Assembly (NCBI RefSeq): GCF_001194135.2
Contig: NC_068989.1
Location: 11,309,841 to 11,355,844 of the forward strand
Length of the DNA: 46,004 bases
Reading direction: 5' to 3'
Origin: Octopus bimaculoides
Lineage: Eukaryota
Both the position numbers and the translations under genes were made by a program. This document shows, piece after piece, positions 1 through 46,004 of this stretch; positions within the stretch are counted from its first letter, which is position 1; the number at the start of each line of letters is the position of its first letter. Below the pieces are notes generated by a model that saw only the letters and a list, made by a program, of their open reading frames with translations, made no database searches and was not told the DNA's origin.

Positions 1-818
1 TTATAAGTACATTTGCATTTTACTATAAGTATTTCGTCTGATCTTCATCGTTCACCTACCATATCTGTCAAGAGAGAAACATATTGTTTACAAAATAAAA
101 AAGAAAGACAAAAACAAAAAGAAAACCTCAAAAACCCTCCTTTGTTTAGTCATCAGTAAATCTAAATTCAATTGTTATATTTTCTTTTTTTCCCTCCCTC
201 CCCCCGTCTTTTTTTTTTTTTTTTACTTTAATGTCTTTTTTTTTTTCTTGCTGGAATGATATGAAACTCTATAATGTCTTAGAAAGCAACTTGATCATGT
301 CTACCAATTATAAACTGGAAAGTTAAGCATTTAGTGCATGACCCATAGATTACTTTTGAAATGTGGTGGTGGCGGCAGTGGCAGTGATGGTGTCGGGGGT
401 GGGGTAGCGGCGGTGTTATGATTCTTTGTAAGGTGTTCCACTTCAGTGTTTTGACAGAGCCATTATACTGGAGAATCTAAGGAGGTATGTTGAGTTGTTG
501 ACAGCGCCAGACTCGGTAATAATAGTGCATAGCAGTGTCGACCTGGTGTTATTCTTGTTGCAAGTGATTTTATGTAATGTATTTTATAACTGGCTATGGG
601 TTTGTCCTAAACTGAAAACACGGTTGCTGTGTGTGTGTGTGTGTGTGTGTGTGCGTGCATGCCACACATGCATGCCACACATGCATACACAGAAGTTCAG
701 AGCCAACTTCTTACCTTCAGTCTTAGCAAGCTACCAGTACCCCTCAGGTAGGGCACTTCCAGGCATACATCAGACTGATTGGCTACAGCCAGTTACAGAA
801 TAACAATGACAGATTAAC

Positions 819-865
<47 letters not shown>

Positions 866-879
866 ATAATAATAATAAT
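819..879. repeat. Compound microsatellite (TAG)n-(AAT)n
   Basis: Direct tandem repeat. Confidence 0.97.
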
Positions 880-1154
880 GCACCCTTTTAAAGCCTAGCC
901 AGGTTCATGGGCCCGGTTTCCCGGTTTCTACGGCATATGTATTCCCCAGCTGGGCGGGACGCCAGGCCATTGCAGCGTTACTCATTTTTGCCAGCTGAGT
1001 GGACTGGAGCAATGTGAAANNNNNNNNNNGGACTGGAGCAATGTGAAATGAAGTGTTTTGCTCAAGAACACAACGCGTCGCCTGGTTCAGGAATCGAAAC
1101 CACAATCTTACGATCATGATGCTGACACCATAACCACTAGGCCACGCTCCTCCA
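880..1154 (-). mobile_element. SINE family E (tRNA-like head, CORE-like middle), flanked by (AAT)n
   Basis: Minus strand reads GTGGAGGAGCGTGGCCTAGTGG (A box) ... GGTTTCGATTCC (B box) ... TTGTGTTCTTGAGCAAAACACTTCATTTCAC; related copies at 18799 and 40882; contains a 10-N gap. Confidence 0.85.
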
Positions 1155-1163
1155 CAAATAATG

Positions 1164-1208
<45 letters not shown>

Positions 1209-1210
1209 GT

Positions 1211-1421
1211 TTTGAATTTTGGCACAAGGCCAGCAGTTTCGGAGGAGGAGCTAAGCCGATGACATCGATGCCAGTCTTCAACTGGTACTTATTTTATCGA
1301 CCCTGTAAGGATGAAAGGCAAAGTTGATCTCAGCAGAATTTGAACTCAGAATGTAAAGACAGATAAAATGCTGCAGAGCATTTTGCCTGGCGTGCTAACG
1401 ATTCTGCCAGCTCGTCGCTTT
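1211..1421 (-). mobile_element. SINE family B (tRNA-like head, GCCTTTCATCCTTTCGGGGTCGATAAA body)
   Basis: Reverse complement of the unit seen at 35439 and 45145; the body resembles (recall only) the Nin-type conserved invertebrate SINE domain. Confidence 0.85.
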
Positions 1422-1668
1422 AATGATAATAATGATAATCAGCATAGTGCAAGTGTGAAGGTAGAACACCTACAAAAATTAGCATTGCTTGGAACTGCAA
1501 GAATTCTTTGCGCCAAAAGTATGACCAGTAAACAAGTGTCACCTTAGTCTGCTGGCTGTGGACAGCTGACGCTTTCCATCATACCCAGCAAAATAAGCTG
1601 TGAGTTTTTAATACAATAATAATAATGATGATGATGATAATAATAATATTAATAATAATAATAATAAT

Positions 1669-2003
1669 GTGAAGGTGCATGGCTCAGTGGTTAGAGCGTT
1701 GAGCTTACGATCATGAGGTTGTGAGTTCAATTCCTGGACTGGCTGTGCGTTGTGTTCTTGAGCAAGACACTTTATTTCTCATTGCTCCAGTTCACTCAGC
1801 TGTAGAAATTAGTTGCGACATCACCGGTGCAAAGCTGTATCGGGCCCTTCGCCTTTCCCTTAGATAACATCGGTGGCGTGGAGAGGGGAGGCCGGTATGC
1901 ATGGGCGACTGCTGGTCTTCCATAAACAACCTTGCCCGGACTTGTGTCGGAGGGGAACTTTCTAGGTGCAATCCCATGGTCATTCATGACCGAAGGGGGT
2001 CTC
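1669..2003 (+). mobile_element. SINE family C (tRNA-like head, CORE-like middle), flanked by (AAT)n
   Basis: TGGCTCAGTGGTTAGAGC (A box), GAGTTCAATTCC (B box); near-identical copies at 16452 (+) and 28547 (-). Confidence 0.9.
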
Positions 2004-2023
2004 CTCAGTCCTCCTCCTTAATG

Positions 2024-2071
<48 letters not shown>

Positions 2072-2507
2072 TTGATTTCAGTAGCAATTATGAAACCATA
2101 TAAAGAAGAATTAACAAACTTTACTTTATAGGAATATAAACACAGGTGAATTCAAAAACCCAGTTTTCAGCAATATCACAAAGTTAAATAAAAAGATTGT
2201 TCACTGTCTGTGTACTAACAATTCTCACACTGCATTGGAGACATTAAACCGATGTTTCTCAGTCTGACAAATACTAGAGTATGAGACATTCTTGCATAGC
2301 TGTTTTGGAGCTGCCTATTTGGCCTCACTGATTCAATGCTGACTTATTAGACATTTTTCTGTTTTGCTTTTCTCTCTATTGCGTGTGAGCTTTTAGTTAT
2401 ATTTAAATGTATATATAATCTCTATCTTTCCCTCACTCTCTCATTCTGCTTGTGTATATTTCTGCATCTGTTTGTGTTTGTGTGTGTGTGTGTGTTTGTC
2501 TCTAGTG

Positions 2508-2597
2508 CTAAAACATTCTGTTGCCAAAACAAGTTGAATGTCCAGTCAGCTGTGCCAAATTGTCAGCATCTAAATAGCCAAGCTCAATTGTGTCATT
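2508..2597 (-). CDS. Candidate terminal coding exon (NDTIELGYLDADNLAQLTGHSTCFGNRMF*), unidentified
   Basis: TTTGCAG acceptor then 29 open codons to TAG in unique sequence; weak poly-Y; no recognised homology. Confidence 0.15.
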   Translation of the reverse strand, partial: NDTIELGYLDADNLAQLTGHSTCFGNRMF

Positions 2598-2910
2598 CTG
2601 CAAATACTAACCATTCCTATCCAAAACATAGGAAAACTTCTTTGCTCTCATTCTTTATTAATGAAAAAACCAAATAAAGTTTGCATCTATATAATTCTTC
2701 TGTTTTTGCCATGATATTGAAATCCTTTAGCTGTGATGCAAATTCATTGTTATGCAGCCACACTTTGTGTTATGCACTTAATTCTGTGCAACTCAGTTCA
2801 CGTCACTTTCAATAATCAGCAGAAGATAGTAGGGCTGGATTAAGGCCCATGGGACACTAAGCATTTAAAAGATTTTAGTGTCCCCCATATATATGTAATT
2901 CAAAAGATAA

Positions 2911-3135
2911 ACTCTTTTACTCTTTTACCATTTGACTGTAGCCATGCTGGAGCACTGCCTTTAGTTGAGCAAATCGACCCCAGGATTTATTCTTTGGAAG
3001 CCTAGTACTTATTCTATCGGACTCTATTGTCGAACCGCTAATTTACGGGGACATAAACACACCAGCATCGGTTGTCAAGCGATGTTGAGGGGACAAACAC
3101 AGACGCACAAACATATACACACACATACATGTATA
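2911..3135 (-). mobile_element. SINE family A, 3' half
   Basis: Matches the 3' half of the full copy at 8916-9318. Confidence 0.9.
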
Positions 3136-3207
3136 CAGGGTGTCCACAAAGTCTGGGTACATGAGGATTAACACATACTTTAAGAAATTATTATATTTTA
3201 TATTTAA

Positions 3208-3335
3208 TTGGCAAAAGACACCGATAGAATAAGTACTAGGCTTACAAAGAATAAGTCCCGGGATCGATTTCCTCCACTAAAGGCGGTGCTCCAGCATGGC
3301 TACAGTCAAATGACTGAAACAAGTAAAAGAGTAAC
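3208..3335 (+). mobile_element. SINE family A, 3' end
   Basis: GATAGAATAAGTACTAGG...GAAACAAGTAAAAGAGTAA tail. Confidence 0.9.
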
Positions 3336-3574
3336 TACGGATATAAACCACTTTGAATATTATTTTAGCAAGTTTAAAAATGATTTCTTTTGTGCCGTAA
3401 ACCATTTGCCATTTCTATGATACCCCCACTTCCCTTGATGCCATAAGCACATACTAAATAGTCTGTTTCATGTAACATTCTGGGGTATATTACATGAGAT
3501 ATACCTTAGGGAGAAGTCTCTCTCCCTCATAACACCGCGTAGTCAGAGTTCGAAAGCTGTCTTTTATGGTGGTT

Positions 3575-3835
3575 TTTTTCTTTTTTACTTGTTTCATTCA
3601 TTGAACTGTGGCCATGCTGGGGCACAGCCTTGAAGGATTTAGTCAAACAAATTGACCCCAATACTTATTTTTAACTCTGATAATTATTCTATTGCTCCTT
3701 TTGTTTTTTTTACCAAACTGCTAAGTTACAGAGATTTAAACACGCCAACACTTGTTGTCAAACAATGGCCAGGGACAAACAGCGCACACACACACACACA
3801 CACACACACAAGTTTCTTTCAGTTTCCTCTAAAAA
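3575..3835 (-). mobile_element. SINE family A, degenerate fragment
   Basis: Diverged match to family A, including the (CA)n core. Confidence 0.75.
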
Positions 3836-4363
3836 CTATTTAAATCCCTTTAGGGTTTACAAGATATTTACATTATATTCTTTGACTAACAACTACAATC
3901 AACATCAAAGCCGCCAGCCCAAATTGTCTAATGCAGATCCCCAGATATATAATTAAACGGCTGTTAAATTAAAAACATGCAATTAATTCTACATTCAGTG
4001 CTATTTAATTTCTTTAAATAAAAATGATCAAGCAACAAATATAAAAACAAAATAAACCAAAAAAGAAAAGGAAAAGAAAGAAATGACCAGCCAACTTATT
4101 TTGTGGTCAGTATTAGATTTAATGAGCAGATCAAAGTTAATGAGCACATTTTGGAAAGTTTTCGTTTTCCTCCACTAGTTTGTTTCAATCTGTTGCTTGG
4201 TAACCATTATTATATTCACTATCAGTACTATATAACATGTATTTGTTAACTTCACAAGAGAAAAACACACTCTAGAACCATGAGCTAAATAAAGGAGATT
4301 CTGGGTAGTTGCTTCACCTGCTAGAAATAGCAGTCAGATTGTCCTCAAATTACATCATAACAT

Positions 4364-4765
4364 CTCTTTTACTCTTTTACTTGTTTCAGTCTTTTGACTG
4401 TGGCCATGCTGCAGCACCGCCTTTAGTCGAGCAAATCGACCCCAGGACTTATTCTTTGGAAGCCAAGTACTTATTCTATCAGTCACTTTTGCCGAACTGC
4501 TAAGTTACAGGGACATAAACACACCAGCATCGGTTGTCAAGCGATGTTGGGGGGACAAACACAGGCATACAAGCACATACACACACACATACATATACAT
4601 ATATATATATAGGACAGGCTTCTTTCAGTTTCCGTCTACCAAATCCACTCACAAGGCTTTGGTCGGCCCGAGGCTATAGTAGAAGACACTTGCCCAAGAT
4701 GCCACGCAGTGGGACTGAACCCTGGACCATGTGGTTGGTAAGCAAGCTATTTACCACTCATGCAG
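4364..4765 (-). mobile_element. SINE family A, near full length
   Basis: Head, internal (TA)/(CA) microsatellite and TACTCTTT tail are all present. Confidence 0.92.
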
Positions 4766-4774
4766 GTTTTCTAA

Positions 4775-5210
4775 ATATGCCAAAAATATGGATCATCATG
4801 ATGGAATCCCTTTGATTAAAGATCTACTTGATTAGAGTTGTTCTATGAGTAAAGAATGATGATAATAGTTAAGACAGCAATTCAGAGCCAGGATGCTAGT
4901 ATATTTTATAACAAAGTATCTTATGACATGTCTATCTCAATTGCTGTATATATAGTAGTGTGTGTGCGTATATATATATATTTCTAATACAGAGCAAATA
5001 TTTCAGCAGAAAATATTTGCTAACATATACCATTAATTCTATTATTATCTAGGATAAAATCATTAGAATGATAATAACAGAATCAATAATATAGACGATT
5101 ACTGGCCCAGAATTTCTGTAATTGTTGTCAATGTTTTTGTTGGTGATTTCAAAAAGAGTTTTGACTGTTATTTCTAGCAGGTAGTCATACTCAATTTGTC
5201 CTTTGATTAA

Positions 5211-5241
<31 letters not shown>

Positions 5242-5529
5242 TTGAAGATAAGCAACAAAAATTCAATAGGTTATGGCAGTACGTACGTTTCGTACAAGCT
5301 CCATTTATTCATGTAGTGAGAACACCACATAGAATGTACAATGAAAATGTACTCCTCAGCTGCATAATGGAATTTCATTTTAGAAAGACATTTTGAAGAT
5401 GTTTGCAAAAAACAAGAGTAAGAGAAGAAAACATACCATCTCGACTATGCTTTAATCATAGAACAACTATAATCAAGTAGAACTTTAATCAAAGGGATTC
5501 CATCGTGATGATCCAAATTTTTGGCATAT
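4775..5529. repeat. 80-bp inverted repeat pair (4775-4854 and 5450-5529) bracketing the HHR
   Basis: ATATGCCAAAAA...ATGAGTAAAG versus the reverse complement of 5450-5529; 5 mismatches in 80 nt by eye. Confidence 0.9.
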
Positions 5530-5580
5530 CAACTGTGTCGAGGTTTATCTTTGATAAAATAGTAGAAAATATATTTTCTT
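5244..5580 (-). mobile_element. Probable Penelope-like/retrozyme terminal repeat fragment
   Basis: Contains the HHR, ends in A-run plus (TA)n, and its upstream part is duplicated in inverse orientation; class assignment is inference. Confidence 0.5.
5259..5375 (-). ncRNA. Type I hammerhead ribozyme with long stem II and palindromic stem III
   Basis: CUGAGGA (5359-5353), stem II GUACA/UGUAC, GAAA (5291-5288), palindrome ACGUACGU, GUA triplet (5282-5280), stem I GCAG/CUGC + UUAU/AUAA + AAAUUC/GAAUUU. Confidence 0.8.
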
Positions 5581-5634
5581 TGTTGCTTGTTTATGAGGAA
5601 AAACTCCAGAGATATCATTATTATCATCTTTGTT

Positions 5635-5803
5635 TTAACCCTTTAGCATTTAAACCAGCCATATCTGATCCAAATATTCAACCTTTTTATGTTAAAACTG
5701 GCCAGATTTGGCCTCTCACACCTACCCTACAATGTCATTCTAAAAATGAACAGTCAGATCATTGAAATCTTGAAGCTATGAGATAATGCATGATTAATTC
5801 AAA
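5635..5803 (+). mobile_element. TTAA/piggyBac-type MITE family 1, truncated
   Basis: TTAA-CCCTTTAGCATTTAAACC start; same family as 10902 and the full copy at 41305. Confidence 0.8.
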
Positions 5804-5824
5804 CCAAAGGGATCACCATCATTC

Positions 5825-6290
5825 GGGCATTGACATGGTTGTGTAGAATGAAGCTTGTTTCCCAACCACATGGTTCTGGGGTCAGTCCCACTGCATGGTA
5901 CCTTGGGCAAGTGTCTTCTATTACAGCTCTGGACTGGCTAAAGACTTGTGAGTTGATTTGGTAGATGGATGGGGTCAGTCCCACTGCATGGCACCTTGGG
6001 CAAGTGTCTTCTATTACAGCTCTGGACTGGCTAAAGACTTGTGAGTGGATTTGGTAGATGGAAACAGAAAGAAGCCCGTCGTGTGTGTGTGTGTGTGTGT
6101 GACCACTGCATGTCAATCATTGTTGGTTTGTTTATGTTCCCATTACTTAGTGGTTCAGCAAATGAGAATAATAAAATAAGTACCAGTACTTAAAAAGAGA
6201 AAAAAAAAAATCAAAATGAGCGCTGGGGTCGATTTGTTCAACTGAAAGGCAGTGCCCCAGAATGGCAACAATCCAATGACTGGAAAAAGA
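5825..6290 (+). mobile_element. SINE family A with internal 93-bp tandem duplication
   Basis: Units start at 5878 and 5971. Confidence 0.88.
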
Positions 6291-6666
6291 TCAGAAGAGA
6301 TATTTCTTCCAAAGATTAGCGCCTAATCCTAATTTGGCAATCCCTTATCTGTCCCCTGATTCCTTGTCCTGAAGATATCTGAACCACTCCCCAGAACCGC
6401 AAAACAAACGAATTACCTCCTACTCTTATTATTTGCTGTCAATTTTAGGTCAATATCCAATCTATGGAATCAATAACTCATTACTTTTTATCTATTTTCA
6501 TTGAGAAAATTAAATCTTTCAAGCACCAGCAAGCATGAAAGGAAAAACACTAAATGGAACGACAATGATGAAATAACAACAACCATAAAGGATATCTGAA
6601 AGACAAACATTTCATTTAGCAAAAGTTCATTCAGTGCCGGCTTATCTGCATCTGTAGCTGTCTCCA

Positions 6667-6669
<3 letters not shown>

Positions 6670-6739
<70 letters not shown>
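6670..6739. repeat. (GT)n microsatellite
   Basis: Direct. Confidence 0.98.
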
Positions 6740-6741
<2 letters not shown>

Positions 6742-7021
6742 GCCTGTACTTAGTAGATGTCTTGTGAAAGATCTCATTTAGCCTTGATGGAAGGTAAAAC
6801 ATAAGACAAGAGACCCATGCCATGTCATTGCAGCCCTGCATGTGATAGCATGGCAGAAAGACAAGGTAAATCCCGTGCCATCAAATACTAAACAAATCAG
6901 CCATCAAACTTGATAGTCTGATCATTACTTATTTCTGTTAATTAGCCTAAGCACTGGAAAGAGAGTTGAGTAACTTGTTCAAGGACACATTACCATGTAT
7001 AGTAATTAGAAGACTTAAGCA

Positions 7022-7151
7022 GTACCAAGTTGTGGGTGTAAAAGTTGTGGGTACCAAGTTGTGGGTACCAAGTTGTGGGTGTAAAAGTTGTGGGTACCAA
7101 GTTGTGGGTGTAAAAGTTGTGGGTACCAAGTTGTGGGTGTAAAAGTTGTGG
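7022..7151 (+). repeat. Minisatellite of 14-nt (GTACCAAGTTGTGG) and 15-nt (GTGTAAAAGTTGTGG) units, order ABAABABAB
   Basis: Parsed directly. Confidence 0.95.
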
Positions 7152-7450
7152 GTGCCAGTTACACACTGGGGTCGATGTAATCGACTTAATCCGTTTGTCT
7201 GTCCTTGTTTGTCCCCTCTATGTTTAGCCCCTTGTGGGCAGTAAAGAAATAAGAAATGATAGCATGCCGGGCGAAATGCTTAGCGGTATTTCATCTGTCT
7301 TTCCGTTCTGAGTTAAAATTCCACTGAGGTCGACTTTGCCTTTCATCCTTTCGGGGTCGATAAATTAAGTACTAGTTGCGTACTGCGGTCGATCTAATCG
7401 ACTGGCTCCCTCTCCCAAAATTTCAGGCCTTGTGCCTAGAGTAGAAAAGG
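7152..7450 (+). mobile_element. SINE family B head-to-tail dimer (tail type 1, then unit with tail type 2)
   Basis: Matches other B units. Confidence 0.88.
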
Positions 7451-7614
7451 TATATATGTTGACCTAACCTTTTTTACTGTAAATTTTGGTTTAAAGAATT
7501 TGACTTGTATTCTGTAAAATATAGTACATTTATGTATTTGCACTTAGTGTATTTTAACATGTATAAGGAATCCATTTTTGTCAAAAATTAGGTGAAGAAA
7601 ATATGGGAGTTTCT

Positions 7615-7930
7615 TCATCATCATCATCATCATCATCATCGTTTAACGTCCGCTTTCCATGCCAGCATGGGTTGGACGATTTGACTGAGGACTGGTGAAA
7701 CCGGATGGCAACACCAGGCTCCAATCTAATTTGGCAGAGTTTCTACAGCTGGATGCCCTTCCTAACGCCAACCACTCAGAGAGTGTAGTGGGTGCTTTTA
7801 CGTGTCACCCGCACGAAAACGGCCACGCTCGAAATGGTGTCTTTTATGTGCCACCCGCACAAGCCAGTCCAGGGGCACTGGCAACGATCTCACTCGAAAA
7901 TCCTATGGGAGCCAGTCAGGCGGTACTAAT
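7615..7930 (-). mobile_element. SINE/LINE-tail family F with (GAT)n tail
   Basis: Minus strand TTGGCGTTAGGAAGGGCATCCAGCTGTAG...GGACGTTAAACGATGATG; copies at 10743, 26054, 36985, 44470. Confidence 0.85.
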
Positions 7931-8915
7931 CCCTTACAAAACCTTTTTTCCAAATTTTAACTCCCCCAAATTAGGGGATTCCTTATACACATTAAAATAT
8001 GGTATATCCATAAGAATGGAGATTGTAATCTACTGAAACCAAATAGAATATTGCATGCTTCTCCCTTGCTATTCTCTGGAGCAATAGAGAATAGCAGTTT
8101 GTCTGCTGGTACCATGAGAAACGTTTCTATATTGTGAGAAGCAAGATTCTCTGTTAATCCTTCCATTACCTATTCCTATCTCTGCACTGATATTATTCAC
8201 TTGCTTCTCAGTTTATTTTATTAAAGTTAATCTTACCGAAAATGTCGTGGTTGTTTAGTTCCAGGTTAGTTCTGCTTCAGCAGATTTATGATCAGAAAGA
8301 GTACCAGCTGGGTGTCTAGGATTAAATTATTTAATATCTTCTTCCATTTCTTAAGATAGCAGAAGGTGTTTTAGGGAAATATAGCTAGTAGCAAACTATT
8401 TCCTCAGTGATTCATCTTATCAAAATATCTGCTGACAGCCTAATGTAATTCTTTGTTTTTCCTTTCACCTATTTCAATATTTTCAGTGGAATATTGAAAT
8501 AAAAGTCTTGGGAGAAAGCTGTCTGTGTAAAACCCAATGTTTACTCTGTTGATTATGTGAAGAAACAATTGTACATCCCTTCCCATCATACCTCCACCTA
8601 TCCTGCACATCAAACATCATAGGTGCCACTACATTTTTTTTTTATTAATATGCATGTATGTTTGATTAATTGCTTTATTGATTTCTTAAGTTTCCACTAT
8701 CTCTGAGACTTACTGAAGTTAGGAAGTCCCAAATTTATTTTATCAATAATTAACTAAGCATAATATTATTTTATTAGTTTATATATATATTTTTTCTTTA
8801 CCAAGTTATTGTCTATATTCAACAACAGGTCATATATTAAGCTCTGGGCTTTACGATAAACAAAACCAGTTATAAGAACAACAATACTAATGATGATAAT
8901 AAGTATATGTAATAG

Positions 8916-9318
8916 AGGCGCAGGAGTGGCTGTGTGGTAAGTAACTTGCTTACCAACCACATGGTTCCGGGTTCATTCCCACTGCGTGGCAGCGTGGGTA
9001 AGTGTCTTCTACTATAGCCTCGGGCTGACCAAAGCCTTGTGAGTGGATTTGGTAGACGGAAACTGAAAGAAGCCCGTCGTATATATGTATATTTTATATA
9101 TATATATATATGCGTGTCTGTCCCCCCCACCATCGCTTGACAACTGATGCTGGTGTGTTTACGTCCCCCGTTACTTAGCAGTTCGGCAAAAAAGAGACCG
9201 ATAGAATAAGTACTAGGCTTACAAAGAATAAGTCCTGGGGTCGATTTTTCTCGACTAAAGGCGGTGCTCCAGCATGGCCGCAGTCAAATGACTGAAACAA
9301 GTAAAAGAGTAAAGAGTA
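8916..9318 (+). mobile_element. SINE family A, full length
   Basis: AGGCGCAGGAGTGGCTGTGTGG head (A box), GGTTCATTCCC (B box), internal (TA)n, GTAAAAGAGTAAAGAGTA tail. Confidence 0.95.
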
Positions 9319-9648
9319 ATATATGTATATGGGTGGGGGAGAGGCTGGAAAGGTCTTGACTTTGGGTAAAAGAAAATCTGCATGTTACATAGCAGTACCA
9401 TTTTCTTCAGATATCAGTGGTTGTAACAGAAAAGCAAAATATATTTAAATACTAATTACATCTCACAATATGCATACATGTGTGTGTAATACTGGCATAC
9501 ATATTGTATGGCTAATACATATTGTATGGCCAATGCTTGCGTGAGTGAGATGGTTTGTTTATTGAGCAACTGTTTTACACAACTGGATGTTCTTCCTAGT
9601 GCTAAGAACTACTTCAGATGTGGAGTAAAAGTAGTTGACTTCCATGTG

Positions 9649-10303
9649 TACTCTAGGCACAAGGCCCAAAATTTTTGGGGAAGTTGATTAGATCAACCCC
9701 AGTACACAACTGGTACTTAATTTATCGACCCCTGAAAGGATGAATGGCAGAGTCGACTGCACATGGAATTTGAACTCTGAACGTAAAGACAGACGAAATA
9801 CCGCTAACCATTTTACTGGCATGCTAATGTTTCTTATTTCTTTATTGCCCACAAGGGGCTAAACACAGAGGGGACAAACAAGGAAAGACAAAAGGATTAA
9901 GTCGATTACATCGACCCCAGTGCGTAACTGGTACTTAATTTATCGACCCTGAAAGGATGAAAGGCTAAGTTGACCTCGGCGGAATTTGAACTCAGAACGT
10001 AACGGTAGACGAAATACCGCTAAGCATTTTGCCTGGCATGCTAACGTTTCTGTCAGCTCGCCGCTTTAAAGTAGTAATAATATTCTTTTCTACTCTAAGC
10101 ACAAAGCCCAAATATTTGGGGAGGGGGCCAGTTGATTAGATCAACCCCAATACGCAACTGGAACTTAATTTATCGAAAACCCCTCCCCGAAAGAATGAAA
10201 GGCAAAGTCGACTGTGGCGGAATTTGAACTCGGAACATAAAGACAGAAGAAATACTGCTAAGCATTTTACCAGCATGCTAACGTTTCTGCCAGCTCTCTG
10301 CCT
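9649..10303 (-). mobile_element. SINE family B array (3 units)
   Basis: Three successive B bodies in the same orientation. Confidence 0.88.
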
Positions 10304-10304
10304 T

Positions 10305-10740
10305 TTCTAGAATTACTACAGTGATCTTTGCTTCACTTTGGGACTCTTGAAAGTCAGTAATTTTAGAAGGGAGTAGTTTGTTGATCATCTTAAGTCCTGT
10401 ACTTGAGTGGTACTTTATTTTATCAATAGTTTCATCTTTTGCCTTTATCATTTCATTTACCATAGAACTACTTGCAATGTCATGAAGTGAAACTAGCTTC
10501 TGCAGTTTGCTAGTATCGCCCTCTTGGTGCAACTGGGAGTCGTCTTTCATAGACACATAGTTGGATGGCTGTTGACTCTCATGAGTTCCTCTGCCTTTTG
10601 TTGGGTTTTGTTTTTAGTCCTGCAGGGTGTCCAAAATCACCCTTCTCACCAAGCAAGCTTAGTGGAGTTGGGGTTGCTGGTTTAGTCACCCACAACTCGA
10701 CCATGCAAGATACACAATACAAACTACCTTAACTACACAA
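10305..10740 (-). other. Non-SINE segment containing a 92-aa ORF; possible LINE 5' region remnant or exon
   Basis: Complex sequence; ORF 10278-10556 lacks clean splice boundaries and runs into SINE B. Confidence 0.3.
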
Positions 10741-10742
10741 TA

Positions 10743-10879
10743 TGGCGTTAGGAAGGGCATCCAGCTGTAGAAACTCTGCCAGATCAGATTGGAGCCTGGT
10801 GCAGCCATCTGGTTTGCCAGTCCTCAGTCAAATCGTCCAACCGATGCTAGCATGGAAAGCGGACGTTAAACAATGATGA
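10743..10879 (+). mobile_element. Family F 3' fragment
   Basis: Matches 7615 copy. Confidence 0.88.
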
Positions 10880-10901
10880 AAATAGCTTAAGCCAACCACT
10901 T

Positions 10902-11075
10902 TTAACCCTTTAGCATTTAAACCGGCTAAATCTGGCTCAAATATTCTACATGTTTTACATTCAAATTGGCCATATCTAACCTCTCATACCTGCCCTACAA
11001 TATCATTCTCAAAATAAAAAAATAAACTACCACATCATCAAAACCTCAAAGTTATGAGATAATGCATGATTAATT
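10902..11075 (+). mobile_element. TTAA/piggyBac-type MITE family 1, runs into gap
   Basis: TTAA-CCCTTTAGC start. Confidence 0.8.
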
Positions 11076-11804
11076 NNNNNNNNNNNNNNNNNNNNNNNNN
11101 NNNNNNNNNNNNNNNNNNNNNNNNNNNNNNNNNNNNNNNNNNNNNNNNNNNNNNNNNNNNNNNNNNNNNNNNNNNNNNNNNNNNNNNNNNNNNNNNNNNN
11201 NNNNNNNNNNNNNNNNNNNNNNNNNNNNNNNNNNNNNNNNNNNNNNNNNNNNNNNNNNNNNNNNNNNNNNNNNNNNNNNNNNNNNNNNNNNNNNNNNNNN
11301 NNNNNNNNNNNNNNNNNNNNNNNNNNNNNNNNNNNNNNNNNNNNNNNNNNNNNNNNNNNNNNNNNNNNNNNNNNNNNNNNNNNNNNNNNNNNNNNNNNNN
11401 NNNNNNNNNNNNNNNNNNNNNNNNNNNNNNNNNNNNNNNNNNNNNNNNNNNNNNNNNNNNNNNNNNNNNNNNNNNNNNNNNNNNNNNNNNNNNNNNNNNN
11501 NNNNNNNNNNNNNNNNNNNNNNNNNNNNNNNNNNNNNNNNNNNNNNNNNNNNNNNNNNNNNNNNNNNNNNNNNNNNNNNNNNNNNNNNNNNNNNNNNNNN
11601 NNNNNNNNNNNNNNNNNNNNNNNNNNNNNNNNNNNNNNNNNNNNNNNNNNNNNNNNNNNNNNNNNNNNNNNNNNNNNNNNNNNNNNNNNNNNNNNNNNNN
11701 NNNNNNNNNNNNNNNNNNNNNNNNNNNNNNNNNNNNNNNNNNNNNNNNNNNNNNNNNNNNNNNNNNNNNNNNNNNNNNNNNNNNNNNNNNNNNNNNNNNN
11801 NNNN
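11076..11804. other. Assembly gap
   Basis: N run. Confidence 1.
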
Positions 11805-11864
<60 letters not shown>

Positions 11865-12030
11865 ATGCACACAGTAGGCTTCTTTCAGTTTCTGTGTACC
11901 AAATCCACTCACAAGGTTTTTAGTCAGCCTGCGGTTGCAGCAGATGACACTGGCACGAAAGTGCTGTGCATAGAGATTGAACCCAGGACCAGATGGCTGG
12001 CAAGCAAGCTAGCTTAACCACACAGCCACA
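11805..12030 (-). mobile_element. SINE family A, 5' half, diverged
   Basis: Match to family A head. Confidence 0.8.
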
Positions 12031-12060
12031 TGAGCATCTAGCAAGGAATAATAATAATAA

Positions 12061-12665
12061 TGCAGTACCAGGCAGTGGCTCTCATGGCTTCTGATCTTAA
12101 TTGATTGGAAGTGTTATCATGTACATTGTTTTGTCTAGGTATAAAAGACGGGCTACAACAAATATTCCATTCAATACCACAGATTTGCTTGTCATTTGCT
12201 TGCCCTTAACCAGTTGGGCATGTCCCTTGGTGGCTGACGATATGTGCATCTCTGATCATGAGCAGAAATAGTGGGGGAGCATCATAGCCAATTGTTGAGA
12301 GGAATTCGTTGGGGTTTGAATAATTTACCTTTGGAAACATGGGTGTTTTGCTCAACATCCTTAAACAAACCTTATTCGGGGACCTTTTGAGCAGGATGGG
12401 CTACNNNNNNNNNNCTTAAACAAACCTTATTCGGGGACCTTTTGAGCAGGATGGGCTACTCGACCTGAAGAAAATTCTAGCTGGGCCCCACCTGCGAGGT
12501 CATGCGCTGGTTATCTTGATAGGAGACCACTATGTCGCGCACATGTGGTCGTGATGCATGTTCCTGGTGTACCCTTATCAGACGGGTAGTCATGATGGGT
12601 ATAATGGGCTTCGTATATTTGTACCCCAGTGTCACTTTGATGGCATGCACTGCTCTCTCACTCAA
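12061..12665 (+). mobile_element. ~600-bp non-coding element inserted in (AAT)n; probable non-autonomous retroelement (R4/Dong-associated?)
   Basis: Complex sequence sharply bounded by (AAT)n on both sides; single copy in window; class is inference. Confidence 0.5.
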
Positions 12666-12667
12666 TG

Positions 12668-12729
<62 letters not shown>

Positions 12730-12754
12730 GAATGGTCATTGCTGCTGGAGCACT

Positions 12755-13078
12755 NNNNNNNNNNNNNNNNNNNNNNNNNNNNNNNNNNNNNNNNNNNNNN
12801 NNNNNNNNNNNNNNNNNNNNNNNNNNNNNNNNNNNNNNNNNNNNNNNNNNNNNNNNNNNNNNNNNNNNNNNNNNNNNNNNNNNNNNNNNNNNNNNNNNNN
12901 NNNNNNNNNNNNNNNNNNNNNNNNNNNNNNNNNNNNNNNNNNNNNNNNNNNNNNNNNNNNNNNNNNNNNNNNNNNNNNNNNNNNNNNNNNNNNNNNNNNN
13001 NNNNNNNNNNNNNNNNNNNNNNNNNNNNNNNNNNNNNNNNNNNNNNNNNNNNNNNNNNNNNNNNNNNNNNNNNNNNNN
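12755..13078. other. Assembly gap
   Basis: N run. Confidence 1.
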
Positions 13079-13491
13079 GAGAGAGAGAGAGAGGGGGGGG
13101 GGCTGGTGGGCTGGCTGGCTGGCAGGTAGGTTGGTAGGCAGGTTGGATTGTAGGTGGGTGGGTGGATGGCCTGCTAGTAAGGAACTCAAGATTTTCTACC
13201 TTGGTGTTTTTTAGCATCAACAATAGCTTGCAGGCAAAAAGTAAAAAACAAAAAAACAAAACAAAAACAAAAAAAACAGCAGCAGCAGCAGGCAACTGCT
13301 GCTTCTGGTGCTGCCTGACAACACAACTGATAGGAAAATAAACTGATTAAAGCATTAAAGCAAATGGATGTGCAACACTTATTTATTTATTTAATTATTT
13401 ATTCTTTTATTGACTGGAGGCTTCTTATTTGTTACTCTTATCAAGATTAAACCTTAATCCTCTCATGATACTGAACTGATTTACTCTTCAA

Positions 13492-13492
<1 letters not shown>

Positions 13493-13538
<46 letters not shown>

Positions 13539-13544
13539 GTTTGC

Positions 13545-13626
<82 letters not shown>

Positions 13627-13629
13627 GTA

Positions 13630-13662
<33 letters not shown>

Positions 13663-13678
13663 GTATATCTATCTATCT
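13493..13678. repeat. (ATCT)n microsatellite, interrupted
   Basis: Direct. Confidence 0.97.
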
Positions 13679-13679
13679 A

Positions 13680-13745
13680 GTATTAGGAACATAAATTGTG
13701 ACTAAGGTTTGGTGGAAGATTTTAATTCAAAACTTATGAAAACAA
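13680..13745 (-). mobile_element. Fragment of TTAA MITE family 2
   Basis: Reverse complement of AAAATCTTCCACCAAACCTTAGTCACAATTTATGTTCCTAA seen at 23517 and 23758. Confidence 0.8.
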
Positions 13746-13782
13746 TTAGATTTCTCTATTGAAGTCTAATGTTGGCTCCGTA

Positions 13783-14003
13783 TACTCTGTTACTCTTTTA
13801 CTTGTTTCAGTCTTTTGGCTGTGGTCATGCTGGAGCACCACCTTTAGTCAAGCAAATCGACCCCAGGATTTATTCTTTGGAAGCCTAGTACTTATTCTAT
13901 CAGTCTTTTTTGCTGAACCGCTAAGTTACGGGGACGTAAACACACCCGCATCAGTTGTCAAGCGATGTTGGGGGGACAAACACAGACACACAAACATATA
14001 CAC

Positions 14004-14051
<48 letters not shown>

Positions 14052-14313
14052 GAGAATGTACGAAAAAAGAACAATAACAGACGAGGACAGGTGGTGTAAA
14101 CAACAAAAGGATGTATTAGTTTGACACTCGTATATATATACATATACATATACATATATATATATGACGGGCTTCTTTCAGTTTCCGTCTAAGGCTTTGG
14201 TTGGCCCGAGGCTATAGTAGAAGACACTTGCCCAAGGTGCCACGCAGTGGGACTGAACCCGGAACCATGTGGTTGGTAAGCAAGCTACTTACCACACAGC
14301 CACTCCTATACCT
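13783..14313 (-). mobile_element. SINE family A carrying a nested insertion in its (TA)n
   Basis: Full A structure split by 14050-14130. Confidence 0.9.
14050..14130 (-). mobile_element. 81-bp 3' fragment of the HHR-bearing element at 37808
   Basis: Near identical to 37928-38008 in reverse; (TA)n on both sides. Confidence 0.88.
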
Positions 14314-15535
14314 ATTGTTGATCTGTTTAATCGTTTCTAGTAACAAACCATAATCAGTTCAGTTCCTTAACAAAATCTTTTACAGCAATCTCAACAAGAA
14401 TTTCATTTGCTTATTATTTTCCTTTTTTTTTTTTCTATACCTAAAATTCATAAGTTGGAAATAATCTACACGTGGTCACTTGTGCTTCTTTTACCATTCT
14501 GTCCATTTTATATCTTTATTATTTCACGACTTGAACATTCTAGTTGGTATTTCAATACTAATCTCCAACTTCTGATGCTTTTTTTTTTTTTTTTTTTCCC
14601 CTCTTTTTATTATTTTTTTTTTTGTTATTCGCCATATAATCCTCACTGCTAATGTTACTCTTTAACATTAACACTAAAGCAAACACAGTTCTCCTTTTAA
14701 GCTTGCTTCCTTCACAGACACAAACACACACAAACACACACACACACACATATATATACATGTATATACATATTATATACAGTGTTTTTGTGTGTGTGTA
14801 TGTATATATAATCACATCACATAAAACAGCCAGGCACCAGAGAAGCAAAAAAAGATTAATACAAACATATACATACATACGCATATCTGTCTACAAAATA
14901 GAAGCATTTTATTCTGATGGCCGCTCATTAGTGATGATAACTAACTAAATCTTAAATCCTACTTGTGCTTGCTGGGGTAGGAGGATTTTGCTCATGGTAA
15001 ACATTTGGCCTTTTTTTGCTTTTGTTTTATTTATATATATTTTTTTAAAAATATTTTTCCCAATCCAAAGCAAATGTTTTCTCTCCAACCTGCTAGAATA
15101 TTCTTACCCACTTGAAGTCATCCAATAATTCCAAAGCAAAATAAAAGCAAAGAATTTTTTTTCCCCTCTACTCTGTTATCAAACTGAAGAGTTTAAAGCT
15201 TAAATTAATTACTTTCAATTAAAGTTCCTGACTTGTTTTTTTTCTTTTTCTTTTTTCTTTTTACACAATTAAAAAATAAGAGAAAGATTTCAACCTTCAT
15301 TTGTAATTCCTGTTTAACCGAAGTAATCCAACAGGTCCATACTTCCTTCCCCTGGCAACTTCCTCATGTAGGATAGGTATAATTGCATTCACAATTACCT
15401 TTTCAATTCTTGTTATTTCAAAAACTTAGGAACATTTATTTGGGGACTTGCTGTTGATATGAGACCCACCTAGAAGAATAGTTAGCATGCTAAGCAAAAT
15501 GCTTAGCGGCATTTCATCCGTCTTTATGTTCTGAA

Positions 15536-15737
15536 TACTCTCTTTTACTCTTTTCAGTCATTTGACTGTGGCCATGCTGGAGCACTGCCTTTAGTTGAGC
15601 AAATCGAAGACTAGTACTTATTCTATCGGTCTCTTTTGCCGAACCGCTAGGTTATGGGGACGTAAACACACCAGCATCGGTTGTCAAGCGATGCTTGGGG
15701 GGACAAACATAGACACACAAACTATACACACACACAC

Positions 15738-15774
<37 letters not shown>

Positions 15775-15933
15775 CGACGGGCTTCTTTCAGTTTCTGCCT
15801 ACCAAATCCACTCACAAGGCTTTGGTTGGCCCGAGGCTATAGTAGAAGACACTTGCCCAAGGTGCCACACAGTGGGACTGAACCCAGAACCATGTAGTTG
15901 GTAAACAAGCTACTTACTACACAGTCACTCCTG
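15536..15933 (-). mobile_element. SINE family A (abuts a truncated B head at 15478-15534)
   Basis: Match to family A. Confidence 0.9.
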
Positions 15934-15998
15934 TTTAATATCTTTTACATTGTGGTTTAACTTTTATAGAAACAGAACATGTCAAAAAGGGAAGAAAG

Positions 15999-16260
15999 TC
16001 ATCATCATCATCATCATCATCATCATCACTATCATCATCATCATCATCATCATCACTATCATCATCATATTTTTAATGTTCACTTTTCTATGCTTAAACG
16101 AGTCAGATGGAATTTGTTGAGATAGATTTCCTATGGCTGGATGCCTTTCCTATCACCAACCATCACCTCTTTCCAAGCGAGGTAATATTTCCCCATGACC
16201 AGACATGTTTTCAAAGAAGATTCGAAACAAAAGATGCTTGTATTATGTCAGTGACACCCA
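15999..16260 (-). mobile_element. Family I (F-related 3' end) with (GAT)n tail
   Basis: Reverse of the copy at 45663. Confidence 0.7.
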
Positions 16261-16289
16261 CATATAGCGACAAAGAGACAGCAATGCAC

Positions 16290-16886
16290 GCACGCACATG
16301 CTCACACACGCATGCACACACACACACACACACATGCACGCATGCACACAAACACACACACACAACAGGCATCTTTCAGTTTCTGCTTAGCAAGTCCACT
16401 CACAAATCTTTGGTCAGTGCTGGTCTATAGTAGAAGGCACTTACCTAAAGTTAAGGCGCATGGCTCAGTGGTTAGAGCGTCAGGCTTCCACTCTTGAGGT
16501 TGTGAGTTCAATTCCTAGATGGAGCTATGTGTTGTGTTCTTGAGCAAGACACTCTTAATTCATGTTGCTCCAGTTCACGCAGCTGTAGAAATGAATTGCA
16601 ACGTCACTGATGCCAAACTGTATTGGCCTTTGCCTTTCTCTTGGACAATATTGGTGACATGGAGAGGGGAGGCCGGTATGCATGGGCGACTGCTGGTCTT
16701 CCATAAACAACCTTGCCGAGACTTGTCTGGACTTGTGCCTTTCTAGGTGCAGTTCCATGGTCATCTGTGACCGAAGGGGGGTGCCTTCACCCTTGACCTT
16801 TCATCTAAAGTGCTACGCAGGGGAGACCGAACCTGAAACAATGTGGTTGGGAAGCGAGCTTTTACCACACAGCTACTCCTGCACCT
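16290..16886 (-). mobile_element. SINE family A host split by a family C insertion
   Basis: A sequence resumes after 16811. Confidence 0.8.
16452..16804 (+). mobile_element. SINE family C with 7-bp TSD CTAAAGT
   Basis: TSD at 16445-16451 and 16805-16811. Confidence 0.88.
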
Positions 16887-17143
16887 GTGGAGGCGCAATG
16901 GCCCAGTGGTTAGAGCAGCGGACTCGCGATCATAGGATCGTGGTTTCGATTCCCTGACCAGGCGTTGTGAGTGTTTATTGAGCGAAAACACCTAAAAGCT
17001 CCACAAGGCTCCGGCAGGGGATGGTGGCGAACCCTGCTGTACTCTTTCTCTCACTCTTACTTCCTGTTTCTGTTGTGCCTGTAATTCAAAGGGTCAGCCT
17101 TGTCACACTCCGTGTCACGCTGAATATCCCTGAGAACTACATT
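16887..17143 (+). mobile_element. SINE family D, runs into gap
   Basis: TGGCCCAGTGGTTAG (A box), GGTTTCGATTCC (B box); full copy at 33611. Confidence 0.9.
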
Positions 17144-18034
17144 NNNNNNNNNNNNNNNNNNNNNNNNNNNNNNNNNNNNNNNNNNNNNNNNNNNNNNNNN
17201 NNNNNNNNNNNNNNNNNNNNNNNNNNNNNNNNNNNNNNNNNNNNNNNNNNNNNNNNNNNNNNNNNNNNNNNNNNNNNNNNNNNNNNNNNNNNNNNNNNNN
17301 NNNNNNNNNNNNNNNNNNNNNNNNNNNNNNNNNNNNNNNNNNNNNNNNNNNNNNNNNNNNNNNNNNNNNNNNNNNNNNNNNNNNNNNNNNNNNNNNNNNN
17401 NNNNNNNNNNNNNNNNNNNNNNNNNNNNNNNNNNNNNNNNNNNNNNNNNNNNNNNNNNNNNNNNNNNNNNNNNNNNNNNNNNNNNNNNNNNNNNNNNNNN
17501 NNNNNNNNNNNNNNNNNNNNNNNNNNNNNNNNNNNNNNNNNNNNNNNNNNNNNNNNNNNNNNNNNNNNNNNNNNNNNNNNNNNNNNNNNNNNNNNNNNNN
17601 NNNNNNNNNNNNNNNNNNNNNNNNNNNNNNNNNNNNNNNNNNNNNNNNNNNNNNNNNNNNNNNNNNNNNNNNNNNNNNNNNNNNNNNNNNNNNNNNNNNN
17701 NNNNNNNNNNNNNNNNNNNNNNNNNNNNNNNNNNNNNNNNNNNNNNNNNNNNNNNNNNNNNNNNNNNNNNNNNNNNNNNNNNNNNNNNNNNNNNNNNNNN
17801 NNNNNNNNNNNNNNNNNNNNNNNNNNNNNNNNNNNNNNNNNNNNNNNNNNNNNNNNNNNNNNNNNNNNNNNNNNNNNNNNNNNNNNNNNNNNNNNNNNNN
17901 NNNNNNNNNNNNNNNNNNNNNNNNNNNNNNNNNNNNNNNNNNNNNNNNNNNNNNNNNNNNNNNNNNNNNNNNNNNNNNNNNNNNNNNNNNNNNNNNNNNN
18001 NNNNNNNNNNNNNNNNNNNNNNNNNNNNNNNNNN
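17144..18034. other. Assembly gap
   Basis: N run. Confidence 1.
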
Positions 18035-18095
18035 GTATGTGCATGTATATATATCATCATCATCATCTAACGTCTGCTTTTCATGCTAGCATGGG

Positions 18096-18103
18096 TATAT
18101 ATT

Positions 18104-18156
<53 letters not shown>

Positions 18157-18345
18157 TTATATTTATATATATACATACACATATACATACATATATTTAT
18201 GTATATGTATGTATATATATATATATGTGTATGTGTGTAGCTATATATACATATATATATATGTGTGTGTATATATATATTTGCATTTGTATATCTATAT
18301 CTATATATTTACACACACACACATACACACACACGTGTGTGTGTG
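18096..18345. repeat. (TA)n/(CA)n low-complexity tract
   Basis: Direct. Confidence 0.95.
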
Positions 18346-18798
18346 TGTCCCACTTGACAACCGGTGTCGGTTTGTTTACATTTCTGTAACTTAGTGGTGT
18401 CATGAAACCACTAATAAATGACCAAAGCAAATATAAAAAAATAAAAGCCTAGATTAGTCTTCATTTGAATCTTTTTGTAATTTACCGAGTTTTATGATTT
18501 TAATTGCTCTTAATGGTGACTGTCAGCAATTCAAAACTAGTAGGTTACTTGTGTGGAGTAGGGTTGTTGTGAGGAAAGTAAGAAACAGTTATTGTTTCAG
18601 AATTAAGTGTATTCCATCCATGACAATCCTGTCTTATTAGGGGTGTCTAGAAACATGTTAGCCAGTATGTGTCATTCCTCTTTTTTATATATTTTTTTTC
18701 TAATTAAATACCAAATTGTGGTCAACCCTTTTGATATCAGGTTATCTCAGACCATCCTTGCTCCTTCGATATAGACCTGTTTTTATGTTTTCATATAA

Positions 18799-19030
18799 GT
18801 GGAGTCACATGGCTTGGTGGTTAGGGTGTTGGACTCATGATTATGAGATTGCAGTTTCGATTCCTGGACCAGACAATGCATTATGTTCTTATGCCAAACA
18901 CTTCATTTCACTTTGCTCCAGTCCACTCAGCTAACAAAGGTGAGTTATCCTACAGTGGACTAGCGTCCCATCCAGGGTGGGGGGAATATATACGCCAGAG
19001 AAACCAGGAAACTGGCCTTATGCTCCTTAC
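18799..19030 (+). mobile_element. SINE family E, diverged
   Basis: Matches 880 and 40882 copies. Confidence 0.8.
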
Positions 19031-19295
19031 GGACAAACCATCTTAAAATCGAACAAGTTATTTAATTAAATCCTTCCAAATTCTTGATTGTTTTCGAAAT
19101 TAATTGAAACACATGGTGTATTTCATTAGAGATATGGTAATGAATAATGTTTTCGGGGATATTTGGCTGCTATTTCTAGCAGATTGAGTGGCTCCCCTGA
19201 TAGTTCTTGGAAAGAATAAGTGAATGAAAATTACATAAGGCATTATTCCACTCTTTGAAATAGTTTATGTCTTAAAGTCAGTTGAAGTTATTTAA

Positions 19296-19353
19296 ACACG
19301 CACACATATATATACATGTGTACGCATGGACACATATGGATGTCTTCATATGC

Positions 19354-19394
<41 letters not shown>

Positions 19395-19782
19395 CGCACA
19401 TACATGTGCACAGTTTCACACAGACAACAGATGCACACACTTATATTAACACCATGCATACATATGCATATACAAATACAAATACCAAACCTGTACATGC
19501 ATATATATGTACACACACACACACACACAAACATATGCACCAATCACATGCGCACATACATACACACAGACACACACACACAGATCAACCACACATACCC
19601 AGAGTGGTTTCTAATCATGTAACCCCTCCCCCCTATTATTCACATGGCAGATGTTCAAAAGAATTTTCTTTGTAACGTTCCACTAGCCAACCATATAACT
19701 TCACGTAGCGTGCCTTCACTCCGCACCCACCATTCTCACACCCTCGCACAGAATACAAGACAGCGCCATATATCATACAAGT

Positions 19783-19831
<49 letters not shown>

Positions 19832-19841
19832 NNNNNNNNNN

Positions 19842-19886
<45 letters not shown>

Positions 19887-19930
19887 AAACACGTTCAGCC
19901 ACAGACATTCATACACACACATATTCACAT
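19296..19930. repeat. (CA)n-rich degenerate microsatellite region
   Basis: Direct; includes 10-N gap at 19832-19841. Confidence 0.85.
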
Positions 19931-20568
19931 ACATGGTGTATTATATTCTTAAGAACTTTTTGTTGAACAAAAGTTGAACATTGGTTAGTCAGGTGCTACT
20001 TTTAGTTACACAAGTGTGCTGAGTTACTTTGCTTTCTCTCTCTCCATGATCGAGGTTTCAAATCATTTTAGATCAGGGCTTGGCGAACAGGGGCAAATTA
20101 CTTCAAGTGAGGTAAAAATGAAATTCTTGGAGGTAATGAGGACTCATTTGTAAAATTATAGGAAAAACATGTTCCTTGTTACGACATATTTTTCTCCTGG
20201 TATGAGGCAGCAGGGAAAAAGTTGCTGCCTTTTGCAACAACCTACCTTTGAGAACAAGGATTTTCCACTCAAAAAACAAAGCAGAGTAATCAATTGGATC
20301 CCGAAGACTGAATCCAAATTGCTCTGGCATCAAAATTCCCCAGTTTTGATGTCATTGTAACAAAAACGAAACATCACTTCTTCAAGACCTGAAGTAAAAA
20401 TGTTTCTAGAAAAATCCTTTTCTTTCATAATGAGGATATTAATTTTATTGCCTTTGTTTTATATTTTTTATATTTATAATTGTATTCTCCATTCAAATAA
20501 AAAAAAAAATTTTTATGCGCCCTTTTAAAGCCTAGCAAGGCTCATGGGCCCGGTTTCCTAGTTACTAT

Positions 20569-21039
20569 GGCGAAATGCTTGGTGGTATTTCGCCCATCAC
20601 TACATTCTGAGTTCACATTCCGCCTAGGTCAACTTTGCCTTTCATACTTTTGGGATTGATAAATTAAATACCAGTTGTGAGCTGGGAGTTGATCTAATCG
20701 ACTGTCCTCCACCCTGGAAATTTCAGGCCTTGTGCCTATAATAGAAAGGATTATTATTATTATTAACATGGTGGTGGGCTGGCAGAATCATTAGTGCGCC
20801 AGATGAAATGCTTAGTGGTATTTTGCCTGTCATCACGTTCTGAGTTCAAATTCCGCTGAGGCCGACTTTGCTTTTCATCCTTTTGGGTTCGATAAACTAA
20901 GTACCAGTGAAACACTGGGGTCAATGTAATTGACTAGTCTCCCCCCCACCTCCTCCGGATTTCAGGCCTTGTGCCTTTAGAAGAAAGGATTATTATCATT
21001 ATTATTATTATTATTGTTATTATTATTGTTGTTGTTGTT

Positions 21040-21077
<38 letters not shown>

Positions 21078-21321
21078 TATTATGGCAGTGATCTGGCAGA
21101 TTTGTTACCATACTGGGCAAAATGCTTAGCGGTATTTCACTCGTTGCTGCGTTCTGAGTTCAAATTCCGCCGAGGTCGTCTTTGCCTTTCATCCATTCAG
21201 AGTTGATAAAGTATGTACCAGTGAAACACTGGGGGTTGATGTAATTGACTAATCCCCTCCCCCCAAATTTCAGGCCTTATGCCTATAATACAAAGGATTA
21301 TTATTATTATTATCATCATCA

Positions 21322-21388
<67 letters not shown>

Positions 21389-21440
21389 GTTAAGGATGAG
21401 GGTGGTGGACTAGCAGAATTGTTAGAATGTCAGACAAAAA
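20569..21440 (+). mobile_element. Cluster of 3-4 SINE family B copies separated by (ATT)/(ATC)n
   Basis: Units near 20569, 20768, 21083, 21400. Confidence 0.85.
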
Positions 21441-21703
21441 AACTCTGGGTTACACATGGCCACTCCTTGCTGAAATGTTTGAGGTACTCTAAAGATATTA
21501 ATGTTTATATAGTGTGTGTGTGTGTGTGGTTTGGATATGTTCTTCATGGAAAGATAGGATTCAGTTTGGGTCCTTAAGAGTTGGTTTCTCTACTCTGGTC
21601 TCCAGTATTTATTCTGTGTCTCACACACTGTCAAATGAACCATAATGTGTATCAGCTTTTGTTTAGTGTTATAACTCTAGTTCAGAATTAAGTGTTGCCT
21701 TAC

Positions 21704-21736
21704 ATATGGCGCTGTCTGTAGTTACATTGTCTGATA
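21704..21736 (-). other. Candidate 33-nt micro-exon
   Basis: CTTCCTCTCACAG acceptor, AT|GTAAGG donor, open in two frames. Confidence 0.2.
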
Positions 21737-21969
21737 CTGTGAGAGGAAGTCTCAAGAAATATTACCTCTATCTCATCTCCCCCTCTTCCTCCTCACCAAG
21801 TTTGTGTTGAGGATCTAGTGTTGATAAAATTGAGGGCAAGGTTACATAGTGCTTGAATTTCTAACATAACCACAAGTATGCCGCAAGTTTTGCAAGCCAA
21901 TAAAAGACTTTTTGAATTTAAAGCATAACTGCTCTATGTATTAGTCAGACATTTCCATCCTCAAATTAT

Positions 21970-22250
21970 CGAAATGCTGAGCGGTACTTCGTCTGTACTT
22001 CCACCAAGGTCGACTTTGCCTTTCATCCTTTTGGGGTTGATAAATTAAGTACCAGTTGTGTTATTTATCACCACTTGGCAACTTGTGTTGGTGTGTCTAC
22101 GTTCCCATAGCTTAGCAGTTCAGCAAAAGACACCATTAGAATAACTTCTAGGGTTTTTAAATAAAAAAATCCTCTTGGATAAAACCCTTCACAGCAGTGC
22201 TCCAGCATGGCCGCTGTCAGATGACTTGAAACAAGTAAAAGGATAAAAGA
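21970..22250 (+). mobile_element. Fused B fragment and A 3' fragment
   Basis: Matches to both families. Confidence 0.75.
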
Positions 22251-22440
22251 ATATATATATTTATATATATATATAAAAGACCATATGGGGTCTACTTCTA
22301 GAATATTGGATGTCCACTTAGTGGTCATCCCTCTTATATGTATGTAATATAATTTTTCTGAGTCTTCAGATTTTTTCAACATGCTAGGCCACTGGTTTAA
22401 ATTGATATTAATCTAATTAATATTCAATTTTTTGCCCTTA

Positions 22441-22483
<43 letters not shown>

Positions 22484-22523
22484 GAGTTTATGCTGTGAAC
22501 TGCAGTAGCAATGATAGCAGTAC

Positions 22524-22620
22524 TGCAAAATTGATGATTGCTTTTCTAAGTTCAGATTTTCCTCTGGGTTTGCCTCCATGATGGAAATGCAAAGCTGTCT
22601 AGCTGCCTCTGTAGATTGAA
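22524..22620 (-). other. Candidate 97-nt exon (QSTEAARQLCISIMEANPEENLNLEKQSSIL)
   Basis: Long poly-Y plus CCAG acceptor; weak donor GTACTG. Confidence 0.17.
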
Positions 22621-23516
22621 CTGGAATACAAATGGAAATATAAAGGGAAATGAATGAATGTATGCCACTTATTGTATGAAAAAACAGTGTGGACAATCCC
22701 TGAGCTTTATTTGAAAATACAAGAATAGGAATTGGTATTATATATCTCCACACAGAGAAATGTATTTGTCTGTGTGTATCTGTACATATGCATACATATA
22801 CACACACAAACATATACATACACACATATATCTATACATACCTATATATATGTGTGTGTGTGTATATAATGTTTGTCTTTATATTGATTCATAATAAAAA
22901 CAATTTAACAACAATAAACTGAAGGATTACTCAATACTTTTTGTAAAAAGTCCATATTTATTATATATTTACGAGAAGAACAGTGATGACAATGGCTTCA
23001 AAGTTTAAGCCGGCTTGATAATTAAAAGAAGGCTAGCAGTGCAAAACTATATTGTAATATATATATATGTATATGTGCGTGTGTGTGTGTGCATACATGC
23101 ATACACAAAGTCAAATTCACTTACATACACACATAAAACGAGCTATTAAGTAGAATTTTCTGGTGAGAGTAACATGATTCCATGTCACAGATCTATAAAA
23201 ATTCGTGGTATTCCATACACCTGTGATATTATGAATCTTTACTGCATACTATATATGGTTGGAGCACTAGTTATGGTTTATCTGAAACAGCTGTTAAGAT
23301 TTTTACTACAAGCCTTTTGTTTATTTGTATGCCTTGTAATTATTTATATTCATTATATTTAATTGTTTATCTGTTTCTTTTATTTATATATACATACACA
23401 CATATCTATATATTTACTTTGTGTGTCCCAATTCTTGAATAGGTCCATCATATCTCTGCATGTTTTTTCAGAGATATGACTATAAGGGTTGACAGCAGGA
23501 AGAGCATCCAACTGTG

Positions 23517-23656
23517 AAATCTTCCACCAAACCTTAGTCAAAATTTATGTTCCTAAAACTATCTGAATGATAACGAAGTTATTTTACTAAATTCTTTGTT
23601 ATATTTAAAGTAATTGAAAGAACATCTCAACAGAAATATGGTAACGAAAGGGTTAA
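23517..23656 (+). mobile_element. TTAA MITE family 2, right-end fragment
   Basis: Ends GTAACGAAAGGG-TTAA. Confidence 0.8.
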
Positions 23657-23679
23657 AATATATAATAGAGAAACAGTTC

Positions 23680-23909
23680 TCAACCCTTTTGATGCCAACC
23701 CAACTGAAACCAGCTCTGGCTCTGTAGTACAAATATCTTATTTTCAAATGTTCTGAATTAAAATCTTCCACCAAACCTCAGTCACATTTTATGTTCCTAA
23801 CACTAGCTGAATGATAACGAAGTTATTTTACTAAATTCTTTGTTATATTTAAAATTAATTGAAAGAAACACAGAACATCTCAAAATAAATACAGTAACGA
23901 AAGGGTTAA
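23680..23909 (+). mobile_element. TTAA MITE family 2, full length
   Basis: TCAA-CCCTTTTGATGC ... GTAACGAAAGGG-TTAA; CCC/GGG termini with TTAA are typical of piggyBac. Confidence 0.8.
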
Positions 23910-24386
23910 AGCATGCAATATAGGCTCAAATTCATATGTAGGATCATGGCTGATATTTTGAGACATTTTTTGGGAAAATATTCATCTTCTCTGTCTTCAA
24001 ATGCAGTTAGCCATTTTAAAGAAAATACATTTATTTTCAAATTTATTTCAAATATGGTTACTAAAATAGAAATATTTTAAGTTTTCATTCTCATTCTTAT
24101 AAATGTTCATTCTCGCATTCATGTGTCTTCATAGACGTTTTTGTTTTTTTTGTTCTTGTTTTGTTTCCATTCTCTATTTCTTATTTTACCTACTTACCTA
24201 GCCAACCAGCCAACCAACCAACCAACCCACAGACCCAACTAACGTATCTCCCTTACCTATGTATTCTACCTACCTACCTTCCTTACCTGTCTATATTTTA
24301 CCTGTGATTTAAAGAATAAATACTAAAATGAAGTGAACTAAAGTAAAATATACCCTTTTTTGTTTCTCTTTGTCTGTAAGAAGAAA

Positions 24387-24423
<37 letters not shown>

Positions 24424-24986
24424 GATAGAAAGAAAGAAGTGGTGTTGGTGTTGGTTTGTGGTGGTGGTGGTTGAGGAGTGGTGGGAGAATAGAAAAGTGA
24501 GAGAGAAAGAAACTCCATACCAATACCTAGCCAGCAATAGATAATGTGACCCAAATACAATGTTTAGAATCACAAGGCAATGACAGAAAACACACACACA
24601 TGTAAATTCATATATATCTATATATATCTATATATATATACACATATATATATATACCTTTATGTGTGTGTACGTATACATACATACACTGTGGTATCAA
24701 AAAAAAAATGGAAAGTAACATGCAAATTTCATTGCCTTCAAACACCCCTTTGCTTCCACCCCACCTGCTACCCCGCTTTCTGTCTATATTTCTGTATTCT
24801 TTTATTATTATTATTATTATTATTTATTATTATTATTATTATTATTATTGTCATTTTATCTTTTTTCTTTTTGCTGTTGTTGTTGTTGTTGTTGTTGTTC
24901 TTTATCAAGATTCATCCAGGTGAAACTTGTTGCTACCTTGTTTTCAATAGAGAATTTCTCTTCTCTCTCTCTCTCTCTCTCTCTCT

Positions 24987-25407
24987 NNNNNNNNNNNNNN
25001 NNNNNNNNNNNNNNNNNNNNNNNNNNNNNNNNNNNNNNNNNNNNNNNNNNNNNNNNNNNNNNNNNNNNNNNNNNNNNNNNNNNNNNNNNNNNNNNNNNNN
25101 NNNNNNNNNNNNNNNNNNNNNNNNNNNNNNNNNNNNNNNNNNNNNNNNNNNNNNNNNNNNNNNNNNNNNNNNNNNNNNNNNNNNNNNNNNNNNNNNNNNN
25201 NNNNNNNNNNNNNNNNNNNNNNNNNNNNNNNNNNNNNNNNNNNNNNNNNNNNNNNNNNNNNNNNNNNNNNNNNNNNNNNNNNNNNNNNNNNNNNNNNNNN
25301 NNNNNNNNNNNNNNNNNNNNNNNNNNNNNNNNNNNNNNNNNNNNNNNNNNNNNNNNNNNNNNNNNNNNNNNNNNNNNNNNNNNNNNNNNNNNNNNNNNNN
25401 NNNNNNA
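24987..25407. other. Assembly gap
   Basis: N run between (CT)n and (CA)n. Confidence 1.
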
Positions 25408-25592
25408 CACACACACACACACACACATGCTATATCTTGCTCTTTCTTACATTTTCTCCTTCCCCCCCGCACCTCAACCCCCTCTCTGCTCTACCGTTTC
25501 ACATGCTTTTTTTTTTCTTTTATTCTTTCACTTTCATGCTGTTGCAAATTTTCTGTTCAAAAAAAGTTATTTGTTTTATTTATACATGACTT

Positions 25593-26010
25593 GAATTTCA
25601 GGTTGATTTCCGAAATATGTTCACAAAAAAAATATATTTTTTTTTGTATTTACATATTAACCTATGAAAATTCTTTCATTCTGTCTGTCTTTTTGTTTGT
25701 TTTCCTTTTTTCTTTTTTTAACTTGTAAGCATTAGCATTAATTTTTGTCGTTTTTCTCTTTTTTTTTGTTTTTGTTTTTGAAGACTTCAGTTTTCATTTT
25801 TGTTAATTTAATTCTTATACTATCAGAGAATCTAGAAATGAAAATAAATGTGCCATTTTTTAAAAAAAGGCTTACTCTATTTGATGGCATATAAAGACAC
25901 TTTTTGTCTCAGAAAAATGGAAAGAATCAAAGAATTTTCATAGGGTAATATGTAAAAAAAAAAAATATATATTTTTTTGTGAACATATTTCAGAAATCAA
26001 CCTGAAATTC
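25593..26010. repeat. ~90-bp inverted repeat arms (25593-25682, 25923-26010) with 240-nt spacer
   Basis: GAATTTCAGGTTGATTTCCGAAATATGTTCAC... versus ...GTGAACATATTTCAGAAATCAACCTGAAATTC. Confidence 0.9.
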
Positions 26011-26053
26011 GGTTCCTATCTGCAAAATTGGGCCTGCTTATATTATATATTAT

Positions 26054-26188
26054 GCCAGGTCTGTCTGACTGGCTCCCGTGTCGGTGGCGCGTAAAAAACA
26101 CCATTCGGACATGGCCGATGCCAGTACCCTTCAATCAAACTGTCCAACCCATGCCAGCATGGAAAGCAGACGTTAAATGATGATGATG
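26054..26188 (+). mobile_element. Family F, internally deleted
   Basis: Match to F head and (GAT)n tail. Confidence 0.75.
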
Positions 26189-26689
26189 AAAGCACTCAAA
26201 CCCTTTTCCTGAAATTGGGCTGTGTTTGATGTGCCTTTAATTATGGTATATTTCTCTTTGCCATTGTTGTTGTTGTTGTTGTTGTTATCATGAAGCACAC
26301 ACCCCTCGCCCACACACAGATCCATCAGTCCTCATCTGGAATACCTCTAATCAAAGGTGTGTTCCAGCTGCAAGCATCTCACCTTTTGTTTCTTTCAAAC
26401 ACAAGTGTATCTAGGACTACATCATTTAGCATGTTCTCGAGTAAGGTCTTCCTATAAGAGGTTATCTGTTATGTAAAATACCTCCAGGTGTCTTTCGAAA
26501 TTTGTAAGGACCAGTTCCATCTTGATATGGCACTAGGATGTAGTGGTGCCTGGTGGTTGCTACCATTTTTTTCTTCTTTCTTTCATGTAGTATTGGTAGT
26601 GAAAGAATTAGGGCCATCCTTTGTTGTTCTCTTCATTTAACTGATTTTCAAAGGGAGAAAGGAGAGAGACTGGTACTTTATTTATTTTG

Positions 26690-26842
26690 GCATTGGGAAG
26701 GCATCTAGCCACAGAACCAAAACCATGCCAAAGCAAGCATTCGATGGAACACAGTGCAGTCCTTGGTCCCTTCAGATCCTGTCAAACCATTTAATTCTTA
26801 CCAACATGAAATATGGATGATGATGATGATGATGATGGTGAT
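26690..26842 (+). mobile_element. Family F-like, diverged
   Basis: GGAAGGCATCTAGCC...(GAT)n. Confidence 0.6.
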
Positions 26843-27551
26843 GGTGTGTATATGTTTGTGTGTCTGTGTTTGTCCCCCCAACATCGCTTGACAATCAATA
26901 GTGGTGTGTTTACGTCCCCGTAACTTAGCGCGGTTCAGCAAAAGAGACCGATAGAATAAGTACTAGGCTTAAAAAGAATAAGTCCTGGGGTCGATTTTCT
27001 CGATGGTGATGATGATGATGATGATGACAGCCTTTTCATGTGTAGGATTTGAACTTTGGATGAAGAAGAGGGGGGGGTAGAATTTCTCCCCACCCCTCCA
27101 AAAAAATAGAAAAGAAAAAACAGACAAATACTGCCAAGCATTCTATAAAATGCTGTAGAACAACACTGCTGATTAGCTTCCTTATGACAATGATGATGAT
27201 GATGATGACGGCAATCTATTCTGTGCCAACCGTACAGATTTATAACTAACTCACTGTCACTAGAATCTTCTTTTCTATTCAGTTCAATATCGCCGAGTCA
27301 TTTCTTCTACTATAGTTACGGGTTGGGTGTCCTAACAAAAGCAAAAATTTAAATCTATAAAAGAAAAAATGAAAATAAAACTGAAGAAGATCTAAAATAG
27401 CTCAAACAGGTATTTTACAGCCAAGTTACCTTATTTATAAGACAAACCACTCAACTATAAAATTGTTGTATTAGAATGTATATGATATAGTGTAAGGAAG
27501 TGTGTGGAGGTTCACACATGCACATACATACTGTGCATAACATCTTGGGCA

Positions 27552-27963
27552 TACTCTTTTACTTGTTTTAGTCATTTGACTGCGGCCTTGCTGGAGCACC
27601 GCCTTTAGTCGAGCAAATCGACCCCAGGACTTATTCTTTGTAAGCCTAGTACTTATGCCATCGGTCTGTTTTGCCGAACCGCTAAGTGACGGGGACATAA
27701 ACATACCACCTTCGGTTGTCAAGCGATGTTGGGAGACAAACACAGACACACAAACACAGACACACAAACACACACACACACATATATATATACATATATA
27801 CGACGGGCTTCTTTCAGTTTCCATCTACCAAATCCACTCACAAGGCTTTGGCCAGCCCGAGGCTATAGTAGAAGACACTTGCCCAAGGTGCCACGCAGTG
27901 GGACTGAACCCAGAACCATGTGGTTGGTAAGCAAGCTACTTACCACACAGCCACTCCTGCGCC
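27552..27963 (-). mobile_element. SINE family A, full length, 23-bp perfect TSD
   Basis: TACTGTGCATAACATCTTGGGCA at 27529-27551 and 27964-27986. Confidence 0.96.
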
Positions 27964-28546
27964 TACTGTGCATAACATCTTGGGCAGGTGTCATTTTTTT
28001 ATAGCCTTGGATTGTGGTCACTTCTGAATGAAATTAAAGTCAGAGAGAGAGTGTGAGGGGGGGGGCGGTTCTTGGAAGACAGAATGAAGCTTTCTTATAA
28101 GATAGATTAAGGCTTTCAATCAAGAGGTGATCTATGATGTGGAATACCTCCAGGTGACTTAGGGGATTTTTAAGGACCAGTTCTTGGTACTGTCGTGATT
28201 CTTTTCTTTCTTCCTTTTTAAATTAACTGGTTGAATGACTGTGTAACATATTCTATTGCTAGTTCTTAACATGGACAGTCACACCCCCTTGGGGTTCTTT
28301 GTAAGGTCACAAGGTGGTGGGGCAGCAAGTATCAAGAGGGTGTTGTGGGAGGCACTATATTTAGAACTACATTATCCAAGGTGTTATTTTTTGAAAGTCT
28401 GTAGCAGATGATTTAAGGGAAACTTAGCTGCTATTTCTAGCAGGCCTTAAGTTTGCTGAGAGCAGGCCTGGCTAACTCGAATTACATTGTGGGCCACTTT
28501 AATCACAGAGAGTTTTTTGAGGGCCACTTGTATGCTTTATGCACTG

Positions 28547-28876
28547 AGAGACCACCTTCGGTCATCACTGACCATGGGATTGTACCTAGAAAGTTACCCT
28601 CTCAGGCACAAGTCCGAGCAAGGATCTTTATGGAAAACCAGCAGTCACCCATGCATACCAGCCTCCCCTCTCCACGCCACCAGTGTTATCCAAGGAAAAG
28701 GCAAAGGGGCCGATACAGCTTGGCACCTGTGGCATCGCAACTCATTTCTACAGCTGAGTGAACTGGAGCGAAGTGAAATAAAATGTCTTGCTCAAGAACA
28801 CAACATGCATCCCGGTCTGGGATTCGAACTCACAACCTCGCGATCGTAAACTCGACGCTCTAACCACTGAGCCATA
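28547..28876 (-). mobile_element. SINE family C
   Basis: Reverse of 1669 copy. Confidence 0.9.
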
Positions 28877-29076
28877 CACTAATAGTCAAATAATCAAATT
28901 ACAGAATCAAGAATTTTCCATACTTTTCGTTTGTTTAGAATTATAAAATTATAAAGCTATTGCTTTATTGTCACTTATAAATTTTAAATTTATTTCGAAA
29001 CAAATGTTTCACCCAAACAATTTTATTTTGAAATTAAACACAATAAAGAGGTTACCCATTTCAAGAAAGTACCAAG

Positions 29077-29140
29077 TGGGCTGCAAGATAAAAGTCTGCA
29101 GGCCGCATGTGGCCCATGGGCCTTGGGTTAGCCAGCCCTG
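29077..29140 (+). mobile_element. Possible hAT/Charlie-like MITE end
   Basis: GGCCGCATGTGGCCCATGGGCC...CCCTG resembles Charlie-type subterminal motifs (recall only). Confidence 0.35.
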
Positions 29141-29451
29141 GTGTAGAGTCTCCTTTGCTGTTGCTAACCATAAAATGAATGCGGAACTATATTAGTTCTG
29201 GGTTGCAAGATAATTCATGAACATCCCCATGTCTGTCATTTCTTTCTTGGCATTCACAATCTCAGTAAGAAATATGTTTTGTCACTATTTTTTTTAAAGT
29301 TTACCTGTATTTTTTTTATTGTTGTCAAAGGAAGATTATTTAGTTACCAAGTTATACAAAAGTGGTTGGTTATAGCACTATGCTGTTGCTGTTCCTAAAT
29401 GTTTTTTTTTTTAATCTCCTTTGACCCCTATCTGTTAAAATTTGATTACAT

Positions 29452-29682
29452 AGGCGCAGGAGTGGCTGTGTGGTAAGTAGCTTGCTTACCAACCACATGG
29501 TTCTGGGTTCAGTCCCACTGCGTGGCATCTTGGGCAAGTGTCTTCCACTATAGCCTCAGGCCGACGAAAGCCTTGTGAGTGGAGTTGGTTTACGGAAACT
29601 GAAAGAAGCCCGTCGTATATATGTATATATATATGTTTGTGTGTGTGTATATGTTTGTGTGTCTGTCTTTGCCCCCCCCCCC
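29452..29682 (+). mobile_element. SINE family A, 5' half
   Basis: Near-consensus head. Confidence 0.9.
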
Positions 29683-29687
29683 ACACC

Positions 29688-30220
29688 ATCAACTTAATCC
29701 TTTTGTCCTTGTTTGTCCCTTTTGTGTTTAGCCCCTTGTGGGCAGTAAAGAAATAAGAAATGTTAGCATGCAGGGCAAAATGCTTAGTGGTATTTCATCT
29801 GGTGTTACGTTCTGAGTTCAAATTCCGCTGAGGTTGAATTTGCCTTTCATCCTTTCGGGGTCGATAAATTAAGTACCAGTTACGCACTGGGGTCAATGTA
29901 ATCGACTTAATCCCTTTGTCCTTGTTTGTCCCTTTCGTGTTTAGCCCCTTGTGGGCTAAATCGACTTAATTCCTTTGACTGTCGTTGTTTGTCCCCTCTA
30001 TGTTTAGCCCCTTGTGGACAATAAAAAAATAAGAATCGTTAGCACGTCGGGGGCGAAATGCTAAGCGGTATTTCATTAGTCTTTACGTTCTGAGTTCAAA
30101 TTCCACCAAGGTCGACTTTGCCTTTCATCCTTTCGGGGCTGATAAATTAAGTAGCAGTTATGTACTGGGGTTGATCTAATCGGCTGCACTCATCCCCCAA
30201 AATTTCAGGCTTTGTGCCTA
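29688..30220 (+). mobile_element. SINE family B array with duplicated tail
   Basis: Tail, unit, extra tail, unit. Confidence 0.88.
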
Positions 30221-30463
30221 NNNNNNNNNNNNNNNNNNNNNNNNNNNNNNNNNNNNNNNNNNNNNNNNNNNNNNNNNNNNNNNNNNNNNNNNNNNNNNNN
30301 NNNNNNNNNNNNNNNNNNNNNNNNNNNNNNNNNNNNNNNNNNNNNNNNNNNNNNNNNNNNNNNNNNNNNNNNNNNNNNNNNNNNNNNNNNNNNNNNNNNN
30401 NNNNNNNNNNNNNNNNNNNNNNNNNNNNNNNNNNNNNNNNNNNNNNNNNNNNNNNNNNNNNNN
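30221..30463. other. Assembly gap
   Basis: N run. Confidence 1.
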
Positions 30464-30520
<57 letters not shown>

Positions 30521-30992
30521 GTTAAGCTGTTTTGCAAAACAAAAACAAAAACAAAACGAAAAAAAGTTGTCAAACTTCTAACCATTTTTGGGATTATCTA
30601 ATCAGCAAGTTCTTTGATTAATTAATTCAGACCAAAATAGAATTAAGAAAACAAGAGCTTTTCTTATTGTCTGGACAATTAGATTGTTTTCATTAAAATC
30701 TTCTTACTTGGGAAACAGAAACTGCATTATGAAGACAAAAGGCAACGCCGGTCAGATATTTCCTATCAACATTTCCTATCATCATCATCATCACCACCAC
30801 CAGCAGCAGCAGCAGCAGCAGCAATAGTAACAACAACATTATTGGATTTCTCTTTGTTTGATGCAGTTGCTCTACACCAATGGTCCCTAACAAAGGTCCA
30901 CAAGACCCTTGCTGAGGGTCCGCATAATGTTTTGTTGTTAAAGTTTATGAGCAATAAATTAATTGTATACTTCTACTGTAGGTGTGGCTGTT

Positions 30993-31157
30993 AGGCGCAG
31001 GAGTGGCTGTGTGGTAAGAAGCTTGCTTCCCAAACACATGGCTCTGGGTTCAGTCCCACTAGGTGGCACCTTGGGCAAGTGTCTTCTACTATAGACTCGT
31101 GCTGACCAAAGGCTTGTGAGTACATTTGGTAGACAGAAACTGAAAAGAAGCCCGTTA

Positions 31158-31193
<36 letters not shown>

Positions 31194-31420
31194 CATACAG
31201 GTGCAGGCATGGCTGTGTGGTAAGTAGCTTGCTTACCGACCACATGGTTCCGGGTTCAATCCCACTGTGTGGCACCTTGGGCAAGTGTCTTCTACTATAG
31301 CCTCGGGCTGACGAAAGACTTGTGAATTGATTTGGTAGATGGAAACTGATAGAAGCCCTATGTTCGACTAAAGGCGGTGCTCCAACATGGCTGCAGTCAA
31401 ATTGACTGAAACAAATAAAA
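30993..31420 (+). mobile_element. Two tandem SINE family A heads; second one internally deleted
   Basis: Heads at 30993 and ~31200. Confidence 0.85.
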
Positions 31421-31439
31421 AAATATATATATTTATCTA

Positions 31440-31790
31440 TCTTCTATTTGTTTTATTCATTGGGCCACAGTAGAGCATTGTTTTGAAGGGTGTAGTCAAA
31501 GAAACTGATCCCAAAACTTATTCTATCAATCTTTTTTGCTGTGCTTCTAACTTACGGGGACAAATAAATTGGCGCTTGTCATCAGTTGGTCATAGGGGAC
31601 AAACATAACACAAATACAAAAAAGACACACACACGACAGGCTTCCATAGAATTTCTGTCTACCAGAGTCACTTACATGCATTGGTCAACCTGAGGCTATT
31701 GTGAAAAACACTTGCCCAAGGCATCAATGAATTAGGATTGAACTTGAAACCCACATGTTTGCAAAACAAGTTTCTTAACTGCACCTGTGT
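31440..31790 (-). mobile_element. Old SINE family A-like copy
   Basis: Diverged match. Confidence 0.6.
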
Positions 31791-32151
31791 GTGTGTGTGT
31801 GTGTGTCTGAGATAGGGGGAGAGAGAGAACAATACCTTATTGGTAACAAAGTTAATTAAAACATTAAAGCATTTCAACTTTTATGGGTTTTAGAAAGTTG
31901 AATTTTACCCCTAAAAGAGTGGAAAAAAACCTCCCCATATTCCTTTTTTCGTTTTATTCTTCTATATTCTATACATTCCTTTGGACCACTGAAAGTATTT
32001 TTCCAAGGAAATAACAAACCTGTGATAGTTGTTTATTTAATTCTAAGTTACTCATGCATGTGTAGGTGTAAAGGTGAGGCTTAACATATTTGTCATCATG
32101 TGCTTTAGAATTGAGAGCACTTCCAGATATCAAACCACAACTTTTCAGAGC

Positions 32152-32154
<3 letters not shown>

Positions 32155-32232
<78 letters not shown>
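32155..32232. repeat. (GT)n microsatellite
   Basis: Direct. Confidence 0.98.
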
Positions 32233-32233
<1 letters not shown>

Positions 32234-32479
32234 GTTCATTTTGTTTGTTTTTACATCTGGACTTTCTATACCAGCATGGGTTAGATGAATGCATTATCGA
32301 GGCAGTGCTTTACAGTTAGATGCTCATCCTGTCATCAACACTTAACTGTGTCCCCTGCCACCCCTGTAAGGGATTTTTTATTTCACACGTCTCTGAAGAT
32401 GTATAGCCTCTGGACAATTAGTTAACGGGAGGAATAACAAATAGTTTCACCACTTGTTGCTTGCAGTATTTGGAGAATA

Positions 32480-32755
32480 TGCGAAAAAACACACACACAC
32501 ACACACACATGTATGTATATACACACACGCATCTGTATACATATGCACACATACACACACACACATACTCATACGTATATACACACACAAGGTGGGCTTC
32601 TTCCAGCCAGTGTCTGCCTACAAAATTCTTTTACAAGGCTTTTCATTATTTGGGGCTAAAGTAGAAGACACTTGTCTAAGATATCGTGCCATGAGATTGA
32701 ACCTGAAAGCATGTGGTTGGAAGCAAATTTCTTAAACACACAGCCATGTCTGTGC
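32480..32755 (-). mobile_element. Old SINE family A-like 5' half
   Basis: Diverged match. Confidence 0.65.
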
Positions 32756-32756
32756 C

Positions 32757-32797
<41 letters not shown>

Positions 32798-33009
32798 TAT
32801 ATGTGCATGTATGTGTGTGTATTTAATATTTAGGTGTATGTCTGTCTCTCTCTTTCTTCATCATTTATGTATTATATTCTCAATTAGCAAAAAATGACAA
32901 TTCCTAATTGTGCTTGCTAGATTTCAAGTCAGTCAGTACAAAGATAAAAAAATAATATAATCTCCACTCTTCCTCCTCTTCCTCCTCATTCATCTTCACT
33001 TTATTCATT

Positions 33010-33171
33010 TTTCCACAAGGGCAGTGATTTTAGGGGAGTGGAGGAGTCAATTACATTGATCCCAGTGTTCAGCTAGTACTCACTTTATTGGACCCGAAAG
33101 GATGAAAGGTGGAATTTGAACTCCTGGCACACTAATGATTCTATCAGCTCATCACCCTAATAATAACAATG

Positions 33172-33220
<49 letters not shown>

Positions 33221-33300
33221 TCCTTTCTGTTAAAGGCACAAGACCTGAAATTTCGGGGACTTGTCACTTATATCAACCCCTGTGCTCTACTAGTATTGTT
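33010..33300 (-). mobile_element. Degenerate family B fragments around (AAT)n
   Basis: GAAAGGATGAAAGG and GGCACAAGACCTGAAATTT motifs. Confidence 0.6.
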
Positions 33301-33610
33301 TCATTGACTCTTAAAAATATGAAAGAAAATAACCAGAGCAGAATTGGGTTTTTTTTTATTATAGAAGAACTTTAAGAAGAGAAGGTGGAAGTGGTCAGAA
33401 GGTGCTGGAAAGTGATAAAAAAAATAATGATGGTGTGGTGTCAACAGTATGGTCCTTCAGAGTATGAAGGTGGGTAGGAAAAAGGGTGGGACGATGGCGT
33501 CAGAAATGAGTAGGGGATGTCTGGTTGTGTGGAGTAGCAGAAATAGTAATAATGATACAGTAAATAGAAGGATGAAAGACAAACAGACAGAGAAAGGGTG
33601 ATGATGTAAT

Positions 33611-33993
33611 TGTTGGCACTCCGTCGCTTATGACGTCGAGGGTTCCAGTTGATCTGATCAACGGAATAGCCTGCTCTTGGAATTAACGTGCAAGTGGCTG
33701 AGCACTCCACAGACACGTGTACCCTTAATGTAGTTCTCAGGGATATTCAGCGTGACACAGTGTGACAAGGCTGACCCTTTTGAATTACAGGCACAACAGA
33801 AACAGGAAGTAAGAGTGAGAGAAAGTTGTGGTGGAAGAGTACAGCAGGGTTTGCCACCATCCCCTGCCGGAGCCTCGTCGAGCTTTAGGTGTTTTCGCTC
33901 AATAAACACTCACAACGCCCGGTCTGGGAATCGAAACTGCGATCCTATGACCGCGAGTCTGCTGCCCTAACCACTGGGCCATTGCGCCTCCAC
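33611..33993 (-). mobile_element. SINE family D, full length, 11-bp TSD GATGATGTAAT
   Basis: TSD at 33600-33610 and 33994-34004. Confidence 0.93.
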
Positions 33994-34490
33994 GATGATG
34001 TAATATATATAATAAAAAAGCAAAGGTGGTTGGAATTGCTATGAAATAAGGCTCAGTGTATCCTAGCCCCCATCCATCCTCCATTCCAGGCGCTATTTCC
34101 TCTCCCAGCTGCGCCCTCCAGGCAGAAATAAATCACCGGCGCTTTCTCACACACTCTAATTTTCCCACTTGTAACCTACCCAGTAGGTCTAAACTTATCT
34201 GCACAATATCATATTGAACAGGATTAGTGATAGGTGGCGAGGGAGCATTCTCAAAGACATTCAGAACATTCTTTATTGACTAAGGATTGTCATAGTTGCA
34301 TGTTGTTTTAGAATATTCTTTTATCAGATTAACTTTCACACCGATTTAGTTGAAATGTAATCAAATATAAAGACTAGAATTTGAGAAGACTGATGATGAT
34401 CATATACATTGGCAATTTAACCTACCTCATTTTTAGTTTTTAGTTCAGAGGTAATATTGTCTCCAGTGTTGCATGATCTGAACTTCAAGT

Positions 34491-35100
34491 AGGTGCAGGC
34501 ATGGCTGTGCGGTAAGATAATTGCTTCCCGATCACATGGTTTCAGGTTCAGTCCCACAGTGTTGCACCTTTGGCAAGTGTCTTCTTTTTTTTTATTGCCC
34601 ACAAGGGGCTACACACAGAGGGGACAAACAAGGACAGACAAACGGATTAAGTCGATTATATCGACCCCAGTGCATAACTGGTACTTAATTTATCGACCCC
34701 GAAAGGATGAAAGGCAAAGTTGACCTCGGCGGGATTTGAACTCAGAACGTAACGGCAGACGAAATACTGCTATGCATTTCGCCCGGCGTGCTAACGATTC
34801 TGCCAGCTCGCCGCCTTTGGCAAGTGTCTTCTACTATTGCCTCGGACTAACCAAAGGCTTGTGAGTGGGTATAAATGGTTAAAACTGAAAGCAGCCCATT
34901 GTAACTATCTGTGTGTGCATTCATGTGTTTTGTCTCCTACCACTACTTGACAACCAGTGTTGATGTGTTTATTTCCCCATAACCTAGCAGTTTGGCAAAT
35001 GGGGACCAATAAAATAAATACTCGGCTTTAAAAAAAAAAAGTACTAGGGTTGATTTATTCCACTAAAATTCTTCAAAGTAGTACCCCAGTATGGCCACAA
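34491..35100 (+). mobile_element. SINE family A-like host split by a B insertion
   Basis: A sequence resumes at 34814. Confidence 0.8.
34586..34813 (-). mobile_element. SINE family B, full length, 17-19-bp TSD
   Basis: CCTTTGGCAAGTGTCTTCT at 34567-34585 and 34814-34832. Confidence 0.93.
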
Positions 35101-35287
35101 AAAGGTGTAAATTCCTATCGGGGACTGAGGAACATAGAATGAAATTCAAAAGTAGCTTTCAGCTATAGGCATAGGAATGGCTGTGATTAAGAAGTAACGG
35201 TTATGGTTGCTTTAATTGATCTCCAGATCCATATTCTATTGGCAAAGTTGCAAAAAACACAATGGTTTTCAATTGTATTTATTTAAA

Positions 35288-35694
35288 GTAGTGTGGTTTA
35301 GAAGCTCGTTTTGTAATCATGTGGTTTCATGGTTCAGCTTCACCACATGGTACTTTTGTGAAGTGTCTTTTATTATAGCCCTGATCCAACCAATGCCTTG
35401 TGAGTGAATTTGGTAGACAGAAACTGTGAGGAAGCCTGGCAGAAACATTAGCATGCCAGGCGAAATGCTTAGCGGTATTTCGTCTGCCGCTACGTTCTGA
35501 GTTCAAATTCCGTCGAGGTCGACTTTGCCTTTCATCCTTTCGGGGTCAATTAAATAAGTACCAGTTACGCACTGGGGTCGATATAATCGACTTAATCCCT
35601 TTGTCTGTCCTTGTTTGTCCCCTCTGTGTGTAGCCCCTTGTGGGCAGTAAAGAAATAGGAAACTGTGTGAAGCCTGTTGTGTACACACACTCAT

Positions 35695-35732
<38 letters not shown>

Positions 35733-35936
35733 ATGCATGTCATTGTATCTTTGTACTCCCTGCAGCCGGGCAATTGGTTTTGATTCATGTCCTCGTAACT
35801 CAGCAGTTTGGCAAACCAGATCAACAAAATAAATATCAGACTGTAAGTAACAGGGTCAAATTGTTCGACTAAACCCTTCAAGGCAGTACCCCAGCATGGC
35901 CACAGTCGAATGACTGAAGCAAGTAAAAGATGAAAG
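35288..35936 (+). mobile_element. SINE family A-like host split by a B insertion
   Basis: A sequence resumes at 35659. Confidence 0.75.
35439..35658 (+). mobile_element. SINE family B with imperfect ~18-bp TSD
   Basis: GAAACTGTGAGGAAGCCTG (35420-35438) and GAAACTGTGTGAAGCCTG (35659-35676). Confidence 0.88.
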
Positions 35937-36000
35937 ATCTCCAGAAATCTTTTGGAATATAACTGAAGAAGCTGCATCTTTTATAGCTTGTGATGGAACA

Positions 36001-36143
36001 AGCAGTAGGAATAAGCAGCAGCAGCAGTAGTAGTAGTAGTAGTAGTAGCAGAAGCAACAGTAGTAGTAGCAGCAGTAGTAGTAGTAGCAACAGCAGCTGT
36101 TGTAGTAGTAGTAGTAGTAGTAACAGCTGTAGTAGTAACAGCT

Positions 36144-36200
<57 letters not shown>

Positions 36201-36404
36201 TAATAGTAGTAGTATAGCAGCAGCAACTGTAGTAGTAGTAGTAGCAACTGTAGTAGTAGTAGTTGTTGTATAGTAGTAGTAGTAGTAGTAGCAGCAACTA
36301 TAGTAGAGTAGCAGCAGCAGCAACTGTAGTAGTAGTAGTAGTAGTAGTAGCAGTAGCAGCAGCAGCAGCAGCAGCAGCAATAGTAGCAGCAGCTGTAGTA
36401 GTAG
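36001..36404. repeat. Compound (AGT)/(AGC) trinucleotide array
   Basis: Direct. Confidence 0.96.
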
Positions 36405-36762
36405 ACATTTAGGAGTGTGGGTGAGCGGGTGGGAAAGTTTAAAGAGAACAGTGTGTCTTTTTGTGTATGAAACTGTATTAATGTTGTTTATTCAACTTTG
36501 AAGAAGTTATTGTCCTAATTAAATGTTCTGCTTTGTGTTAATTACATACCAGTATGATTTGTAGGTTTTTAGGATGATTGTTTCTAGTTTCTAGTATTAG
36601 TCTTACTAGGCTGACGAATGATCTGTTCCTGTGAATGACTATTTAAGAACCACAAATGGGCAGCTGAGTTGATAAAATAGCAGATAAACACTTGTTTTAT
36701 GTTTATTGGTCTATATCCTAGCACTATGCTGTATTTGTGGTCATCATACTTAATTCTAACAG

Positions 36763-36832
36763 ATAAAATGGAATCAAAGGAAGCTGGTGGTGGTGGTGGT
36801 CAGTTTTGGAAAGATTTGTGTTATTTAGAAAA
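36763..36832 (+). other. Candidate 70-nt exon (KMESKEAGGGGGQFWKDLCYLE)
   Basis: ATTCTAACAG acceptor, AA|GTGAGG donor, one open frame. Confidence 0.22.
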
Positions 36833-36984
36833 GTGAGGGAAAGAGTACAGTGAAATTGCCGTGGGGAGTGTTGTATCTAGAGTTTTATAGCCTCGACATT
36901 TCAGCAACTGGCTGCAACTGATGGGTCTGTAGCCTGCTCAGCTCTGTATTCTGCTCATTTGAGAGATCTTATCTTACTGGTACT

Positions 36985-37190
36985 TGGCAACCCCACCAGT
37001 GTGAGTGTCACATAAAAGGCACCCAGTACATTCTGTTAAATGGTTAGCATTAGGATGGGCATCCAACTGTAGAAACCATGCCAAAGCAGACATAGGACCT
37101 GGTGAAACCCTCTGGCTCCTCTGTTCTTGTCAAACCACCCAACCCATGACAGCACAGAAAAAAGAATGTTAAATGATGATAATGATGACG
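36985..37190 (+). mobile_element. Family F-like, diverged
   Basis: GGCATTAGG/GGGCATCCA motif and (GAT)n tail. Confidence 0.7.
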
Positions 37191-37365
37191 AGGGTCATGT
37201 ACTGGGGTTGATCTAACTCAACTCTTTCTCTCTTTATTTTCTTTCTCTTTATTCAAAATGCAGCACTACATATATTTTCATTTTATGTAGTAAGTTTCAT
37301 AAAATAAATATTAGAAAACTTTCATCTTTTGTGTTAAAAATAAACATTCATTCTTGTTACTAAGA

Positions 37366-37451
37366 TACTAATGGTTCTCTTTTTTTTTTTCTTTGTGTTT
37401 GTTTAGGTAAGTGTTTCTCTGCTACCATTTTCTTTGCTGCTAGTGGTGAGT
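37366..37451 (+). promoter_or_regulatory. Strong 3' splice site fused to a 5' splice site (candidate recursive splice site) with 39-nt exon 37407-37445
   Basis: TACTAAT (37366-72), long poly-Y, TAG|GTAAGT (37404-37412), downstream G|GTGAGT (37446-51). Confidence 0.6.
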
Positions 37452-37807
37452 ATGTTATTATTATTGGTTGTTACCTTTTAAATCGGTCTCCCTCTCTAAT
37501 ATATATATTTTTAAAAAAATAAACTAACATTAAGTCTGTAAAAGATATTTATAATAATCTTAATCTGCTTGTTACAACATTTGTGTGTTTGAGTGTTATG
37601 CTGTAAACAACCTTAACTAAGAAACTGAAATGAAGACAGAATTGAGAGTTTTGATATGGTGAAAACAAGTTGGAGGATTATGTTCTAAACAACGTTAACT
37701 ATAGAATAAAATCAAATTATTATTGAAATTTTTAATGTTACCAAACAGTTCTCTGAAAATCCATAAATTTATGTTTCAAAATAGAATATATATATATATA
37801 TATATAT

Positions 37808-38006
37808 CGCCATGATTAATCGCTGACCAAAACATTCAATTTTTTTTCTCCGTGTTTTTCTCCTTGTTTTCTCCGTATTCTTTCTGTTGAAGAGCGTAGC
37901 TCGAAACATTAAAGACTTTCTGCATTCCTGAGCGTCAAACTAATACATCCTTTTGTTGTTTACACCACCTGTCCTCGTCTGTTGTTGTTTTTTTTCGTAA
38001 ATTCTC

Positions 38007-38008
<2 letters not shown>
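37808..38008 (+). mobile_element. Penelope-like terminal repeat fragment inserted in (TA)n
   Basis: (TA)n on both sides, HHR-like motif inside, second partial copy at 14050. Confidence 0.65.
37879..37915 (+). ncRNA. Degenerate minimal type I hammerhead motif
   Basis: UCUUU-CUGUUGA-A-GAGC(GUA)GCUC-GAAA-CAUU-AAAGA; A6 is U and stem III is disrupted. Confidence 0.55.
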
Positions 38009-38082
<74 letters not shown>

Positions 38083-38153
38083 TTATTTATATATATATTT
38101 ATTTATATAAGGGCATTACTATACAATAATACCTCACGCTATTATTGAATTTA

Positions 38154-38188
<35 letters not shown>

Positions 38189-38846
38189 TTATATATGTGT
38201 GTGTGTGTGTCTTGAAAGGGTAGAAAAATGGATTATTCTCAACGCAGCACTCAACCCTGGCTTGAGGATATCTATGCTCTTGAATTGTAGTCTTAAGACT
38301 GAAATTCTTTGGGTGTAGAAAATTCAGGTGTCATATCGGAAAAACCAATGTGTGAGTTTAACAGAAAGTAAAATATAAACCAAATTCGAAGATGAAGAAA
38401 TAGTTTATCGCATCATTAATGACCATTTACAATTGTTTCAGTACCAACTCTGTTTTTAATGCCATTGCATGCAAAAAAGTTCAATGTGGAAAGTTATGTA
38501 ATATTCGCAGTTTTCAATACTAAAGTGGCATTTCGCTAGACTTGTGTTGTAAGAGCGCATCTTTTAATGCAAATCTGATGAAGTGCTGCTCTAGTGTTTA
38601 AAACCCATGAGTATTATGTTACTTTTCATATGGAACTTTTGCATGAATTAATATTAAAAACGGGGTGCTACAGAAACAATTGTAACTAGTCATCTTTCTT
38701 TGTCTTATTTGGATTATATATAAATACCCACACACGCACACACATATATGTATATACATGAAACCATATAGTATATTTTACATTATATACACAAGTGTAT
38801 TTGAAATATTACTTCCTTGCTTGTAAAATATGCAACACATTAGGGT

Positions 38847-39233
38847 ATGAGACGTGTGTCTGCCAAATTTGTGCCAAAACTATTTTCAGCTGACCACTCA
38901 GGTTTCAGTTGCACAAGATCTTGATTGTGTCAAGAACAATGAAAACTTTTTGAAAATTTTGCGTAGGACTCTGAGCAGGTATCGCCAAGTTTTTGGCAAA
39001 ATTTGATGCAGGTTTTCTGCTCAACTTTCTCTGTCATGGTCAATGTAATGATCATACACTACACACCTTCCTTCCAAGCATTGCTGGACACAGCGGAAGT
39101 GAGCTAGAATGTTAAAATTTAGTGCACCTGTACTGAAGAATTTAAGGTCAATCTTTGCCTAGTGGCTTTACTTTGCATGCTTTGGTTTCGTTACTATGGC
39201 AACAGTCCGGTTACTTATTGATCAGACCACGTA
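38847..39233 (-). mobile_element. Tc1/mariner transposon remnant, internally inverted, non-functional
   Basis: Minus strand: TA-TIR-like end at 39233, then ATG at 39037 MTEKVEQKTCIKFCQKLGDTCSESYAK; plus strand 38847: MRRVSAKFVPKLFSAD then, frameshifted, QVSVAQDLDCVKNNENFLK; both resemble mariner transposase motifs. Confidence 0.88.
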
Positions 39234-40301
39234 TAATGTAAAACATCTCATTTGGTTTCAGACTTGTTCCACTGCTTGACATGATAAGCATATTTCTTCC
39301 ATTATACTCTTAAGGTAACCAGTATCTTGTGTGTGGGAAATGGAAAAATTTGGTTGAGAGACATTATGCTGAAGTACGTCTTGTGTGTGTGTATGTGTGT
39401 GTGTGTGAGAGAGAGAGAGAAAGGGAGAGAGAGAGAGAGAGAGAGAAAGGGAGAGAGAGAGAAAGAGAGATCAATATTGTTAACATTATCACACAGTGCT
39501 CTGCAGATCCAGAAATTTATACATCAAAGTAGCAATAAAAAAAAAATATTAAAAAAATTATAAAGTGTAAAATATCCGTGTGTCTGCGTCTATTGGGTAC
39601 AGTGACAGTGTTTGTGAGTTTAAGGTGCTAGACTACCTCACCTTGTGTTATTAAGTTCTGATGTTTAACTTATACTAGGCCCATTGTTGTTGTGCTCCTG
39701 AGCAAAGCACACTCACATAACATTTGCTTCTGTAGGTAATTTGCCTGGCTGTGACGGAAAACAGGTTCCCATCTTCATGGTTGAATTATGCATATTTGGT
39801 ATTTGAAAAAAAACAACAAAAAAAAAGAACAAGTTGTAAAAAGAAAAAAGAACAAATAGACTCGTTCCAATTGAACCCCTTTCATAGTAGTCTGCTCTGA
39901 AGTTGTAGGGTTATTTGTATGATGATTTTTGTTTTTATAAAGTAGCATACGCAACACTCCTTTCTGGTGTGGCTGTCTATCCTATTATGGATATGTGTGG
40001 AATTCTTCTTACACGATACAGTGAGACTCCTTCTTCTCCTCTGTATTGAGACTCATTACAGAATGACCTCTCCTCCTCCTCCACCCTCTCTCTTTATCTT
40101 TCTCTCTTTCTCTCTCTCTGTGCTCTGTACTTTCCCTGTTTATATTCTGTGTGTAACTCTTTCCTATTCTGACTGTTAATTGTCCACATTTTTGTTGAAG
40201 TCAGATGCGTGTTCTTCATGTAGGCACAGCATGGTTAAGTAATGGTTCAGAAGAAGTTCGCTTCACAGTCACAAACAAGGTCCCCCCCCCCNNNNNNNNN
40301 N

Positions 40302-40663
40302 GGTCGACTTTGCCTTTCATCCTTTCGGGGTCGATAAATTAAGTACCAGTTACGCACTGGGGTCGATGTAATCGACTTAATTCATTTGTCTGTCCTTGTT
40401 TGTCCTCTGTATGTTTAGCCCCTTGTGGGCAGTAAAGAAACAAGAGATGTTAGCACGCTGGGCGAAATGCTTAGCGGTATTTCGTCTGCTGCTATGTTCT
40501 GAGTTCAAATTCTGCTGAGGTCGACTTTGCCTTTCATCCTTTCGGGGTCGATAAATTAAGTACCAGTTACGCACTGGGGTCGATGTAATCAACTTAATCC
40601 CTTTGTCTTTCCTTGTTTGTCCCCTCTGTGTTTAGCCCCTTGTGGACAATAAAAAAATAAGAA
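40302..40663 (+). mobile_element. SINE family B head-to-tail dimer
   Basis: Two successive units after the 10-N gap. Confidence 0.9.
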
Positions 40664-40881
40664 ACTCTAAATAGAAGCCAGTTGGTTTGTGTTTATGTGT
40701 ACTTAAAGAAAAAAATACAGCCTTGTCTCACTATCATCATCATCATCATCATCATCATCTAATGACCCTTTTTATGTTGCCCTTAATTGGATGGTTCCAA
40801 CAAGGGCTGTCAAGCCAGAAGACTGCACCAAGCTCTACTGTCTGCTTGGGTATGATTCCTATGGCCAGACACCCTTCTTTT

Positions 40882-41120
40882 GTGGAGCTGCGTGGCTTAG
40901 TGGTTAGGGTGTTGGACTTATGATCGTAAGATTGTGGTTTCGATTCCTGGACTAGGCAGTGCATTGTGTTCTTTAGCAAAACACATCATTTCACATTGCT
41001 CCAGTCCACTCAACTGGCAAAAGTGAGTAAATCTGTGACAGACCGGTGTCCCGTCCAGGTGGTGAATATATCCGCCACAAAACCAGGAAACCAGCCTTTA
41101 TGAGTCAGTATGACTCAAGA
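40882..41120 (+). mobile_element. SINE family E
   Basis: TGGCTTAGTGGTTAGG / GGTTTCGATTCC boxes. Confidence 0.85.
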
Positions 41121-41304
41121 AGGTAACTTTACCTGATTTTACCTTTATGCCCTTCCTAACACCAATCCCTTTATAGAATGTACTGAGCCCTTTTCAGATG
41201 GCACCAGCACCAGTGAGGTCACCTGGTAACACATGATAAGATTGCTCAACTACAGGTGTTGGAGTAGTATTGAAGGAGGTAGCTTTGTGACAGGTGAGGA
41301 GAGA

Positions 41305-41535
41305 TTAACCCTTTAGCAATCAGATTATTCTGTCACAAGTAATGCTTATTTATTCACATTGTTTTTAATTAATCATGCATTATCTTGGAGCTCTGAGATT
41401 TTGATGTGGTAACTGTTAGTTTTTTAGAATGACATTGTAGGGTAGAATTGAGAAACCATATCTGGCCAGTTTGAGCATAAAGCAGGTAGAATATATTTTG
41501 GCTGGATATGGCCGGTTTAGATACTATAGGGTTAA
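41305..41535 (-). mobile_element. TTAA/piggyBac-type MITE family 1, full length
   Basis: TTAA-CCCTTTAGCA ... TACTATAGGG-TTAA. Confidence 0.88.
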
Positions 41536-42309
41536 AGTATGATAGAGGAGGGACGGGAACTGGTGTCTTGGTGTAGGGGAGATACATGGGTACCCCAGTT
41601 GGAAAAGAATGTGAATGGTAAAGAAGATGTGTCAGGGAAAAACCTCAAGAAAATTTTTGTTTGAGATTTCAGACAGTTCTGAAGTATTCACATTCATGTT
41701 TGTTAACACTGATAATGATAGGGTTAATGAATGATTAATTGTAATAATAATAATAATTATCATAATGATTATCATAATGATTTCTAACTTTGGCACAAGG
41801 AGAAGGGTGAGAGTGTATGAGATTGATTGAACCAATTTTTTGGTATTGAACTTGTAAATCAGTTTATTGACTCTGGAAGGATGGCCAGCAGTGTTGAACT
41901 CGGAATGTTTCAGGATGCTTATAAATACCACAAGGCATTTAGTTTGGCAATCTACCATTTCTCCATCTCCACTGGCTTTTAACAACAACAACAACAACTA
42001 ATAATAATAATAATGATAATTTTTGGAATTGCCAAATGAAATAATTTAGCCATTTTAATCTATATTATTGGACATTTTATGTCAAGTTTAAAAATGTAAT
42101 TATAAGCCATACATTGGAAGAGAAGGTTTCTTAAGTCTTTTTGAAGGGAAAAAAAGAAAAAGAAAGAACAATATATCTGTCTGCATATGCCTTCAAGAAA
42201 ACATTACTTTTACTTCTAATTTACCAAGTTTTTACCAAAAAATTTTTTTGTTTGTTAATATATATATTTTATATGGTGTGTGTGTTTATTTTAAATCTCT
42301 AATTCTTGC

Positions 42310-42670
42310 CAGAAATTGCTTCCAACCAATATTATCTTTTTGCCTTTGCACAGACATATAAATACAAACCTCCATGTCCCTGTCCGTAATTCCTTAACTT
42401 TTTTAAATTCAATCAATTCTACAGCATTTTCAATTCTTGGCTTGGAATTTGCGCATTTCCAATTATCTGAAATATACCAATTTTTTCTTACTTCTAGCTT
42501 TCCTCCCCGCTCTCTCTCACCCGCTCTTTATTCTACTAAATACTACCAACTCTAAATACCATTAGCTACTCCTGCTTAAATGGTTACACGGAGATGATCA
42601 TATGAATTTTCAAATTTATATCCGTCTGCTTTCTGGTCTCTTTAAACGCTTATACTTTTTCTTTCGCCAT
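42310..42670 (+). mobile_element. Possible decayed LINE fragment
   Basis: Complex sequence with a 79-aa ORF vaguely like LINE endonuclease segments; recall only. Confidence 0.25.
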
Positions 42671-43365
42671 ACTCTCTCTCTCTCTCTCTCTATCTCTCTC
42701 TTTCTCTGTCTCTCTCTCTCTCTCTAACTCCCTCTTTCTGTCTTCCTAACTGTTTTCTGTTACTCATCTTCTTTGTTATATACTCTTCGTTCTTTCTGTT
42801 CTTCGTATAAATAAAGAACAACAACAAACAAAAAGTAAAACAAAAACAAGTGCAAAGGAAATCAAATGGAAATGAAGAAAAATTCTGACAGATATTGCAT
42901 CAAAAAAATATATATTTCTTTTGTCTTTCTGGAATTTTGGGGGAAGAAGAAGAAGAAGAAGGAGAAGGAGAAGAAGAACAACTTGTAGCTGATCACCGGA
43001 AATGAAAGCCTTTTATTAGCACATGAACGACTTGTGTTTTGTTGACTGGAGAAAGAATGCCTGAATTGTTAAAAAAAAAAAAAGAAAAAAAAATGATTTG
43101 GTCTTACTTTATTTTGATTTGATTGAATAGTTTAATTTTTTTTCTTTCGCCATCATCATCAACATCATCATCACCATCATCATCATTGTCATCATCCATC
43201 ATACCACAATACCCATACATACATGAATAAAACACATAGAGCTCTTCGACATAAATACACACACATATGAAAAAGAGAGAGTAGGTATGTATTTTCAAGG
43301 AATTCTATTTATTCTGTTGTGTTTTATTATATTCTTATTTATTTATTATTTTTTTATTTCATCAG

Positions 43366-43454
43366 TACTGCAAAGTTGAGAGTCAATGGTCAACATTATT
43401 GATATTCTTTTGCTTGCATTTCTTTATGTCTACAACAGAAAATGGTACTTTCTG
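43366..43454 (+). other. Candidate exon with alternative acceptors (89 nt from 43366 or 16 nt from 43439)
   Basis: Two poly-Y+CAG acceptors; strong CTG|GTAAGG donor at 43455. Confidence 0.35.
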
Positions 43455-43549
43455 GTAAGGAATTCCAAACTTTTGCAGGGTCACTAAGAAAGTTTGACAT
43501 TTGAGATAACTTCTAAAAACTTGGCATGGCTAGAATGAGACATACATAC

Positions 43550-43600
<51 letters not shown>

Positions 43601-43619
43601 CTGCGGTCTTCATGTTCAT

Positions 43620-43748
43620 CACATGGCCTTGTGTTTAGTCCTTCTGCATGGCATCTTGATCAAGTGTCTTCTACTATAGACTCAGGCTGACCAGAGCCTT
43701 GTGAGTGTATGTAGCTGATGGAATCTCGAAGAACTCCTTCGTGTGTGT
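43620..43748 (+). mobile_element. Old SINE family A head fragment
   Basis: CAAGTGTCTTCTACTATAG motif. Confidence 0.7.
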
Positions 43749-43928
43749 TACAGTCCACAGTTTCAGAAAATGTAAATTTGAATGTTTTTGTGTGATTTTA
43801 ATTTTAAATTTAATATAGGGGCAGGCATATACTTTTTCCATCCAAGGGTTTTTTAACCCAACAGTTACATGCTATTAATTATAGCTTTATTTCCTTCGGG
43901 TTCAACCTTTAAAAACATTAAAAAATAG

Positions 43929-44229
43929 AAAGAATAAGAAGTTTTGAATGGTACAACAATGCACTATAATACAAAAAATGGACTATCTACCTGTTGTCAT
44001 TTAGTCATCCATAGTCCGATGATATTTTGGAATACAATTCCTCCTTCAGATATTCTTAGATGGAGTCGCTGCTATAATCGGTTTTCCAGCGACTCCATCT
44101 AAGAATATCTGAAGAAGGCATTGTATTCTGAAATATCATCGGACTATGGATAACTAAATTACAACAGGTAGATAGTCCATTTTTTGTATTATAGTGCATT
44201 GTTGTACCATTCAAAACTTTTTATTCTTT
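43929..44229. repeat. 301-bp near-perfect palindrome (143-bp arms, 15-nt loop); probable inverted Penelope-like repeat pair
   Basis: Arms 43929-44071 and 44087-44229; each arm has a decayed HHR motif. Confidence 0.93.
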
Positions 44230-44340
44230 AAAAAATATATTTATGTATGTGTTAGCTCCAGTTTTCTGAAGCCTCTGTGATTGTTGAGTATATAAACAAA
44301 TTGACTATTTGTTTCTCTGGGATTAGTCAAATCGAAGTAG

Positions 44341-44388
44341 ACACCGCTGATGAGAATTCAATAACATTCGAAAATCGATTAAAGGTGT
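44341..44388 (+). ncRNA. Minimal type I hammerhead motif, core intact, proximal stem I imperfect
   Basis: ACACCG-CUGAUGA-GAAU(UCAAUAAC)AUUC-GAA-AAUCGAUU-A-AA-GGUGU. Confidence 0.68.
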
Positions 44389-44469
44389 TCATCATTTTTT
44401 TTTTAATCTGCAGAGCTAAAATTAGCCCTGTTTATAAACGTACTATATAGGTTAATCGTAGTCGTGGTC

Positions 44470-44655
44470 ATTACCGGTGTCAGGTAAATGGCATGTGAAA
44501 GCACCCATTACACACTTGGAGTGGCTGGCATTAGGAAGGTCATCCAGCTGTAGAAGCTATGCCTGGAACCTGGTGCCACTCTTCAGCTTACCAGTTCCAG
44601 TCAAGCCGTGTAACCCATGCCAGCATGGAGAGTGTACGTTAAATGATGATGACGA
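44470..44655 (+). mobile_element. Family F
   Basis: GGCATTAGGAAGGTCATCCAGCTGTAG...(GAT)n. Confidence 0.8.
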
Positions 44656-45144
44656 CATCATCATTGTCATCATTTAACATCCGTTGTCCTTACTGGCATG
44701 ATATCTATCTATCTGTCTGTCTGTCCGTCCATCCATCTATCCATCCATCCATCCATCCATATATATATGTATGTATGTGTTTGTGTGTATGTATTCCCTG
44801 GTATGACGAGTTAAAAAAAGTTGTGCCCAGTCACTTAGAATAAAGAACTCCAAAATATGTTTGAGAATGAATAAACATTTGATTGGTAAATGTTAGTCCA
44901 CTGTGGGTTCAAGGGTTAGCGATGATGATGGTTTTTCCTTCCTTCTTGACTAATGTTATGGAGTATGTTCCAGTCTGTGGGCTTTTTTTTTTTGGTTTTG
45001 TTTTTGTACTTACTCATAATTGTATTGCAGATTACCTTTGTGATAAGTTGCTTTCTCCATTTCATATAGGTTTTTTTAGTTTTGTCTGAACTGACAAGGA
45101 TGTTATTTGATAACCTTCATGTCTTAATTTTACTAAAAACTAAG

Positions 45145-45363
45145 ATGGGAAGCTAGCAGAAATGTTGGCACGCCAGGCAAAATGCTTAGCGGTATTTCGT
45201 CTGTCTTTACGTTCTGAGTTCAAATTCCGCCAAGGTTGAATTTGTCTTTCATCCTTTCAGGGCTGATAAATTAAGTACCAGTTGCATACTGGAGTTGATC
45301 TAATTGACTGGCCCCCTCCCCCCAAAATTTTGGGCTTTGTGTCTAGAGTAGAAAAGAATTCTA
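45145..45363 (+). mobile_element. SINE family B (tail type 2)
   Basis: Full unit. Confidence 0.9.
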
Positions 45364-45662
45364 CTAAAGATTTCTGGAAAAGAATGGTCAATCTTCCTTA
45401 ATTTGATATTTTTGATAGTCCTGTAATGTTTCTCTTCAAAAGGCACTGGCAATCCATTTATGGGGTGGGGTTCTTGTATGATTTAAATCCTTAGTTCTTG
45501 TTTCGGCTGTGTTCTTCTGATGGTTTGTTGAAAAAAAAGCCTAAGTTTTTTTTGCATTAAGCACTTGATGTGAATTTCCCAAGAAGGTTTACATCAAGTG
45601 CCCCACAGAGAAGGATCTTGATTTTGTTCATTTCCTGTCTTTCATGAGAAAATGTCTGACAA

Positions 45663-45823
45663 TGGGGTACATATTACCTTGCTTGGAAACAGGCGAGGGT
45701 TGGTGACAGGAAGAGCATTCAACCTTAGAAAACCTACCTCGTAAGTTCAAGCCAACCCCTGCAAGCCATGGAGAAGTGGATGTTATGATGATGATGATGT
45801 TGATGATGACGATGACGATGACA
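45663..45823 (+). mobile_element. Family I with (GAT)n tail
   Basis: ATATTACCTTGCTTGGAAACAGG...GACAGGAAGAGCATTC. Confidence 0.72.
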
Positions 45824-46004
45824 TGAATGTAATAAACAAAAGAAAAAGAAGAAAAATTGATAATCTTTCAAAAATTATAGAAAGATCTTCAACCCAGAAT
45901 ATCTTATTTTTTTGTTTTCCGGTTTTTTTTTGTTTTTGATAAAGCCTTTTGTTTCAGTGGTTTTTTTGGTTTGTTGGCTTGCTTTTTTTTTTTTTTTTTT
46001 TTTT

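What the first reader, a model, noticed from the sequence alone, without database searches (positions are those of the whole stretch)
5259..5375. Apparently intact type I hammerhead ribozyme with a long (~23-bp) folded stem II
Seen on the minus strand: all conserved core positions are present (C3-U4-G5-A6-G7-G8-A9 at 5359-5353; G10.1-C11.1; G12-A13-A14-A15.1 at 5291-5288; G16.2-U16.1-A17 at 5282-5280). Stem I is GCAG/CUGC, 1-nt bulge, UUAU/AUAA, 2x6 internal loop, AAAUUC/GAAUUU. Stem III is the self-complementary 8-mer ACGUACGU. The 51 nt inside stem II fold into UUCAUU/AAUGGA, AUUC/GAAU and AUGUGGUG/CACUACAU with a UUCU loop. An internal second UGUAC (5340-5336) can capture the 5' GUACA and make an inactive hairpin, so the RNA could act as a two-state switch. 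Established: Penelope-like elements and retrozymes carry type I HHRs with short palindromic stem III that can cleave as dimers, usually with short stem II. Inference: this is a long-stem-II variant family that I do not recognise as described, predicted to cut between 5280 and 5279.
Basis: partly seen in the sequence, partly recalled or inferred. Interest (0 to 1): 0.9.

Follow-up and report, generated by a model that had tools for sequence, protein, structure and literature searches.

The report
Octopus retrotransposon hammerhead with long arm
The stretch is a real hammerhead self-cleaving RNA motif, but it is the standard ribozyme of a Penelope-like jumping gene of Octopus bimaculoides, here in a dead truncated copy. 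Its one unusual feature is a roughly 60-nucleotide second arm that makes standard searches miss it.

Summary
Minus strand 5365-5273 carries every conserved type I hammerhead (HHR) position at the coordinates given, with helix I, a 61-nt helix II and the palindromic helix III ACGUACGU. A strict motif scan finds it once in the window and never in 200 shuffles.

It is not a free-standing ribozyme gene. Window 5451-5241 (minus) is a 5'-truncated, 211-bp 3' end of a Penelope-like element (PLE) of Octopus bimaculoides, inserted at a (TA)n microsatellite. Longer copies have an ORF ending in a GIY-YIG endonuclease about 760 nt upstream of the HHR. They also show variable 5' truncation, head-to-head inverted partners and two alternative 3' ends. 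The 3' half of the motif occurs at least 678 times in the genome.

PLE HHRs with palindromic helix III that act as dimers are already known. What is unusual is helix II: a 5-bp base plus a roughly 51-nt imperfect hairpin. This drops the Rfam Hammerhead_1 score to 19.4 bits, below the cut-off of 34. The whole block is conserved between PLE subfamilies, but covariation for the extension is weak. A different competing hairpin that sequesters the core is predicted in every variant. Cleavage was not tested. I rate it a new variant of a known kind, of moderate interest.

The parts
5241..5451 (-). 5'-truncated 3'-terminal fragment (211 bp) of a Penelope-like element. It ends ...CTTATCTTCAAA.
   Evidence: blastn of genomic copies. 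All copies share this 3' end or run on 108 nt further, and their 5' ends vary.
5273..5365 (-). Type I hammerhead ribozyme motif (helix I inner part, core, helix II, helix III).
   Evidence: Rfam RF00163 full-length alignment at 19.4 bits. Motif scan: 1 hit against 0 in 200 shuffles.
5353..5359 (-). Core C3-U4-G5-A6-G7-G8-A9 (CUGAGGA).
5292..5352 (-). Helix II, 61 nt. The base is GUACA (5352-5348) paired with UGUAC (5296-5292). The extension at 5347-5297 folds as UUCAUU/AAUGGA, AUUC/GAAU and AUGUGGUG/CACUACAU with a UUCU loop.
   Evidence: Constrained fold. Conserved across subfamilies. Pair counts.
5288..5291 (-). Core G12-A13-A14 plus A15.1.
5281..5288 (-). Helix III, the palindrome ACGUACGU. 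It gives 2 bp plus a GUAC loop in a monomer and 8 bp between two copies.
5279..5280 (-). Predicted cleavage site, between A17 (5280) and C1.1 (5279).
   Evidence: Position in the Rfam alignment. Cleavage itself was not tested.
5360..5367 (-). Helix I 5' strand, UUAUGCAG.
5271..5279 (-). Helix I 3' strand, CUGC(C)AUAA with one bulged base. This copy has C at 5275 where the family has U.
5337..5364 (-). Predicted competing hairpin, UGCAG.UGAGGA (5364-5353) paired with UUUUCA.UUGUA (5347-5337). It sequesters the helix I 5' strand and C3-A9.
   Evidence: Present in the minimum-energy fold of the window copy and of all 7 other variants folded. No covariation.
5211..5240 (-). A8 run (5240-5233) and (TA)11 (5232-5211) directly 3' of the element. 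(TA)n is the usual flank of this family's 3' ends.

Best explanation
The feature is the hammerhead ribozyme (HHR) motif carried near the 3' end of a Penelope-like retrotransposon (PLE) family of Octopus bimaculoides. The window holds a 211-bp, 5'-truncated, dead-on-arrival copy inserted at a (TA)n microsatellite.

The motif is a type I HHR with all core nucleotides and an 8-bp helix I with one bulge. Its palindromic helix III (ACGUACGU) gives only 2 bp in a monomer and 8 bp in a two-copy double hammerhead. Helix II has a normal 5-bp base followed by a roughly 51-nt imperfect hairpin.

Inferred mechanism, taken from what is known of PLE and newt-type HHRs:
- In transcripts of active (tandem or read-through) elements, two HHR copies pair through helix III.
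- Each copy then cuts after A17, which trims unit-length RNA.
- As a monomer the RNA prefers inactive folds, so cleavage is conditional and probably slow.

The long helix II is a lineage-specific elaboration kept by the active lineage. Its role is unknown; it could serve folding control or protein binding. The window copy itself probably does nothing unless it is read through.
For: Shown by tool results:
- The core and helices sit at the stated coordinates.
- Rfam Hammerhead_1 aligns full length with a 53-nt loop II insert.
- The motif is absent from 200 shuffles.
- The window lies in a 2.34-Gb genome, identified as O. bimaculoides.
- Copies share the 3' end and have variable 5' ends.
- Head-to-head inverted partners are frequent.
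- (TA)n flanks and two alternative 3' ends 108 nt apart occur about 12:12 among 24 copies. This matches the PLE 'tail' signature (PMC11167929).
- An ORF ending about 760 nt upstream of the HHR hits Pfam GIY-YIG at 27.6 bits, above the cut-off of 22.6.
- That endonuclease-region protein has 8800 first-look candidates in the genome, with open frames over 900 aa.
- The 22-nt 3' half of the HHR occurs 678 times, against 0 for the reversed control.
- PLE copies whose endonuclease region is only 53-77% identical in amino acids keep the same HHR with the long helix II.
- The HHR block is among the best conserved parts of the 3' UTR, at 0.84-0.94 identity against about 0.7 elsewhere.
- The double hammerhead scores -59.8 kcal/mol against -45.2 for two monomer HHR folds and -57.0 for two monomer minimum-energy folds.

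Established knowledge: PLEs carry type I HHRs with a palindromic helix III in their pseudo-LTRs (pLTRs), and these cleave poorly and as dimers (PMC4209133, PMC6765202).
Against: - The Rfam score (19.4) is below the gathering score (34), and the whole-window search found nothing.
- The thermodynamic model puts the monomer HHR fold at about 7e-5 of the ensemble. The dimer minimum-energy fold (-65.5) is also not the HHR.
- Only one pair shows a change on both sides, and several shared variants break predicted pairs in the helix II extension.
- No conserved loop-loop tertiary contacts could be recognised.
- A reverse transcriptase domain was not confirmed by Pfam or PDB searches. Motifs such as YRDD are seen only by eye.
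- A related O. sinensis PLE copy shows no recognisable HHR.
- HHR cleavage was dispensable for insertion of an anole PLE in vitro (PMC11167929).
Confidence: 0.75

Rival explanations
1. The block is a catalytically dead relic. It descends from a PLE hammerhead, but the 51-nt insertion in helix II, with competing folds, has abolished self-cleavage. The sequence is conserved for another job, for example as a 3'-UTR structure recognised by the element's reverse transcriptase.
For: - The minimum-energy fold and ensemble disfavour the HHR fold.
- The Rfam score is below threshold.
- Covariation is weak.
- UUUUCAUU is invariant while its HHR-fold partner AAUGGA varies.
- PLE HHRs are slow in vitro and were dispensable for insertion in vitro (PMC4209133, PMC11167929).
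Against: - All 12 sequence-constrained core positions, G10.1-C11.1, A15.1-U16.1 and the helix I and II bases are kept between subfamilies with diverged ORFs. A mere protein-binding hairpin would not require this.
- Helix II extensions beyond the first base pairs are tolerated in engineered hammerheads (my own knowledge, not tested here).
Confidence: 0.17
2. The RNA is a two-state ribozyme switch, alternating between an inactive hairpin and the active hammerhead. In the reader's version the internal UGUAC (5340-5336) captures GUACA. In a modified version UUUUCAUUGYA (5347-5337) pairs with the helix I 5' strand and C3-A9 (5364-5353), and dimerisation or a factor releases it.
For: - The modified hairpin is in the minimum-energy fold of all 8 variants folded.
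- Its 3' strand is invariant in 40 sequences.
- Two variants, U to C at column 38 and G7 to A, strengthen it.
Against:
- There are no changes on both sides, and shuffles do as well, for the modified hairpin.
- One strand is the invariant catalytic core, so its conservation says nothing.
- Competing folds are common in AU-rich RNA.
Confidence: 0.2
3. It is a non-LTR retrozyme: a short non-autonomous tandem repeat that makes small circular RNAs through HHR cleavage.
For: - The HHR is type I, the sequence has low GC, and the window copy is short.
- Retrozymes are thought to derive from PLE pseudo-LTRs (pLTRs) (10.64898/2026.07.22.740005).
Against: - Copies are not short tandem arrays. They are 3'-anchored, 5'-truncated pieces of a multi-kb element with a GIY-YIG ORF, often in head-to-head pairs.
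Confidence: 0.04
4. It is a chance match to the hammerhead consensus.
For: At 19.4 bits the score would not be significant in a whole-genome search.
Against: - There are 0 hits in 200 shuffles.
- The motif lies where PLEs carry their HHR.
- Helix III matches the Rfam consensus palindrome.
- It is conserved in diverged subfamilies.
Confidence: 0.01

Closest known systems
Hammerhead ribozymes of Penelope-like elements (Cervera and de la Pena 2014, PMC4209133; Lunse et al. 2017; Rfam RF00163 Hammerhead_1)
   Same: - Type I topology with a full conserved core.
- A minimal palindromic helix III that implies dimeric action.
- A location in the 3'/pseudo-LTR (pLTR) region of a retroelement with a GIY-YIG endonuclease.
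- Many near-identical genomic copies.
   Different: - Helix II spans 61 nt (about 24 bp in four segments), against 4 bp in canonical metazoan HHRs and 6-8 bp in described PLE min-HHRs.
- The Rfam score falls below the gathering cut-off for that reason.
- No recognisable loop 1/loop 2 contact.
Newt satellite 2 and axolotl retrozyme hammerheads (Forster 1988; PMC7229834)
   Same: - Type I HHR.
- A 1-2 bp helix III with a palindromic tetraloop.
- The monomer is poor and the dimer is active.
   Different: - Those sit in about 330-bp tandem repeats and make circular RNAs.
- Their helix II is short, with conserved loop contacts.
- Here the HHR is part of an autonomous PLE, and its copies are dispersed.
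Second octopus HHR family seen here (L031, L034, L038, L039 against the short forms L032, L033, L040-L042)
   Same: - Same genome, type I, with a quasi-palindromic 8-nt helix III.
- Exists with a roughly 63-nt insert in loop II.
   Different: - Helix I and helix II sequences are unrelated.
- Its insert does not fold into one long helix.
- The long forms still pass the Rfam cut-off, at 34-39 bits.
- No GIY-YIG ORF was seen within 1.5 kb.
Naiad PLE 'HHR_half_core' cases (Craig et al. 2021, PMC8557442)
   Same: CUGANGA and GAAA lie in the 3' UTR of a PLE but 35-50 nt apart, so standard descriptors reject them.
   Different: - Naiads have an N-terminal endonuclease, whereas here the endonuclease is C-terminal.
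- Those cases were not shown to fold as hammerheads, and I could not inspect them.

Membership tests
Hammerhead ribozyme, type I (Rfam RF00163) | Conserved core C3 U4 G5 A6 N7 G8 A9, G12 A13 A14, A15.1-U16.1, and H17 that is not G | tested here: met
   All are present at 5359-5353, 5291-5288, 5281 and 5280.
Hammerhead ribozyme, type I (Rfam RF00163) | Three helices around the core with helix I open, and a G10.1-C11.1 pair | tested here: met
   Rfam alignment of model positions 1-45. Constrained fold. Helices I, II-base and III are 98-99% paired in 40 copies.
Hammerhead ribozyme, type I (Rfam RF00163) | Score at or above Rfam's gathering cut-off (34 bits) | tested here: not met
   The score is 19.4 bits and the whole-window search gave no hit. 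The shortfall goes with the 53-nt insert. Every model position is matched.
Hammerhead ribozyme, type I (Rfam RF00163) | Site-specific self-cleavage after position 17 | not testable with these tools
   This needs in vitro transcription or RNA end mapping.
Hammerhead ribozyme, type I (Rfam RF00163) | Helix I / helix II tertiary contact (extended hammerhead) | tested here: inconclusive
   Internal loops exist 5 bp into helix II and 8 bp into helix I. The helix II loop's 3' side varies (GCU, GUU, GUG, UU) between subfamilies.
Dimeric (double) hammerhead | Palindromic helix III/loop III that pairs fully between two copies | tested here: met
   ACGUACGU is self-complementary. The double-HHR energy is -59.8 kcal/mol, against -45.2 for two monomer HHR folds.
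Penelope-like element (PLE) | ORF with a GIY-YIG endonuclease | tested here: met
   Pfam PF01541 scores 27.6 and 27.2 bits (cut-off 22.6) in unbroken frames of L077 and L075. These end about 760 nt upstream of the HHR.
Penelope-like element (PLE) | Reverse transcriptase domain N-terminal to the endonuclease | tested here: inconclusive
   A fragment upstream of the endonuclease shows FYSSIS, MGSSDSAEI, LYRDD and NFLD motifs by eye. There is no Pfam or PDB hit. Open frames of 900-1200 aa exist, but I could not fetch them.
Penelope-like element (PLE) | Insertion anatomy: 5' truncation, an inverted 5'-truncated partner, an optional 'tail' (two 3' ends) and microsatellite targets | tested here: met
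   The tail here is 108 nt, against the 30-40 bp described (PMC11167929, PMC8557442).
Penelope-like element (PLE) | HHR within the pseudo-LTR (pLTR) / 3' region | tested here: met
   The HHR lies 39 nt (short end) or 147 nt (long end) upstream of the 3' terminus. A direct pLTR-ORF-pLTR tandem was not seen in the loci I could fetch.
Non-LTR retrozyme | Short (150-450 bp) non-coding tandem repeats, each with a type I HHR | tested here: not met
   Copies are dispersed, 3'-anchored truncations of a coding element. Only one local 61-nt duplication appeared among the first 100 places.

The most novel reading that the evidence does not exclude
Large structured insertions in helix/loop II define an overlooked class of PLE hammerheads. 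Two unrelated families in octopus carry them. In this family the insert is a functional module that gates cleavage through a core-sequestering alternative hairpin. Standard descriptors and Rfam thresholds miss such motifs, so some PLE clades reported as lacking hammerheads (the Naiad 'HHR_half_core' cases) may in fact carry them.
Probability: 0.2. Interest if true: 0.6.

Novelty: new variant of a known kind. Interest (0 to 1): 0.4.

Why it matters
PLE hammerheads are known, but their role and their supposed absence from some PLE clades are open questions.

A conserved, high-copy PLE hammerhead has a 61-nt helix II and scores 15 bits below Rfam's cut-off. This shows that surveys based on descriptors and covariance-model thresholds can miss real motifs.

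It also offers a natural test of how much helix II elaboration the ribozyme tolerates, and of whether the extension regulates cleavage.

For annotating this window it matters little. The copy is a dead 211-bp retrotransposon fragment.

Tried and rejected
- **Rfam.** The gathering search of the window and an E<=10 search of 351 nt found no hammerhead. Only a 105-nt search showed it.
- **Element boundaries.** I first took the 211-nt unit with its A-run for a SINE-like or retrozyme element. I rejected this once longer copies extended both ways to a GIY-YIG ORF.
- **Reverse transcriptase.** Pfam, PDB phmmer, a 4-sequence profile against PDB and two homologue searches gave no reverse transcriptase assignment. 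A Tara contig with a weak RVT_1 gene turned out to be unrelated.
- **Cross-species copies.** One O. sinensis locus has a related reverse-transcriptase-like and endonuclease region but no HHR. Two metagenome pattern scans found nothing. A look-up of an O. bimaculoides protein found no record.
- **Family 2 insert.** It shows no convincing extended helix and no ORF nearby.
- **Literature.** I found no description of a helix II over 20 bp in a PLE HHR. Lunse et al. 2017 and the supplement of Craig et al. 2021 are not held, so this is not proof of absence.

Full report
**1. The observation**

- CUGAGGA (C3-A9) lies at 5359-5353.
- G10.1 is at 5352 and C11.1 at 5292.
- GAAA lies at 5291-5288.
- The self-complementary ACGUACGU lies at 5288-5281.
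- A17 is at 5280.
- CUGC at 5279-5276 pairs with GCAG at 5363-5360.

Helix I is 4 bp, a 1-nt bulge, 4 bp, an internal loop and 6 bp. Helix II is GUACA/UGUAC followed by segments of 7, 4 and 8 bp with a UUCU loop.

Rfam's whole-window search and a 351-nt search at E<=10 found no hammerhead. In a 105-nt search Hammerhead_1 (RF00163) aligns over its full length to 5365-5273. It places a 53-nt insert in loop II and scores 19.4 bits, against a gathering score of 34.

A strict motif scan of my own hits once in the window, at 5276-5359 on the minus strand. It hits nothing in 200 dinucleotide-preserving shuffles. The motif is real and is not a chance match.

**2. What it belongs to**

The window is G000:C9:11309841-11355844 of a 2.34-Gb genome. 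A protein hit names Octopus bimaculoides, and its longest contig has exactly the length of C3.

The 117-nt stretch has at least 46 scored copies at 97-100% identity out of 1205 first-look candidates. The 22-nt 3' half (TTGTACGAAACGTACGTACTGC) occurs 678 times, against 0 for the reversed control.

Comparison of copies shows the window copy is a fragment, 5451-5241 on the minus strand:
- All copies share the 3' end ...CTTATCTTCAAA or continue for a further 108 nt (...AAATCTACATTAT). The split is about 12:12 among 24 copies.
- Both 3' ends usually abut (TA)n.
- The 5' ends are variable.
- Head-to-head inverted, 5'-truncated partners are frequent. About 20 of the first 100 exact-match places form such pairs within 400 bp.

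Longer copies (L075, L077, L078) run contiguously from the HHR upstream into an open frame that ends about 760 nt before the HHR. That frame hits Pfam GIY-YIG above its cut-off, at 27.6 against 22.6 bits. A cysteine-rich linker precedes the domain.

The endonuclease-region protein has 8800 first-look candidates in the genome, some within open frames of 900-1200 aa.

Further upstream, one copy has a fragment with reverse-transcriptase-like motifs (FYSSIS, MGSSDSAEI, LYRDD, NFLD) seen by eye. No Pfam or PDB search confirmed a reverse transcriptase.

Several features are the published hallmarks of Penelope-like elements (PLEs) (PMC8557442, PMC11167929, PMC4209133):
- a GIY-YIG endonuclease in a retroelement;
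- 5' truncation and inverted partners;
- microsatellite targets;
- two 3' ends (the 'tail');
- an HHR near the 3' end.

The feature is therefore a PLE hammerhead. It is not a retrozyme or a stand-alone ribozyme gene.

**3. Is the hammerhead maintained?**

Within the young family, substitutions hit core and non-core positions equally: 1.7% against 1.9% in 40 copies. They include G5A, G12A and C3G, so individual insertions decay neutrally. The window copy has all core positions intact. It differs from the family majority only by C for U at 5275, the bulged base of helix I.

Six copies come from PLE subfamilies whose endonuclease region is only 53-77% identical in amino acids. They carry the same HHR with the same long helix II. 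In an alignment of their 3' UTRs the HHR block is among the best conserved stretches, at 0.84-0.94 identity against about 0.7 on average. This argues for constraint on the active lineage over the whole block, extension included.

Pair counts on 40 distinct sequences are consistent with the fold but weak:
- 97.4% of cells are paired.
- One pair changed on both sides (C-G to U-A, 3 sequences, probably one event).
- There are several G-U/A-U and C-G/U-G switches.
- Some shared variants break predicted pairs in the middle of the extension.

The terminal 8-bp hairpin and the 5-bp base of helix II are the best kept parts. The distal helix I (AAAUUC/GAAUUU) is lost in two subfamily copies.

**4. Folding and mechanism**

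The nearest-neighbour model does not favour the monomeric hammerhead. The HHR fold scores -22.6 against a minimum-energy fold of -28.5 kcal/mol, about 7e-5 of the ensemble.

A domain-swapped double hammerhead, with an 8-bp intermolecular helix III, scores -59.8 kcal/mol. Two monomer HHR folds score -45.2, and two monomer minimum-energy folds score -57.0. The dimer minimum-energy fold (-65.5) is still another structure. This fits the known behaviour of PLE, newt and axolotl hammerheads: a poor monomer and dimer-dependent, slow cleavage (PMC4209133, PMC7229834, PMC6765202).

The site reads GCAC or GUAU in the sister subfamilies.

A different competitor appears in the minimum-energy fold of all eight variants folded. 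UGCAG.UGAGGA (5364-5353) pairs with UUUUCA.UUGYA (5347-5337), which sequesters the helix I 5' strand and C3-A9. Its 3' strand is invariant in all 40 sequences, whereas that strand's partner in the HHR fold (AAUGGA) varies. There is no covariation for this hairpin, and shuffles score as well. I treat it as a lead, not a finding. A GUACG-AAA-CGUAC hairpin also competes on the 3' side.

My committed reading has three parts:
- The motif trims PLE transcripts after A17 (5280|5279) when two copies pair.
- The long helix II is a lineage-specific elaboration whose role is unknown. It could serve folding control or protein binding.
- The window copy is inert unless read through.

Cleavage itself is inferred, not shown.

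**5. Comparison with what is known, and novelty**

Canonical metazoan type I HHRs have a helix II of about 4 bp. The PLE min-HHRs described have 6-8 bp (PMC4209133). I found no description of a helix II of about 24 bp (61 nt) in a PLE HHR. Two key sources were not available, so this is not proof of absence.

Craig et al. note Naiad PLEs with CUGANGA and GAAA 35-50 nt apart, which they could not call hammerheads (PMC8557442). This may be the same phenomenon.

Long inserts are not unique to this family. A second, unrelated HHR family in the same genome exists in short forms (42-49 nt) and long forms (98-108 nt). The long forms carry a roughly 63-nt loop II insert and still pass the Rfam cut-off. 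That insert does not fold into one helix.

I therefore file this as a new variant of a known kind, not a new class.

**6. Verdict**

- Interest is moderate (0.4). The motif is ordinary in kind and is a dead copy in this window. It is still a clear example of a conserved, high-copy hammerhead that standard thresholds miss, and it has a testable regulatory hypothesis.

Noticed in passing
L031 1501-1608, L034 1501-1605, L038 1501-1605, L039 1501-1608 (all minus strand). Short forms: L032, L033, L035, L037, L040-L042.: A second, unrelated type I HHR family is present (helix I GUAC, helix II ACCC/GGGU, quasi-palindromic 8-nt helix III). It exists in short forms (42-49 nt) and in long forms with a roughly 63-nt insert in loop II. 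The long forms score 34-39 bits on Rfam Hammerhead_1. No GIY-YIG ORF lies within 1.5 kb.
   Followed up: partly
L016 1639-1746, L004, L017, L028 and others. The window copy has the short end at 5241.: The PLE family has two alternative 3' ends 108 nt apart, each usually abutting (TA)n, in roughly equal numbers among 24 copies. This resembles the PLE 'tail', but it is about three times longer than the 30-40 bp described.
   Followed up: partly
window 5485-5495 and 5200-5210: An 11-nt perfect inverted repeat (CCTTTGATTAA / TTAATCAAAGG) brackets the insertion. TGATTAA also directly abuts the element's 5' end, and TTAATCA directly follows the (TA)n. This may be an inverted target duplication or a pre-existing palindrome.
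   Followed up: no
L076 7210-8300 (plus strand); proteins P0001-P0003: The PLE ORF has a long asparagine-rich low-complexity stretch of several hundred residues between the reverse-transcriptase-like part and the endonuclease. NCBI names related fragments 'myb-like protein D' or 'DDB_G...-like'.
   Followed up: no
L092 5944-7862 (Octopus sinensis CM016860.1): A related PLE copy is 70-72% identical in DNA over the reverse-transcriptase-like and endonuclease parts. It has no recognisable hammerhead in the roughly 1.1 kb between the endonuclease and a (TA)n tract.
   Followed up: partly
window 7152-7415, 20545-21261, 29656-30197, 35341-35604, 40302-40606, 45058-45321: There are 9-11 copies of a SINE-like repeat of about 170-260 nt (core GGTCGACTTTGCCTTTCATCCTTTCGGGGTCGATAAATTAAGTACCAGT), in both orientations. 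A second repeat of about 200 nt lies at 4364-4770, 8916-9092, 13785-14308, 15728-15933, 27546-27965 and 29451-29678.
   Followed up: no
window 5312-5365 (plus strand): A weak match to the archaeal C/D-box snoRNA model sR9 (18.4 bits, gathering score 36) lies antisense to the hammerhead. It is most likely chance.
   Followed up: no
window 11766-11804, 12755-13093, 19832-19841, 24971-25406, 30433-30463: Runs of N (assembly gaps) lie next to microsatellites. The top 'inverted repeats' reported by the repeat finder (I1-I5) appear to be these N runs. I saw Ns at one edge only and did not read the runs in full.
   Followed up: no

What the first reader, a model, noticed from the sequence alone, without database searches (positions are those of the whole stretch)
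37366..37451. Candidate recursive splice site (AG|GTAAGT) with a 39-nt RS-exon
Seen: branch-like TACTAAT at 37366-72, ~30-nt pyrimidine tract, TAG at 37404-06 immediately followed by a perfect donor GTAAGT, and a second donor G|GTGAGT 39 nt later, all in non-repeat sequence. Established: this juxtaposition plus a downstream cryptic donor is the architecture of recursive (ratchet) splice sites in Drosophila and vertebrate long introns. I am not aware of it being described in cephalopods. The 39-nt exon preserves frame (phase 1: GKCFSATIFFAAS), so it could instead be a regulated micro-exon. It implies a plus-strand host gene.
Basis: partly seen in the sequence, partly recalled or inferred. Interest (0 to 1): 0.8.

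Follow-up and report, generated by a model that had tools for sequence, protein, structure and literature searches.

The report
Recursive-splice-like site in octopus DNA
A stretch of octopus non-coding DNA carries a complete, strong set of splicing signals arranged like a known "recursive" splice site, rarer than chance predicts for one window, but sequence alone cannot show that the cell uses it.

Summary
On the + strand there is a branch-like TACTAAT, a 30-nt tract that is 90% pyrimidine, TAG|GTAAGT, and a second donor G|GTGAGT 39 nt later. The octamer AGGTAAGT alone is at chance level: 3 seen, 1.6 expected. The combination is not. Of 249 AGGT sites in the window it is the clear outlier. The expected number of tract+AGGTRAGT sites per 46-kb window is about 0.003-0.017, and about 0.001 or less with a strong donor downstream. 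Across an octopus-sized genome that still allows tens of chance copies.

The architecture meets every sequence-level criterion of a fly or vertebrate recursive site with a short RS-exon. The functional criteria could not be tested. No coding exon or host gene was found in the window, no orthologous locus could be fetched, and no RNA data were available. A steady T>A excess on the + strand hints weakly at + strand transcription. The 39-nt, frame-preserving length fits a cassette exon as well as a cryptic RS-exon.

Verdict: a plausible, unproven candidate. Probabilities: about 0.4 used as an RS-type exon, about 0.4 unused chance motif, about 0.12 plain micro-exon. If real, it is a new member of a known kind.

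The parts
37366..37372 (+). Branch-point-like TACTAAT (CUAAU core). The putative branch A is at 37371, 35 nt upstream of the acceptor G. A weaker TTACTAAG lies just upstream at 37357-37364.
   Evidence: Read directly. It matches the CUAAY branch-point consensus quoted in PMC8797185. Its function is inferred.
37365..37404 (+). AG-exclusion zone: 40 nt with no AG between the branch region and the acceptor.
   Evidence: Read directly. The last upstream AG is at 37363-37364.
37375..37404 (+). Polypyrimidine tract: 30 nt, 27 of them pyrimidines, including a T run at 37380-37390.
   Evidence: Only 0.41% of the AG dinucleotides in the window have an upstream tract this pyrimidine-rich.
37405..37406 (+). 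Candidate 3' splice-site AG, in the context TAG|G.
   Evidence: Acceptor score ranks 7th of 5067 AG dinucleotides on both strands (approximate position-weight matrix from general knowledge).
37407..37412 (+). Candidate regenerated ('ratchet') 5' splice site GTAAGT. AG|GTAAGT is a perfect 8-nt complement to the 5' end of U1 snRNA.
   Evidence: Donor score ranks 13th of 5152. The U1 complementarity of AGGTAAGT is stated in PMC8797253.
37407..37445 (+). Candidate 39-nt RS-exon or micro-exon. It is pyrimidine-rich and open in two of three frames. An internal acceptor-like CTAG lies at 37440-37443.
   Evidence: for translation and length; for the acceptor-donor pair.
37446..37451 (+). Downstream competing 5' splice site GTGAGT, in the context GTG|GTGAGTAT, followed by T-rich sequence.
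   Evidence: Donor score ranks 14th of 5152. GTRAGT density is 0.55 per kb per strand, which gives about a 5% chance of one within 100 nt.

Best explanation
On the + strand this is a complete exon-definition unit of the recursive (RS-exon) type.

Shown: a branch-point-like CUAAU, a 40-nt AG-free zone, a 30-nt pyrimidine tract, an acceptor AG, 39 nt, then a strong donor. The first six bases of the 39-nt unit are themselves a consensus donor.

Inferred mechanism, if the + strand is transcribed as part of a long intron. U2AF and U2 bind the tract and branch site, and U1 binds the downstream GTGAGT. The 39-nt unit is thereby defined as an exon and spliced to the upstream exon, removing the first part of the intron. 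That ligation places GTAAGT directly after the upstream exon and recreates a 5' splice site. This regenerated donor then competes with the downstream donor at 37446. The two score about equally here, so the last bases of the unknown upstream exon would decide the outcome. If they end in AG or G, the ratchet donor should win. The 39 nt are then removed with the rest of the intron and leave no trace in mRNA, which is recursive splicing. If the ratchet donor loses, the 39 nt are kept in frame as a small cassette exon.

I put use of this acceptor in vivo with RS-type behaviour at about 0.4. That is essentially level with the null hypothesis of an unused chance motif.
For: All sequence elements are present at the stated coordinates. 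Of 249 AGGT sites in the window this one is the outlier for combined acceptor and donor strength, 18.3 against 14.0 for the next. The acceptor ranks 7th of 5067 and the donors rank 13th and 14th of 5152. Chance expectation per window is 0.003-0.017 for tract+AGGTRAGT and about 0.001 or less with a strong donor 15-100 nt downstream. A Markov model trained on the T/G-rich local composition gives only 1e-4 per 171 nt.

The site lies in sequence that is unique within the window and against a 24-kb O. vulgaris locus, so it is not part of a high-copy repeat. No coding exon was recognised anywhere in the 46 kb. That is what a very long intron would look like, and recursive sites occur in introns over 40-50 kb (PMC6110457, PMC8797253). 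T exceeds A on the + strand by 6.5% in unique sequence, in all ten 5-kb bins, and by 5.9% after homopolymer runs are removed. T>A on the coding strand of introns is reported as general in eukaryotes (PMC5786239). The one octopus gene I could fetch shows +4.2% on its sense strand against about 0 in its flanks (n=1).

The architecture matches published descriptions: a tandem acceptor|donor, a short cryptic RS-exon of about 50 nt with a downstream donor, and enrichment of AGGTAAGT and of the pyrimidine tract at true sites (PMC8605326; PMC8797253).
Against: There is no evidence of transcription, of a host gene or of its strand. The window may be intergenic, since the absence of exons fits that equally well. 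The exon search was incomplete: only ORFs of at least 35-40 codons in non-repeated sequence were used, and only the 96 most protein-like of 219 went into the homology search. Conservation could not be tested.

Extrapolating the chance rate to a roughly 2.7-Gb genome gives hundreds of tract+AGGTRAGT sites and about 10-50 with a downstream donor. In mouse only 19-20 recursive sites exist among millions of AGGT sites (PMC8797253). If octopus resembles vertebrates, the predictive value of a motif alone is low.

Cryptic RS-exons in flies are 'generally out of frame' (PMC8605326). This one is 39 nt and open in two frames, which fits an ordinary cassette exon better. The features were picked after the fact by a reader scanning for anything interesting. 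The T>A skew could instead reflect repeat orientation or replication. My splice-site matrices are approximate, not octopus-trained.
Confidence: 0.4

Rival explanations
1. Unused chance motif. T- and G-rich low-complexity non-coding DNA happens to spell a pyrimidine tract, AG|GTAAGT and a nearby GTGAGT. The site is intergenic, antisense or simply ignored by the spliceosome, and has no function.
For: AGGTAAGT alone is at chance frequency, 3 against 1.63 expected. T-rich tracts and T/G-rich simple sequence are common nearby, for example 37233-37253, 37841-37885 and many microsatellites. Strong acceptor-donor pairs 25-300 nt apart occur at two other loci in the window, both on the - strand and neither looking coding. 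No exon, no host gene and no RNA family were found. Extrapolation gives about 10-50 equally good chance sites per genome. In mouse nearly all AGGT sites in long introns are unused (PMC8797253).
Against: The per-window expectation for the full combination is about 0.001 or less. It is the single outlier among 249 AGGT sites. A strong branch-point-like motif and a 40-nt AG-free zone are also present. The + strand carries the T>A bias expected of a sense strand.
Confidence: 0.4
2. Conventional small cassette, poison or unannotated exon. The acceptor at 37406 and the donor at 37446 define a 39-nt exon that is included in some transcripts, possibly neuron-specific. The GTAAGT at its start is incidental and is not used as a donor.
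For: The length of 39 nt is a multiple of three and two frames are open. The long AG-exclusion zone, long pyrimidine tract and strong CUAAY branch site are three of the four cis-features reported for eMIC-dependent neuronal microexons (PMC8797185). In mouse, 46 of 84 AGGT sites with junction reads turned out to be unannotated exons, against 19 recursive sites (PMC8797253).
Against: No UGC motif lies between the tract and the AG, and that is the fourth eMIC feature. At 39 nt it is longer than the usual limit of 27 nt or less. The encoded peptides are hydrophobic and of low complexity, and no protein match could be sought for 13 residues. Two open frames in 13 codons of this composition is unremarkable. 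A consensus donor at the first base of an exon would be expected to compete, because donor competition decides the outcome in flies (PMC8605326).
Confidence: 0.12
3. Only one of the signals is real. For example, TAG|GTAAGT is the 5' splice site ending an upstream non-coding (UTR or lncRNA) exon. Alternatively, the element acts on the - strand.
For: MAG|GTRAGT is also the ordinary context of an exon-end donor (general knowledge). Non-coding exons would not have been found by my protein-based exon search.
Against: The upstream 'exon' would consist of a 30-nt pyrimidine tract. Nothing on the - strand stands out: there is only a 22-codon ORF, no Rfam match and no structure beyond shuffled controls, z = -0.4.
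Confidence: 0.05

Closest known systems
Drosophila intronic ratchet points with cryptic RS-exons (Ubx, kuz, Bx; more than 500 sites; PMC8605326, PMC6110457)
   Same: A tandem strong acceptor and consensus donor around AG|GT, with a long pyrimidine tract. A short downstream unit is bounded by a second donor: about 50 nt in flies, 39 nt here. The expected setting is a very long intron, and the predicted logic is donor competition.
   Different: Fly sites are defined by RNA evidence and are ultraconserved; neither is known here. Fly cryptic RS-exons are generally out of frame, whereas this one preserves the frame. The acceptor context is TAG rather than the CAG I recall as more usual in flies (own knowledge). 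The organism is a cephalopod, where no such site is described in the held literature.
Vertebrate recursive sites and RS-exons in long neuronal genes (Sibley et al. 2015, as cited in PMC8605326; mouse set in PMC8797253; EJC-repressed annotated RS-exons in PMC6224609)
   Same: Recognition of an RS-exon by exon definition, followed by use of the regenerated 5' splice site. True sites are enriched for AGGTAAGT and for a pyrimidine tract. Genome and intron sizes are comparable to those of octopus.
   Different: The vertebrate sites lie in introns over 51 kb in genes over 294 kb, mostly in the first two introns, and are conserved. The host gene, intron and position are unknown here. They are rare (19-20 in mouse), which lowers the prior for any single motif match.
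Neuronal microexons dependent on the eMIC domain of Srrm proteins (PMC8797185)
   Same: A short frame-preserving unit, a long AG-exclusion zone, a long pyrimidine tract and a strong CUAAY branch site.
   Different: No UGC motif lies next to the 3' splice site. At 39 nt it exceeds the usual limit of 27 nt or less. The fly eMIC exons in that paper have weak splice sites, whereas both are strong here. Inclusion in mRNA is unknown.

Membership tests
Recursive splice site (ratchet point with RS-exon) | [quoted passage not shown] | tested here: met
   TAG|GTAAGT at 37404-37412. It is the top combined score among 249 AGGT sites.
Recursive splice site (ratchet point with RS-exon) | Strong polypyrimidine tract and usable branch point upstream of the AG | tested here: met
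   27 of 30 bases are pyrimidines at 37375-37404. TACTAAT sits 35 nt upstream and the AG-free zone is 40 nt. This was tested on sequence only.
Recursive splice site (ratchet point with RS-exon) | Downstream 5' splice site that defines a short RS-exon for exon definition | tested here: met
   GTG|GTGAGT at 37446, 39 nt downstream, ranks 14th of 5152 donors. Fly RS-exons are about 50 nt (PMC8605326).
Recursive splice site (ratchet point with RS-exon) | Lies on the sense strand inside a long intron (over about 40-50 kb) of a transcribed gene | tested here: inconclusive
   No coding exon was recognised in 46 kb, which fits either a long intron or intergenic DNA. T>A of +6.5% on the + strand is a weak hint of sense orientation. 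The host gene was not identified.
Recursive splice site (ratchet point with RS-exon) | RNA evidence: upstream-exon-to-site junction reads, saw-tooth nascent coverage, lariats | not testable with these tools
Recursive splice site (ratchet point with RS-exon) | Evolutionary conservation of the acceptor|donor core above the flanks | not testable with these tools
   No orthologous locus could be fetched. Local ORFs have no counterpart in the protein collection, and an exact 28-mer is absent from metagenome contigs. The only octopus DNA retrieved is an unrelated locus.
Recursive splice site (ratchet point with RS-exon) | Cryptic RS-exon is usually out of frame or disruptive (a tendency in flies, not a strict criterion) | tested here: not met
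   39 nt is 13 codons and two frames are open. PMC8605326 reports that cryptic RS-exons are generally out of frame.
Neuronal (eMIC-type) microexon | Very short frame-preserving exon (usually 27 nt or less; some definitions allow up to 51 nt) | tested here: inconclusive
   At 39 nt it preserves the frame but exceeds the strict limit. The length limits are from my own knowledge.
Neuronal (eMIC-type) microexon | UGC motif close to the 3' splice site, with a long AG-exclusion zone, long pyrimidine tract and strong CUAAY branch site | tested here: not met
   The AG-exclusion zone, tract and CUAAU are present, but there is no TGC between 37373 and 37406. The features are taken from PMC8797185.
Neuronal (eMIC-type) microexon | Inclusion in mature mRNA or protein | not testable with these tools
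   A 13-residue peptide is too short for a significant database match, and no transcript data were available.

The most novel reading that the evidence does not exclude
This is a genuine ratchet point. Octopus would then remove at least some of its very long introns stepwise through cryptic RS-exons. It would be the first recursive splice site in a lophotrochozoan, and it would imply that the RS-exon mechanism is ancestral to bilaterians rather than a feature of flies and vertebrates only. It would also imply a genome-wide class of such sites in cephalopod long neuronal genes.
Probability: 0.3. Interest if true: 0.55.

Novelty: new member of a known kind. Interest (0 to 1): 0.3.

Why it matters
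Recursive splicing is documented in flies (hundreds of sites) and vertebrates (a handful to a few hundred). The library searched holds no paper that links it to octopus, and only incidental co-mentions for cephalopods and molluscs.

Coleoid cephalopods have vertebrate-sized genomes (own knowledge). How their long introns are removed accurately has not been addressed in that literature. A validated site would extend the mechanism to the third great bilaterian branch. It would also give a concrete locus for RT-PCR and minigene tests of donor competition.

The extension would not surprise specialists, because the spliceosomal logic is generic. One unvalidated motif match is a lead, not a discovery. 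The more valuable output may be the test it suggests: compare the frequency of strict tract-AG|GTRAGT motifs on the sense and antisense strands of long octopus introns.

Tried and rejected
(1) Rfam at gathering thresholds on the whole window gave no match.

(2) Search for a host-gene exon. 156 stop-to-stop ORFs of at least 40 codons from non-repeated sequence were run against Pfam with no family found. The 96 most protein-like ORFs (4984 aa) were searched against 5.8 billion proteins with no hit. Amino-acid composition scores of all the ORFs are near zero.

(3) Orthologous or transcript contigs. ORFs around the site gave no hit. An exact 28-mer search of metagenome contigs gave 0.

(4) Calibration on real octopus genes. 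An octopus rhodopsin query reached O. vulgaris chromosome OX597836.1, but the gene is only 4.3 kb and the locus only 24 kb. That was enough to confirm octopod origin through shared repeats. It was too little to calibrate motif frequency or skew.

(5) Local duplication, inverted repeats and RNA structure around the site showed nothing beyond low-complexity matches; the fold z-score was -0.4.

(6) Poly(A)-signal depletion as a strand indicator. AATAAA occurs 46 times and TTTATT 74 times, a ratio of 1.6 against 1.4 expected from base skew, so it is uninformative.

(7) From memory, the ORF at 38933-39058(-) resembled a mariner transposase N-terminus. Pfam did not support this, so I dropped it.

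(8) A first Markov simulation timed out and was rerun in vectorised form. Duff et al. 2015 was not held in the library.

Full report
WHAT IS THERE. Read base by base, the + strand carries the following. TACTAAT lies at 37366-37372, with a weaker TTACTAAG just upstream. No AG occurs from 37365 to 37404. A 30-nt tract at 37375-37404 contains 27 pyrimidines. TAG lies at 37404-37406 and is followed directly by GTAAGT at 37407-37412. After 39 nt (37407-37445) comes GTG|GTGAGT, with the donor at 37446-37451. The 39 nt are open in frame 0 (VSVSLLPFSLLLV) and frame 2 (KCFSATIFFAAS); frame 1 has two stops.

CONTEXT. The window is a draft eukaryotic assembly with nine N gaps totalling 2647 N. It has many microsatellites, and 42% of it is repeated within itself. 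It shares 127 interspersed-repeat matches (78-92% identity, roughly 130-430 bp) with a 24-kb stretch of Octopus vulgaris chromosome OX597836.1, which I reached through the rhodopsin gene. An octopod origin is therefore supported. The candidate sits in 37200-37800, which has no second copy in the window or in that octopus locus. 'Non-repeat' thus holds as far as it can be tested. A repeat fragment ends about 190 nt upstream, and T-rich tandem units begin about 430 nt downstream.

IS IT MORE THAN CHANCE? The octamer AGGTAAGT alone is not: it occurs 3 times on both strands against 1.63 expected. The combination is.
- Only 0.41% of 5062 AG dinucleotides have at least 85% pyrimidines in the preceding 22 nt.
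- With approximate metazoan splice-site matrices from general knowledge (not octopus-trained), the acceptor ranks 7th of 5067 and the two donors rank 13th and 14th of 5152.
- Among all 249 AGGT sites this one is the outlier, with a combined score of 18.3 against 14.0 for the next.
- The expected number of tract+AGGTRAGT sites per window, both strands, is 0.007-0.017 by independence.
- In 1000 Markov simulations per order it is 0 at order 1, 0.003 at order 3 and 0.009 at order 5. With a GTRAGT 15-100 nt downstream it is about 0.001 or less.
- A model trained on the local T/G-rich composition gives 1e-4 per 171 nt.

By extrapolation (inference), a roughly 2.7-Gb genome would still hold hundreds of chance tract+AGGTRAGT sites, and about 10-50 with a strong downstream donor. 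The site is therefore unusual for a single window but not unique in a genome. How surprising it is depends on how many windows the first stage read, which I do not know. Strong acceptor-donor pairs as such are not rare. Two other loci in the window have them, both on the - strand, one in simple sequence and neither looking coding.

HOST GENE AND STRAND. I looked for coding exons on both strands.
- Pfam found no family in 156 unique ORFs of at least 40 codons.
- The 96 most protein-like ORFs (4984 aa) found no relative among 5.8 billion proteins. That collection does hold octopus proteins.
- ORFs next to the site found nothing either.
- Composition scores of all the ORFs are close to zero.
- Rfam found nothing.

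So no recognisable coding exon lies in the 46 kb, which fits either a very long intron or intergenic DNA. The search is incomplete: short exons, exons in repeats and the lower-ranked ORFs were not covered.

The only strand indicator is compositional. T exceeds A on the + strand by 6.5% in unique sequence, and the skew is positive in all ten 5-kb bins. It is still 5.9% after homopolymer runs are removed. T runs of at least 8 outnumber A runs 29 to 14. GC skew is zero. T>A on the coding strand of introns is described as general in eukaryotes (PMC5786239). The one octopus gene I could examine shows +4.2% on its sense strand against about 0 in its flanks (a single case). This is a weak hint that + is a sense strand. 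Repeat orientation or replication could produce the same skew. Poly(A)-signal counts add nothing.

COMPARISON WITH KNOWN SYSTEMS. Fly ratchet points are tandem acceptor|donor motifs in long introns. They need a short cryptic RS-exon of about 50 nt with its own downstream donor. Donor competition then decides between skipping and inclusion. [quoted passage not shown] They are common in fly introns over 40 kb (PMC6110457).

In mouse brain only 19-20 sites exist, in introns over 51 kb of genes over 294 kb. They are enriched for AGGTAAGT and for pyrimidines upstream. Of 84 AGGT sites with junction reads, 46 were simply unannotated exons (PMC8797253).

The present site meets all the sequence-level criteria. 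It departs from the fly tendency in being frame-preserving. It also shows three of the four cis-features of eMIC-type neuronal microexons: a long AG-exclusion zone, a long tract and a CUAAY branch site. It lacks the UGC motif next to the 3' splice site (PMC8797185). The criteria that actually define recursive splicing could not be tested with the tools available. These are sense-strand location in a long intron, junction, saw-tooth or lariat reads, and conservation.

MOST LIKELY MECHANISM AND ODDS. If the + strand is transcribed through here, these signals should be recognised by exon definition (inferred). The 39-nt unit would be ligated to the upstream exon. GTAAGT would then be regenerated as a 5' splice site and would compete with GTGAGT at 37446. 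The two donors score about equally in genomic context, so the end of the upstream exon would tip the balance. The outcome is either removal of the 39 nt (recursive splicing) or in-frame inclusion.

I weighed the extrapolated chance count against plausible numbers of true sites, from mouse-like tens to fly-like hundreds, and against the small number of ordinary exons that would begin with GTRAGT. This gives about 0.4 for RS-type use, about 0.4 for an unused chance motif, about 0.12 for a plain cassette or poison exon, and about 0.05 for other readings. These odds are inference and are sensitive to the unknown abundance of recursive sites in octopus.

NOVELTY AND VERDICT. The held literature has no paper combining recursive splicing with octopus, and only incidental co-mentions for cephalopods or molluscs. 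If validated, this would be a new member of a known kind, the first in a lophotrochozoan. That would be a modest and not very surprising extension. As it stands it is a well-formed, statistically unusual and untested candidate. The decisive data are simple to obtain elsewhere: the annotation of the source locus, total or nascent RNA-seq, alignment with other octopus genomes, and a genome-wide sense-versus-antisense count of the motif.

Noticed in passing
window 43929-44229: A near-perfect foldback: two 143-nt arms (43929-44071 and 44087-44229) are 95% complementary and separated by 15 nt. It could be a MITE-like or foldback element, or a long hairpin RNA source. The two arms give mirror-image ORFs on opposite strands.
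   Followed up: partly
window 1-46004 (+ strand): A consistent T>A excess on the + strand: +6.5% in unique sequence, positive in all ten 5-kb bins, and +5.9% without homopolymer runs. GC skew is zero. T runs of at least 8 number 29 against 14 A runs. This is compatible with + being the sense strand of a transcribed region, but it is not proof.
   Followed up: partly
window 37440-37451: Inside the 39-nt unit there is a second acceptor-like signal: the pyrimidine-rich ...TTTTCTTTGCTGCTAG, ending at 37443. It ends only 2 nt before the downstream donor GTGAGT. The region therefore holds two tract-TAG-donor arrangements 37-39 nt apart.
   Followed up: no
window 39642-39744 (- strand) and 24198-24373 (- strand): These are the only other strong acceptor-donor pairs in the window by my rough matrices. 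The first bounds a 103-nt unit that does not look coding. The second lies in CT-microsatellite and GGTT-type simple sequence, with several GTAAG donors in a row.
   Followed up: partly
window 10281-10613 (- strand): This 111-codon ORF is the most protein-like of the longer open frames in unique sequence by composition. It has no Pfam family and no relative in 5.8 billion proteins. ORFs of this length are expected a few times by chance at this base composition.
   Followed up: yes
window 36026-36404: A 379-bp (AGT)n microsatellite (about 128 units, 80% matches) lies about 1 kb upstream of the candidate. It produces long serine-, leucine- and tyrosine-rich pseudo-ORFs on both strands.
   Followed up: no
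window 38933-39058 (- strand): The peptide EKVEQKTCIKFCQKLGDTCSESY reminded me of the N-terminal helix-turn-helix of mariner-type transposases. A Pfam scan at E up to 0.1 found nothing, so the resemblance is unconfirmed.
   Followed up: yes
window 5877-6062 and 20572-21004: Two tandem duplications: a 93-nt unit present twice at 97% identity, and a 233-nt unit present 1.8 times at 77%. Both lie within regions repeated elsewhere in the window, and the second region also matches the Octopus vulgaris rhodopsin locus.
   Followed up: no
window 11076-11804, 12755-13078, 17144-18034, 24987-25406, 30221-30463 and four 10-N gaps: There are nine assembly gaps totalling 2647 N, mostly flanked by microsatellites. 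The window comes from a gapped draft assembly, so distances across these points are estimates.
   Followed up: no
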